A stretch of DNA of 64,000 nucleotides from Oopsacas minuta (GCA_024704765.1 JAKMXF010000020.1:1-64000), one strand, 5' to 3'. Shown: positions 1 to 64,000, counted from the stretch's first letter. Notes: a model not told the origin generated them from the sequence alone. Program-made: numbers and translations.

Positions 1-897
1 AGAAAACGATTCAAATATTACTTCAACTTAACTCATCGCTTAATGTTGAACAAAGAGCTTTGCGCCTTGTTAGGCCTTATTGAGTTTATTCTCAGAATTA
101 ACTATTCCTTCTGGGCCGAATTTAGGTTATTCCATAGGTAATGCATATTCACATAACACATAACTACTGTACAAAAGTAGTCTGAAACTCCCTCTGAGAA
201 GAAAAAATAAGAATCTATTCACTTACTAAATGTGCTTCCTGCTGTTTGGATAACTGAGGTGTTGGATAATCGAAGGTATATTGGGTATACAACTCACACA
301 ACACATAAGGTACTTGGCCACACTGTACACTGTAGTCAGAGATTTTACTGTGACGACTATACTCTCTACTATAGTTGCCCAGTATTGAATAGGGGCATAT
401 ATAAGCTCCATGACCAAACGTGACAAACTTGACCAAATATGTCGACCTGGCGTGGTCATGATCTGGCCACATAGTTTATTCTAAATAAAGTGGCCCAATC
501 CATGATAGTTTAAGAAACTCTGATGTATAATATCAATTGACTCTCGGGACCGGTTGTGTTCGGGATTTCTGGTTAAGTATCGTAGTCAGTTGTGTGGTAT
601 ATTATTGATGGACACCTATGATTAAATCATTAATGTATATTGGTTGAGAATTTGCGATGTAACCAATTATGTGAATTTTCAAAAATCCAAAAGGTGACAA
701 TTACGTTTGTCAAATGTATGAATATCGTATAAGAAAATCGGAAAGTCCCGCCAATAGTAGGATATTTGGCAAGTATGACAATCCCGAAGTAGCATTTAAG
801 CAGGTGGCAACGTTAGCTGATGAAATAATCTAGGAAGCCAAGCATGTTTATTGAAAAGTCTATACAAATAAACGATCAATTAAGATAAAATCGTTAC

Positions 898-3800
898 CTT
901 TGGTGGATATGATTCCACATAATCATTAAATTGGATAAAAGCTCTAAAATACGCGTCTAAAGTTGAAGCATCATTGCTCTCTACTACAGGCCCTTGAACG
1001 GATGGGTTCCATCGTATACCACTAATCTCGTTGTTATTATCTAAAGTAATCGTGGTGCAGCAATTCCTAGAAGAAAATAGTGTCAACTCGTATTTACTAG
1101 CAGGTCATCTTTCATGCTTAATAGTACAAATATGATTTTCCATATGTCCATTTCATGCGGAGAACACTTTCATATCACAAGACTGCATGCTTATGAACAG
1201 TGATGGCGAAAATGGCGTTAACAGCTACAATTTTCCAAAAGATTAAAAGCTTAGCTTACAGTTATTTGAGCCATTAGCTGTATTTGAACACTCAATTAGG
1301 TATTACTTATATGATACATACCTTGGCGAACATGTATCATTTGGTCAGATTGAGATATAACTCATGAGCCACAAAAGTTGGTCCGGTTGACTTATTTTTG
1401 ACAAAATTCCAACTGATCATTGAATTATTAGGTTACCATGAATGAACCATTTTTGGAAATTTTGAGAATTTCATAATACTCCAGAATACTAACCAAAAGC
1501 CACTTATCAGCTCCAGTGTCACGGTAGAAGGCCACTAAATGAAAATTGGATGGGCCATTAAATAATAACTTCCGCTATTTTCTCAACTCGAGGAACATTG
1601 GTCTGTGTATATGCGGTTGCTACGCGACGGCAAGCAATAAGAAATTTGGCTGTGTCATACTTAAGCTAAATTAGAGGCAGAAAGCTGTCGCACAGGGACC
1701 TAGCAAGCGAAATACACTAGTATTCGTTGCATTAGCAGTCCAAACGTTGAACCGGTTGAAACCTGAGTCACCTGACCAACCCGACAGCCTCCTAGACGCA
1801 AAGGCGTAGCCAGGGCGTGGCACCTGCGGCACATTCTGGACCTGAAATTGCATGTGCCCACCAAAATTTACATATAAACAAGTCCTTGGCTCATCGCTTC
1901 GCGATAAACTCGCCGCATTGCGCCTCGAGGTATTCAACAGTCCACTGGAATTTGAACTTTAGGTAAGTAAATGCTGATGGGTATAAGTGTATAGATTGTT
2001 GAAATGTAATAAGAAGTTCAGATACTATACTACTATGTATATTGAAATAAGTTCTTAACATACTTATATTATTCGATGATTAAGCTGATAAATCTTAAAT
2101 GTTAACGATCTTCGGTATATAAAAATGACAAAATGTCATGATCAGTTTTGCATATCTTACCGAATTTCGGCAAAACTAGATTCTACTGTGTTTGAGTAAA
2201 TTAACAAGAAACTCACTCCATCAAAGTCCTCAATTTGAAAGTGATGTGTTGGAATACAACAGATACTCTACTTAATGTATAGAAAAATTCCGGATAATCT
2301 CTCCTAAATTTTTCTGCGATTTCGTAAATATCTTTCAGCGTCAATAGCCCTCCACTCACACAAGAGTCATTTCTGATACAGTGCAAGTGTTGGAGTCCAG
2401 GAACATGACTATAAAACGGCAAATCCGTATGATATTTAAGCTTCTGGCCGGAGTACGCTAAATTAATTGGATCATCAACTACCAATACATCAAAAGAAGA
2501 TCCAAAGAAAGATTCCATGCAAAAAGAAATTCTATTAGCGAGTTGCATGGCTCCAGATTCTCCAGGAGCATTAACAACCTTAACTACTCCATATTTATTT
2601 ACCATAGAGAGATAGTTGTATAATCCTTCATCACTAGAGAGTATTTCATCGAACTCCAACTCTTGCAAGATAAACTTTGCATCAGATTTTTCGTCTACAA
2701 ATGAGTGTCAAATAAAATTCAACATACAGTCAGGGGCGCTTAATGATAAACCGCTTTTATGAATATTCTCCTATTGTAGCCCAAGTTGGTGGTCTCAATA
2801 AAATATTCGATAAAATTAATATTTATTCAGTTTACTTAATATGAAGTCTCTATAGCCTATATTATAACAGAACACGAGGCTGTGGGGTGATATGGATTAT
2901 CTCGGAATTTTACAAGAAATTCATAAAGTTTTACGAATTAAGTGCATATTTTGAGTATATTCTCGAATAATATCTCAGATTGGTATTATTGTATGTGAAA
3001 TTTGAAAAGCTCGTGAACGTTTTAGCCTAGACTTATACGTGTATGTAAATAATAGATGTCATGTAAAATCTGAACTAAATTACTGAAAACTTATGTAACA
3101 GCTTTATGCCCTGTCCGGATTAACGCATAACGAGGGTCTACGCTACTATATCCGTAATAGCCACATCATTCCTATTTAGTTGATAACCAGTAATATTTTT
3201 CAAAGTAAACTAAAGCTAGCTTCCCCGATTAGAGGTGGCATCTAGACTGCATAGTAATAATTATTAATGAAACTCGGAATATACTTACTTCTCTTCTGTG
3301 TATATTCTTTCTGTAACACTAAAAATTATTATTTTATTTGACAAAATCCTAACTTCTAATCGTGCAACTTGAATGACTGCAATTCCTAGCAATAATTCTC
3401 GCACTCACCTCCGGTCGGGTGTGAGGCCGAGTGACCCCTATTAGTGCATCAGCACTAACAAAGGGGACCATCTGCAAAAATACGATGCCTGCCAACGGAT
3501 CCGCCTCGACACCCAACAACGAGCTACCAAACTCCTCAACTGGGACACCAATCTCACGCCCACCCCAGAATTCTAAATACTTCGAAGAGCTGCCCGACAT
3601 GCCTCAGCAAACCCCACACCTAGAAGCAAACTACACCACTACTAGCCAAATCTAAACTTGAACAACTGGAAAAAAAGAAATAACAATACAACCTAAAACA
3701 ATCGAGCCATCCAGAGCCAAATCTCCTCTCCTCGACATACCAACAAACTGTTACTCTCCTCCAACACAAACTAACAAACCTACAACCACACTAACCATCC

Positions 3801-6800
3801 CAGTAAACAGCCAACTCTACAAGATCCTGAACACTGACAACTATTACTTCATCGAAGACGCAAACTTCAGCAAACTGACACTTCCACAAAAACTAGCCAT
3901 CGCCTAAGTAACTGACAGTATGATGACATCTGTACCTCACTTCATCAAACTACTAGCAGCATCAATACATGAAACACTAGGACTGGACGTACCATACGAA
4001 CTCCAGTACGTAGCAAGAACACAACCAGACAAAACAAACTGCACTCCATACCCCGACCAGCGTAAGGCATTCGGACTAAAATGCTATTAGACGAGAACCC
4101 AAACCTCTACACGAAATACTTTCCCCTACTAAAACTTCCATAATTTCCATCACGCACATACAGGACGATACGACAAGCCCTACATATGGGTGAAGATGCA
4201 ATGGCAACATGCTTTCTCATCAATCTTCTATAAACAGAAATATCGAATAACGAATTCTTTACAAATATCGAAAGGACGACTGGGCCAAAACTACATATAT
4301 ATGCTGCAGCTGCAGCAATTGCTGCAACGCCAAAGACAACACCTAACCTTAAGCGATAACGCCGACACAATACCCCTGTGCTAAATCCATAATTACTGCT
4401 ACTATTCTAACCACCACCGACAAAAATATACTGAGAAGCTGAACGTTCACCCAGGTTCAAATCCCTGGATGAATACACCAAGACTCTACCTCTATGTCTA
4501 CGGAAACGATTCCTGGAATCTTTGATAGCATCACCCTAGGCTACCCTAATCACCAGGAGATAAAAGCTGTCCCCTGGCACACCGCCCTGAGAAAAGATCT
4601 GCCTTCTACAAAGTGGCGCCTAACAAGACAAAGCAGCAGGAACGAACGAAACTCTATCCACAGCTGATTGACGCATGCAAAGCCATCCGTACCTGTGCCA
4701 AATATGGCCGAGACAGGACACCAAAAAACCAACACAAGCATAACGGATGCTCTACCTCCAATAAGACCTGTCCTAAGGAAAAGACTGCTCTATGTCAGAA
4801 TGGTTCCTGCAACCATCCAAATCATGTCACCAAGTCAATCTGGAGGAGTGATGAATTTACAATACAGGCAAAACCTCTCACTTCTCCCGAGCTCGTACGC
4901 GTACACTCCTTTTTGTTTAGGGAAGGAGAACTAAGCGCCATCTCTTCTTCCCTCCTACATGACCTCTACAGTAATTACAACTGCAATCTTTGCACCGACT
5001 TTACTACACCATAAACCAAAAGCACACACCACTACAAACTATCACAAACCAACCGGACCTATATGACACCAATAGTAGTCACAGAACCTAAACTACTTTC
5101 ATCTACCTGGGACTACAAAGCTCCACCAGTATTCCTACATCGAACAGCTAACATAAGGACTGACGGAATTCTACAAGAACTATTAGAACACGGCCTAACA
5201 TTTCAGTAACCCCAAGAGGATCAAGGAAACCCCTTCCTTACTTCATTCCCGGGAATCCTCAACATAGAGGAAATCCAACCCCCTGACGTTCTTTAAACCT
5301 ACCAGACAAGAACAACGCACATATGATAAGTATTCCAAACTTCTAATCAACCTCAAACAATCCCTCAAGAAGGAGAACCTGCGAATCCTCCGGCTGACAA
5401 AGGACCTGGACTACTCTTTGTCCCAACTTTCACGGTTATGCGAATCTATCTACTCTACCTCTCGAAGAAGTCAACTAACGTACACCCCTTGATCTACCTA
5501 CAAGCACTGAAGTCACTAAAAGAAACACTTGCTAACGTAAACCCTGACACCCAGCTGAAAAACACTGACGACAGGGTTCCCACCATGTACTTCAAGGTTA
5601 AGACATACAAAGCTTCATTCTCGACATCAACAACACAGTACCCAGAAATCTACACATGCACTCACAGCTCCCAAGACCTTGTAGACATCTGTAGACCTAT
5701 TGTCAACCACAAGAACACGATCACCAGCAGCATAAGCAAAATCATCCGAACCCTACTCACCCCAACAATAGAGACACGCCCATACCTGACACAGGACCTG
5801 TTTGAGACCATAAAAGAACTCAGGAGACCAGGAGCACCAGAACACATTTATACTGCTGACAACGAGGCCTTCTATCCCAATACACCACACCCTTTAGTAC
5901 TCAGAGCCTTTGATTTTTTCGTTCCAACAAGAAAAAAGGAACTTCAACTCCTCAAACAACTACTAACATTCAATTTCACAAGCAACGGGAGACGTTGGCA
6001 TCCCAATGGGCCTACCTCTTGCGCCCGAACTTGCACGCTTGTGGACTGCCTTACTACTTAATACGCACAAACCTCCACGAAGAAAGGTACTAACAATATA
6101 CTTTGACGATCTAGCAGCTACATATCCGATTATGGACCCAGCCCTCGGACCATACATACTAAAGCTACTGAACCAAATGAGACACAGGACTGTAAGTACG
6201 ACCCGAACCAACAAAGTTCTCCCTGTTACACACAAATATCGACAACCGGTCCTTTTACACCCACACTCCTATCACCCATCGCGCAAGATGTGCAACAACA
6301 CCTACAAGAGTGGCGCATTCAGAGCCCTAAGATAGCAACACATCCCTCTGACGGGTTGATCACCTGCTTCCAAATTACGTCCCTTCACTTATTCGACTGG
6401 GACATTATGCCGAAGAGGTAACAACCAAGATCTGAAACATCTGCTACTTTTCTCGTACATGTGATCGCGAACCATTCGAGTACAAACCTATCCTCAAATA
6501 ACGATACAGCCAAACACGACCTACACATAACCAACTTACACCATTAGAACTAGCAGACTATCACCTGATCCTAGCACCTCTAAAGGGACTACTCTGCTAC
6601 CAACCAGCAAAGTCCACATCAATACATAACTGGATGCACTGCCCAAGTTATGGATGCAAAGTCTGCAATGCTTATGAGATCCTCATTCCGTGCAACCTAT
6701 CCATCCCAGTAATCCCTTGCAAACGAGTACGGATACACCCTTCAAAGCCAAGACCGAAAGGAAAGCGAATGGCGAAACAGACTACAGAAAATGAACCAGT

Positions 6801-9800
6801 ACTACATAATACATGACGAAACAACATTACATAACTTCTACCAAAGACAAACACCAGAAAATCTGTAGAACTGACACAACACTGACAGAAAACAAAAAAC
6901 AAAAAACAAATAAAACAAACAGAACAAATAAGCACAAACTAACAAAGAAACACACATAACAACAAATGGAACACACAAAACTGACAAACAAAACAAACAA
7001 AACATACACCATACGCTGACACACACAAACCCCCGGCATAAGCAAGCACGTAAAAAACAAACCCTCAGACAATATAAGACGCTATATAATACAAATAAAA
7101 TGAATTCAACCATATTTGAACTTAAAATTATGTTCTTTGTTTGTGTAAAATTTACTTGTGCGAGTAATAAGTTCATCCAAAACGTATTAAACCTTGTGTA
7201 TATGCATTTCAACAGTGCTGTAATTATTATTACGTAGGAGTGGAGAGGCTTGCGATCACAGAGTGTTCGCATAGAATTCGGAACTTCGTGTCTCGAATCT
7301 TTTTTGAACAACAATAATTTACATATGAGTAACTTGAAAGCGAAATTTGGATCCACGTACTGGATTACCCCAGTATTACTGTTGAAACAAAGTTTCTGAG
7401 ACTGTTTACTTCATACACTTAAACGACACCAAATATTCACAATACGTTGTTGACAATATCATATTAGGAATCAGTGTATCTGATTACTCTTGTATAACCG
7501 TTGAAAGCAAATTTCTGGGTCTGTTAGTATTGGTTTCTTATGTATTCATATAACAAAATAAATTCACACTTATAAGAAACTTGAAAATGAGATTCAACGT
7601 AGGTACTTGATTACCCCATTGTATCTGTTGAGAGAAAGTCTCTACTATTATCTCTTGTCACAATCAATATTTGGTTGACTGACTCTTGTTAGAATTAATA
7701 TTTGGTTGACTGTCGCTTGTTATCGTTGGATCTGGAGCAGGCTGTGAGTTGCTGAGAGTATTTAGAACTCACGTTGTATTTGGTTAGGACAAGTGACAGT
7801 CACGAGTATTCTGATAAATTCCAACTGGAAAATTCTGACAAATGCACCTCTTCTGAGATATTGTACGAATTTTGTTAATATCCTCTTATAACTTCACAAT
7901 CGCGGAAATTATGATAGCCATTTTATAATGTACACCCAACTTCCCATACCTATGTAATACATATTTTGATATAATACCCTAAAGATTATTGAGCATTATC
8001 AAAAATGACCATATATGGCCATATTTATGATTACGTCATGTTGGTAAGAGGTATCATACAAAATCTATCACAAGGGTCTGGGAAGTTGGGTGTATACTAT
8101 AAAATAGCTGTCCTGATTTGACCATAATTTCCACGATTATCGAGTTATAATTGGATATTGACAAAACATGTAACATCAATGGTCTGTGCGATAACTCAGA
8201 ACGTGCGAACTTTATCACGAAAAATTATTATATTTATACACAGATGGTTTTAGATCATTTGGTATTTCAACACTTGAACATAGATTAATTATCCACGTTT
8301 TATTAGTTCCAAAGATGGAGCAGTTTTTAATATATATTTGCCAATTACGCTAACAAATGACGTCACTTCCATCTGACACATGCGGCTTTTGCGAATTCTT
8401 ACATATCAATAATGCATTTATTTGGGTGAAAATGTACCAGTTTCTTAGTGTAGGCGATTATAGATTTTCCCAACAAAACATATCAAAATTTTCAATCTGA
8501 ATCGTCTAGTAATTACACGCTATGTATAGAATAGCAGAGTTATACATCGTGAGGATGGAATAATCCAAAATCTATCAACTGAAATAATTCTATACATAGT
8601 GCCAAACTATTGCTTGTGTTCCCTGTCACACAATGTATAGAGTTCCTAGTTGATAGAATTTGGATTATTCCATCCACACGATGTAAACTCTGCTATTCTA
8701 TACATAGCATGTAGTTACTAGACGAAGCAAGTAGAAATTTTTCTGATCAATTCAACCTAAAAACTTGGTCATACACATTGAGCTAAATCATATAACATCT
8801 TATACTATTCCAATTATCATATAAATTCAAATATAGTATCGAGGGATAATTGTATGTGTATAAATAGCTAAATTTTGCGAATGGAATGTTGCTACATTCC
8901 TGCGTTGCTATGGAAATAATTCCTCCAAATATGGTCAATATAAATAGCAAACAGCTGGAAATTTGAAGCTGAACCCAAATATTACAAAATATAAAATTGA
9001 TTTGAAAGCGATAGAATGCATTAGCCTACAATTCAACACGAGCGATTTCTATCGGCCGCCATTATGTGACCCCAAAATATCAATTTCCCGTTGCCAGATT
9101 TTCGAAGACTTTTATGGAGTTCAGTGTTATCCTCCAATTCATTCAAAACAATAAAACAATTCGTTGCAATATTTTAGGGTAAAAGTATACGTAATTTTTG
9201 ACCAGTCACATTACCAAGTATACTGAAATTATATTATAATAAGTGATGGAAACTTCAGAGTTTTACTGGTAACAGCAACAGGAAATGACAGGCTCTACAT
9301 TTTACAATAGGGGATTTAAGTTAGTGCAGGAATGAAAACAGCGATTTTATGTAGAAATAAATGAAGATCTATTACTTAAGGAGAACCTGGCATTTTTTTC
9401 AGCCAGTACATCCAATGCAATGAGATGAATCCTTGGTGGCTACGACCATCCTCGTATTTCCATGTGAGCGAAAGAGAGTCATCTTTAATTCTCACATTTT
9501 CTAAGAATATTGGAGGTTGGAGATTTTCAGGATTAATTAGATTCTGACCAGAACTAGAGTGAAAACATTCCTCACATTGACATTGTTGTCTCAACCAGAG
9601 AGCATAGTATTTATTGATCCCTGTCGTGTCAGAGTTCCAGCTGATACTCAGATGTTTCCTATCTGGAGAGATTGAATGCTCCGCTACATCGATAGCTTTA
9701 TTGTTTGGGGACTTAATCTCTTCATATACTGAGAAGCTTCTGCTCTGATATTTAGGAGGAAGTATTTTTGGATAACTGAAACTCTTCAAAGGTACTTGAT

Positions 9801-9867
9801 TGTAACACCTCAGGATAGAGCGAGCAGTTCTGAACACAATAGACACCATATTTGAGAATCTATACAT
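898..9867 (-). CDS. Gamma-butyrobetaine dioxygenase-like (BBOX1/TMLHE family) spliced gene; 3' end unresolved
   Basis: Exon ~9387-9867 has an N-terminal Zn-type domain (YYALWLRQQCQCEEC) after an Arg/Ser-rich presequence-like start. Exon 2217-2694 has NLAYSGQKLKYHTDLPFYSHVPGLQHLHC (HxD iron motif). Exon 898-1066 is in matching phase (GA|G). Linker exon(s) and the last exon (candidates at ~100-480) could not be fixed. Confidence 0.8.
1879..1935 (-). mobile_element. Helitron-family 3' terminus (hairpin + CTTG|T)
   Basis: Near-identical to 39009-39063 and 43813-43868. Has a TCATCGC-N3-GCGAT(A/G)A hairpin ~11 nt from the end, followed by T on the element strand. Confidence 0.6.
3345..7075 (+). 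mobile_element. Decayed Penelope-like retroelement (PLE), antisense in the BBOX-like intron
   Basis: PLE RT motifs in order: LEHGLTF (~5183), PADKG (5390-5404), PTMYFKVKTYK, CRPIVN, YTADNEAFYPN, MGLPLAPELA (6006), YFDD (6099-6110), HPHSYHP...GAFRALR, then C-x4-C-x2-C (HCPSYGCKVC, ~6640). Many stops and frameshifts. Strong A/C bias on the + strand. Boundaries are approximate and no TSD was seen. Confidence 0.85.
6840..7070 (+). repeat. A/C-rich low-complexity 3' tail of the PLE
   Basis: Runs such as ACAAAAAACAAAAAACAAATAAAACAAAC with almost no G or T, directly after the PLE coding region. Confidence 0.7.
7860..8180. repeat. Imperfect inverted repeat (MITE/foldback-like)
   Basis: 7860-7955 (…ggaaattatg…tacacccaacttccca) is the reverse complement of 8075-8180 (tgggaagttgggtgta…cataatttcc). 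Confidence 0.55.
8502..8725. mobile_element. Palindromic foldback MITE; related copy at ~10255-10465
   Basis: ~100-bp near-perfect arms (tcgtctagtaattacacgctatgtatagaatagcagag… / …ctctgctattctatacatagcatgtagttactagacga) with a short loop. Both copies are followed by gttactagac…gaaatttttctgatcaa. Confidence 0.7.
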
Positions 9868-10964
9868 TAAGAATTTGGCGTACTATGTATATTGGTGTTA
9901 AAATTAATATTTTATAAGGACTCCAATTAAAGTGTAGTCGTTTATGATGCACAAGTTGTTATATCAACATATTTGATACTATCGGGTGTAGAATCCTATG
10001 CTGTATATTCTATAACATATCCAAAATCAACAACAATCCGCTTTAGGGAAAAATTTTTGGAAGAATTATCTAGGAGCGGCGGACGCTCCTCTTGGCGTAC
10101 GGTTTTGGACGATATTATATTTAGGAGCGTAAGATTGAGATCCGTAACACTGCACTCATATATTGATTTAAGCTTATGAAGACTTGAGAGTAAGAGTGCT
10201 ATGAGCGTGGTCTGAACAACCTGTAATCCTGTATAACTCCGTGCTACTAACTATACATTCTGAATAATTGCACAAGTATAACTAACTCGTGGTAATGGGT
10301 ATAATCCGAATTCTATCAACTGGAAACTCCGTATATTGTGTCAAACTATCCCCTGTGCCTATCTGACATAATATACAGGAGTTTTTCTAGTTAATTGAAT
10401 TCGGATTATCTCCATTAACACGTATTATTTTGTGTAATTATTCAGAATTTATAGTTACTAGACAATTAAAACTGAAATTTTTCTGATCAACTCAGAGCTG
10501 TCAAGTCTCCGTAAATTTGACTGCTATCTACGTATTTCTAGCGAATTACATGTACTTGTAATACTTTTTGTTAACAATGAAGGTCAATATTCAAGTTTGC
10601 TCAACGTTTGTACCTACCTCGGAAATGTACGACCATATAAAAGAGTTTGAAAGTTTGTTGCATGCTGATAGTGATTATAGCTTATTGTTTACCTAAACGA
10701 AAGCGTCCATATATCTACATTTATTAATGATTATTAATAAAAAGTTGTTAGCTAATAGCATTTGTAAAGCAAATTAAGACCTGTTGGGGGTCATTAATGG
10801 ATTTTAAAATGCTCCGTAAAAATTTGGTTTCCACGTAAATTTTTCTGCATCACTAGGCAGCACTGGATCAACTTAGCATAAATAACGGATCAAATACATC
10901 GACCTACGTCTTAATACTAAATTATACATCTACAGTTAATATATCTCTCAAAAATAATATGCTA

Positions 10965-11432
10965 GCGCTTTCATTTGTTCGAATTTGCATGTTGCCATTT
11001 GTTCGACTAGGATTATTAAATCCGGCGCTCTCTACCACTATTTTGGCAAACTTTCTACCGTGTAATATCCATCTTTAGCAACATTACCCATCTGCTTCAA
11101 CATTATCTATAAAACAAAGAAGAAACTTCAAAAATATCTTAAAATCTAAAAAAATCATTGGCTCAAATTTCCCAAAATATAAAACTCGAGGCACTTACAA
11201 TCAGTTTACCAGAACTAACAACAGTTAAAAACACTGTGATCCCATTGTCCATCCTTTAAATACCATACCTGCCATCCCAGACCAGTACACAGCAAACAGA
11301 ACAAAACATTCATACAACCTTTTGTTAACTAACCTAATAAATATCCCGTGATGATCCCGTGCTATCTTTTAAATCCCGCGCTTTCTACCAGTCGAACAAA
11401 TGACAACATGGAAATTCGAACAAATGCAGCGC
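10965..11432. mobile_element. MITE with ~45-bp TIRs carrying an internal insertion
   Basis: catttgttcgaatttgcatgttgccatttgttcgact pairs with agtcgaacaaatgacaacatggaaattcgaacaaatg. The internal segment is bounded by a 21-bp direct repeat (11016-11036 / 11369-11389). Confidence 0.55.
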
Positions 11433-13488
11433 CCCCGATAATATCATGTGTTGGCAAGAATTATGTGAAAAATAGCAAGGGAACTAACAGGCCGCGAGGG
11501 TTGATACCGTAAAATCGAGTTAAAAGTCATTTAGAGGGCTTAGATGTACATAACTGGACTCTATTTGTTGAGCGGCGTCGGACAAGGGTCACTCGATATG
11601 CTTTGGTTAAGTTTTGAGCATGGAATGGTGACACATTCTTGAGACCTTCTTATCTTGCTATGGAAAATTTATTCCCAAATATAATCATGTGACCACTTAA
11701 ACGACGAGTAATTTTACGGTGAATACGAAAATAACTATAATAATGTGATCGGACTTCGAATCATAGAAGTTATTACAATTTTACACCTCTAGTGCTTTCT
11801 GATGACTATACAATATTCTTCCAAAAATTTTTCCCCAAAGCGAATTTTTGCGGATTTTGGATATGTTATAGAGCATAAATTTCTACGCCCGACAGTATCA
11901 AATATGTTTATATAACAATGTATTCACGGAAATGACTGTTTTTTGGCTTCCACCACTATACTATGTATTAGTAGTACTAGTGCTACTTTAAACAAATTCA
12001 ATTAACCAAAAATAGATTTATACTGTCAGCACAGGTTGTAATTTGATATTACAACCTGTGGAGGCTATTGTTCCGCCAAAACTTATGTCGTATGCACGTA
12101 TTCAGAATAGAACTGGTCAGGGTTGACCGGCCGGTGGATCTACGACTATTTTGATTGACCTTTGGAATTTGAACCTCGAAATAAGGCTTACTACATTAGT
12201 GTATTTGTAATGAGGTCTATATTCATGATTGACGTAATGTTTACTAGTATGATTAATAAAATTTATGCGTATTAATTGTTGTTTACTATCACGATTATAG
12301 TGAAGAATTTTCTTTTGGATTAGTGTATATCTTGGCCATCACGTGGCTGTTGGGTGATGTGTTTTGAAATGATATTGGCCTTGGTGGAAGGATTGTTATC
12401 GAATTAGTTACTAAACAAGCGTTGATTGTTGTACGCTGACTCGAACCTCAGGTAAGTAAAGTGCGTTCGAGTTAACGGATGGCCTCCATTTAAGTTCCCA
12501 ATTTCCCCTGGGACATCATCAAATGATTTAGAGCTGAAACTTCTACTGGTTATTCATGATTTTGTGATCTTTTCAAAAATTCAATAAAAAACATTCATAT
12601 CAAGATTATTCTCAAATTATATTCTTAAGTAATATACTTTTCATAACATCCGGTAACTTGAACTCTGATAAATCTGTTCGAAAAATCGAATGTTCGAGTT
12701 AAGGGCTATTGACTGTATTTGTGTATTTATATACTATTAGTATATTTTGAATATAATATCGGAAAATATACTCGTTAACCAAATAGTGTCGTTTCCATGA
12801 ATTTATTCATTTTTCGTAGGGGCATGAGCGGTACAAAATGATATATAAACAAATTCTGCTAGTAATGTATTTAGGTATTTTTTACCTTTTAGGTTCATAA
12901 TCTCAAATTTTAATCTTTTTGTCAGAAAAATTGCATACGATTGCATTAATAATAGTTATTGATGGATATTTTCAAATATATTAAAAGCAATTCTTTATTT
13001 TATAGGCCAATAATTGCATAGATTAACCGGTTAACCGATCTTCTTGAACCAATTTTAACCATCCTAATAATTCGGTTTACCAACCCCAGCCCTGAGAGTA
13101 GAACACGAAAAGCTACATTTTTGGATTTCTGATAAATTTTTACGATACCCACCAAATGACACTGCCAGGATAAAGTTCTTTCTAAGAACTAAATACATAA
13201 TTTGACATAGTGAACCCCGGTTATATTGAACTCAGCCGTGAAGTACGATTCGGCCTAAATCGGGCACCATTTAGATCAAACACCGCTTATCTAGACCCAG
13301 TATCATAGAAGTATCATGGATATACGTATTACTTATATAATCTAGGTTGACTGTACCATAGCATGCTATGAATGTACATTTTTACAGATATATTTTTGAG
13401 TTAAATTTATTAAGGAAAATAATAATAAATAGTTTCAAACATAGTTTAGATACAAGTGAATATGTGACTAGTAAATGGAAGGTATATA

Positions 13489-14043
13489 CTAAATGAGCGA
13501 ACAAATCCAATGCTTCTTCTTCTTCATGTTCTGAGGCGGAGATCGGGAGTTTATTTGTCTCACGAGGTCGTGGAACACATCTTGAACGTTGATACTAGCT
13601 TTCGCAGACGTTTCATAGAATGAACAGCTGAATTGTTTAGACAGAGTATACCCTTGGTCCTTTCCAATTGTCCTCTCATCTTCTAAGTCAGATTTATTGC
13701 CAGCTAGCACCATAGGGACGTTATCCTGATCTTTGACTCGGAGAATCTGTTCTCGTATATCTTGCAACTCTACGAAAGTTGATTGTGCGGTAATAGAGTA
13801 GACAAGCAGGAAGCCCTGTCCATTCTTCATATACAAGTCTCTCATAGCAGTAAATTGCTCAGTACCAGCTGTATCCAGTAATTCCAGCATACATTGCTGG
13901 TCATCGATCTCAACAGCTTTCCTATATGAATCCTCTATTGTTGGGTCATATTTCTCTACAAATATTCCCTGTACAAATTGCACGGTGAGGGCGCTCTTGC
14001 CTACACCAGCACAACCCAGCACTACCAGTTTATACTCGCGCAT
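13489..14043 (-). CDS. RAP1: Ras-related protein Rap1 (intronless)
   Basis: [48 protein letters not shown] (Rap-type T61), NKSD, ETSAK, polybasic tail and CAAX (CSLI). Confidence 0.95.
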
Positions 14044-14930
14044 TTAGTACTAATACTACAAACCTATACTGAGTAGAAAGCTGTTTAACCGATTGCGTCG
14101 GATTGTTATGCTCGTAATGAAAAGAACACTAAAATTTACCACTTCATTTTAACCAATTCCAGCACCAAAAACGAGACTTTAGCACCTTTTTCAGGTCATA
14201 ACATTACACATTTTCCGGCAGTATTCGGTTAATAGAAAATGCAGAGACTTTGTCTCTGCTCTGCTTTGTTTTTACGAAAACTCTTACGAACACCGCTAAC
14301 TGGGACTTTTTTTCTTATATTTCCCTAGAAATTTGCTAGTTATATTTTCATTGTGTTAGAATTTTATTAGAAATTTATTATTGATATTTGTCACTGAAAC
14401 TGTGTATTTATGAATCTATAATCATTATTTCATATAATATCAGTGTTATTTGAATGCGTCGAATTGGATTCTGTTTTGAATAGCTAGCTCAGGAGAACTT
14501 GGTGTATATAAATATGAGATCCTTCAAATCTCTAAAGTATTAAACTAAGAATTACTTCTACATAGCAAAAAAATTTATGAAGGACGACGAATGGGATGTT
14601 GGTATAATGCTCTGTATAGTGTATATATAACATTAACTATTATTAATAATAGTTATCATTATGAATACTCTGTTACTTGCTGGGATATCTTATACATACA
14701 TAAGAATTGATTTCTCGAAATATGTTGTAATGAAGTGCTTCAGTGCAGTCACAGCATTTAGCATACTCTGCAATTCAACAAAACAAAACAAAACAAAACA
14801 TATGACGAGAATCAGGTTATGCTAGTGTCACTAAATCCACAAATCACTAATGAAACAATAAAAATATGAACATAAAATAGTATATAGTATCAAAATGATA
14901 AGTGATATGTAATGATATAATTCGACTAAG

Positions 14931-15920
14931 CTATAGATTTTGTAATGCCATGTCTTTACGCTTAATCTTCTCCTTAGCGATTGCTTTTAACCAATCATCT
15001 CTCCAGGCACGTCTCTCTTCAAGCTTATCGATAGGAATCTTAGAGTTGAGATATTGAGACACTTTATCCAATGTAGGTCCTGAGAGATCTCTTGCTCCAA
15101 GCTCCTGTTGCTCTAAGCATATCTTTTTAATGTTATCTCCGTATTTTTGACAGTAGTCAACTGCTCCATTTGCATTTAACTGCATGGTCTCGAAATTTCC
15201 CATAAATGCGTACCTCATACCTATTCCCTCCGTGAGAGCTATGTCTGCATCTTCAGGAGAGCAAACTCCCTCCTCCACCAGCCTCCAGCATTCCATCAGA
15301 ATTGCGTATTGAATGCGATTCAACACAAATCCGTTTACTTCTCTCCGTACGAGGATAGGAGACTGTCCGATCTCTTTTTGTATAGCTATAGTCTTCTTCA
15401 CGGTCTCCGGGGTTGTCCAGGGTGAGGGTACAACCTCTACTAAGGTGCAGTAGTAGGGAGGGTTCACTGGATGTGCTACGATACACATAGACTCGTGTTT
15501 GAGTCCTTTCGTGAATTTAGACGGGATAATACAAGAAGTACTGCTCGCTAAAATAGTGTCATCTCCAACTAGTTCATCTATCTGTTTGAACACACTTTCT
15601 TTCAGCTGAACATTCTCAGGTACACATTCCTGTACGTAAACAGCTTTATTCAGAGATTCAGCCAATGAGTCTGAGTATCGAATCCTTGCTAGGACGGTTT
15701 GTGCATTCTCTCCTTCCTTCAACCAGTCCTCATCTCCCCACTGCACTAGTAGTGTATCCAGAACAGAGCGAGCTACCTCCAGCTGAGAGGATACGGTGTC
15801 GTACAGACACACGTCATAGCCTCTACGAGCGAATAGAGCAGACCAACTACGGCCTATCAGACCGCTACCTATAATGGTAACCTTGCCTAGAGATGTAGAA
15901 GCGATTGTACTAGAGGCCAT
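14931..15920 (-). CDS. CRYL1: Lambda-crystallin / L-gulonate 3-dehydrogenase (intronless, 329 aa from ATG 15920)
   Basis: GSGLIGRSW Rossmann motif, ILASSTS, CIVAHPVNPPYY, GFVLNRIQYA and GIGMRYAFMG are all characteristic of CRYL1. Confidence 0.93.
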   Translation of the reverse strand: MASSTIASTSLGKVTIIGSGLIGRSWSALFARRGYDVCLYDTVSSQLEVARSVLDTLLVQWGDEDWLKEGENAQTVLARIRYSDSLAESLNKAVYVQECVPENVQLKESVFKQIDELVGDDTILASSTSCIIPSKFTKGLKHESMCIVAHPVNPPYYCTLVEVVPSPWTTPETVKKTIAIQKEIGQSPILVRREVNGFVLNRIQYAILMECWRLVEEGVCSPEDADIALTEGIGMRYAFMGNFETMQLNANGAVDYCQKYGDNIKKICLEQQELGARDLSGPTLDKVSQYLNSKIPIDKLEERRAWRDDWLKAIAKEKIKRKDMALQNL

Positions 15921-16846
15921 GGAAATCTGGCTGAACATAAAATGCAAGGAATATTTGGTTACGAAATTAGATGGTAGGATTACAAACAGCAATACAAACT
16001 TAATCCTTTCCAACATATACAGGGCCATTTTCTTCAAATGAATTGATTCAACAACTTATTTCTCATAATCAGTTGATTCAACCAACAGAACTCATTTATT
16101 AAATAAGCTGGTATAACCAACTCATCTCTCTCAACGAGTTGAATGGGTTGCTAAAATGAAATTCAAATAAGTTGGTAAAAGAAATGACGTGATTTTGAGA
16201 GTATAGGAGACCCTCCTAAGTCCGAATAGGGAATAAAGCATCGTGAACTACATAGTTCACGAAAGCATATAGCAGTCCACCCTCGATTATCCGAATACCT
16301 CCGTCATATACTTTCAATCTTGGTGTTCGGAAACTGAAATAGTGTACTTTCCTATATGATATTCACAGCTCATGGATATATGAAATTGTGAGTTTGAAAT
16401 TTCGTATATTTAATTGAATGATCACACAATCCAAAACCAAGTAGAAATGTTTAACTAGTATTTTCCAAACTACTTATATTTAGGTATACTCCAACTATTC
16501 TTAAATGAAAAGAAATGGTTGAAAATCGGTTTAGATTGTACTTTGTGAATGGGGGATTATCTGATACATTTCTATATAAACAATGACTGTTATGTAGTAG
16601 GTATGTAATTTATTACTAATATTAAAAAAATTATGACAATTGTGCGTGATGTAATATTTTAAATAAAGAAAGCCTTGAAAATGTAACTAAAACATCTTAA
16701 AGATATCACAAGTACATAAATACAATAATTAGTCTAGAGTGTACTGAGGTTAAGTAAATATAGTGAAAACAATGAGTACAAAATGAAATCAAAAAACTTG
16801 ATTAGAAATATGATACATCGTTTGAGTGTAGTAGCCAATGATGTAC

Positions 16847-19800
16847 TCATAGAGTTTGGTTCTGTGCGGATAGATGCAACCTGGATACCACTAACTCAAG
16901 ATTATCTTTGGAACTCTTAAGTAGTTTTAATGTTCTATTACAATCAAGCTCTTTAATTGTGATACCATTAATCTATAGAAAGTTGAATTGTAATATTAGA
17001 ATTATGATATCAAATATATAACCACAAACCTCTCTAGTTTGTGATAGGATAACGGATTATTTCGTCACTATACGATAAACAGTGATGAAATAATCAAATG
17101 CTTCATCATAGACATGGCAAAGCATTCAGTTATTACATCACAGTGTATTATTTCGGTTTCTATACGGATATCTCTAATGCATGGATGATGTGGGAAGTCC
17201 GACCGGCGACAACGCGACCCTGCGAAACCTAGCGATTAATAAGGAGTACATTTTCGTGTGGAGAATGAACTGGGGTTACTCTTTACATTTTGGGCGATTA
17301 ATCATATTCTCACACCTTTGAATGTTAAATTCAAAAAGATGCTAAAGATCAAGTTTCGACATGTTGTCTGGTGTAATTGGGTGTATAGGATCTTACCCAT
17401 GAATTTAAATATTATCACACCTGGTAACCACCCTAGTCACCCTAGATAGGTCAATTTCTTACGTGTACTACCTTGCATACTTTAATACTCTAAAGTGCTA
17501 TAACTTACAGCCAGGAGTTTATCCAATGGTTTCAAATCTCCTCTATCCGCTGCACTACCAGCATCCACGTTCTTAACAAACACTCCCATATTACCGTTAC
17601 CGTCTGAGATCGAGAATCCGAAGCTCTGTTTTTCCTGCTTATATAACTGAACCTTCATTACTTCTTGATTGGAGTGCTTTTTGATATCAGAATCGAATGA
17701 AGGTTGTCTGAATCTCTGTTGTATCTGTATTTGTGAATTATTTGTATCGGTGTGGCCATTTTCTGTGTTTAGAGTAACGTAGTTGCTTGAAGGTTGCGCG
17801 GTTGCCACGATGCGGGGTAGAGGGGGAGCTTCTTTAATAGGAACATCTAACCAGGTGGCTCCTGAAACCGATCTAGAGGACAGTATCTGAGTCTGTTCGG
17901 AGGGAAGAGCTTGGTTCCTACGGGGGAGAGCAGGAGCTGAGCTCTGATCGGGAATTTGTTGGTCTGTCAGAGCTTCGTTCGGTTCCTGATCCAGCGGGAT
18001 GGAGTAGACTCCCAACTCATCCATCTCGTGGACGGGAGTGAAGTGACAATCTCTAATACCAGTGCGTCCTCGCTCCATCGTTCGTGATTTGTTTATCTTT
18101 TTAGGATCGAATGTAACCATCTCTATCGAATTAGGCAGCGTTTCTACACTCCTGTGCAGTCGTACCGGGACATGAGTACCGCCTACGAACTTGGTTAGAT
18201 TGGATGGTTCTCTTGGTTGATGCGATACCTTCTTCTGAGGAGGAGACGGAGAGGAATTATACATTGACGAACCTTCAGAATCCATCGAGCTGCCTCTATC
18301 TAGATGCGTAATGTTAGTTAGAGATGTGCTGTGTAAATCAGTGGATTTCCTATTGGAATAATCAGTGTGAGGGAGATGAGAGTTTAGAGAACTAGGCTCC
18401 AGAGGGTGCTGAGTAGGGTGGATCCGGCCTCTGCCTCTGAGTGCAGTTTCTTGTGCTAGACGATAGGAGTCTATTGGGTAACTGGTGACTGAGTTCAGCT
18501 GTGGCTTAGCACGAATAGGAGGAGGTCCGTGATTGGTTTGGTGAGTGGGAGCCACCGACTGTATATCGTGTTTTATCCTATCTCTCGGGTCAGGAATTGG
18601 AGAAGCAACTGCACACTACGGTATTATATTATAAATCATTTAATAATAGAAATACGTAGGATATATCGATATACTACCTGTACGTGATAATCTGTGTTGT
18701 ATTGTTGAGCTAAAAAGAAGAATACATGGATATTAATAAGAAGATGGAACAAGTCAGTAAGGCCCATTCTTAGCTAATTAACTGGATTAGGGGGATTTTG
18801 GGTTGTTGTGTATCACCATCAAAAACAAGTGTTTATCCTTGTGTGAGAGGATAAACTTATATAAACTCTATACCGTTAAAAGCACTAGAATAACTAGAGG
18901 TATTTAGAATAGAGTGCTACATTAATAATCAAATTAACCAACATTACTTCATTAGACAGGCGATCAGTAAATAAATTACAGAGTTTACAGTACATCTGAA
19001 TTAAAATCCTACTCAACTAACCCAGCATAGAATCCTTTACTAATGGATCTGGTTTTCTTATCTGCAATGCAACCACAATTTCAGCTTCCTCTAACATCCT
19101 AGCACAATCTAAGAGACTTTTGTCTTTCACGCTAACTCCATTGACACTTAATATCTCATCTCCCACGTGAATAGCTTCAGTCCTGGTCGAAAAATGATTA
19201 AATATATAATGATATTTTAAATTAAATAATATGGATAATGTCATATTCCAAGAAGAAATTCATATTTTAGTCTGGTCCCATTTCTTAAAGGAAGAGGTGT
19301 TAACACAGTTTTCCAGCCTACTTATCAAGAATGGAACTAGCCTACAGCGAGGACTTCCTCAAAATGACCTAGAACAGTATCCAAGCAGGCATAGCTAGAG
19401 AAGTCCATAAGTATAGTGTATGAATCTCTATCCTCATACCTGAGGCAAATTTTCTTATCAAATCCCCTCCTTCAGTCCATACTGGGTGGGATAAGGACAC
19501 TATTAATCATACCAGTACTTATGACAAACATTTCTTAATATAATTAACGAAATTGAGCATTCATAATTTGATATAATTAATTACAGCCAAACCTACTTAA
19601 CGGCCTCTGTATAACGATGTAGCCATATAGTATGGTGGATAAGTTGCATGAGAGAGTATAAGAAAAGTGACTAGCTGATACCACAATACAACTGAGATAA
19701 ATAAACTGAATAGTTGAGCGTAACATGGCAACTGAATTTGGTATCGGTATGCGTGAAGAGACGGCTAGAGAGTTGGAGAGGATTAGAAGAGAAGTGTTGA

Positions 19801-22800
19801 TGGCGAAAGAGGAACTCCGAACGAAATTCGAGTCCTATTTCCATGTGTACTACGAGAGAAACATCTCGTAATGGAGACACAACTAGACGAAGTGATACGT
19901 GTGGCAGAGGTTAAAGTGGTTGACAGAGAACAAAATGGATCAGCTGGGAATCGCCAAAGCTTAGGTAGCACAAAATTTGATGCACACTTAGTTGAATTAT
20001 CGCCTTCTCTCTATATAAGGCCTGCCATCAACCTCGAATTTTTGGACTAAGGATATAGTAGTGTATGGTATATAATATATTAGGAAATAGAATAGTTTCA
20101 TATCGCACAAACAATACTTTTATACACAAGTAAATGTATTGCAGATATATAGAATATCATGTCCAAAAAAAGAAGCAAAAAAATTTCAAAATGTGCCAAT
20201 TTATTGCTTAGTAAGCATTATGTAAACATATTAAAAAATTTGTCATGATAAAGTTAAATTAACTTTTAAATCAAAGATGCGATATTTGACGTTCTACTGC
20301 TCATCAAAGATTTGGCCATTTTCTCCAAATAATGCTTACTAAGCAAAGAAATTGGCACTTTTTTGCTTTTATTTTTGGACACATGATATTCTACATATCT
20401 GCAATACGTTTACTTGGGCATAAAAGTACTGTTCGTGTGATATGAAACCATTCTGATACTAATACAATAATTACCGTACACTACTATATCCCTAGTACAT
20501 CTGATGCTAGGCCTTATATAGAAAAGGCTATGGTTGAATGTTCTTATGGTAAATATGTCAAGAGAGCTAGACAATGAAATCCAAGGACTGGAGGCGATTA
20601 TAGATAGGATTCCATCTGTTGGCTCGGGTGGCATGGGAGGATTGTGTCGCGTGATGAAAGGGGTGTGTGTGATAATTAATTTAATAGGATTCAGGTGTTT
20701 GGCAAATATGGCTCTTATAAGGGGACCATTTAGCCATAAGGAAGTCTCTTCCTCCTGAAATAGCTGTAACTCTTCATCAGCTGTTTGTTAGATGTTTTCA
20801 GCCAAATCATATCCTTAATCTGGATAAGGAGAAATAATGTGTGAAGTGGAAACAGGGTAGGTATATTGAAGTATCATATTCGCTATTACAGCTGACTTAG
20901 ATCCACTGTATACAGGAATACGTAGAGATATCACATTTTCAAGTGATGGGAACCTATTTCAAGTGATTGTGTCACAAGAACTACTGACTAATCTTTACAG
21001 TTTCTGTCTAGACAGGCACCAAAATAATATAGTTTGTGATATCACTGATAAAATTAGAGTGTTCTCTATAGAGGGAGAGATTGTGACTACTATTGGACAT
21101 GGAGGGTCAGCCCGGACAGAACCTGGAGAATTTGATAATCCTTATGGCATTGAATTGGCAAGGAGAGTCGTATTGTTGTAGTGGATAGAGAGGAATCTAC
21201 AAACGTCAATTCTTCTAGTTATTAAATCATATTCGTTTGTTACATATTTACTTAATTGATTTAATTCTTATTTTGTCCTTTGAAAGTATGTATGGTTGAG
21301 GAGTGGAGACATGGATTATCATTAATAATTGAATTCAAACACTCTCGCTAAATTTTATTACGACTGTGCCAATTTGGAAAGGTGTTAAAGCTCCAATTAA
21401 CGATGCCAACACCCTAAACCCCGCTTAATCGAGTGTAATGACCTGGTCCCGAAGTAACCCTATTAAGTGGAGTCGGCTATATCTCAGTTTAGGCCACTGT
21501 TAGTTGGAAACTTGTTTTTAAACCAACAACCTTTGTGGATATAATAAGAATCAAATATCATTGAAAAAACATTCGCTTGAGGAAATGGCTATACATATTA
21601 ACTTAAAAATCTATGGTAAAGGACATTTGTATCCGAAATTATAAATGGGGAATGGAGGGTTATCAGGAGATTCGCCGTCCTGACCTCCCTCAATTATAGA
21701 AGTTCTACTGTATATGTATTGTTACTGATAAAATTGACAATTGTAACGTAATTATTGATTAATGTCTTAATTACATTTTTTACCGCCTCCTAGTTTAAAT
21801 GACAATCTACAAATTCGCACAATTCAATACTCATACTCACCTGGAAGCAACTCCTCCATCCATTAAATGGGACACTATGACAGAAGAACCTGCTGTACTG
21901 GTTCCTATCAAAACAGATTATTGGTATATAGGTTGGTATTCGTCGAAGAATTAAGCTTACTTACCTCGAATAGAGATGCCTAAGTTCCCCTTGTCCTTTG
22001 GCAGTTCTACTGTGTAAGTAATACTGTTGAATTCGCATAGCTTTGGACCTGTTAATACAAGTAGAGCATTCAAGTCATTTAAGGAATTAAAATCAAGAAG
22101 TTAGTAAGATGGATAAATACAATTAACTGTAAAATGAATATACTACTAAGTATAGTCCGCAAAGTAAATATAAAACAATAATAACTTGATAAGTTTAATG
22201 TCATGTTAAAAGTCCGGAAACCTTACAATAAGATTACAGAACAAATTAATTGTGCTATAACTAAGGGCGCTAACTACAGGGGCTGGAGATAAGAGGTTTC
22301 TTAATGGCAATTACAATTTGATTAGCTGGTAATAAAGAGCTTTATCTGACACTTCACCACTTGTGTCCAATAAAATTAAATATATCATAACGTACCGAGT
22401 AGTTGTGCTTCTTTAGAAATCTTAAGGGTGACAACATCTTCAGTTTCTTGTAGTAATTGCACTGCATCATTAAGAGTACAGTTAGTTAAGGATTGCCCAT
22501 TAATCGCTAATAGAACATCTCCTATCTGTAAACCTCCAGATCTGTTGAAATGATATCAGTTAAAAATTGTAACTCGATATAATAAATAAGTCATGGAAGA
22601 ATTGAATAGATAACAGCAAATGACTTTCCAGTCATTCGCTGTTTCAAATTCTTTATATTTACACATATACATTAGGCTCCGCTTAATTAGACTTCGGATA
22701 ACCTTATTATTAAAGGAGTTTACGTGTTTGTATTTTATTTTCGTTGACTAAATCGTTTCTCGCCTTAATTTCATACATAAAAAGTTTACGATAATACTAG

Positions 22801-25800
22801 AACAATAGATTCTGGTTAATAGGGTCAAATCTGGATCAGTCATTTCGACTAAACTAAATGAAATAAAGGTGTTCTGCCGGAGTTTATAATTAATTAAATA
22901 TATTCAGGCTATGCATATTTGATATTATTCAGTCGTAAGAGATTTGATTGTAAGAGAATAACATAATACGTAGCCCTAAGTTATAACATTATTGTCTCGT
23001 TTGTCCTTGAACACAACAATACTTGCCCCCAGGGCAGCACAAGCATCAGGTGGTGCTAGAGACAGAGGCAGTCCATAAGTATTCTTGAAGTGTTCTTGTA
23101 CTAGCTTGTTACGATAAAATACAGAACCACACCCAATCAGTCGGAGAGCTCCTTGGCTCCTGACAAACTCCGGAGTGAGCATTTTCGCAAGATTCTCCAC
23201 AATTCCTCTACACAGAGCAGAACTGACAGAGCCTAGGGAGAGATTGCTAGTCTCAATATCCGAAACACTAGCCTTTATGTCCGGACAATGTCTCTCTCCC
23301 AACAGAAGAGGAGAGATATTCAGATCTGTGTTAAGACAATCCAAACCTAATTCTATTATTTTCTCATAAACACTATCTCTCTCCATCCCGCTCCCTCCAA
23401 GATCTCTGCTCCAGCATTCTAGCATTTCTACAAACTTAGCAATAACATTGCCTCCATTCAGCGCAGCTGCTACCAAGATATCACTATCATTGAAGTAGGG
23501 GACAACAGTCACAGCATCCTGGAGACACACCTCTCTCACATGTCTGAGGAGAACAGCCTGAGCAGATGTGCCAACGTTAACAACAAGATCACCTGGGGTA
23601 GGGGAGGCAGACAGTACTGAGCATTGCATGTCTCCGAGCCCTACTGAAACAGGAATTCCCAATTTCAAACCATTCAAATCTACAGTTAGTTTACCAGCAA
23701 TCACTGTAGTGGCCACACACGGTAGTATGTCTAAAGGTACTCCTATATGGGAGAGCTGCTCTCTGTCCCAATCCCTTCTTACAGGAGAGTAATAACCCCA
23801 GCTATAAGCACACTGCTCTGAAGTTACTGGGCTGCTAAGTTTGCAGAGTAGATAGATTACAAGATCCATTATAGTACCAGACATGTGATATTCTGATAGA
23901 TAGTTAGGATTGTGTTTGGCTAGCCATGCGATAGAGCAACACCCAAATCCAGAGCACAATGGGTAGTCACAGCTGGGATTAGGTAAGGAGGTTAGGAATG
24001 TATTATCGCAACGTCTGTCTTCCCATGTTATCAAGTTGCTAACTTTATTCTCAAATTTCTCTTTACAACTAAAATCTGCCCAGACCAGATCCCTCTTCCA
24101 CAGAACTACTCCATGCATCTGTCCACACACTCCCACACTAACAACATTATTAACTAACTCAACTGCTAGCTCAGCTAAGCACTGGAGAAGTGAAGAAATG
24201 ACCTTATAAGGAGATTGTTCTCTTTCTACAGGAGATATTGTCTGTATAACGGCTCCTGTATCTCTACTCGCTGACGTCACTACATGCAGCATATCCCCTC
24301 TTTTGGCAGAAATACAGACCTTAACTGATGTTGTTCCTATGTCAATACCCAAGTAGTGTTCTGAGGCTGTTGCCATCCTAATGACTTATCTCTGTTAAGC
24401 TAATCAGTAAGTTAGATATGCTTAATTTGATGGTTAATATTTACAGGATAAGGGACAGCTGTTATATTAGAATTTATGTATATAGTTAACCCTGCACAAG
24501 GGCTATCTCTTTATAACTACCACTGAATTGCAGTCCTCTTTGATTTCCCTTTATAATGACAAATGTATAGTGGTCAGCTGCTTAACGCGGCCAGCAGCCA
24601 CCATTTTTAGTCACCTAATAACGCTAAACCTGTCTATAACGGCCACTGTATAGCGGTCATATCTCGTATCCACCTTTGAGAAGTACCTTGGGTGACCATA
24701 ATTAACCGCTTCCACTTTATAATCCTATATATCAGTCACGTGTCTTAATGGCTAACTTCTCTACCATCTAACCTAGAGTCTCCAACGCTTGGGGTTTCCC
24801 CGAGTCTTGGAGTTTTCTATCACCTGTCAGGGAAAAAACCCAAGACTTGGTATTTTATTAGTTTTTTGGATTATCGAATTTTGTTCTAAAAGCATTCTAT
24901 CAATCTTTGGGCACAATTCTTATAATTACGTATATTTTATAGTTTGTTCTTAACAAATGTTTGCCTACTAACATATTGTTAGGGTAGCTTGGGATTTCTT
25001 TATGTTTGAGCTTGAGTTTTTCGAAATTTACGTTGGGGAAACTGAATTTCTAACCGTTCTAACGGCCAATAATTTCAAAATACTACCACAAATGTATAAC
25101 TTACAAGTTCCAAACTCCCTATAGCGGCCTGTACATAACGGCCACTTTGGCCAGTGTTATCCTAAAAAGTAAAATTTGAAAACAAATGTAACACTGATTT
25201 TAGAATTTATACATATGATGTATTTATTTAGGACTCCAAATATTTAATGTATTAACTGTATTATAGACAATATCCCAATGTGAAATATTAAAGTTTATTC
25301 GTAGTAATATGTGTAGATACGAAATCGTAGCAACATATTACAAATCCCCCAGGCCCCATGATTTACGTCACTAAAGTGGTTGCTGCATTTTGGTAGCAAC
25401 ATATGTTGCTATAAACTTGTTTCTCGTACACGCCCAAATTTGGGACGGGCGTGGACGAGAAACAAGCACAGTCGAAGCAGTCTAGTCCGAATCTCAGAAA
25501 TAACATTAACTCAATGATAGATCCAATCTGTATAAATAATGAACTATCGAATCGCCAATGAATTGCCGAAACTAGAGGTTATAACGGTTTGTGGTTATCA
25601 AGAAACATGTTAGGCTAAGGTACAACTCTATTATCAGGAATATTAAGTGAAAAACCTTGTATTATGGTCAACGGGAGGGGATCCACAGTATATAGCTAAT
25701 CTATTATAGGGGTCCATGGCTGAAAAGGTTGAGAATCACTGGCCTGAATATCAAATTTAACGATTAATATAAATCTTATCGTTTACCTAAAAGCTATTCC

Positions 25801-28800
25801 TCCCTTCTTAATCTTTGCTATCCAGATAGCTCCCCTCTCCCCTTGTACAGGTCCATTCAGTGTGATTCCTAGACTGGGAAGGCCTGACCTCATCAGTTTT
25901 ATATTGAAGGTTCCAGAAGAGGGTGTTACTGCTTCGTTGACATCTAATTCTACCAACAAGTCTAGAATCTTATTCTGCATTATACTATCTTGTATCAATT
26001 GTTGACATTGAACAGTAGATTGTATAGGATGATCATTGATTGTCAATATATGATCTCCTTCCATCAACACTCCACATCTAAATAGATAATTACACACTCA
26101 AAGCAATTCTAGCAATAATTTCTTTAAACTCACTGATATGCTGGAGAATTGTAGTCTATGCTAGCAATGATAACATGTCCTGAAGAGGGATGTGATAGAG
26201 TATCGATACCGATTCCATATCCGTCTAGTGTGGGGTTGAGTTGCACTATGAGGGACTCTTGCCTGGCTGGCAAACGTTGTAGCGTCATAGTGCTCCTAAC
26301 TGATGGACAAATAATAAGTAAGGCGAGATTACTAAATTCAAACTACAAGTTTCGTGACATTTCGTCAACTTATAACAATTCAGTGTATTTCCATAATGAG
26401 CACATATAGTACTTTTGATGTGTGCAGTATTAATTAGTATAGCAGAACCATTTAGTACTTATTAATGAGAATAGTGGTAAGAGGATTGCACTCAATTAGT
26501 TAAGAGAGGAGACAAATGTCATAATTCGATAAATTGTTTGACATTGATTTGGAGTTAAATTGTGAAGATATTAAAAATAATAGTTACACAATATATCTCA
26601 TTGGGACTTAAAATACGAAAAGGTACAAGGTAGTTAGTAGGTAAATATCACTAATTCAAGTCGACTTATTAATAGAAATTATTTCATACTTTTTGCTCTG
26701 TAAATATTCCAAATAAGCTGCCATGTTAACATGTTTACCGTGCGTGTTCATAAGTTCTACTCTTATTATTATTAACGAACTTACAATCTTAGTTCTATGA
26801 AACTATTAATATTCCTATTGAAGGACTATTTAGTAATAAAGATCGGAAAAGTTACTAATAACTATTAACAAATATTTCAAATACGTGCTGCTATATTGTA
26901 TTATACAATTGAAGCCTAATGACATTATGTAACCCCGTATCATAGCAACCTTACAGTGTCAAGTGTGAATATTGTACTAAAGACAATAGATCTTCTAATT
27001 ACACTATTGAAGTGATAACCTCGATACATTTCACTACATTAACCTTTGAAATAGAATTGATTAGTATAATATGCCTGAACGTGAACACGATACTCGTTCC
27101 AGAAATGTTCAATCAGGTGACTTCTGAGGACTCCTCTAATTAGAGTGGAGATTTACAATGAATAGCGGAATGCCATGGAACGAAATGTCGGTAATCCGCA
27201 ATAGGCTCTTTGCATATAACACAGCTGTTAAAATAACTATATTATGTATGTATTGTAAAGATTACTTGATTGAGATGAGAGAGCCCCTGGTCTGAATCCA
27301 TAATCAGCTGTTGATGAATTGAGTTGAGAAATAGAATCACTATTACCTAGAAAATAATTAAAGTTATACTATTCCATTAACTGAATTAATCTTTCCAAAG
27401 GAAATAGAAATAACTAACTCATTTTAGGCTGGTAGTCTTTGTTAAAAAATGGATTCCTGGGGTATGGGTTGTTGCCAGGAAGTAGCTCTAATGAGACTCT
27501 AACAGATTGAACCTGTAAGAGCTTAGATGAGTCTAAGACACTAAGACCCTGTACATTTTGTGCGTTGATTGAGATTATCTGATCTCCGATATAGAGAGCA
27601 CCACTCCTATAACAAAATTCATTATTACAGCATAGATTTACAAAATATCCTATTTAATATGTAATCAGAGCTAACCTGTCCGAAATACTACCGGCTTTAA
27701 TACTAGATATGATTATTGATCCTCCTGGAGTAGGACTACCTAAATAGAGTGAAGAGATGGAAATATTTCAAAGTTGTATCCTCGTTAAAACATTATATTG
27801 AAAAGAAATAAATGCATAAATTCTGTTCAAGAGGAGATAGATTTTTCGTTAAGATTAATTATTATACATATATTCAATAAGGCATGAAAAGCAATTCTGG
27901 TAGTCGATCAGTAATTATCTCGGAATAAGTTAGACAAGATTTATAATGAACTGGTTAATTAATTTAGATATTCCTCGATAAGTGAAATAAAGAACAGGGC
28001 TAGTTGAGGTTAAACAGGCATTTTGCATTGCAGGAAGGAAGCGTTCGAAGTTCAGGTGTTTCGATGACAGGGAGGGTTCGTTGGAGAATTTGATTAAGTG
28101 GTATTTTGTATTTAACAAGAACAAAAGTTTATGAAGGGTAGCGCAGCTTATCACTTTATATTTAGTGATTCATTTTCATCCATATTTTCTAAGGCTAAAA
28201 CGAATATTCTAAAATCGAAACTGTAACGAACGAATATTCGTTCGTTTTGATGACTAATCATTTCACACCTTGATCGCAATATCTGCTGATGAAAATATAA
28301 AATTTAATCAAACAACCCTAATTCGAGCAAAAAATATTCCGGCCTTTTAAGCGGAGTCTACTATACTAGTGTCTCCATCGTTTGGCATTTTTCTGAAGTA
28401 TTTTGGATAATTGGATCTAGTTCTAAGAATATTCTCACTGCTTGGACAAATTACGATCATTAGCGGCCACAACTTTCTTGTATAAACATTTTATAGTTCG
28501 TTAATTACAACTATTTATCTACATAACTGATTTTTTGGGATTGCTTAAGATTTTGTATATCAACTAATTTTTAAGCTTCAGCTTGGGTATTTCAAATTCC
28601 CGTTGGAAACGCTGTACTGTACTATAAGACAAAATATTTACCCAAAATTAAGCTCTGTGTAGGGTGATAATAAAGTTAAGAGGAGTAATCGTAATCTCTA
28701 CATAAGACTCCTATCGGTTTCTATTCCTAACGGATAAAATGAATGTAATATGAGTCTATAAACTATGGCTATAACAAGAATGAAGTTCTACATAACGTTT

Positions 28801-31800
28801 ATGAGCGCGAGAGCTTGATGGAATATCTGAGAGACTGTAGGATCTATGTCCTTGATGTCCAGGAGAGATTCTATCCTCTCATCGAACTGTTTAAGGTAAT
28901 TAGCGTTATCTGTGATAAGGAACTGGAGTTGTTGCGAGATAGTGGAGAACCAATAAGTTTTGAATTCCTGTTTGTCTGCTTTGCACTTTATAATGTATTC
29001 ATTCAAACTACTAATGCAGCGAGTGAAAAACACAAAGAAGAAATCTTCAAGGGCATGCTCACACTCTTGATGCAATTTGCAGTGTTGTCTTATCTTTTCA
29101 TTGGTAGGTGGTTCTCCCATTAGAGATCCTTCCTCACTCTCAACCAATTCAAGTCTCTCTTTCATTTCCCGTAACTCTTGCGTCTCACGGCCTAGACGAA
29201 CTAATTCCCGCTTGAAAAAGCAAAGCATTGAGTTGATAATATCCCAGATATACGAGTGAGATACCAACTGACTTCTGGTGTCAGGTCTGAACACCCATGA
29301 CAAGATAGAATTACAGTCTATTATCCCCAATTGAAGGAGATGTGAGACACAAAACACCAGCTTCTGAGGCACACGATACCAGAAATCAATTACCGCTAGA
29401 ATGCAGGTGACCTTCTCTTGCTCGTGAGCAAATAATTGAGAGAAAATGCCAAAGAATCTGTCCATAGAAATACGAGTGAAGTGAAGAGTATGACGCCCAA
29501 TCTGCAAAATACATTGAGTTATCATTCTAGCGAGAGACTCCTGATCACTGGACACAGCCATCACATCATTCCGTAGCTGTTCACTCAAAGCTTCCTTGTT
29601 TAATGCGTTCTTCCAACCGCGATTTACAGCCTCTATTTTCGAGAATATAAGCTTAGCATTAACAGATGCTGTGTCAGAATCTGACAGAAGGTCGTATACA
29701 AAGTTGCTAGAGGGAGGAGGTGGCATAGTTGAATTGAACTCCTGAGGAAGTATCTTTCGAATCTTTTCGTAATATGAGAGAGATATACTTCGGTCTAGCA
29801 CATCTTTAAGGAAGCATCTCTGGGGATGATCCGGTTCCTTTTCCAGGGCAGGGAGCCAATCCTCCCACCTCCATTGGAACTGGTAATTGTTGAGGATAAT
29901 CACAAACCAGCGGAGGAACCTGGCTCTACAGATACAGTTCATCATCTCCAACCGCTCAAATAGCATCTGTGAGGCTTGCGCTAGGATAGCAGGGAATTTC
30001 CCCGGCTTAAGTGAGTTTATTTCTAGCATAACGGAAGCGTAGAACGGGAGCGGGTATGGAGGGTGTGGGAGTGTCATCATGTGAGAGAACAGAATTTCTC
30101 CGATGAGATGATAAACCGCAAGAGAGCTTTCTCTCTGAGCTAAACCCACTAGACTAACAGCACATTCCTTCCGGTCTTTGTAGTAAGTTTGCAATATACC
30201 GGATATTGTCTGCTCCACTAGGAAACGCTCGATAGAGTCAGGATCGGACAGATGAGGTCCTTTGAAAATGTCAGTACTGTCAAATAAATGGAAGCAAGCT
30301 CGAGGCAGAGGGTAGTGCATGTCAGCACTGTGCTCAGGGAGATCTAGACTCTCAATCTTGTGTTGAAATGCGTCGCTCAATACTCGTCTCAAACCGACAT
30401 AGATTTTAGGCAGATAGTGTTCTTTCCATCCCAACTGCCGCATGGTCTGAACTTGTACCCACAGTTGCCCAAGCTGATCATTAGCCACTTGAGTAGGATA
30501 GGTTCTGTCCAAAACCTGGAGTGCGGGAAGAAACAATATCTTTCGTTTAGTAGAGATATAGCTCTCTATTATAGTGAGAATCTCTTCGAGACCTTTCGGC
30601 TTGTCTTGATCGATCTGAGCAGCAGCCCAGGGGAGAGCAGACAGTACCGCCCATATGTACCAGTCTGCTCTATTCTGTGGAATATCTTTTTCATAGGTTA
30701 CTGTAATGAATACATTATAAATGGTAAGGAGAGAGGAAGTCGATAAGACATTGCAGTTCAGAAGCTCACTCAGAAATCGCATAATCTGAGCGGCAGTGTT
30801 GAAGCGACAGCGACTCAAACTCTTTTCTAGCTCTTCCTTCAGGGTATGGACAAAATCCTCCACAAAGTCATAGTTTTGATGGTTGAGAACTCCTATAAGA
30901 GCTGCAAAGGAGGCGGTCCTCTCTGGGAGAATCAGGGCGCAGTAAATCAATCTCTTCTTAATGAAGTCATGCATCCTTTGCTGAATCTTGCCTACTAATC
31001 TTCCATTTAGAATTTTAGCGAGGTCTCGACTTTTCTCCACCAAGGACTCTGGAGTTGAGTTGTACTCTTCCTGGACTTTACCGAACTTTATTATCAACTC
31101 TTCCAGCTTAGCTTCCAAGGATTCTTCGGTCTCTACATCGCGCTCGTAGTATCGGCTCCTCTTTTCACCACCCATATGCGAACCTCCACGACGTTTGAAC
31201 CCCCTCCGAACTCCTCTGTCATTACGCGGTCTAGAACTAGCATGGGAATGCTGGTATTCGGCCATAACATAAGGTAAGTAAGAATGTGGACAAGTAATTA
31301 TAAGAATATGAATGGAAAAGAAAGATTATACTATTTTAATGTAGAAAACTAGATATCATAGTATTGGAAGTGCTATTGAGTTGATTCTGAGTATATTTGT
31401 TTCACCAGAGATCATTCTTATAGTATAATTATATGGTAGAATAATAATAAAAATAGAAAGCTGAATTGGAGGGGATAATCTATATCCTTGGTAATTAATA
31501 CGCTGTAGTAAAATGCAATCTAAAAAACTAGTAAATGTCTCCTGAAAAGTTTTACAAAATTTAAATACTCATAACATTTTCTAAGGAGATATTAGGTATC
31601 AAATTTCTGAGTAGAAAGTAATAAGATTACCATAAATGTATGTGTTAGGGTAACAAGTGAAGTTGGGCGTTTTGCAAATGTTAACTTTTTATGCAATTTG
31701 CAAATTGTCCAGAAAAATTTTGGTAATTAATTTTGGTACTAAACTGTTTTGCTCTTGAAACTCAATAGAGTTTCAAGAGCACCAGGTTGGCATGGTAATT

Positions 31801-34800
31801 GAATTCTCTACTCTAGGGTAATGGGTCATGCATTATGGGTCATGACCCATCAATGTTTTATTCATAATTTCATATACAATGTATAGCTACGAGGTATTAC
31901 TGCTGAGAACCTTGTTAATAATAGAGTTTTAATAATACCATAAAGCACGAGTAATATACGTATACGTATGTCTTCAGGTATACTAATAGCAACTACATTC
32001 ATTAATATACCTTTAGTGCCTTTAATGCTCGTGGAATATCATAACATCTCAACGTAATGCAATGTTGCCAGAGAATATCAAAGCTGTCTCGATCGTGTTA
32101 GATGGATATAAAAACAACTTGGTTTCATGATTGTGTTAAACGAAATGCACTAGAACCTCGTTAATAAGTACACCAAGGGACTATCGAGATTTGTACTCCT
32201 TATCCGGAGTACGTCTTAACCGGAGTAAAAACAATTGAATATCCATTGTATGGACTAAAATTGGGTAAAATTCTGTTTGTCTTAACCGGAAATTCGTATT
32301 AAATGTGTTCGTATTAACGAAGTTTCACTGTACACACATTATATATTCTTATAATAATCAAATACATGGATGATCAGGATGGGTCAGTGACCCATTTGCA
32401 GCTCTGATATAAGTATTATAGATCTCTAGAATTTACTTAGAACTTGAAGAGTGGATTACAGGAAGTAATTGGACTCTAGTGATCTCAGATTTGTCCAATC
32501 CCTTAACGCTGTAAGTCTACAAATATTTTCATTCGGCATCAAGAAAGAAGTTTCATTTTGAAAGTAAGACTACCCACCTGGGCATTGTGTAAGGTGGGAT
32601 TATTATTAATTTGCTTATTAAGTAAATTTTTTGATTATATTCACTTTAATCATAATTCATCCTTCTCTTAGGTTAAATTCTAAATATATACTTTTAAAGA
32701 AAAATTCCAAAAGTACAAAAGAATAGTTTGTCGTACTCTGTCATGATAACAGAATAATTACTGTTCCTGAGATAATGATTACACAATTCTAAACGTTTAT
32801 TGTGTAATATATCTTAGCTCATACAATTACGATTACCAGGAACTAAATATAGAAGATTCAGTTATGTTGATATATAATAAGAGCGGAAAAGCTTTGTAAA
32901 GGCCTGTTGTATGATATTTTGAGGGGAATGCTGGAAGTCACCAGCAAGGGGCGTGCCTAATTTCCGGGACGTGAAGTGACGTGACGGTCTCGGAAAATGT
33001 AGATGCCTAAAGTACTTGACGTTATTGCGCGCGACTCGGGATTACCGCTCAAATTCATCTCCCAAAGTGTATAACTATATGTTTTATGGATAAGACGCCG
33101 CCATTTGTTTATTCAGGGTGTATTGACTCCCGAGATACTACTCTAGAGTGTTTGCTTGCTCCCGGTGATCGCCTTTTTGGAAGCTAAACACAAGCATTTA
33201 TGGGACCCCTGAGGTCCGTATATCGCTAACCAATCCAGTGAAATAGGACCCTTACTAATTTCTCACACTAGCTATAAGCCGCGATAGATGGCTCGTTGGC
33301 CAAATGTTTTACTGTATTAGTTATCAGGCCATCCTCACACGCTTAAACCGCCAGAATATTTCACGTACTAGCTCTAAGATCCCGGGAAAGTAGGGATAGC
33401 ACAGAATACATGAAACATATAGTTATACATTTGGGTGATGTATTTAGGAGGCTACCATAACGTCACGTCCCGTATTTTAAGCATCTACTTTTTCAGGGGC
33501 CGTCACGTTACGTCACGTCCCGGAAATTAGGCACGCCCACAACAAGGGTGTTGTCAAATTACTAACAATATAAATTAAGCATTCAATAAGCTTCAAGATT
33601 TGGGGCAGCGCTTTGCGCGTCAATTCCACTACTATTTAATTGGGAAACAATTCAAAAAACTTCACCGATATGGTGCATAAAATTTGATATTGTTGCTATA
33701 AAAGTGGTTGCTGGGACATTTCGTCATAACTCACAACAATATACGTATTAGTTGAATGGTATGACATTGCAGTTTTAGCAATTTCCCGAATGTACAATGG
33801 TTAAATTCAATCCTGATTATTTATAATACAAATCTAATGTATATCTAAAGAATGAAAAGGATCGGGAGCGCTTAATGCTCTGTAGAATGATCGTATTCAG
33901 TAATACTATATTACAAAGCATTAAGCAATCGGATTCCAACAAAATATTCTTCTAGTGTATATACAAACCAGATGAAATAGAAACTTGTTAGAAAAGTAAC
34001 CACACAATAATATAATCATTCTGTATAAAATCGATAAATAATTATTAATAAAGGATAAGCTTATCCGTGATTAACCAGCTGTAGTCAATAAATTATATTA
34101 AGAAAAATCGCCCTCATTTAAGTACTCCTGCTCAAATAAAATATTTTATCTATATGGGTATTTATATCTCAGGGAAATAGGCGGCTATTTTTCCCCTATA
34201 GCTACCATAATATCATTTGAACGTACATTATCAAGTGGGATGCCATTATCGGCTGGTAGTGAAAAGTTGGATTGCTTAGCAGAAGTGTAGCAAGCCGGCC
34301 TAACAGCTATGGTTGTTGCATAGCATTTTACGAGTACATAGTTGTAACAACAAAATCGAATTTAAAGATTAAATCCTATAAATATCACACCTCACACAAT
34401 AGGGTTCTACTTTATGGAATGTAGTAATACTGATAGAATCTCGGCGCTTGTTCCAGCTTGTTTTGTAGAAAATTCGGTAATGTACTTTGCCAATTACCTT
34501 ATCTGGTGGTGGTGGTGGCTTATTTACAAGGTTGCAACTGGAAAGTTCAATATTCGGTTCAACATATTATTAACGCTCTACTGTCTGGCCAGGTTGTACA
34601 TTTTATTAAGAAATCCACATGACTGTACTTTCACGTATGAATAATAATACAAATTGATTAAACTTACCAATGAGAGAAAGTCCGAGAGAACTGCCTGGAG
34701 TTCTTAATAGCTCTAACGTGTAGGGTCCTTTTGCTGATTTGAGGTTTTCTAAGAATGAATTAGTTATCTACATGTATTGCTATTGGCTAATATTCAGCCT

Positions 34801-37800
34801 TGCATATAGTAATATACATATACTTCAAATATAAAAATAACAAAAGGAAACTTACCGTGAATAGCCACGGGATATTCAACTTCAAAACTAGCTACCTCTC
34901 TTCCCTCAGAAATAAGAGTAGTGGCATCCCTCAGGGAAGCGCCCTTCAGGGATATTCCATTAATGGAGAGTAGTTTGTCTCCAGGTTTCAATAGACCGAG
35001 CCTAGAAAGAAGAGAAACTGGTTAAACCAAACTCGTAAGATTGTAATATTAACAAATAAATATCTCACCTATAAACAGTGCTGCATGGATAGATGTGAGA
35101 TATTCTGAGTTCAAACTCATCACATAGTGGAGCTCCTTCTAAAGGTATAATAAAAGTAAGTTTAATATTTAATGCTTAGGTTTGGATTTACTTTGTGAGG
35201 GTTCTGAGCCAATCAAACAATGGACGGTGGAGTGGATCCAGAATAAAATTCATTATAAATCATAGTTTGAAAAATTCTTAATAATTTCCCCATCGGCAAT
35301 CTATATCCAATAATTTAAAAAGAAATCTAGAGTATATCTTTAATAATGTTTACAAAGCGAATCAGATTCCATACATAACAATGAAACGATAAGAGACTTA
35401 TCTTATTCTTGTTCTTAAGGATATGTGCTCGTACCCGTATGTCCCAGCTTAAATCCGTCCTGTTACTGATAATATTTAGCTTACCTGGTCCATCTAATGA
35501 AAATCCGTAATCATAGTTCTCCTTTGGTAGTGTGAGACATGTTATCTTGCTCTTCTCAAACCCACAAGCTGGTAATATAATTTTGTATTAGAATTAAGTA
35601 TAATTCGGAATTATTTGTCAAATATTAGGAATTTAGCTTTAGAGTTAAACTAATGTCCAATAAGTGAATAATTTCTCAATTCTCATTACCCACGACATTG
35701 CGATGTCTGATTTCGAAAAATAGCATATATTCAATAAAATAACGGGTTGATACTAGATCACATCAGGATACTCGCCTACTTTATATAATATAGAGATTGG
35801 TGAATTATACAACAGTATAGTCAATAGAGATGCAAGTGCGTGTTCAATAATGAATATTTTCAATTTGATAGATAAAATGGGTCGAATAGACAGAGTGTTT
35901 GCACTAACAAGGGCTGCACTCTACCACAAATCAAAGTTAGTACAGCTGCCAGATTAACAGAACTTCATAACGCCATAACTAGACAAGTAAACCGTGACAG
36001 CACTCCGCTTAAGTACATTAAGTTTATCTGTTTAAATATATTTAGAATTGAGTGTATTTAGAAGTATTCATAAATGGGAAAATAATCTATAATAAGTAGC
36101 CTAGTGTCTAAACACAGAACAAAATGATAAATTATGAAAAATAACTTACGGCCTTGAGAGGAATCAAACTCCAGCTGTAGACTGATGACAGGTCCTGCGT
36201 TGACTAAGATATTAGCTACTTCTTCATGCTTCAATTGATTAGTTTGAATGCCATTTACTGCTTTAATAACATCTCCTACTTGTACAGCCTCACTCCTTTA
36301 CAAAACATAATATAATATATCTACATAGCAGACTGTAATATTAATTGTTTAAACAGTAATATCGTGGTTAACTAAGGTATTTACAACTGGACTTTACCAA
36401 AATGTTTGTAATTAGGTTTTAATTAATTGATTAGGATAATTAGAGTTGGTTAAACATAACAGATTAACCCTACTAATTAATTCGGTATATAAGAAATTCA
36501 GCAATATTTTCTTGAAACGGAATCATTTTTTTTATTTCTTAATGAATGTTGACAAATTAACAGTGGTGAACTTGAGGTAAAAAATAAAATAAATATAAAG
36601 TAGGTGGACAATAATTCTGCATTATTCATAAACTCTTTGATAAAATTAGCCACAATTCTGCTAAAAGGCCTAGAAATAAAGAATAAGAATTACTTTCAAT
36701 CATACTTTGCAGCTATACTGTCCGGACTGATCTCTTGGATAGTAATAGGACTAGCTTGATCTACACCACCTAACAGATAGAAGTTATGTTAAACTTGTCT
36801 GTTTTATTGTAAGAATAGCAGCTGTAAATATTAACTAACCAGAAAATATAATCCCAAGGGATTGATTATTCTCTCTGATTAATTCGATATAACTGTACTC
36901 CTTGCGTAGTAGCAATACATCGTCTGTATGATATAAACAGATAATTAAACACAGAAATATTACAGAGCAAAATCTAATAGTAATTATTTCCAATTCATTT
37001 ACAAATATACTAAGTAGACACGATAATTGGATACGATATGTGATAATGTTGGTGCTAGAGTTCTAATGAACTATAAGATGTGAAAAGAGATATTACTGAT
37101 GGATATTTATTCAATTGTACTCCTCATCTTGCATACAGATATTACAGAAGATAGGAGTTAACTCCGAATCAAACACCTAAACTATGTATCCTGGGAACAA
37201 CTTTATAATCGAGCTATTCAAAGCTAAAACGCATTATTTTAATACCAGATTATTAATTCAATTGCGTACGTACAGGCTCACAAACCGCATTTGAACCTCG
37301 GTCTATGAGGTTCTATTGTATTAGCTACCATAAATATGGGAGTTAAATAATTACCTAGTGTAGAAGCCTGTGCATCTGAATTCCTTCTGGAGTTAGTTTT
37401 ATTTTTATTTTTTCTAGACAAGTAAATAAGTAATAATTAAAATATGAAATAATCATAATATGAAAAATTGTACTTTGTAGCAGTCTACTAGTATATTAAG
37501 TTAATGTATAGTAGCTTCTGCTTTGTAATCGTACACTCGTCGTGATAGAAACAACTCTATATTGTCGGTTAATAGGAAATGAGCTCGAATGACAGAATTC
37601 CAGCTGATAAAGTGGTCGGATTACATAGGTTCTATTAATTTTGAGCGAGACAGATATAGCTACAATCCACTTAATAGCTTAAATTCCAATATCTAGGATA
37701 ACGAGTATACGCTCCCTCTAGACCAGCAACATCAACCCTAATCTGAATCACAAACTATAAAATATAACAGACTAGGGTAGAGATGCTAAATGGAGTAAGT

Positions 37801-37885
37801 CGTCTCTAAACGAATCTAAATATTCCACAGAGATGGGATCGTAAAACTTACTTGGACCATTTCTTTGATGGTTTCCTTTCTAAAT
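16847..37885 (-). CDS. GRIP1: Glutamate receptor-interacting protein (7 PDZ domains), multi-exon; start lies upstream of 37885
   Basis: Phase-consistent GT-AG exons: 37852-37885, 37355-37413, 36840-36923, 36706-36769, 36150-36295, 35485-35568, 35069-35138, 34856-35001, 34668-34748, 27676-27739, 27419-27606, 27266-27346, (27157-27205 tentative), 26134-26295, 25787-26077, 22396-22541, 21965-22048, 21841-21904, 19022-19182, 18678-18709, 17509-18615, 16847-16972. The PDZ4-5 junction ELDVNEAVTPSSGTFNIKL matches GRIP EFDVAESVIPSSGTFHVKL. A candidate further exon is 38855-38875. The symbol means GRIP1/2 family. Confidence 0.9.
19725..21230 (+). pseudogene. Degenerate coiled-coil + NHL-repeat (TRIM/NHL-like) gene, antisense in a GRIP intron
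   Basis: MATEFGIGMREETARELERIRREVL (19725), NRIQVFG (~20685), DKIRVFSIEGEIVTTIGHGG…PGEFDNPYGIEL (~21050-21155). Stops, frameshifts and a foldback insertion interrupt it. Confidence 0.6.
20002..20528. mobile_element. Foldback/MITE with ~225-bp inverted arms
   Basis: gcctt…ctatataaggcc…ggatatagtagtg…gtattgcagatatatagaatatcatgtcc is mirrored by its reverse complement ending …ggccttatatagaaaaggc. Confidence 0.75.
22976..24376 (-). CDS. SHPK: Sedoheptulokinase (FGGY carbohydrate kinase), intronless, nested in GRIP intron 22542-25786
   Basis: LGIDIGTTSVK, VGVCGQMHGVVLW, LITWEDRRC, GLGDMQCSV, VNVGTSAQ, AALNGGNV, GERH. Intact 466-aa ORF. Confidence 0.92.
   Translation of the reverse strand: MATASEHYLGIDIGTTSVKVCISAKRGDMLHVVTSASRDTGAVIQTISPVEREQSPYKVISSLLQCLAELAVELVNNVVSVGVCGQMHGVVLWKRDLVWADFSCKEKFENKVSNLITWEDRRCDNTFLTSLPNPSCDYPLCSGFGCCSIAWLAKHNPNYLSEYHMSGTIMDLVIYLLCKLSSPVTSEQCAYSWGYYSPVRRDWDREQLSHIGVPLDILPCVATTVIAGKLTVDLNGLKLGIPVSVGLGDMQCSVLSASPTPGDLVVNVGTSAQAVLLRHVREVCLQDAVTVVPYFNDSDILVAAALNGGNVIAKFVEMLECWSRDLGGSGMERDSVYEKIIELGLDCLNTDLNISPLLLGERHCPDIKASVSDIETSNLSLGSVSSALCRGIVENLAKMLTPEFVRSQGALRLIGCGSVFYRNKLVQEHFKNTYGLPLSLAPPDACAALGASIVVFKDKRDNNVIT
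28788..31265 (-). CDS. NCBP1: Nuclear cap-binding protein subunit 1 (CBP80), intronless, nested in GRIP intron 27740-34667
   Basis: 825-aa ORF with a basic N-terminal NLS-like segment. LPERTASFAALIGVLNHQNYDF, QNRADWYIWAVLSALPWAA and LNNYQFQWRWEDW match MIF4G-like CBP80 motifs. Confidence 0.92.
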   Translation of the reverse strand: MAEYQHSHASSRPRNDRGVRRGFKRRGGSHMGGEKRSRYYERDVETEESLEAKLEELIIKFGKVQEEYNSTPESLVEKSRDLAKILNGRLVGKIQQRMHDFIKKRLIYCALILPERTASFAALIGVLNHQNYDFVEDFVHTLKEELEKSLSRCRFNTAAQIMRFLSELLNCNVLSTSSLLTIYNVFITVTYEKDIPQNRADWYIWAVLSALPWAAAQIDQDKPKGLEEILTIIESYISTKRKILFLPALQVLDRTYPTQVANDQLGQLWVQVQTMRQLGWKEHYLPKIYVGLRRVLSDAFQHKIESLDLPEHSADMHYPLPRACFHLFDSTDIFKGPHLSDPDSIERFLVEQTISGILQTYYKDRKECAVSLVGLAQRESSLAVYHLIGEILFSHMMTLPHPPYPLPFYASVMLEINSLKPGKFPAILAQASQMLFERLEMMNCICRARFLRWFVIILNNYQFQWRWEDWLPALEKEPDHPQRCFLKDVLDRSISLSYYEKIRKILPQEFNSTMPPPPSSNFVYDLLSDSDTASVNAKLIFSKIEAVNRGWKNALNKEALSEQLRNDVMAVSSDQESLARMITQCILQIGRHTLHFTRISMDRFFGIFSQLFAHEQEKVTCILAVIDFWYRVPQKLVFCVSHLLQLGIIDCNSILSWVFRPDTRSQLVSHSYIWDIINSMLCFFKRELVRLGRETQELREMKERLELVESEEGSLMGEPPTNEKIRQHCKLHQECEHALEDFFFVFFTRCISSLNEYIIKCKADKQEFKTYWFSTISQQLQFLITDNANYLKQFDERIESLLDIKDIDPTVSQIFHQALALINVM
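32949..33538. mobile_element. Non-autonomous DNA transposon (590 bp) with GGGCGTGCC… TIRs
   Basis: gggcgtgcctaatttccgggacgtga pairs with tcacgtcccggaaattaggcacgccc. Flanks ccagcaag/acaacaag (6/8) may be a decayed TSD. A second, inverted copy is at ~48275-48748. Confidence 0.75.
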
Positions 37886-39008
37886 CTAAAGAAAAAAGAA
37901 ATATTAGATAAAGTAAGGAATAGGATATAATATAGTAGAAATATAACAGAATGAAGTATATTTACCCATCTGGCAAGTTATACGTATCTAAACTATAAAT
38001 ATTAAGAATAATTACATGAGAGAGAATTAAATTGATTTTATAGTAAGAGAGAGGAGGCATAGAATGGCCAGCAGCTAACGTAAGCGGGAATGAGTAATCT
38101 GATGGCTTCTAACAACCAAATAAACTTAAATGTCGATTAGTTATCAATGATAGATTATAGAATGAATCAATTATAACACATCAGTAATGAATCTCAATGA
38201 AAAGATACGATATAAAGAAGTACGAAGAATTCTAAATTGGCTTCACATTATGTCAAATCGAAAGATTCTGAAAAACACAAACACACTTTTACAAGGAAAT
38301 CTATATAAAACTCTTAAATGACTAAATTCGTATTTGCGAATAAATGAAAACTATAATCGTTAAATTTAACACAAATGTCATGTTTAATGTGCAAACAATT
38401 AGAATACACGAATACACGGTGTAGTACTATTTCTCACATAGTGTAGTACGAATAGGGTCAGACATGTCCAGATGATACTGAAGCTAACACTAACACAGAC
38501 TGTTCAATTTAATGATGGGATAGCTCGATAGATTCACAATCAGCCACATACATACATTTACCTGGAGAGATAAGTCGAATGATATGAATTCTCCCTATTA
38601 CACCCAATATTTGTAATTAAAATAGGGTTTCAGTCCCCCAGGATTTATTTCTGGAAATCTACATTATTAAATCTGAATTATTGTTTGTCTGTCGTTCAGG
38701 AAAGGATTTACTGTATGCAATTTTGAAATTGTCGCACAACTATTTATCGTGTTTATCAAGGAAGTATTTCGCATTTTCGCAGTTTCTCATATGTAAATCT
38801 ATTGTTGTTCTTATGAGTCTAAAGAAAACAAATTAGCAAAATCTCAAAATTTACCTTGATACTTGCCCTCAACGGCTATTAAGAGAGTTGATCTTACAGA
38901 ATAATTCAATAGCATATATGCCATAAACTTATATTTTTTGTGAATTACATTGTTCTAAATATATCTATATTATAATACTCAAAGAGCCGTCAATTTGGAG
39001 AATGATGG

Positions 39009-39063
39009 ATACCTCGAAGCGCAATGCGCCGAGTTCATCGCGAAGCGACGAGCCAAAGGCTCG
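39009..39063 (+). mobile_element. Helitron-family 3' terminus (hairpin + CTCG|T)
   Basis: atacctcgaagcgcaatgcgccgagttcatcgcgaagcgacgagccaaaggctcg|t; same family as 1879-1935 and 43813-43868. Confidence 0.6.
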
Positions 39064-42000
39064 TATTATGGATATCTAAACACAAGGGTTTGCCTAATGA
39101 GCGATGTTTATCAGGCATTGAACAAGAATCAATTTTGAATCTAATCCGAATAACTAATACAGTGCAATAGAAGTACGAGTCGAAAATTAGACACAATGAA
39201 TAATTCAAAGATCCGTAACTATCCACACATTGAAGTATAATCTAATTGTGGAAGTTCGTATTTTCAGCCATTTGTCAGTGTCCGACTTTGAATGATTTTT
39301 TAATTCTTGTGAAGTACATATGTGCTAACTTTTGTCACATACATCCCTGGACGGAAGACAAATTCCACCTGAACATTTTTGTTCAAAAGTGTCACCACCA
39401 TTAGTCTTCATAATATAATGAAGCATTTCTTAGTAGCTGTCAGTAAATATGGTTAATATCGCCGGCAGTGGTGTTTTGCAAAAAAGATGAAGTGCGATCT
39501 ATATTCAAGTTAACGGATTTCTCTGAATAAGCGGCGGGGCGCTTATTCTTCCATCGACAATTTTCGCCCAAATAATTTTTAACTAATCATCCTAATTTGT
39601 AGTATAATCAATTGTGATGTAAATTTTCAACAAAAATATTCTTCTAGAGGGGGGTGATAAATAATTTTTGGAGCTAATTTCTAGCACCCGGCTCTTATTT
39701 AAGGAAATAGGGTGAACCTCTTCTTAACAAACATTGGCGAAAACAGCCCCAGGAAAGAGATAGGTATCCGCACCTTGGCCCCCTGACCCCCTAAAAACAC
39801 TAATTGTCGGAGTGAATTTGTCCAGTTTAGGACTATTGAAATCTGGCAACCCTATGGACAGTCAATATTTATGGTGATTGCAGTGCTATTTCATTTGCAT
39901 AATAAGATTAACTAATGACTAGAGTGGACAATTTTCAGATACCTCAGTATCATACATAATAATTGCTAAACATGACTAATTTATTCGTAGAATATATTAT
40001 GAATTAGAAAGATAATTAGTATTTGTAAACTGGAACGAAGAATCGTCAAATGTCTCATTATTGGCTGTCAAGCAAATATCTCTAACATTTATAATGTTTC
40101 CAATGATTGATAATGACCATAAGGAAAAACAAACCTTTTTCATCAGGTAGTCTGGTACTTGGATGGAAGCAACCTGCTAGCTTGAGCATCAGATTGGTAG
40201 CAATTGAATATATGAAATTAAGATTTTCTCAGTTAAACAGTTAGATAGCTTATTAGCATAAAACTACAATAATACAAAACTAGCAGTATAAATGCTTATA
40301 TAACGTCCTAAGGTTAGAAGCCAGCCAGAATCAGTGGAGCTATTTAGATAATATTACAGACAAAGGACACACTAACATAACATAAATATTATATTATAAT
40401 TAGTATACATTTAGCTTCAGTATTGAGTAGATTGTGAAGTAGTTAGAAATGCAAATATAGAACCAAAATATCTAATTACTTAATTAATTAAAGATTAATT
40501 GTTACCAAGAATAGAAATATAATCAGAAGTGACAGGTAAATGCTCGTCCTCCCAGCAATAAATTGTATTACTACTATATTCTCATATTTCGTGCATATTG
40601 CGTAGAATATCGATTCATCCTAATTATCATCATAGCATGAGTATATTTACAGTATAACTGTTATAAGAAAGATGACCAACATTTGGAGAGTAATAGATGG
40701 ATCTAAGCTAGGGTTTGATTATTACCAAATCTTTATGATTACAGGAAATATTGTAATCGATTACGAAGTAATCATAATCCACCACAAGCCTGTATTTAGA
40801 ATCATAGTGATTTCAGGACGGAAGGGTAAAATTCTAAATTGTTTCACTAGTAGGGGATATTCAGAATATATCCATTATCTCTTGATTGAATGATATACGT
40901 ATATGTTATGTTGATTTTCTCTACTCGTCGAGACTCTCCCATGAATTTAGAACAAAACATCTGAAAATACAATTAAGAGATTCTTCGCTAAATTCCAGAA
41001 AGCAACTAGATATCGCTTCAAAACAGCCAGAGCAACAACTAGGAGCTAGGAGGTAGTTTTATTGGTTGATTTTGCATAATCGACATAACATATATCTTAT
41101 CAAGTGTTGTTAACGGAAAATGCCACTAAAGTTCATTTACATAACTCACAAGCTATGATAAAATATGTTAGTTATGTAAATAGTATTCATTAGCAAACTA
41201 TATAGCTATATAATGTACACACGTATAAGAATGTTGAAGCCCATAATAATCTAAATTTCTTCCAGGATCGAGAGAATATTCTTAGAACGGGATACTAAAT
41301 AATAAAATGTCCAGCTAACCAGCTCATGGTTATATGTTTGTGTTCTTTGACTATCAGTTGAAACGAAATCTCTAGCATGTTTTGAACAGTATGCAAAAAT
41401 ATGTGACAATATGATTGATCATATGAAAAATCATGTAGATATAGATTTGAAAATGTAAAATTCGAAATCTACATACTCAATTACCCCTGACTAGCAGTTA
41501 AAACCAAATTCCTAGCATCATTGATGTTCGAATTATCTTGGGTGGATTTATATGCATTATTTATATCTTATCAATGAAATAATCAAATAGTTTACCTATA
41601 GTAGAAGTTAGAATGATCGAACTGTACTAATAGTATAATACCATTCACAGGGAAATTCGAGTTTGTTCGAATTAACGGTGGTCGACTGTATATACATAAT
41701 AGCGAACCTCTACAGGGCGTAAATAACCTTTGTAAAGTGGGGGAGCCCCGAGAGCTCATTACTAACTGACCATTTAGGTGTCTATTGATGGTACAAAAAC
41801 AGGGGGCTTAACCCCCTCACCCTATTCTACTCCCTTGCTCAAACAATCATTTGTCTATGTTGCATAATACTCATTTGTAATGTCTGAAAGTATGGGTAAA
41901 TTAATAAGGAATATAGCGTGTAGAATACATCATTAAATATTTTCCCAGAATTATCGCCTCCCATTAGGTATTAGAACTGTTAGAATGTGATAATAATATA

Positions 42001-42113
42001 ATTAAGTATAATTGAGTAATTGTTCAATTATTAACTGAATTATTAATTAATTATAATTATGGAATAGGTTAGGAAACAGGTTTCTGCGGACACGTTACGT
42101 AATTCGTATGTAG

Positions 42114-43637
42114 ATCCAGGAGGTACCAGTAAAGTATCTCCAATCGAATCCAATTTGGCGATATATTCACGATCAAGGAATAGATTGGCGGACCCAGAGA
42201 GGAGGTGGAAAATCATCCAATCCTTGTCGGAGATGTGGACTTTATTCCTCTCGCAACAATCTCAAGGAAGCCCCATTTGAACTGCTCTGTAGTAGTCCCA
42301 ATAGAATAGAAGATATCGCCTGTCTTATTCCAGATAGATTTTTCAATTTATGTACTACCTAAACAAGTGAAAAGCTTAGAATAATAGGTCCAGGCATCGG
42401 AGTTATATCAGGGCAGTATTATCCATAGGGCACTAGAGAACTATCTTCAGGCCTACGAAAGGTTAGTGGCCATGAAAGTAAGGGGCCTAAATATATACAG
42501 TGTAACTCGGATAATACGTACCCCTTCGGGAAACACAAATTAATACATACTTACTATCATAGTATACGTCATATACGAATATGAATTGTATTAAAATGAA
42601 TGGGAACTAATTTTTTGTATGAAAGAGATAGTAAGTATTCACTGAGTGTAAGTCTTATAAGTAAATCTTAGTAAAAAAGTGCGTCAGGCCTACTATGGTA
42701 CTAATCTGGCCCTGATATATATATTGGCAGTACTTTCAAAGAATGCTCGCCAGTTGACCTGGAATTAGGCTTGGACAAATTCAGTTGTCTCAACTCTCAC
42801 GATTTTGAGTCTACAAATACTGCATAATTCCTGGTCATTTCATAGAAACCTAATACTAAATTGGAAATCCCACTATAGAAGCGTTAGATTTTTGTTTTAT
42901 GTGCCACTTTAGACACATTTTGAAGGTGTTTACATGCAAACAACTCATCCAGTTTGAATCGAAACGATTTTTTTAGTGTTAGTAATCAGCGAAAGATTTT
43001 ACGTATCTTAAGTCGAATGTGTTCTGGAAAATTTTTCCATAGCAACACAAGAATGCTCAGGAAAATGAGAAAATGGCAAGATTCTATTCTCAAATTTGTC
43101 CTAAACCTATCGAGTGACCCCTTGTCGACGCCGCTAGACTAGCTGAGTCTAGTTATGCACATACAGACCCTCTAAATGAACTTGAATAAGATTTTATGGT
43201 TGATTGCCACAAACCAATAAATGTGATAGATTGAAACAATCAATCTACTTCACACTACATAGAATATCATTTATCTCCATGCAAATGCGATAATCTTCAA
43301 TCAGGGGCACCGAATTTTCAAAAAAATTGGACCGATCCAGGGGGCTCACACATATATTTTGTATTAGTTCTATGGGGCTGTAACTAAAATTCGTATTTAA
43401 AGATAATTATCCTTGTTTTATTTATTTATTCACGAGGTTCCCCTGTATTTATACTTAGAACACGATGTACGTATAGTATTTTTTAGTTTTATGATACATG
43501 TTATTTAGGCGAGGAGTAGAATAGATAATCCGTCAGCTGGAGGAATATTATGTGAATCCTTTACCCAAGATGCCTGGATTGGTACTCACACGTATTTCAA
43601 TGGGGAACTGTATGAAATAAGACAAATGTCTGTATAG
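42114..43637 (+). CDS. Possible 3' exons of an unidentified spliced gene
   Basis: AG-bounded open frame 42114-42361. Exon 42388-42477 (90 nt, AG…GTAAGG) splices in phase to 43509-43637, which ends in TAG: VQASELYQGSIIHRALENYLQAYERLVAMK|ARSRIDNPSAGGILCESFTQDAWIGTHTYFNGELYEIRQMSV*. No family recognised, and the first junction is not resolved. Confidence 0.35.
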
Positions 43638-43765
43638 TAAAGAATATATACCCTAGAATACTTTATTATACCAAGTTACGATGATTATAACTAGTAGGCG
43701 ACACATTCGGTAAATTTCACTTTGGTCGGGTCGTGCATCCCTGGTCCAAAATCCATAATCAGTTG

Positions 43766-45872
43766 TGAGGCCTTGTGTACCTAATTTGTCGTATAGCTCA
43801 TTAGAGGAAATACGAGCAAAGGCTCATCGCTTCGCGATGAACTCGGCACATTGCGCGTCGAGGTATTTAAGCGGACAAACAAACAGCCAAAAAAACAATT
43901 GAGATTTAATAATTTGATGATGTTTAAAATATTTAGACTCAGCATACTTGATTATACCAGTATAGTTGTTGAAAGTATGATTCTACCTCAATATTGAAAT
44001 TTGTTTACTTTATATATTCATAAAAACAACACTAAATTTACATATGATTAATCCAAAAGTGTGAAAATCGGATTCAGCATGTTCGATATATTTAGTGAAG
44101 TTTATTGAATTCTATTTACTTCCTTGATAAACACGATAAATACATAGTTATGTGACAATTTCAAAATTGCATAACGTAAATCCTTTCCTTGACAACGGAC
44201 AAACAAACAAACAAACAAACAAACAAACAGACAAACAACATTTGAGATTTAATAATATAGATTTATGGCGCGAAAAAAGCTTTCATGATAATGGAGTCCC
44301 TTATGACTTTAATCAGCCATTTGTAGTATATTTTTCACACTTTCTGAGGTTGTTCTTCAACAACAATAATTCATTTTTGGAAATACGTGGTAGTAATTTG
44401 AGGTTCATGCCAGCGCCAATTGTCTAGAAAAGTTTACCATTGAGACTAGTGACTGTTATATAAGATAATACAGGACAGTAATTAAGAATGGCCATCACCC
44501 AAGGAACTTGTTAAAGGTGAACTTTATGTATGGACGTTAGAAAAATGAAGTTGCCGTATATAGATGTTGTCACCCTAGTAGACAGGTTTAGTGTCAGCAA
44601 GAGCCTAATAATGGTGGCCACTGGCCGCGTAGAGCAGGTGGCCGCAATACAGAAGTCATTATAAAGGGAAATGGTTTAGGACTATTTTAGGGGGCCGCTA
44701 AATCCAACCTAGAGGCGATAGTTCAATGTTGAGACCTGAAATTCAGTATAGTCTAATACTCTAATGATTATTCATATTATTTAAATCAAAACAATATGTA
44801 AAGAAAAAGGTATCAAATATCAGTATGACACATACAAATTCATAGTAAGTACATTGAAAATATGACAATTTAGCAACGTTGCGTCAAATGACAAGATAGA
44901 GAGCTAATACGCATATAATTAGACTCAGCTAGTAGTGCGGCGTCGAATAGTGGGTCACTCGATAGGGTTAGGGCAAATTTTGAGATGGAATGTTATCACA
45001 TTCCTGAGGAAATTTTGCGTTGCTATGGGGAAAAAGTGTTGCAGTGATGACTTGAACGACGGGAAATTTTACACTGATCATGAATATCCGTAAAATATTG
45101 GATTAAATCAAAATTGTGGCCGTTAGATTTAAGTTAACACCTTCAAAATATGTCGCTTAAGTGGTCAATTGTAGCCGACAATTGAAATTGGAGTTGGCAT
45201 CATATCCAAAAGTGGACCATTTGTATTGAGGAACAACCTCAGAAAGTATGAAAATTCTATGTACAAATACATGATTATGCCATAAGTTCTTACTGTATGC
45301 AACAAGGTGCGAAAATATGATTATTGATATGATGAATCTGTGAATTTGTAACTTTCAGATTCTGAAATTCTCAAAATCGGACTCTACGCACCCAATTACC
45401 CTGACAACATGTTGAAACTTAATATCCAGCTTGCTTTTGTATTTTACATAGAAAGGTGTGAAAATATGATTAATCACCAAAAAGGTGAGAAATATTCAAC
45501 TTTAGAAAAAATTCATACCCGAGGTGCTAATCCGACCAAAAATGTATATGTACGTATGACAAATTTTTTTAAAGATATATTTCTAGTAACCTTTAACACC
45601 GCGGGTTTACAAATAGTTGAATTCACGCCTGACAAGTGTGCCATAAATAATATTGAAGAATTTAATGAACCCACTACCACGTATTTCCAAAAATGAATTA
45701 TTGTTGTTGAAGAACAACCTCAGAAAGTGTGAAAATTCTATCTAAAAATGCATGATTAAAGTCATAAGCGACTCCAATATCATGAAAGTTTGATTCGGGC
45801 ATAAATATTTCCTCTAATGAGCTGTAGGACAAATTAGGTTGCTACGTAGCCTATTATACACATAAGGCCTCA
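43766..45872. mobile_element. Element with long inverted arms, disrupted by later insertions
   Basis: 43766-43812 joined to 44262-44420 is the reverse complement of 45655-45872 once the Helitron at 43813-44261 is removed. A second inverted pair is 42890-43160 / 44910-45170. Confidence 0.5.
43813..44261 (-). mobile_element. Non-autonomous Helitron, 449 bp, inserted at A|T without TSD
   Basis: The element strand starts A|TCTATATTATTAAATCTC…(GTTT)n and ends hairpin…CTCG|T. The flanks rejoin to match the partner inverted arm at 45790-45840. The 5' ~250 bp is near-identical to 56855-57085. Confidence 0.75.
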
Positions 45873-46274
45873 AGTTCGAATAAGGCAGAGAAACACTATT
45901 TTAGGGTCTACATTAAATACATATCCTTGGTATTTCAAAGAAAACTAACACAAAATCTTACATTTCACAATCGAACCGTGAGATTTTTCACTAACCTCAC
46001 GAAATATATAGCCGGATATACGGTACAGCTCTACAGAAAACGTTAATAGGAAGTGTAAACACGATGGGATGACAACCAGGGCTGCAGAAATTCTGTTACA
46101 TATTCATATATATTCGGAAAAGAAATTCAACTAATGACTAGCTGCTTAAACTCGATTCGAAAAACGCTACATAATTTCGGACTGATGGGCGTCCCATTAT
46201 AGCGATTTGATTGGTGAAATTCATTATTTCTTATAAAATACCAGGATATCCTGGCCCGGTCCCTCATTGGTAGG

Positions 46275-47524
46275 CAGGGGCGTCGGAAGCTGGTATTTCA
46301 TGGGTGGATTTAATGATACTAATGCATGAATAATAACACTCAATTTAGTAATCTAGATAGTACAAATTAGAGCTTTGGCAATCTCCCCAACTTCCTTTCG
46401 CGGTGTTCAGTATTTAAGGACATTTGTAATTTTTGAAAATATAAACTGTAGTATATTCATTGGTTAAGTACTACTAGTGTAGTTGGTAATCAGCAGCCAT
46501 GAAACAAATGGAAAATTACTTTTTACAAGCTGTGGTGTTAGTAGTAAATTATTACGATACATGTGAGGTGCCAAATATACAACAAGATAATATGAAGATA
46601 TAACTTCAGCAGGCTTCAACCAAAGACTGGATGTGTGAGGTTTCTGTTGAAAAACTTCCCAACTGGCAACAACATGATAATATGAAAATAACTACAGGGT
46701 GTTTCACCAATTCTATCACAAAAATGTAATATTATTACTCAAAAACTTTAGAACCATCTGGTTCAAAATTTTGGATTTTATTCAGGAGCTTATGACATTT
46801 GTATAACGCAAAGATAGAATTGTGGAGTGATGCCCAAAGGAAAATACAGATGGTGGAGTTCTATCATTGAAATAGGTCAAATTGTAGGTGTCCCAAGCGA
46901 GTGGTGGAGGTCATTATAATGTCATCCTTGGAAGGTTGCATCAAAGTCTATAAAACAATCCCCCAATTGCAATTCTAGAACTAAAACTGAAGTTGAAGAC
47001 TTTATCTCACAAATAACGCGACTTAATCGCAAAATAATAAAGATACCATATTATTTATCCGCTTAAACACGTTATCGTAAAGGTTCTAACTTTAAACATA
47101 CTAATTCTAAAATAATTTCGTATAGTTGTATCCGTTTATGTCTTTGTTTTCATAAATGTCAAAGCAATATCTATCACATGAGACCAAGTTTATCAATTTA
47201 ACTTGGTTACGAGTTTAATTCAAGCAATTCTTTTGGTGAATGAATTGGTGAAACATCCTGTATAAACAACTATGAAGGGGGAGATAATACCCTTAAGAGG
47301 ATAACCTCCCATCGTAGTTGGTTTATTATTATTTTCAAACAAGTATCGAGAATGCCGATCCGGGGTGTAAACTATTGTAAATTATATCTCTCCTAAATTG
47401 GCAGAATGCTCTAATAAATTCGAAAATAATTTAATACCCACTCACAATTAGAGGGGGGATTATCCCCCTCTGTATAAATCATGGGGGGATAAGTACCCTC
47501 ATCCCCCCACTTCCGACGCGCCTG
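46275..47524. mobile_element. Non-autonomous hAT-type element with 8-bp TSD
   Basis: TIRs caggggcgtcggaag / cttccgacgcgcctg; perfect TSD TTGGTAGG (46267-46274, 47525-47532). Confidence 0.85.
46695..47260 (+). mobile_element. Tc1/mariner deletion derivative nested in the hAT element
   Basis: TIR cagggtgtttcaccaattc / gaattggtgaaacatcctg (1 mismatch), TA on both sides, and an MPKGK… transposase start remnant at ~46830. Confidence 0.75.
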
Positions 47525-48274
47525 TTGGTAGGGTGGGTATTGTACACTTACCCTGTTTTATTTTGTAATCACCTAGCCATTACAAATTTTTTACTTGTTC
47601 TATCAATGTATGTCCACAAAATACCCAGGTTTTGGACCCTTTGGTCACCATTGCTTATGAGCAGGAATATATTGACAGGTTACCTGTAGCAAGAAATCGT
47701 ATAAATATCATTATATTAGCTTTTCTTTTCAAATTTCCCAACGAGGCTACGACCAAGTTTCTGTCAAGCTTACCTTAACCTCTACCATATACCATAGATC
47801 CACCTTCAACTCGTAAAGATTTGTATTCATTCTCTACTTTCTACTTCTTTTTCTTCTTTACCAATTTGTCTTCAAGTTTCCTTCTTTTAGGAAGAGATAC
47901 TTCTTCGCACTCAATTACCTCAGGATCAATAATATCAACTGGAGATACACGTCTATAGTATGTTTTAGAAGCAATAGTCCTGCTCTTTGACCTTTTCTTA
48001 GCATGGAAGATTTTCGCCTTTGGTGGCTTATACCTTTTGCTAGTTTTCATTGAAGGCAGCTTTTGGGAAGGTCCTGGAATTGGAGATGGGGCGTGATGGG
48101 ATTGGAATTCCTCTGGCGGACTATAAGAGAGTCGGGTAAGAATAGGAGTGGACGAGAGATTATTATTATTTCGTTACACACAGGGCTGGAAAGATATTCT
48201 TCTGTTCCATTTCTCGTAATGAGTTTATCTAACAAAGTGAGAAATGTTAGATTCGTATAAATCTGTAAATACAT

Positions 48275-48748
48275 AGAAATGCAGATGCCTAAAATACAGG
48301 ACGTGACGTTATGGTAGCCTCCTAAATACTTAACCCCGAATGTATAACTATATGCTTCATGTATTCTGTGCTATCCCTACTTTCCCAGAATCTTAGAGCT
48401 AGTACGTGAAATATTCTGGCGGTTTAAGCGTGTGAGGATGGCCTGATAACTAATACAGTAAAACATTTGGGCCAACAAGCAATTTATGGAATTTTATAGT
48501 GTGAGGAATTAGTAAAGGGTCTTATTTCACTGGATTGGTTTACAATATACAAGCGATATACGGGCCTCAAGGGTCCCATAAATGCTAGTGGTTTAGGTCC
48601 CAAAGGGCGATCACATCGGGAGCAAGCAAAACACTCTTGAGTAGTATTTCGAGGGTAAACAGGTACGGCGTCTTATTCATAAAACATATAGTTATACACT
48701 TTGGGAGACGATTTTGGGTTACTACAACGTCACGTACTTTAGGCAACT
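48275..48748. mobile_element. Truncated inverted copy of the 32949-33538 element
   Basis: 48285-48480 is the reverse complement of 33290-33490; the outer TIRs are missing. Confidence 0.7.
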
Positions 48749-49270
48749 ACATTTTTCGTTGACAAATATAATATTTTGTGGAAATTTTTAACTTTTTATT
48801 ATCCATGGTCCATCCAAATTCCATTTAATAGCCTTCTGTGGTAATACTGGAGCTCCTACGTGGCTTTAGGTTAGTAATCTGGGCACTTAGTGTCTCGAAT
48901 ATTATGAAATTCTCAAAAAATGGGAGAATTTTGATTATTTTTGTAGTCTCGATGACGTAATAACTCCATGATGAGTTTGCATTTGGCCAGAATCATGACA
49001 TCAGGACATTTGTCACATTCAGGTATACCTGTGATTCAAACTTCAAACTTCTATCATGTATATTGGCTGAGCAGTGGTTAATAATGGGGTCCACCAGTTT
49101 CTCCAATTAATCCTGGACAACATCATAAATATATATATATATATACAGATTAATTGCGTTTTAATAGTATAGATGTGCGAATATATAAAATAGAATTTTA
49201 CCTAAGAAATATTTTAAAATAAGATCATGATATACAAAAATTATAAAAATCTATCAGAGCTCTAATTGGA

Positions 49271-50272
49271 CTAAGTTTCTGTATTTTTCCTCCTCTCTTC
49301 TAAGAATTTCCCAAATACAACAGCAAATAATCCAATTATTACAAATACACATCCTATGTACTGGAAATAGTTCAATTCTTCCCCATTAAGCATATAAGAC
49401 CCAAAGAAACAGGGAATGACTTGGAAAGGCCAGAACGCTGTGACAATAGTGGCGCTGGTTTTCGAGTTAGCCCAAGATATGAGAATAAAACACAGATTAG
49501 AAGTGATAATGATAGCATAGATAATAGCAAGCCATTCTTCTTGAGAAATAAAGAATGCTGAGGGAGTAGTAACATAGTAGAGACTGGATAAACTAATAAA
49601 TATTGAACCAGTCAAATAACTCCATGTGGTAACCCAAATAGGATGATTACGCCAATAATTCTTTGGTTTGTCAAATATAAATATTTTCTGACAAACGATA
49701 TAAACACTAGTACCCCCACTATTTAGAGTAAGAAAAATATACCCAAGCCACGGGTATTGAGAGTTAGTAGTACTTTGCGAAGTAGAGGTGAACAGAGTAA
49801 TTTCTATTGCCCCTGAGATTGCAAATAAGATCCCAGTAATTATAAACCAAGTAGAAGGTCTCCTGAAACTAGGAACATCCTCTGTACAAGTGATTATAGT
49901 TAAAATAGTAGTCCAAATGGGAATCAGTTGTTGAAAAATTGATGCAATATTTGCACCAGCGAAGCTAACACCAAGTAAGAAAAAAAATTGACTGAGAAAG
50001 ATACCACATATACCAAGTCCAACAAAGACTAAGCAATCCTTCCATTTGGGGAAACCTAACCAACCATCAGAGATCAACGCGAGTAGTACCAACACTGGGA
50101 AGCTCGACGCATCTCTTACCATACAGAATATTAAAGGGTTAAATTCACTGCCCACCCCGAGTTTCTTGGCAATTACTGGATACAAACCGAATCCAGTTTG
50201 AATGGTTAGCAACGCTAGGACAATTCGAATAAAGTTTCCTGAAGATTTTACAGATTGGAGTGCAGATTTCAT
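49271..50272 (-). CDS. EamA/DMT-superfamily transporter, WAT1/nodulin MtN21-like (intronless, ~10 TM)
   Basis: 333 aa with two hydrophobic repeats. NPLIFCMVRD, GICGIFLSQFFFLLG, ASIFQQLIPIWT and SATIVTAFWPFQ resemble WAT1-related proteins. Confidence 0.75.
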   Translation of the reverse strand: MKSALQSVKSSGNFIRIVLALLTIQTGFGLYPVIAKKLGVGSEFNPLIFCMVRDASSFPVLVLLALISDGWLGFPKWKDCLVFVGLGICGIFLSQFFFLLGVSFAGANIASIFQQLIPIWTTILTIITCTEDVPSFRRPSTWFIITGILFAISGAIEITLFTSTSQSTTNSQYPWLGYIFLTLNSGGTSVYIVCQKIFIFDKPKNYWRNHPIWVTTWSYLTGSIFISLSSLYYVTTPSAFFISQEEWLAIIYAIIITSNLCFILISWANSKTSATIVTAFWPFQVIPCFFGSYMLNGEELNYFQYIGCVFVIIGLFAVVFGKFLEERRKNTET

Positions 50273-50825
50273 TGAAAATATTCCAGCACTTAAGCTATAT
50301 AAGGGAAGTAAAATAGAAATATCGAGGACACTATTTTCATTATTGACCTAATTTCTAGTAGTATGATTTATAAGATTTATGCGCAGTGGCGGCGCTAAAG
50401 ATAGGGATAAATGGGGTTAGAGCCCCATCACTTGATGGAATTGAGAAGAGACAAACTAAGAACTATATTAGGAAAAGTATGTCATTTTAAACCTCTCTAA
50501 AACCACTTTTAGAAAAAGTATGAATTGATTTTCCGTTAATATTTAAGAAATAGGCGCCATAATGATAGTGAAAGAAGTTTATCAATCATTATGTCTTGCG
50601 ATGATAAGTATAGTACGATGTAAATGATCAAATTCTGTATAATTTTAGAGATACTAGCTCCTAGCATCAAATCTATCAAGTAGCAGCTTGGAATTTATTA
50701 TGTTTGTTATACACCCATAATTTATATTTACAAAATGTTTACGAATACCTCATAACGTTCTATTTTCATTAACACTTTCATCATCCACTTACTACTTTCA
50801 ACTACACCTTATTTTGACTATTCAG

Positions 50826-51123
50826 ATGTCCTCTCTTGTCCCAGGCTGCAGATCTAACTATTTAGACGAAGATAAATCTACCTCAATTTTCAATTTCCCC
50901 AATGACGTGCGATTACGCGAACTATGGTTCCGAGCCATTCCTCGACCACAAATATATGAAGGTATTCTATTGGAATCATTAATATATATCCCTTCCGTAT
51001 TTATAATTCCATTTGTAAATTTAGGTATGCATGGACCATTTCAGGGAAGATGACATCGAAGTGTTATATAAACATAATGATGAGCGTAATCAAGGATGTC
51101 CTCACTGTAGAAAGACTTATAAG
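50826..51123 (+). pseudogene. Degenerate THAP zinc-finger remnant (P-element/THAP-type transposase N-terminus)
   Basis: SLVPGCRSNY…IFNFPNDVRLRELWFRAIPR followed by VCMDHFREDDI in a second segment. The first Cys is lost and the two segments are out of phase. Confidence 0.6.
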
Positions 51124-51576
51124 GTAACGAAACAAATAAATACAAATAATTCAAGTTCATAATTGTAATTTTAAGAGCAAAGATGTTTTGGATCGCCACA
51201 TTATGCTTTCTCACGGTGATGTTACTCCCAAAAGACGCATGACTACATCTCTCCCACCTGTTTCTTACAAGTACCATTTATGTTTAAAAAATTCTCTCCA
51301 GTACGCATGATATCTAACCACATAAAGTATCTTCATGCCCTCGCAACTCGCCCGGGCCAGACTCGTTTTACATATATACTGAACTCAGAAGGGTTCTATG
51401 TTCTCAAAACTGACAGTATCTTTTCACAAAAATCGGTTCTTCAACCTAGAAATATAAAGTATAGTATAAGAAAGGAATATTTAAGTAAATCCTAGATCCC
51501 TCTCCCCCTCTGTGACAAGTATTTATCTCAATTTCCATAGAAAATATGTGTATATTTGTGGTTGTTTGTTTGTTTG

Positions 51577-53690
51577 CAGTGGCGTTGCCAGGAATAGTTG
51601 GAAGGGGGGGGCAATTAAAATTATTTATTACACTAAACATAACAAATAACCTAATTACCAATATATTATATTACGTGTATCAATTTATTTTTAATGAATA
51701 TACTATGAATGATGTCTATAGAAATCTAATCAACACAGCACATACTAAGATAATTGTGATCTCCTATCTGCCATGGATACAAACTTAGAAATGAGGTCTT
51801 CATTATCTAGAGAAAGCAGAATTTCTTTCTCTATTGAGCAAAACATCAATGATTCTAGACGATCTTCCACATTGTAGACCGTAACTTAGTTTTAATCAAC
51901 AACAATTTAGAAAAACTTCTTTCTGCATGGGCTGTAGTCACTGGGAGTGTGTATAATATTCGATACATGTAGCAGAGTTCTGTGTATGAATGAGGTAATT
52001 CGTTATAAACATCAAGTAAAGGAGTGTCTTGTTTTATAAAATACCTTGCTAGGTTCCATTCAGCTATAAAACGGTCTGGAGATATATTTTCGTATTGATG
52101 AACAAGTTTTAGAAGATTTTCCTCTGCGTCAATTGCTTCAAAATTCCTTGGATCCAAAATGCAAAATTAATTAATTGATTGGGGAAGCGAGAATTAATCT
52201 CAGAAATCATACTATCGACCAATGCTTCTAAAAGTTTAACTCACAAATTATCTTTGGTGAAAATATTATTCCTGTATAAGGATTATTATCAACTCTGCAA
52301 GAAACTCTTCTTGAGCGTTGAGTGCTAAATTCAGTATTGAGGCCTAACTTCATCGCGAAATTCTGTGCTTTACTAAACGCATCTAACCAGACGTTTTCAG
52401 TACATAATCTCTGTAGTTCAATTTTTAAAACATGGATCTGTTTGTTTGCCCTTAATAGGTCTATTTGACAACTCTACAATGTTTCACTTATTATATTGAT
52501 AGCTAAAAGGATAGGAGTAACTGTCACAAGAGAAATTACAATGTTGAAAGTAGATATACTCGCTAAAAGGCCAGTAGCTGTACCTCTAGAATTACCATCT
52601 GTAGTAGTAGCACAAATATGTTCAATTGTATCCAAAACTGATTTGAATACAACTTCATTTAGTAATCGTTGACAAGAAGACGCCCTGCAATTCCACCTTG
52701 TGTCGGATAGGCCAACTAAGTGTAAAGGACGTTGATCAGATTGTATCTCTCTCTGTCTCTCAATAAAATAACTATGTCGCTGCGCACTACCTTCAATAAA
52801 TGTGTATGCTAATTCCAGTATTCCAAAGAATTTACTTGCTTCAATGTTTCTATGATTACAAACAGAATTCACTAACATTCGAATCAGACTATGGGAATAA
52901 CAATGAGTGAATAGTGCTAGTGGATTTAACTCGCGAATTCTTGCTTGTACACCTTTGTGAATCCCGGACATGTTGCTTCCTCCGTCATAACTTTGGCCAA
53001 CTATGTCTTCAACTTGTAATCCAAGACTATTTAGTTTTTTAATTAGAATATTTGTAATTTCTTCTCCAGTAGTAATAGGATGTTCTAATAAAGCAGCAAA
53101 ACTCTCTGAAATTTTGCCATTTAAAGGGTTCACATATCTGACAATGACAGCAAGCTGTTCTTTATGGGATACCTCAGTTGTTTCATCCATCAACACTGCA
53201 ATAATACCTGCCTCTTTAATGTAACCAATAATTTTACTTCTGATTTCATTCCCAATAATCGAAATAATTTCATTCTGAATTTGTGGACTAAGGTACATTT
53301 GATTCTTACTTGAGTTTGTTAAGTACTCATTCAAGACATCATCTCCAATGTTTGCCAAAAAGTGTACAAATTCAATATATACACCTCTATTATTTGAGAT
53401 AATACTTTCATCGTGACCACGAAAAGGTAACGAAAGCTTCCCTAAAAGCTTCACAATACTGAATAACTCTCCGATCATTTTCTGTTTCGAATTATAGCGT
53501 GTGATCGATTTGTTTGTTGTTGAGCAACTTCATTTGATATTAGTGTATCATTCGGCTTAGAGCACATGAAGTTAAATACTATCTTTCAAAATCAGAGTGA
53601 GTTTTACTTTGTTCATGTGAATGAAATCCACGATCTTTTTCCAAAGCTTTTTTCCAATTGTCGAAACCGGTTTCTGAAAATGCCTTGTCT
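51577..53690 (-). mobile_element. hAT (ZMYM1/ZNF862-like) transposase pseudogene with one terminus
   Basis: AFSETGFDNWKKALEK (TTF-like), LPFRGHDE, AVLMDETTEVSHKEQL, GQSYDGGSNMSG, FTHCYSHSL, LSDTRW, TLPVTTAHAERSFSKL; stop at 51745. Terminus cagtggcgttgcc at 51577; the other end is absent. Confidence 0.88.
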
Positions 53691-56600
53691 GAGGAGGCGT
53701 ATTATAATTAGCAGTTTCAGCTAAACACAGATCGTATTCATTGTCATCCTCTAACAATCCTCGCTAAGGCTGCATCCTTAATTGTATTACAAATGGTGCC
53801 GTCAGGAAGAGTACGCGTATCCTGAAAGCTAGTACAACCATTAACATGGTTCAATAACATTCTCATATAGAACCTCTTTCGCTCACTTGGATGAAGTGGA
53901 TGCACTCGGCCAAATGTTGTACCAAACCCTTTCACCCACTCCTTCTATTCTCACTTAGTTATATCCCACACAAAGTGTTTGAAAAAATTTACAAAGAAAT
54001 ATTCTCTGGCAGATGGAAACTTTTGGTTTGCCAAGAACCACCACATTAATGTAGAATGTCCCAAGTTTACTACCACAGCATTGATATCAGCAGTTGCCTT
54101 GAACTCAACACTCTGCCTATTCTCCAGATGAAGAGCTATCCTAACAACGTGTGGCAAATTAGCATGGAGTTCAAATGAGAATCTTCTATAGCAGGCTTCA
54201 AATACAGAAACATATCTAGCTTCCTTATAGTTATATATTTCATTATTCTCTCCGGATTTATCACTAGTTTTACCGGAACGGATCTTAATGCTGGCTCTAT
54301 CGTGACCTTTATAGACGTGCTTATAGAGGTACTTAATTGACAATACTGTGGTACAGATTTCAACGTTGATATGTGTATTTAACTTGAATAACAGGTACGG
54401 ATTGTAAAGTACAACCCATCTATTATCTAGATTAATACCACCTAGCTCTACAGTACGTGAATTATCTCAAGTCGATACAATGGATAACTATCCTTGGTAG
54501 TTGTTGCAAAGGCGGAGAATAATGGATATAATTAGCAGATGAACCTTTACACATGTAAGGAGCAGTTCCTTTTTGCTATTCCACACGGCCCATGGATTAT
54601 AAAACGCTATATAATGCCTTACAATCTTGGCTGGACCTCAGGATCAGGTAATTCAGCGCAAACAATCTTATGATAATCAGAGGGCTCACGTGGTTTGCAA
54701 TCACCAGCTAACATAATTCAAATGTGAGCATGAGGTAACCCACGCTTCTGAAATTCAATAGTAGAGACTTGTGCAACGAGTCTACCAAGGATATGTGTTT
54801 TTAAGGATATCGCTAAGCAGTTCCTGTAATTTTAATCGAAACACTAGCACAATTTAATTAGGTCGATCGGTAGCTTTTTGACCAATCAAAAGACTATTAG
54901 TTATTTCAGACCAAAGGGGATTACAGGTAAACATGACAAATAAATCAAGTTTTCCATACCTCCGTACAATTTTCATTGCGTCCTGATTAAGTTGGAACAC
55001 GTGCATCGGAGAGCCAATGTAACTCAAGGGAAGAATTATCTTTTGTCCAAACTCTTCAGCGTTAGCATCTCCTCTAGCAAGAGCATCAGCTAATCCACTG
55101 TATTGATCTACTCGGATCTGTTGCTGATGTAAATTTATATAGTTAAGTCTCCGTTGCTCAATTTTCGCATACATGTCTACGATGTATTCTTGAAACAGCC
55201 TGCCAGAGAGGTGTAAGTGATTTAATCCACTTCTGACCATCAGTTGATAGCAATTGAAGTCTGATGCTGTGACAGTACCTCTACCTTTGCTATTAGGGAT
55301 ATGAATATGTCATCCATCACTGCTTAAGGGGAATAGCAATACATAATGAAGTGAATCATAAGAATGGTGTAATTCCGTTATGTTTTTGATTCCACCATGT
55401 CTTGCATACAGAACAATTTCTCTGTTGACCACTGTTTGTGAATAACCATCTCCAGGAAGCAATATGGCAATCTCAGGAGGAGAAGGGGCAGTGCATTTCG
55501 TGGATCTCCAATACCACCTTCTAGGATAGTGAACTTTATATCCATTGCATTCATGCTACGCATATGATCTATAGCATGTCTGAAGTAAGAAAAATATGGG
55601 TTGACCTCGTGTAACATCCGTTGTAATCCCTTCAATTCAGAGAGACAGGTTACGCCCATGTTTCTCTGAGGGTTTTCTAACTCAACTTCTGGAGTCCAGC
55701 GTGGATAAATATTAGAGCGAATTTAGGCGGCTCTCCGACTTCGGGGATTAATCTACCAATTGAATGGTGTACTACCCCATGTATACAGAACGTATAGACA
55801 CCAAGCTTAGCGTTGGCCAGTTCGTTATCAACGTTAGCTCTGAGATAACAAAACACAAGACTTGTATTATAGGCACTATATTACTCCTGAATTCGCTAGC
55901 TATTTTACCAGTAGCTGTGAGTATGTGAGTCAGCAGCTCAAGCGGTGTATCTGAATGGGGTAAGACAACCTTCCCCTCCCCACAACAAAAGGAGAACTTA
56001 ATACATACCTCAGTGCTAGCAAATAGTTTTTCACTTTCCTAAAACGTTGCATCGCATAAATTACAGCAAAAGGACATGTAACCGAGTGAATGTTGAGATA
56101 AGATGGTATCACTAACCTCACATGTAAATTGCGATCGAGCTAAGTTCAGAAATCTCTTAGAAGTTAATGACATACTTTTAGCATATAACTCAACCCAGAC
56201 TTCAGACGAACATTGTGCTCGTGCACAGACTCTTTGCTTCTGAGATTCGCTTGAAGAGCTCGCTGATACTCTAATCGCTGAAAGGTCTCGGAATCAGATT
56301 GAGAATCTCTCAAAATAGCTTGTCTGTCCCTTTGTTGTCAAAGACGCTCTAATCTTTCTTCCTGAGATTCGTATTGGCGAAGTAAACGCCTACCCTCAGC
56401 TTCAGACATAGCTGGTTTACGGCAGGACAATCCTGGTTCTTGTTCATACATATCTTTTCCAAATATCAATACAGAAATTCGTATTATAATAAGTTTGATA
56501 AGTGTATTGCATATATAGTAATTAATTAAGCATAAATACGCATACTGGTATTCACTGTAGAATTGAAAGTATTAGCGGGACTGTCTTCAGTAGCCTAGAA

Positions 56601-57085
56601 TACTAAATACAGTTTCTACTGTCATCTAAAACAAAAATTAGCGTGATGAATACATTTCTCAAGAAAAACTACTTAAAGTTTCCTAAACAGATTGTTGATT
56701 AATTGTAGTAACAATATAGGTTGTTTACTGTATATTCATAAAACCAACCATAAATTTACAGATGAAAAACTTGAAAATCGGATTCAGCCTACTTAGTTAC
56801 ACCTGGGAGGCGTTTAGAGCAAGGCTGTACGTAGAATTTTAGATTTGGCTAATTTGTTTACTTTATATTCATAAAAACAACAATACATGTCCATATCATT
56901 AATCCAAAAGTGTGAAAATCGGATTCAGCATGTTCGATATATTTAGTGAAGTTTTATTGAATTCTATATACTTCCTTGATAAACACGATAAATACATAGT
57001 TATGTGACAATTTCCAAATTGCATAACGTAAATCCTTTCCTTGACAACGGACAAACAAACAATCGTTGAGATTTAATAATATAGA
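53690..57085 (-). mobile_element. Helitron: 5' end plus degraded Rep domain; helicase and 3' end missing
   Basis: 5' A|TC terminus with (GTTT)n at 57085. Contains CCGEGKVVLP, RYGKLDLFVMFTCNP, EFQKRGLPHAH (HUH), SIKYLYKHVYKGHDRA, ARYVSVFEAC, RFYMRMLL. Many stops and frameshifts. Confidence 0.9.
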
Positions 57086-59682
57086 TTTGGGGCAGATTAT
57101 TCGATTCATTACATCAGCGATTGGCAACTTGGGATCCACTAAAACTTAAAATGTATACAAGAATATGTGAGGGATACACAAAATATAACAAAAGTGACAT
57201 TATGATATGACAGATTATTTCATAGGATTAGTGTGACTACAAGGAGCTGGAAATTGAACAGCAACAATTAATATTACGAAACTACTTACCTTTAGGTTGA
57301 GTAAAGACAATAAATATTTAGAGATATCTTTAGTAGAGTAAAATAGAATAATAGTACCGGAAATAATATAAAATCAAAATACCATCAAGTTATATAATTA
57401 ATGATATACGTAATGTGATGCTACTGTATTCTCTTGTACATATTCTGAAATTTATGTGTTCTCAATTTATGGCCCAGATTATTGCAGAACCGCAACTAAA
57501 CGGAACTAAACAAGCCAATTGAACCACAATTCCGTGAGAGGAGCAGAACGAACGCTTGATAACTACAATATCAAATTAAATAGACCAAACGAACTGAACA
57601 GGTATCTAGTTGAGTCGAACGGAATGCTCTGTTTCAGTTACTTATTGACCCTGTCATTCCTTCGAATGGAAATTCAAACTAAGAACATTCAATGTTGCCA
57701 TTTGTCGAATTGTAAAGATTTCCATAGGAACAGTTGAATTTTGAAGGAATTTGAAATAATATGGAGTTACTAGTCATGGTTGATGACTGTTATATTCTGA
57801 GGCCTTTCTCATCGTCCCAAATATTACAATACTTGCTCCTCACAATCTGTAGGAATCCATCAACCTCTTTAACGATGAAACTTCTATCTTCATCGTCTGT
57901 ATACTGTGCCTCTGCATTCAGGTTAAATCTGCCATCGATTTTCCTAAACTTTGATATAAGAATCCTCCCATGAGGGTAGGAATAAATACATAATCATTTG
58001 ACCAAATAATTTGTGAAGTGCCATGTCTATCCGTCTGCCAGTACATTCTTAATGGTGTTACTGCAATTGTTGACTACGTGAAAATTATGTTGCTGTCCCG
58101 TTTAATAACTCTAGCTGGCCAAAGATCCTGCAATAACATTCTCTCCTTTATACTCCTTTTACGCTTAAAATCCGAGAGGAGCTCATTAGGCCAGGCTAAT
58201 GTACAAATTCCCAGGTGTTAGAATTTAGATTATTCACAGTGGACCCATCTATATTTCAACAAATGCCCATAATGTGTAGTTGTTATATTATTCAAATAGA
58301 ATTTTATAACTAGAGACATGTTTGGGATTTTGGAAGTGCAAGAAAAGTGCAGTACACTGTACACGTACATTAACGGACCGTGCTTAACAAAATGTGGTAG
58401 AAATGACATAGTGGGACTACTGGTGAAAATTGTTAGACCTTAGATTATTGTGCAGAATCGTGATGATGTAGTTACAAGGAGCTGAAAATGTAATCAAGAA
58501 ACTAACAAATCTACTCAACTTTAGCTTGTATTAAAAAGCCCAATAAGTATTTAGAGATTATACGAATTTCCCTTGCTATTACGCGAGCTTGCTATGAGAG
58601 GAAGTATTTATAAAAATATTAGTCTCTGAAGATCTTTTGAGGACACAAACCATTCATAGATTGATGGAATTTACAGAACATAGGTTTTAGTATTACAGCA
58701 CTAGAGAGAATAAGACAGTTACTTGAGAAAATTGTCATATAAGTAGGAAATTCAGTTAAGACCATGGGACAAACATTCAGAATTATAGAAACTCGTTCAA
58801 TTGTATCTAAACTGGAAGAAACCCTGGTCCTGAGTATTATACAAATGTATCAAAAATTTGAGCATTTTTAATATTACCCTATTTATATATGAGAAACTTG
58901 AAAATGTTAAATTCAGAATCAGCGTACTCAAATACCCATATATAGCTGTGAAGAACAAGTATCTACGTATATTTTGATATTTCAATTATTTGTTCACTTT
59001 ATATTCATAAAACAATAATAAATTTACAAATGCGAAATTCGGATTCAGCGTACTTGATTACAGGCCCGGTCCTTGAGTTGGGTTCTAAATCCGCCGCCCT
59101 AGGCAAATTGGAAGCCGTGCTGCCCTCCAAATTTTCGAATACATGTCCTAAAAATACTAATTTGAAAAAAACTAAATGAAGTGTAGGTAGTAAGTTATAA
59201 CAGTAACTTAAGTATCAAAATTTAATTTTCTAGCATTAGTTTTAGCAAATTCAGTCACTAGTTTCTTAAGATCTAGCTTTTGCGCTATTTCATTTTCAAC
59301 AGATATTGTTGACAAGCCCACAAGTCTTTCCTGTCTCATTGAAGAACGAATATATGTTTTTATCAGTTTCAGGTTCGAAAAATTTCTCTCACCACCTGCA
59401 ACAGAAACTGGGAGTGTTAACAGGATATGTAGAGCGATAAAAGTATTTGTAAAATTAACAACAAAAGAGGTCAGGTTGGAACCAGCCCTTATTTGGGCAG
59501 GCCGCGCACCCAGGGGTGAGTGATATTCGGGATATATTTATGAGGGGGCGGGAAAATGGCCATATCAGATGCTATCTCCATGTTCATAATACATTAGGTT
59601 GGACGAAATTTCAACTATGCATACTTAGGATGTGGGATGCCTAACTCTAGATGAAGTCCTGATTGGTAACTGATAAACTGAG

Positions 59683-62677
59683 CACAGTGGCACGGCATGT
59701 GGAAATAGGTGAAAAAAATATAACCTCAAATTGCTTTATAGTGTTGATATTTGAATTCAGCACCCCCACAAACCTCGGAAAACATTTGACATCTCTACAA
59801 TAGACTTTCCATTTAGCTCCTACGTCTATTCCAATGAGAGCATAATTGAAATTCGAAAGATTGATTTACGGTTTCAATTTCGGTCATGATGTAATTTTGA
59901 ATAATATGGATTCTCCACGTCAAATAACTGCTATTTATAGTATACCAATCGAAAGCTCTTATGTTGCTGAATAATAAATCACGTTAATCTTGGCTCCAAT
60001 GAACAGATGGAATTTACTATTCTCATTTTAAACAAGCTTGTTCGTACAAGTACAATAAATAGAAACACGTTTCATTAAAACTCTAGTACTTTTTTTGCCT
60101 TCACTTGCGGAACTTTCCATTGCACTTTCCTAATAGCTCTTTTCGTCCTCTACAAAATACACTTTAAATTATGGTGTCAGGAAGTGTCAACGATATTTTT
60201 TTTTGCGATTTTAAATATAATCCATTCACAATTATCTAATTTTTGGCCCATATAAATCATAAATAATTGTTGTGGTTGTTTATTAGCACATTTTTCATTA
60301 TGAATAACGAAGATGCATACACGTTCTTAACTGCACAAAAGAATAAAACAATCACTTCTCTCGCGTCCTCGTTTATTGTCCTCAATAATTTGGAAGAAAC
60401 AGAGCATGATACAGTTCGGAGAAAATTTTCGACCCTCAGAGAAGATAGGAGAGAATACCTGAAACGAGCCGATATAACTACTTGGAATGCGATACCTTTT
60501 CATACACCACTTAAACACCCGAGATTGAGTACAGGTTATCAATGCTCAGATGAAGTCATGGTGATAGGGAGTGTTTCTTCTAGCCAATCAACCTCTGTTT
60601 TCGAAGAAGATTTTAGTAAGCCCACCCGTAAGCCTCTGAGGGAATTATCAACTAAAGGTCTTCGCAGCCGATTGTCCTCCTTACTAACACATCTTGAAAA
60701 GGTTGCTGTACAAGAGAATGTTTCCAGTAAAGAACTATCCTGTTACCTGATGATGCTATGTTCACAGACTGAATACGACTTTACTACTACCAAGTTCTGT
60801 AAAGAAATTATTGCTAAGGGAAGCTTCGGTCCAGTCTGCAATAAACTAACCTGCGATAAAGCTGCGTTCTTGATGGATTCTTTAGAAATTGGAAAGAAGA
60901 AATACATCGATTTAAGACGTTTCTTGCTTTCAGATGTCCAGCTTCCAGGTTACAATCGATTAGCTACCTATCGATCTCAAATTTGCTTGACTAATGACAT
61001 CTTTTCAGTTGATCGAGAACATCGGGTAGGCATTGCTGTATCTTACAAAAAGCTTCTGACTCGTACAGTAAACAGAATATTGACTGCTTCTGCCAATGAA
61101 ATTCCCAGCGCCAGCAATCCTAAAAGGATACGAATTTCAGATGGACTTGACGGTTCTGGCTCTCACCGGGTTTATCAGCAAGCGACTCACCCCAATATTT
61201 CAACAAAAAGTTTTATTTTATTCGGGTTTAAGGTGATTTCCATATCCGACACCGATAACAAACTGATTTGGAAAAACCCTCTACCAAATTCTCCTTTCTC
61301 AATTAGACCCGTTGCGATACTAGCTCTACAGGAGAACGAAGACAATATTCGATATCTTATGGATACACTAATCAATAAGGAGTCCACAGAGATAACGGAA
61401 AAGGGTTTAGAACTAACAAGCGGATTTTGTGAAGTTGAAATTCAACGTTCACAATTGGATGGCAAAATGGCTAAGATTATTAGTGGAGCTGGGGTGCATG
61501 TTGCCAGTTCTGCACAGCGACATTCAAACAAATCCATGATCCGGATATCGTAAAAGACGGTTTTCCAATTAATCGATCCATCACAGACCTGAAAGTATTA
61601 TTTGATGAAGTTAACGAAGAGGAGTTTCTATCATTATCTTCTGACAACAGATTCAACGTTACACACAGACCAATATCTGACTTAGAAATCATACCCAGTT
61701 CGCCTTTGCATGCATATCTCCGATGTTTTGGCTGGTTTTTACATCTAATTAGCCATTTGCACGCAGGAGTATTTAAGTGGTCACCAACTTCTAAGAGAGT
61801 CTCAGATGCTAAAACTTTCGTTACAAGTTTAATTAAAGACAATCTCAATATTATTATTGACATCCCTTCAACACAAGGTGGCAACGACTACTGGTAATGT
61901 GGTAAGACGATGCTTGATAAGAAAGGATGACAACGATCAAGATTTCCTCTACTGGGTTTTGACAGTGATCCCGTCTGAGTTCAAGTCCCACATAATTGAA
62001 ATTCACACATGCCTAGGAGCAATCCTACGCGTCTATAATAGCAGCAGAAGAGTGGATACAGAAGAACTAGCGCTTGTTTGCAGTAATATCTACCAGTCAA
62101 TTCTCTGTGCATTTCCTTGGGCTAATGTTTCCCCGACGTTACACAAACTGTTGGCACATGCATCGGAAATCATCTCAACGTTTAATGATGGACATGGGCT
62201 AGAGAACTTATCTGAAGAAGGACTAGAGGCTTCTAACAAATATATTCGGAGATACAGAGATCGTCTTGCTCGCAAGTTTTCATTTGAAGAAAATTTAAAG
62301 GATGTATTTGTTCGATTGATTTCTCACAGTGATCCCATGCTGTTAATGAATCGCAAGTTTTCTATTCCAAGGCCTCCATCTAGCCAAGGACTTAGAAGTA
62401 GCCAAGATATTTTAGTGAACACCCTTATTCGTGATCATGAAGATTATAATGATGATTAAAAGTAAACCTCTCAATCGATTAATAGAAAATTGGGGAATTT
62501 TCACACCTCAGATAGGTGACAATGACGTCATAACTTTGTCACCTGAAGGGATAGAGAAAAATGAGTATCCCATTCGATTCGTTGGGCTCGAAAACCTATA
62601 TGACAATAATACATTTTGAGGACCTATGTGCCATCAAAATGCCTATTTCCACATTCTGACCATTTCGTGCCACTGTG
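59683..62677 (+). mobile_element. Complete RAG1-like/Transib transposon (2995 bp) with RSS-heptamer TIRs and 5-bp TSD
   Basis: CTGAG|CACAGTG at 59678-59689 and CACTGTG|CTGAG at 62671-62682. Shared internal TIR block ATGTGGAAATAGG. Encodes a RAG1-type transposase. Confidence 0.95.
60300..62459 (+). pseudogene. RAG1-like DDE transposase (~719 aa), two compensating frameshifts
   Basis: NBD-like PTRKPLRELSTKGLRSRLSSLLTHLEKVAVQE; GLDGSG (D1, ~61149); LDGK (D2, 61458); CQFC (61503-61514, shifted frame); PLHA; TTTGNVVRR; LHKLLAH (Zn His pair); SEEGLEASNK (catalytic E); HSDP. Shifts at ~61491-61494 and ~61876-61885. Confidence 0.93.
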
Positions 62678-63342
62678 CTGAGGAAGTTACGGCCCTGATA
62701 AATTCTTAAAACAAACAAAACATTGAGTACTCGGAATTTACGAGGAAAGAATATTTAGAGAATTGGCTCATTTAAGTTTACGGATTATAATATGAAATTG
62801 GGTGAAAAATAAGTCTAATTGATGTGTGTTTTGGATTATGGGTGAGGGATAATCAGAGGATGAGCATTTTCAATTTACAGAATCAAGTGATGGTTGTGTG
62901 TACTTCAATTGTTAACTCAGATTACAAATATGCCGTCCACTAAATTGTGCTGCCCTAGGCGACTGCCTAGTTCGCCTAGTGGAAGGACCGGCCCTGCTGA
63001 TTACTCATATATGTCTCTGTTGGCCCCATGATACCATGTTGAAATCTAATCTCTAGCATTCTTTTGAATTTTACATAGATATGTATGGAAATATGATTAA
63101 TTGCTTAGGGGCGTGAAAATATACATGGCAGAAATGTTCAAATGTCAGGTGCACAACTAGATGTCACTATGATACATGTCAAATTTCGAGTCTCAATCTC
63201 CATAGGTGTGAACAGGAGAGCGAACACATATCTATACGTATATGTATTTACCGACTTGCTAAGAAAGTCAACCATTTAGAACTGTGCCACTATATTATAG
63301 TATAGTATAGTGGTACAGTATAAAAGTAAAATATGACTAATC

Positions 63343-64000
63343 CAGGGATGCCAACCTCTCAAAACAAAAAAGCGGGAGGTCTTCGCCATTTTGGCGGGAG
63401 TTTGTCCTAAAAGCGGGAGACTTAAAATATGTGCTATTTAAGCTAATTTCGTAAATTTTCCATTAATATAATGATAAAATCTAAGTTGACTAATTCATTC
63501 AAATATCGTCAAGAATAATGAATTATTTATGAATAACTCTTTCGCAATTTATACATTATTCTTTTTGAGGAGTTGATTAATTAATGGGTTTATATAATTC
63601 ATAATGATATTGAATAATATATCTCAGTGTCGCGAATTCTGAACCACATGGGGACTAGAGAAACTGTTCGTAATATAGAGAATTCATATTTATCAACTCG
63701 ACTTAATACAAATCCTATTTATGCATTAAAATTGGGGCAAGAAGGTAATTAATATAAAATGAATTATTCAAAAAGAATTATTCATTATTCATGAATTAGT
63801 CAACTTAGGATAAAATATCATTACAGGGGGCTTTGAGAATAATATAAATTTGAGAATAATATAAGTACTGAAGTGTGTAAGTCCAAAGTCTGGATAATTT
63901 GGTTCTCGAATCTCGAATAACTAATTAAAAATATGGTATTTTCTACTAAAATGTCATAGAATCTAAATATAGAAAAAAATCCAAAAAATCGGGAGTTTCA
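63343..64000. mobile_element. Probable terminus of a hAT-like non-autonomous element running off the window
   Basis: cagggatgccaac start followed by repeated GCGGGAG subterminal motifs; the partner end is not in the window. Confidence 0.4.

Follow-up and report, generated by a model that had tools for sequence, protein, structure and literature searches.

The 64,000-nucleotide stretch of DNA analysed here (the window) carries a 2995-bp element at positions 59683-62677, read directly from the sequence, which we consider, with a probability of about 82%, to be a non-autonomous copy, inserted recently, of a DNA transposon of the Transib superfamily that is multi-copy in the glass sponge Oopsacas minuta and is endowed with a domain resembling the nonamer-binding domain (NBD) of RAG1. 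The features of a Transib are present, namely a single gene without a RAG2-like partner, a duplication of the target site (TSD) of 5 bp, CACAGTG ends (CACWRTG) and a transposase with DDE and C2H2 residues. The next sections discuss the borders of the element, its transposase, its host and its place among the relatives of RAG1.

Borders and terminal repeats

A sequence-only reading of the window had described an element of this length, with the TSD CTGAG and CACAGTG at both ends, and this description was upheld by re-reading. The duplication is perfect, and the heptamer at 59683-59689 recurs as its reverse complement at 62671-62677 (Table 1). Across the 64 kb of the window, the terminal 12-mer CACAGTGGCACG is confined to the two element ends, in inverted orientation, and two matches to it were reached in 0 of 100 shuffles. 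Furthermore, a 13-bp block, ATGTGGAAATAGG, has exactly two occurrences in the window, inward from the heptamer by 7 bp at the left end and by 16 bp at the right; the interval between 12-mer and block is thus 9 bp greater at the 3' end than at the 5' end, and the TIRs are asymmetric. Contigs of the source sample contain different flanks beginning exactly at 59683 and 62677, and one of them connects 59678 directly to 62682, which is the element-free joint.

Table 1. Positions of the element's features in the 64-kb window
Feature	Position	Strand	Remarks
TSD, left copy (CTGAG)	59678-59682	.	Identical to 62678-62682
5' TIR, short form	59683-59709	+	Flanks from other loci start exactly at 59683; heptamer 59683-59689, 12-mer to 59694, 2-bp gap, ATGTGGAAATAGG 59697-59709
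Transposase piece 1	60300-61493	+	From the N-terminal domain through NBD, DDBD and pre-RNase H into RNase H (first part)
N-terminal helical domain, residues 1-66	60300-60497	+	AF2 pLDDT 95-97, four helices
NBD-like three-helix domain, residues 106-179	60615-60836	+	Profile and fold matches to RAG1 NBD
DDBD-like segment, residues 180-236	60837-61007	+	Aligned to HzTransib chain 5-58 and RAG1 459-512
Catalytic D codons of piece 1	61149-61151; 61458-61460	+	
Break 1, frameshift	61491-61494	+	G run one base short compared with most other family copies
Transposase piece 2	61496-61882	+	ZnC2 cysteines at 61502-61504 and 61511-61513
Break 2, frameshift	61882-61884	+	Two bases (CA) absent compared with other copies
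Transposase piece 3	61884-62459	+	ZnH2, catalytic E, C-terminal domain, acidic tail, stop codon
ZnH2 histidines of piece 3	62142-62144; 62157-62159	+	
Catalytic E of piece 3	62226-62228	+	
3' TIR, long form	62642-62677	-	Flanks from other loci start exactly after 62677; 12-mer 62666-62677, 11-bp gap, 13-bp block 62642-62654
TSD, right copy (CTGAG)	62678-62682	.	Identical to 59678-59682

The transposase and its frameshifts

The transposase is spread over three frames, and alignments to RAG1, BbRAG1L and HzTransib place all of the catalytic D, D and E and the zinc ligands C, C, H and H at RAG1-equivalent positions, in agreement with the RAG1-core-type DDE/Zn transposase recognised earlier. Its length of about 720 aa does not exceed the 733-768 aa of its Transib relatives, contrary to the earlier premise that Transib transposases are shorter. 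Both frameshifts are small deletions private to this copy. At the first, an extra G follows 61490 in 431 of 467 depth units of the source sample and the frame of paralogue P0242 runs through uninterrupted; at the second, each of the 557 depth units of the source sample adds CA after 61881, and P0242 reads GGTTTTGN. Because of these two private frameshifts, the element is non-autonomous.

Within the TIRs there is no RAG2L (kelch) gene, the only long ORFs being the three transposase pieces and the largest other ORF in the 2995 bp reaching at most 134 aa, antisense inside the transposase. A Pfam search with piece 1 returned no zinc-finger, RING or RAG1 N-terminal-region match; residues 1-105 contain one cysteine, and the model has a plain helical domain. 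Its first 66 residues are kept in the relatives, and they gave weak matches only to the N-terminal HTH of Mos1 (Z 3.9) and no informative match in an Atlas search. At the opposite end, the C-terminal tail has zero cysteines and no zinc knuckle; the knuckle is absent from all close paralogues and from other sponge-clade families as well, while distant relatives (P0096, P0107 and P0141) have a CCHC knuckle and P0178 has a variant outside the pattern searched.

The NBD-like and DDBD-like domains

By sequence profile and modelled fold, the segment preceding the core is a true NBD homologue, followed by a DDBD. The two peptides that the sequence-only reading had aligned by eye, NBD-like and DDBD-like, correspond to residues 108-125 and 183-207 of piece 1, and the HMM alignment pairs both with RAG1 in the same way. 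A profile of the NBD and DDBD (A3), searched against 177,635 sequences, matched RAG1 389-512 with E values of 1.4e-6 to 2.8e-5 and the isolated 96-residue RAG1 NBD chain 3gna with E 4.4e-4, while another profile (A1) matched 3gna with E 0.0034. In the VIA alignment, model residue 106 is equivalent to RAG1 389, and residue 180 to RAG1 459 and HzTransib 21. The structure prediction that the same reading had proposed gave an NBD fold: the AlphaFold model of the segment (pLDDT 85-96) superposes on 3gna_A in Foldseek with TM 0.80 and an rmsd of 2.1 A over 66 of 68 columns, and its top 22 matches are all NBD-containing RAG1 chains. As in RAG1, the segment lies directly N-terminal to the DDBD, and it is itself kept across 40 relatives.

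The RAG1 GGRPR position is occupied by KPTRK, and the GRPR/K motif occurs in none of the 40 relatives, whose only shared feature there is a basic R/K-K pair. The alignment also pairs R110, R122 and R124 with RAG1 R393, K405 and R407, which we take to be DNA-contacting residues of the NBD. The NBD module of the sponge family scores 31.5 bits against vertebrate RAG1, compared with 17.4 bits against BbRAG1L.

Host, copy number and age

The sponge host supposed earlier was borne out by the flanking gene, as an ORF in the window is 100% identical to the annotated O. minuta NCBP1, and this match and the transposase gene model lie on one O. minuta contig of 89,668 bp. The family is multi-copy in this sponge. 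Paralogues with 98, 95, 93 and 88% identity are found on other O. minuta contigs, where the genome search suggested by the sequence-only reading located at least 10 further family loci, with other copies ending at the same bases; read depth rises 4-10-fold from the flanks to the element. The four source-sample runs contain 71-78% of the words sampled from the stretch, and run X1 was aligned to it. The similarity among copies points to a young, recently inserted element and to probable activity of the family. Tao et al. 2022 reported that the phylogeny of Transibs does not mirror that of their hosts (PMC9435367), and the sponge host therefore tells little of the element's age.

Transib or RAG1L

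Scores, identities and indels favour a Transib. The single sequence searched against the PDB found HzTransib with E 4.6e-7; the family profile scored 211 bits against HzTransib, 165 against BbRAG1L and about 100 against RAG1, and paralogue P0242 scored 84.5, 46.1 and 24 bits, respectively. Structure-based identity follows the same order (21% with HzTransib, 16% with BbRAG1L and 13-15% with RAG1). Since the part of the model from residue 180 to 396 corresponds to 213 residues of HzTransib, as opposed to 259 of RAG1 and 280 of BbRAG1L, the pre-RNase-H insertion of RAG1(L), an extra loop according to Tao et al. 2022 (PMC9435367), is absent. The Pfam RAG1 model (PF12940) gave 18.8 bits for piece 3 and 23.8 bits for P0242, both below the gathering cut-off of 25.

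The sequence-only reading had ranked the element as RAG1L-grade and, given a non-bilaterian host, as a possible early-branching intermediate linking Transib with the RAG1-RAG2 transposon, which its NBD would set apart from Transib. The NBD homology is real, its bit score is higher for vertebrate RAG1 than for BbRAG1L, the sponge family and BbRAG1L have in common a ZnC2 stretch that HzTransib lacks, and the host is a non-bilaterian; this placement is nonetheless improbable, as RAG2L, N-terminal Cys motifs, RING, CCGHC tail and pre-RNase-H insertion are all missing, the Pfam RAG1 score of 23.8 bits stays under the cut-off and the top overall score belongs to HzTransib. Nor is the NBD diagnostic for RAG1 or RAG1L, because it is known in Transibs: Tao et al. 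2022 described an NBD-equivalent in both Transib subgroups (PMC9435367), and Martin et al. 2023 identified NBD-GRPR/K, CTT-CCGHC and asymmetric TIRs in Transibs (PMC10462144), which contradicts the premise that the NBD separates the two groups. With NBD-like domains already known there, the sponge element would be another Transib and not one of RAG1-RAG2 type. Of the intermediate idea, the sponge host stood and the RAG1L grade did not; moreover, it had in substance been proposed by Tao et al. 2022 for Subgroup I Transibs (PMC9435367).

Two further explanations have to be weighed against an NBD-bearing sponge Transib. An ordinary Transib of the HzTransib type (Tao's Subgroup II), with an N-terminal extension that is NBD-like by chance, would fit the best overall match, the missing GRPR/K motif and the ease with which small helical domains obtain fold matches, but it is very unlikely given that the NBD and DDBD profile by itself reaches RAG1 389-512 and 3gna, that the top 22 Foldseek matches are all NBD-containing RAG1 chains and that the segment, placed immediately before the DDBD as in RAG1, is preserved in the 40 relatives; in addition, about 35 ZnC2 residues are present that HzTransib does not have. 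That the sequence is a contaminant or chimeric assembly derived from a different animal, or that a host gene was domesticated, is hardly to be expected, considering the identical NCBP1 on the contig of the transposase model, the loci on other O. minuta contigs and the share of sampled words in the source runs, and domestication is contradicted by the TIRs, the TSD, the frameshifts and the multi-copy depth. Foreign origin would agree with the fact that short-read contigs stop at the element borders, so that none of the listed contigs bridges this junction, and with the related sequence in runs whose labels name four other organisms.

Comparison with named systems

HzTransib from Helicoverpa zea (PDB 6pqn and others) resembles the sponge element in its single gene, 5-bp TSD, CACAGTG-type termini and RAG1-core-like DDE/C2H2 transposase without a RAG2 partner, and the two have the same length from DDBD to RNase H. 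They differ in that the HzTransib chain begins at the DDBD, without an NBD, and lacks the 35-40 residues or so that follow the ZnC2 CxxC in piece 2 and that the alignment also finds in BbRAG1L; the sponge family further has the extra 66-residue N-terminal helical domain.

The element is probably of Tao's Subgroup I type. Asymmetric TIRs and an NBD-equivalent are common to both, and the stretch of about 35-40 residues may be, by alignment only, the counterpart of the Subgroup I ZnB stretch (alpha11-alpha12 of RAG1), which Subgroup II Transibs lost (PMC9435367). Subgroup I is, however, defined with a CTT1 zinc-knuckle tail, and the sponge family has no CCHC/CCGHC knuckle. The same layout in a non-bilaterian host is found in the Transibs of the ctenophore Mnemiopsis leidyi in Supplementary Data 2 of that study (PMC9435367), where the printed Mle protein, like that of the sponge element, runs from an N-terminal helical part through an acidic linker, a basic RK-type motif with NBD-like helices, the EIGK..Y DDBD motif and the core to an acidic end; we infer that the Mle proteins belong to Subgroup I. 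Sponges are not mentioned in the text or the available supplements of Tao et al. 2022 (PMC9435367).

The RAGL transposons (ProtoRAG BbRAG1L/BbRAG2L, PDB 6b40; RAGL-A; RAGL-B) share with the sponge element heptamer-like ends, a 5-bp TSD, the same succession of core domains with an NBD-type module among them, and the ZnC2 stretch. In contrast, the sponge element lacks RAG2L, the N-terminal zinc motifs and RING, the CCGHC tail and the pre-RNase-H insertion, and BbRAG1L scores lower against it than HzTransib does. The RAG1 NBD (PDB 3gna; RAG1 389-458) has the same three-helix fold, likewise adjoining the DDBD, with GGRPR where the sponge domain has KPTRK. RAG1 targets an A-rich nonamer at 12/23 bp, whereas the candidate target in the sponge element is the 13-bp block at 7/16 bp.

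Proposed mechanism and significance

The predicted product consists of the N-terminal helical domain, a linker, the NBD-like domain, DDBD, pre-RNase H, RNase H, ZnC2/ZnH2, CTD and an acidic tail. By analogy with HzTransib and RAG, intact paralogues would excise and insert copies by nick-hairpin cut-and-paste, leaving the 5-bp duplication. A dimer of the NBD-like domain may read the 13-bp subterminal block and would then bring a short end together with a long one, in the manner of the RAG1 NBD at 12/23 signals. The spacings of 7/16, not 12/23, and a block that is not an A-tract nonamer run against this analogy. The sponge family is without the zinc-knuckle tail of its distant relatives, so that its distal DNA binding may depend mainly on the NBD-like domain. 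The block-reading role may, on the other hand, be wrong, since the NBD of BbRAG1L, which lacks the GRPR/K motif, adds little to activity (PMC10462144) and the sponge domain has KPTRK.

The sponge element is a useful natural test case and introduces no new principle. A tentative and rather doubtful suggestion is that an ancestral RAG1-type NBD and asymmetric ends were retained in the sponge lineage, with loss of the zinc-knuckle tail. This would be the choice from which vertebrate RAG also arose, taken in the sponge by a Transib that has no RAG2. If this were true, the enzyme would enforce short/long end pairing through the NBD alone, and a 12/23-like rule would be older than RAG2 and independent of it.

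Borders, copies and host of the element

The element is flanked on both sides by a perfect 5-bp direct repeat, as read directly (see table). The 12-mer CACAGTGGCACG has 2 sites in the 64-kb window, which are the two element ends in inverted orientation, and none of 100 shuffles gave two. Likewise, the 13-bp block ATGTGGAAATAGG occurs only twice, 7 bp (left) and 16 bp (right) inside the heptamer; thus, the 3' end is longer by 9 bp. Further information was provided by aligning to the stretch the contigs of the sample that contains 78% of its sampled words: depth over the element is 4-10 times that of the flanks, and in several contigs unrelated flanks begin exactly at 59683 and after 62677. The direct repeat, the 12-mer, the shuffles and the contig flanks therefore establish that the borders are real, beyond chance, and the sequence-only reading, which had described a 2995-bp element with a CTGAG TSD and inverted heptamer ends, was correct on this point.

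Coordinates of the element and associated features
Feature	Coordinates	Remarks
Element	59683-62677	2995 bp
Left border	from 59678	AAA CTGAG CACAGTGGCACG
Right border	up to 62682	CGTGCCACTGTG CTGAG GAAG
Transposase piece 1	60300-61493	
Transposase piece 2	61496-61882	
Transposase piece 3	61884-62459	
Four-helix domain	60300-60497	first 66 residues
Intron of public gene model P0238	61497-61880	
Acidic C-terminal motif	62400-62459	D/E-I/L-L/M-V-x-x-L/F
ORF with DUF4371 domain	52474-53478	minus strand; 333 aa

One contig of the source sample (depth 108) runs from 59678 straight to 62682 with only the three letters CGG in between; the right flank of this element-free contig differs by about 10% (219 bp with 19 other letters and 7 gaps). 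The joint probably represents an empty site, either paralogous or allelic, in which case the Transib would have inserted into another repeat or would be polymorphic. Some 6 kb upstream of the Transib is the ORF with the DUF4371 domain (E 3e-24).

The window also contains an ORF of 824 residues that matches 'Nuclear cap-binding protein subunit 1-like [Oopsacas minuta]', encoded on an 89,668-bp contig, at 100% identity, and this flanking gene bears out the earlier supposition of a sponge host. On that contig the present copy is annotated as 'Dna-mediated transposase' (P0238); paralogues of 98, 95, 93 and 88% identity are found on other O. minuta contigs, together with additional families at 40-57% identity, and several of these O. 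minuta sequences are labelled 'V(D)J recombination-activating protein 1' in UniRef. The possibility of a contaminant from another animal was rejected, as the ORF belongs to an O. minuta contig and the paralogues lie on others, and so was that of a domesticated host gene, against which stand the TIRs, the TSD, the frameshifts and the multi-copy depth.

The same family also appears in three runs labelled as other organisms (X5-X7), at 85-99% nucleotide identity and high depth and with identical termini. Host flanks are absent there, depth at the ends is several times that of the middle, and internally deleted forms are included, whose joints skip 1351-1916 bp. The presence of the family in these runs could reflect related sponge species or horizontal spread. 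A search for RNA runs yielded four runs of unspecified kind and none known to be RNA.

Transposase gene and its frameshifts

The transposase is read in three frames that together encode about 720 residues; all catalytic residues (D, D, E) and zinc ligands (two Cys, two His) are in place. At the first break a G run is one base short compared with most other copies, and at the second a CA dinucleotide is missing. The longer form accounts for 431 of 467 depth units in the source sample at the first break and for 557 of 557 at the second, and the annotated paralogue P0242 is uninterrupted across both sites. Both frameshifts are therefore private to the present copy. An ORF scan found neither room for nor trace of a second gene within the TIRs.

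The public gene model P0238 has 591 aa and passes from ...ISGAGV directly to ATTTGNVV..., so that piece 2 is skipped as an intron, which conceals both frameshifts and removes the ZnC2 region; the models P0239 and P0242 skip internal stretches too. The 5' leader of the element measures 617 bp, and the contig encoding P0107, a knuckle-bearing relative, lacks the 3' end and has CACAGTG at 1279-1285, 607 bp 5' of the start codon. A long 5' leader of similar size may be a family trait.

The four-helix domain at the N-terminus is confidently predicted (pLDDT 95-97) and conserved in relatives; by eye, it is also present in the ctenophore Transib of the supplement of Tao et al. 2022 (PMC9435367). Its fold matches are weak (Mos1 N-terminal HTH, Z 3.9), an Atlas feature search gave no informative result, and no description of it was found in the RAG/Transib literature examined.

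A RAG1-type NBD in a Transib transposase

Residues 106-179 are kept across 40 relatives. With a profile of residues 98-236, vertebrate RAG1 ranks first (E 1.4e-6 to 2.8e-5), in a match that spans mouse residues 389-512, i.e., the NBD and the DDBD; the isolated NBD crystal chain 3gna is also matched (E 4.4e-4), while the ProtoRAG protein BbRAG1L reaches only E 0.033 and the Helicoverpa zea transposase HzTransib 0.025, the latter via the DDBD part alone. In the HMM alignment, PTRKPLRELSTKGLRSRL is matched to RPRQHLLSLTRRAQKHRL just as in the pairing proposed earlier by eye. In the AlphaFold model of piece 1 (pLDDT 86), the alignment to RAG1 chains that include the NBD begins at model residue 106, equivalent to RAG1 389, and that to HzTransib and NBD-less RAG1 chains at model residue 180. 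When residues 98-236 were modeled separately (pLDDT 88), the top 22 matches were all NBD-containing RAG1 chains, and 66 of 68 residues superposed on 3gna (TM 0.80, rmsd 2.1 A). These profile and fold matches argue against a chance resemblance, which was rejected, and the NBD reported by the sequence-only reading is correct as an observation. The canonical GRPR/K motif is absent: this copy has KPTRK, and the relatives have in common only a basic R/K-K pair.

The same reading had taken the NBD as separating RAG1L from Transib and had called the element RAG1L-grade. The premise fails, as NBD-equivalents have been published in Transibs (PMC9435367, PMC10462144), and the grade is not supported, given the absence of a second gene, zinc fingers, knuckle and pre-RNase-H extra residues, HzTransib scoring highest overall. 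Against the PDB, piece 1 alone matched only HzTransib (E 4.6e-7); the family profile gave HzTransib 211 bits, BbRAG1L 165 and RAG1 about 100, and the natural paralogue P0242 gave 84.5, 46.1 and 24 bits, respectively. The same order applies to identity in the piece-1 model (HzTransib 21%, BbRAG1L 16%, RAG1 13-15%). From the DDBD to the RNase H domain, 217 model residues correspond to 213 in HzTransib versus 259 in RAG1 and 280 in BbRAG1L, the additional RAG1(L) residues being located by alignment in the pre-RNase-H region. The Pfam RAG1 model stayed below its cut-off of 25 (piece 3, 18.8 bits; P0242, 23.8 bits), and Pfam returned nothing else on the three pieces except a marginal DUF3895 match (E 0.02), which was disregarded. 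No zinc-finger motifs were found in residues 1-105 and no cysteine knuckle in the C-terminal tail. By scores, identities and indels, the element is a Transib, not a RAGL, with the NBD as the one exception among the defining features tested; what had been observed earlier stands, and of its interpretation a part, namely the NBD homology and the sponge host.

Relation to the published Transib subgroups

Tao et al. 2022 (PMC9435367) reported an NBD-equivalent in both Transib subgroups and proposed Subgroup I, whose members have asymmetric TIRs, keep the ZnB stretch and end in a zinc-knuckle tail, as the intermediate toward RAG1L. Behind the ZnC2 CxxC, the sponge family and BbRAG1L have about 35 residues that are missing from HzTransib; by alignment, this stretch would correspond to alpha11-alpha12. 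Given this stretch and the asymmetric ends, the sponge family fits Subgroup I best, the missing knuckle aside.

The tail is indeed the point of difference, as Subgroup I carries a knuckle that no sponge-clade family has; the acidic DILV..L end is retained in these families. A Mnemiopsis Transib (Tao Supplementary Data 2, PMC9435367) has a part order like that of the sponge family's relatives, knuckle included. Among distant relatives the knuckle is found in P0096 (krill type), P0107 and P0141, with a variant in P0178 outside the search pattern, and the acidic motif at the relatives' C-termini is conserved with or without a preceding knuckle. P0001, the closest relative outside O. minuta, sits on a contig in which neither end is present and which is degraded as well.

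The matches listed by an exhaustive search were close relatives only, and a word-indexed search with the family alignment found only the P0096 subfamily. This knuckle-bearing family of proteins of about 746 aa (P0096, P0199-P0208, P0206/P0216/P0220) includes annotated proteins of the krill Meganyctiphanes norvegica. Contigs of about 2.5-4 kb that carry it are abundant in ENA assemblies, which points to many recent copies in samples containing crustaceans.

Proposed mechanism and significance

By analogy with HzTransib and RAG chemistry, the element would move by cut-and-paste, with nicking, hairpin formation and integration at a 5-bp stagger, and the broken copy could be mobilized in trans by intact paralogues. 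A putative NBD-like dimer may read the 13-bp block at its two spacings, thereby pairing a short end with a long one; lacking the knuckle tail, the protein would have this contact as its main distal one. Against such a reading of the block are the missing GRPR/K motif and the merely auxiliary role of the motif-less NBD in BbRAG1L (PMC10462144).

A young Transib family in Porifera is documented by sequence and fold evidence, and the literature search found no published report of Transib in this phylum. The family unites a clear RAG1-type NBD and 9-bp-asymmetric ends, and has neither a zinc-knuckle tail nor a RAG2 partner. According to Martin et al. 2023 (PMC10462144), asymmetric TIRs, CTT-CCGHC and NBD-GRPR/K are all known from Transibs; these authors argued that the NBD and the CCGHC tail provide redundant modes of DNA binding and that one or the other tends to disappear. 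The current model is unchanged by the sponge family, because the NBD, asymmetric TIRs and CCGHC have already been placed in the Transib ancestor of RAGL. Its many near-identical copies and its naturally 'NBD-only' state therefore make the family handy for testing NBD-mediated asymmetric end pairing without RAG2. The kind of element was already known; the value of the family is that it offers, in a sponge, a natural test system with an NBD only and no RAG2.
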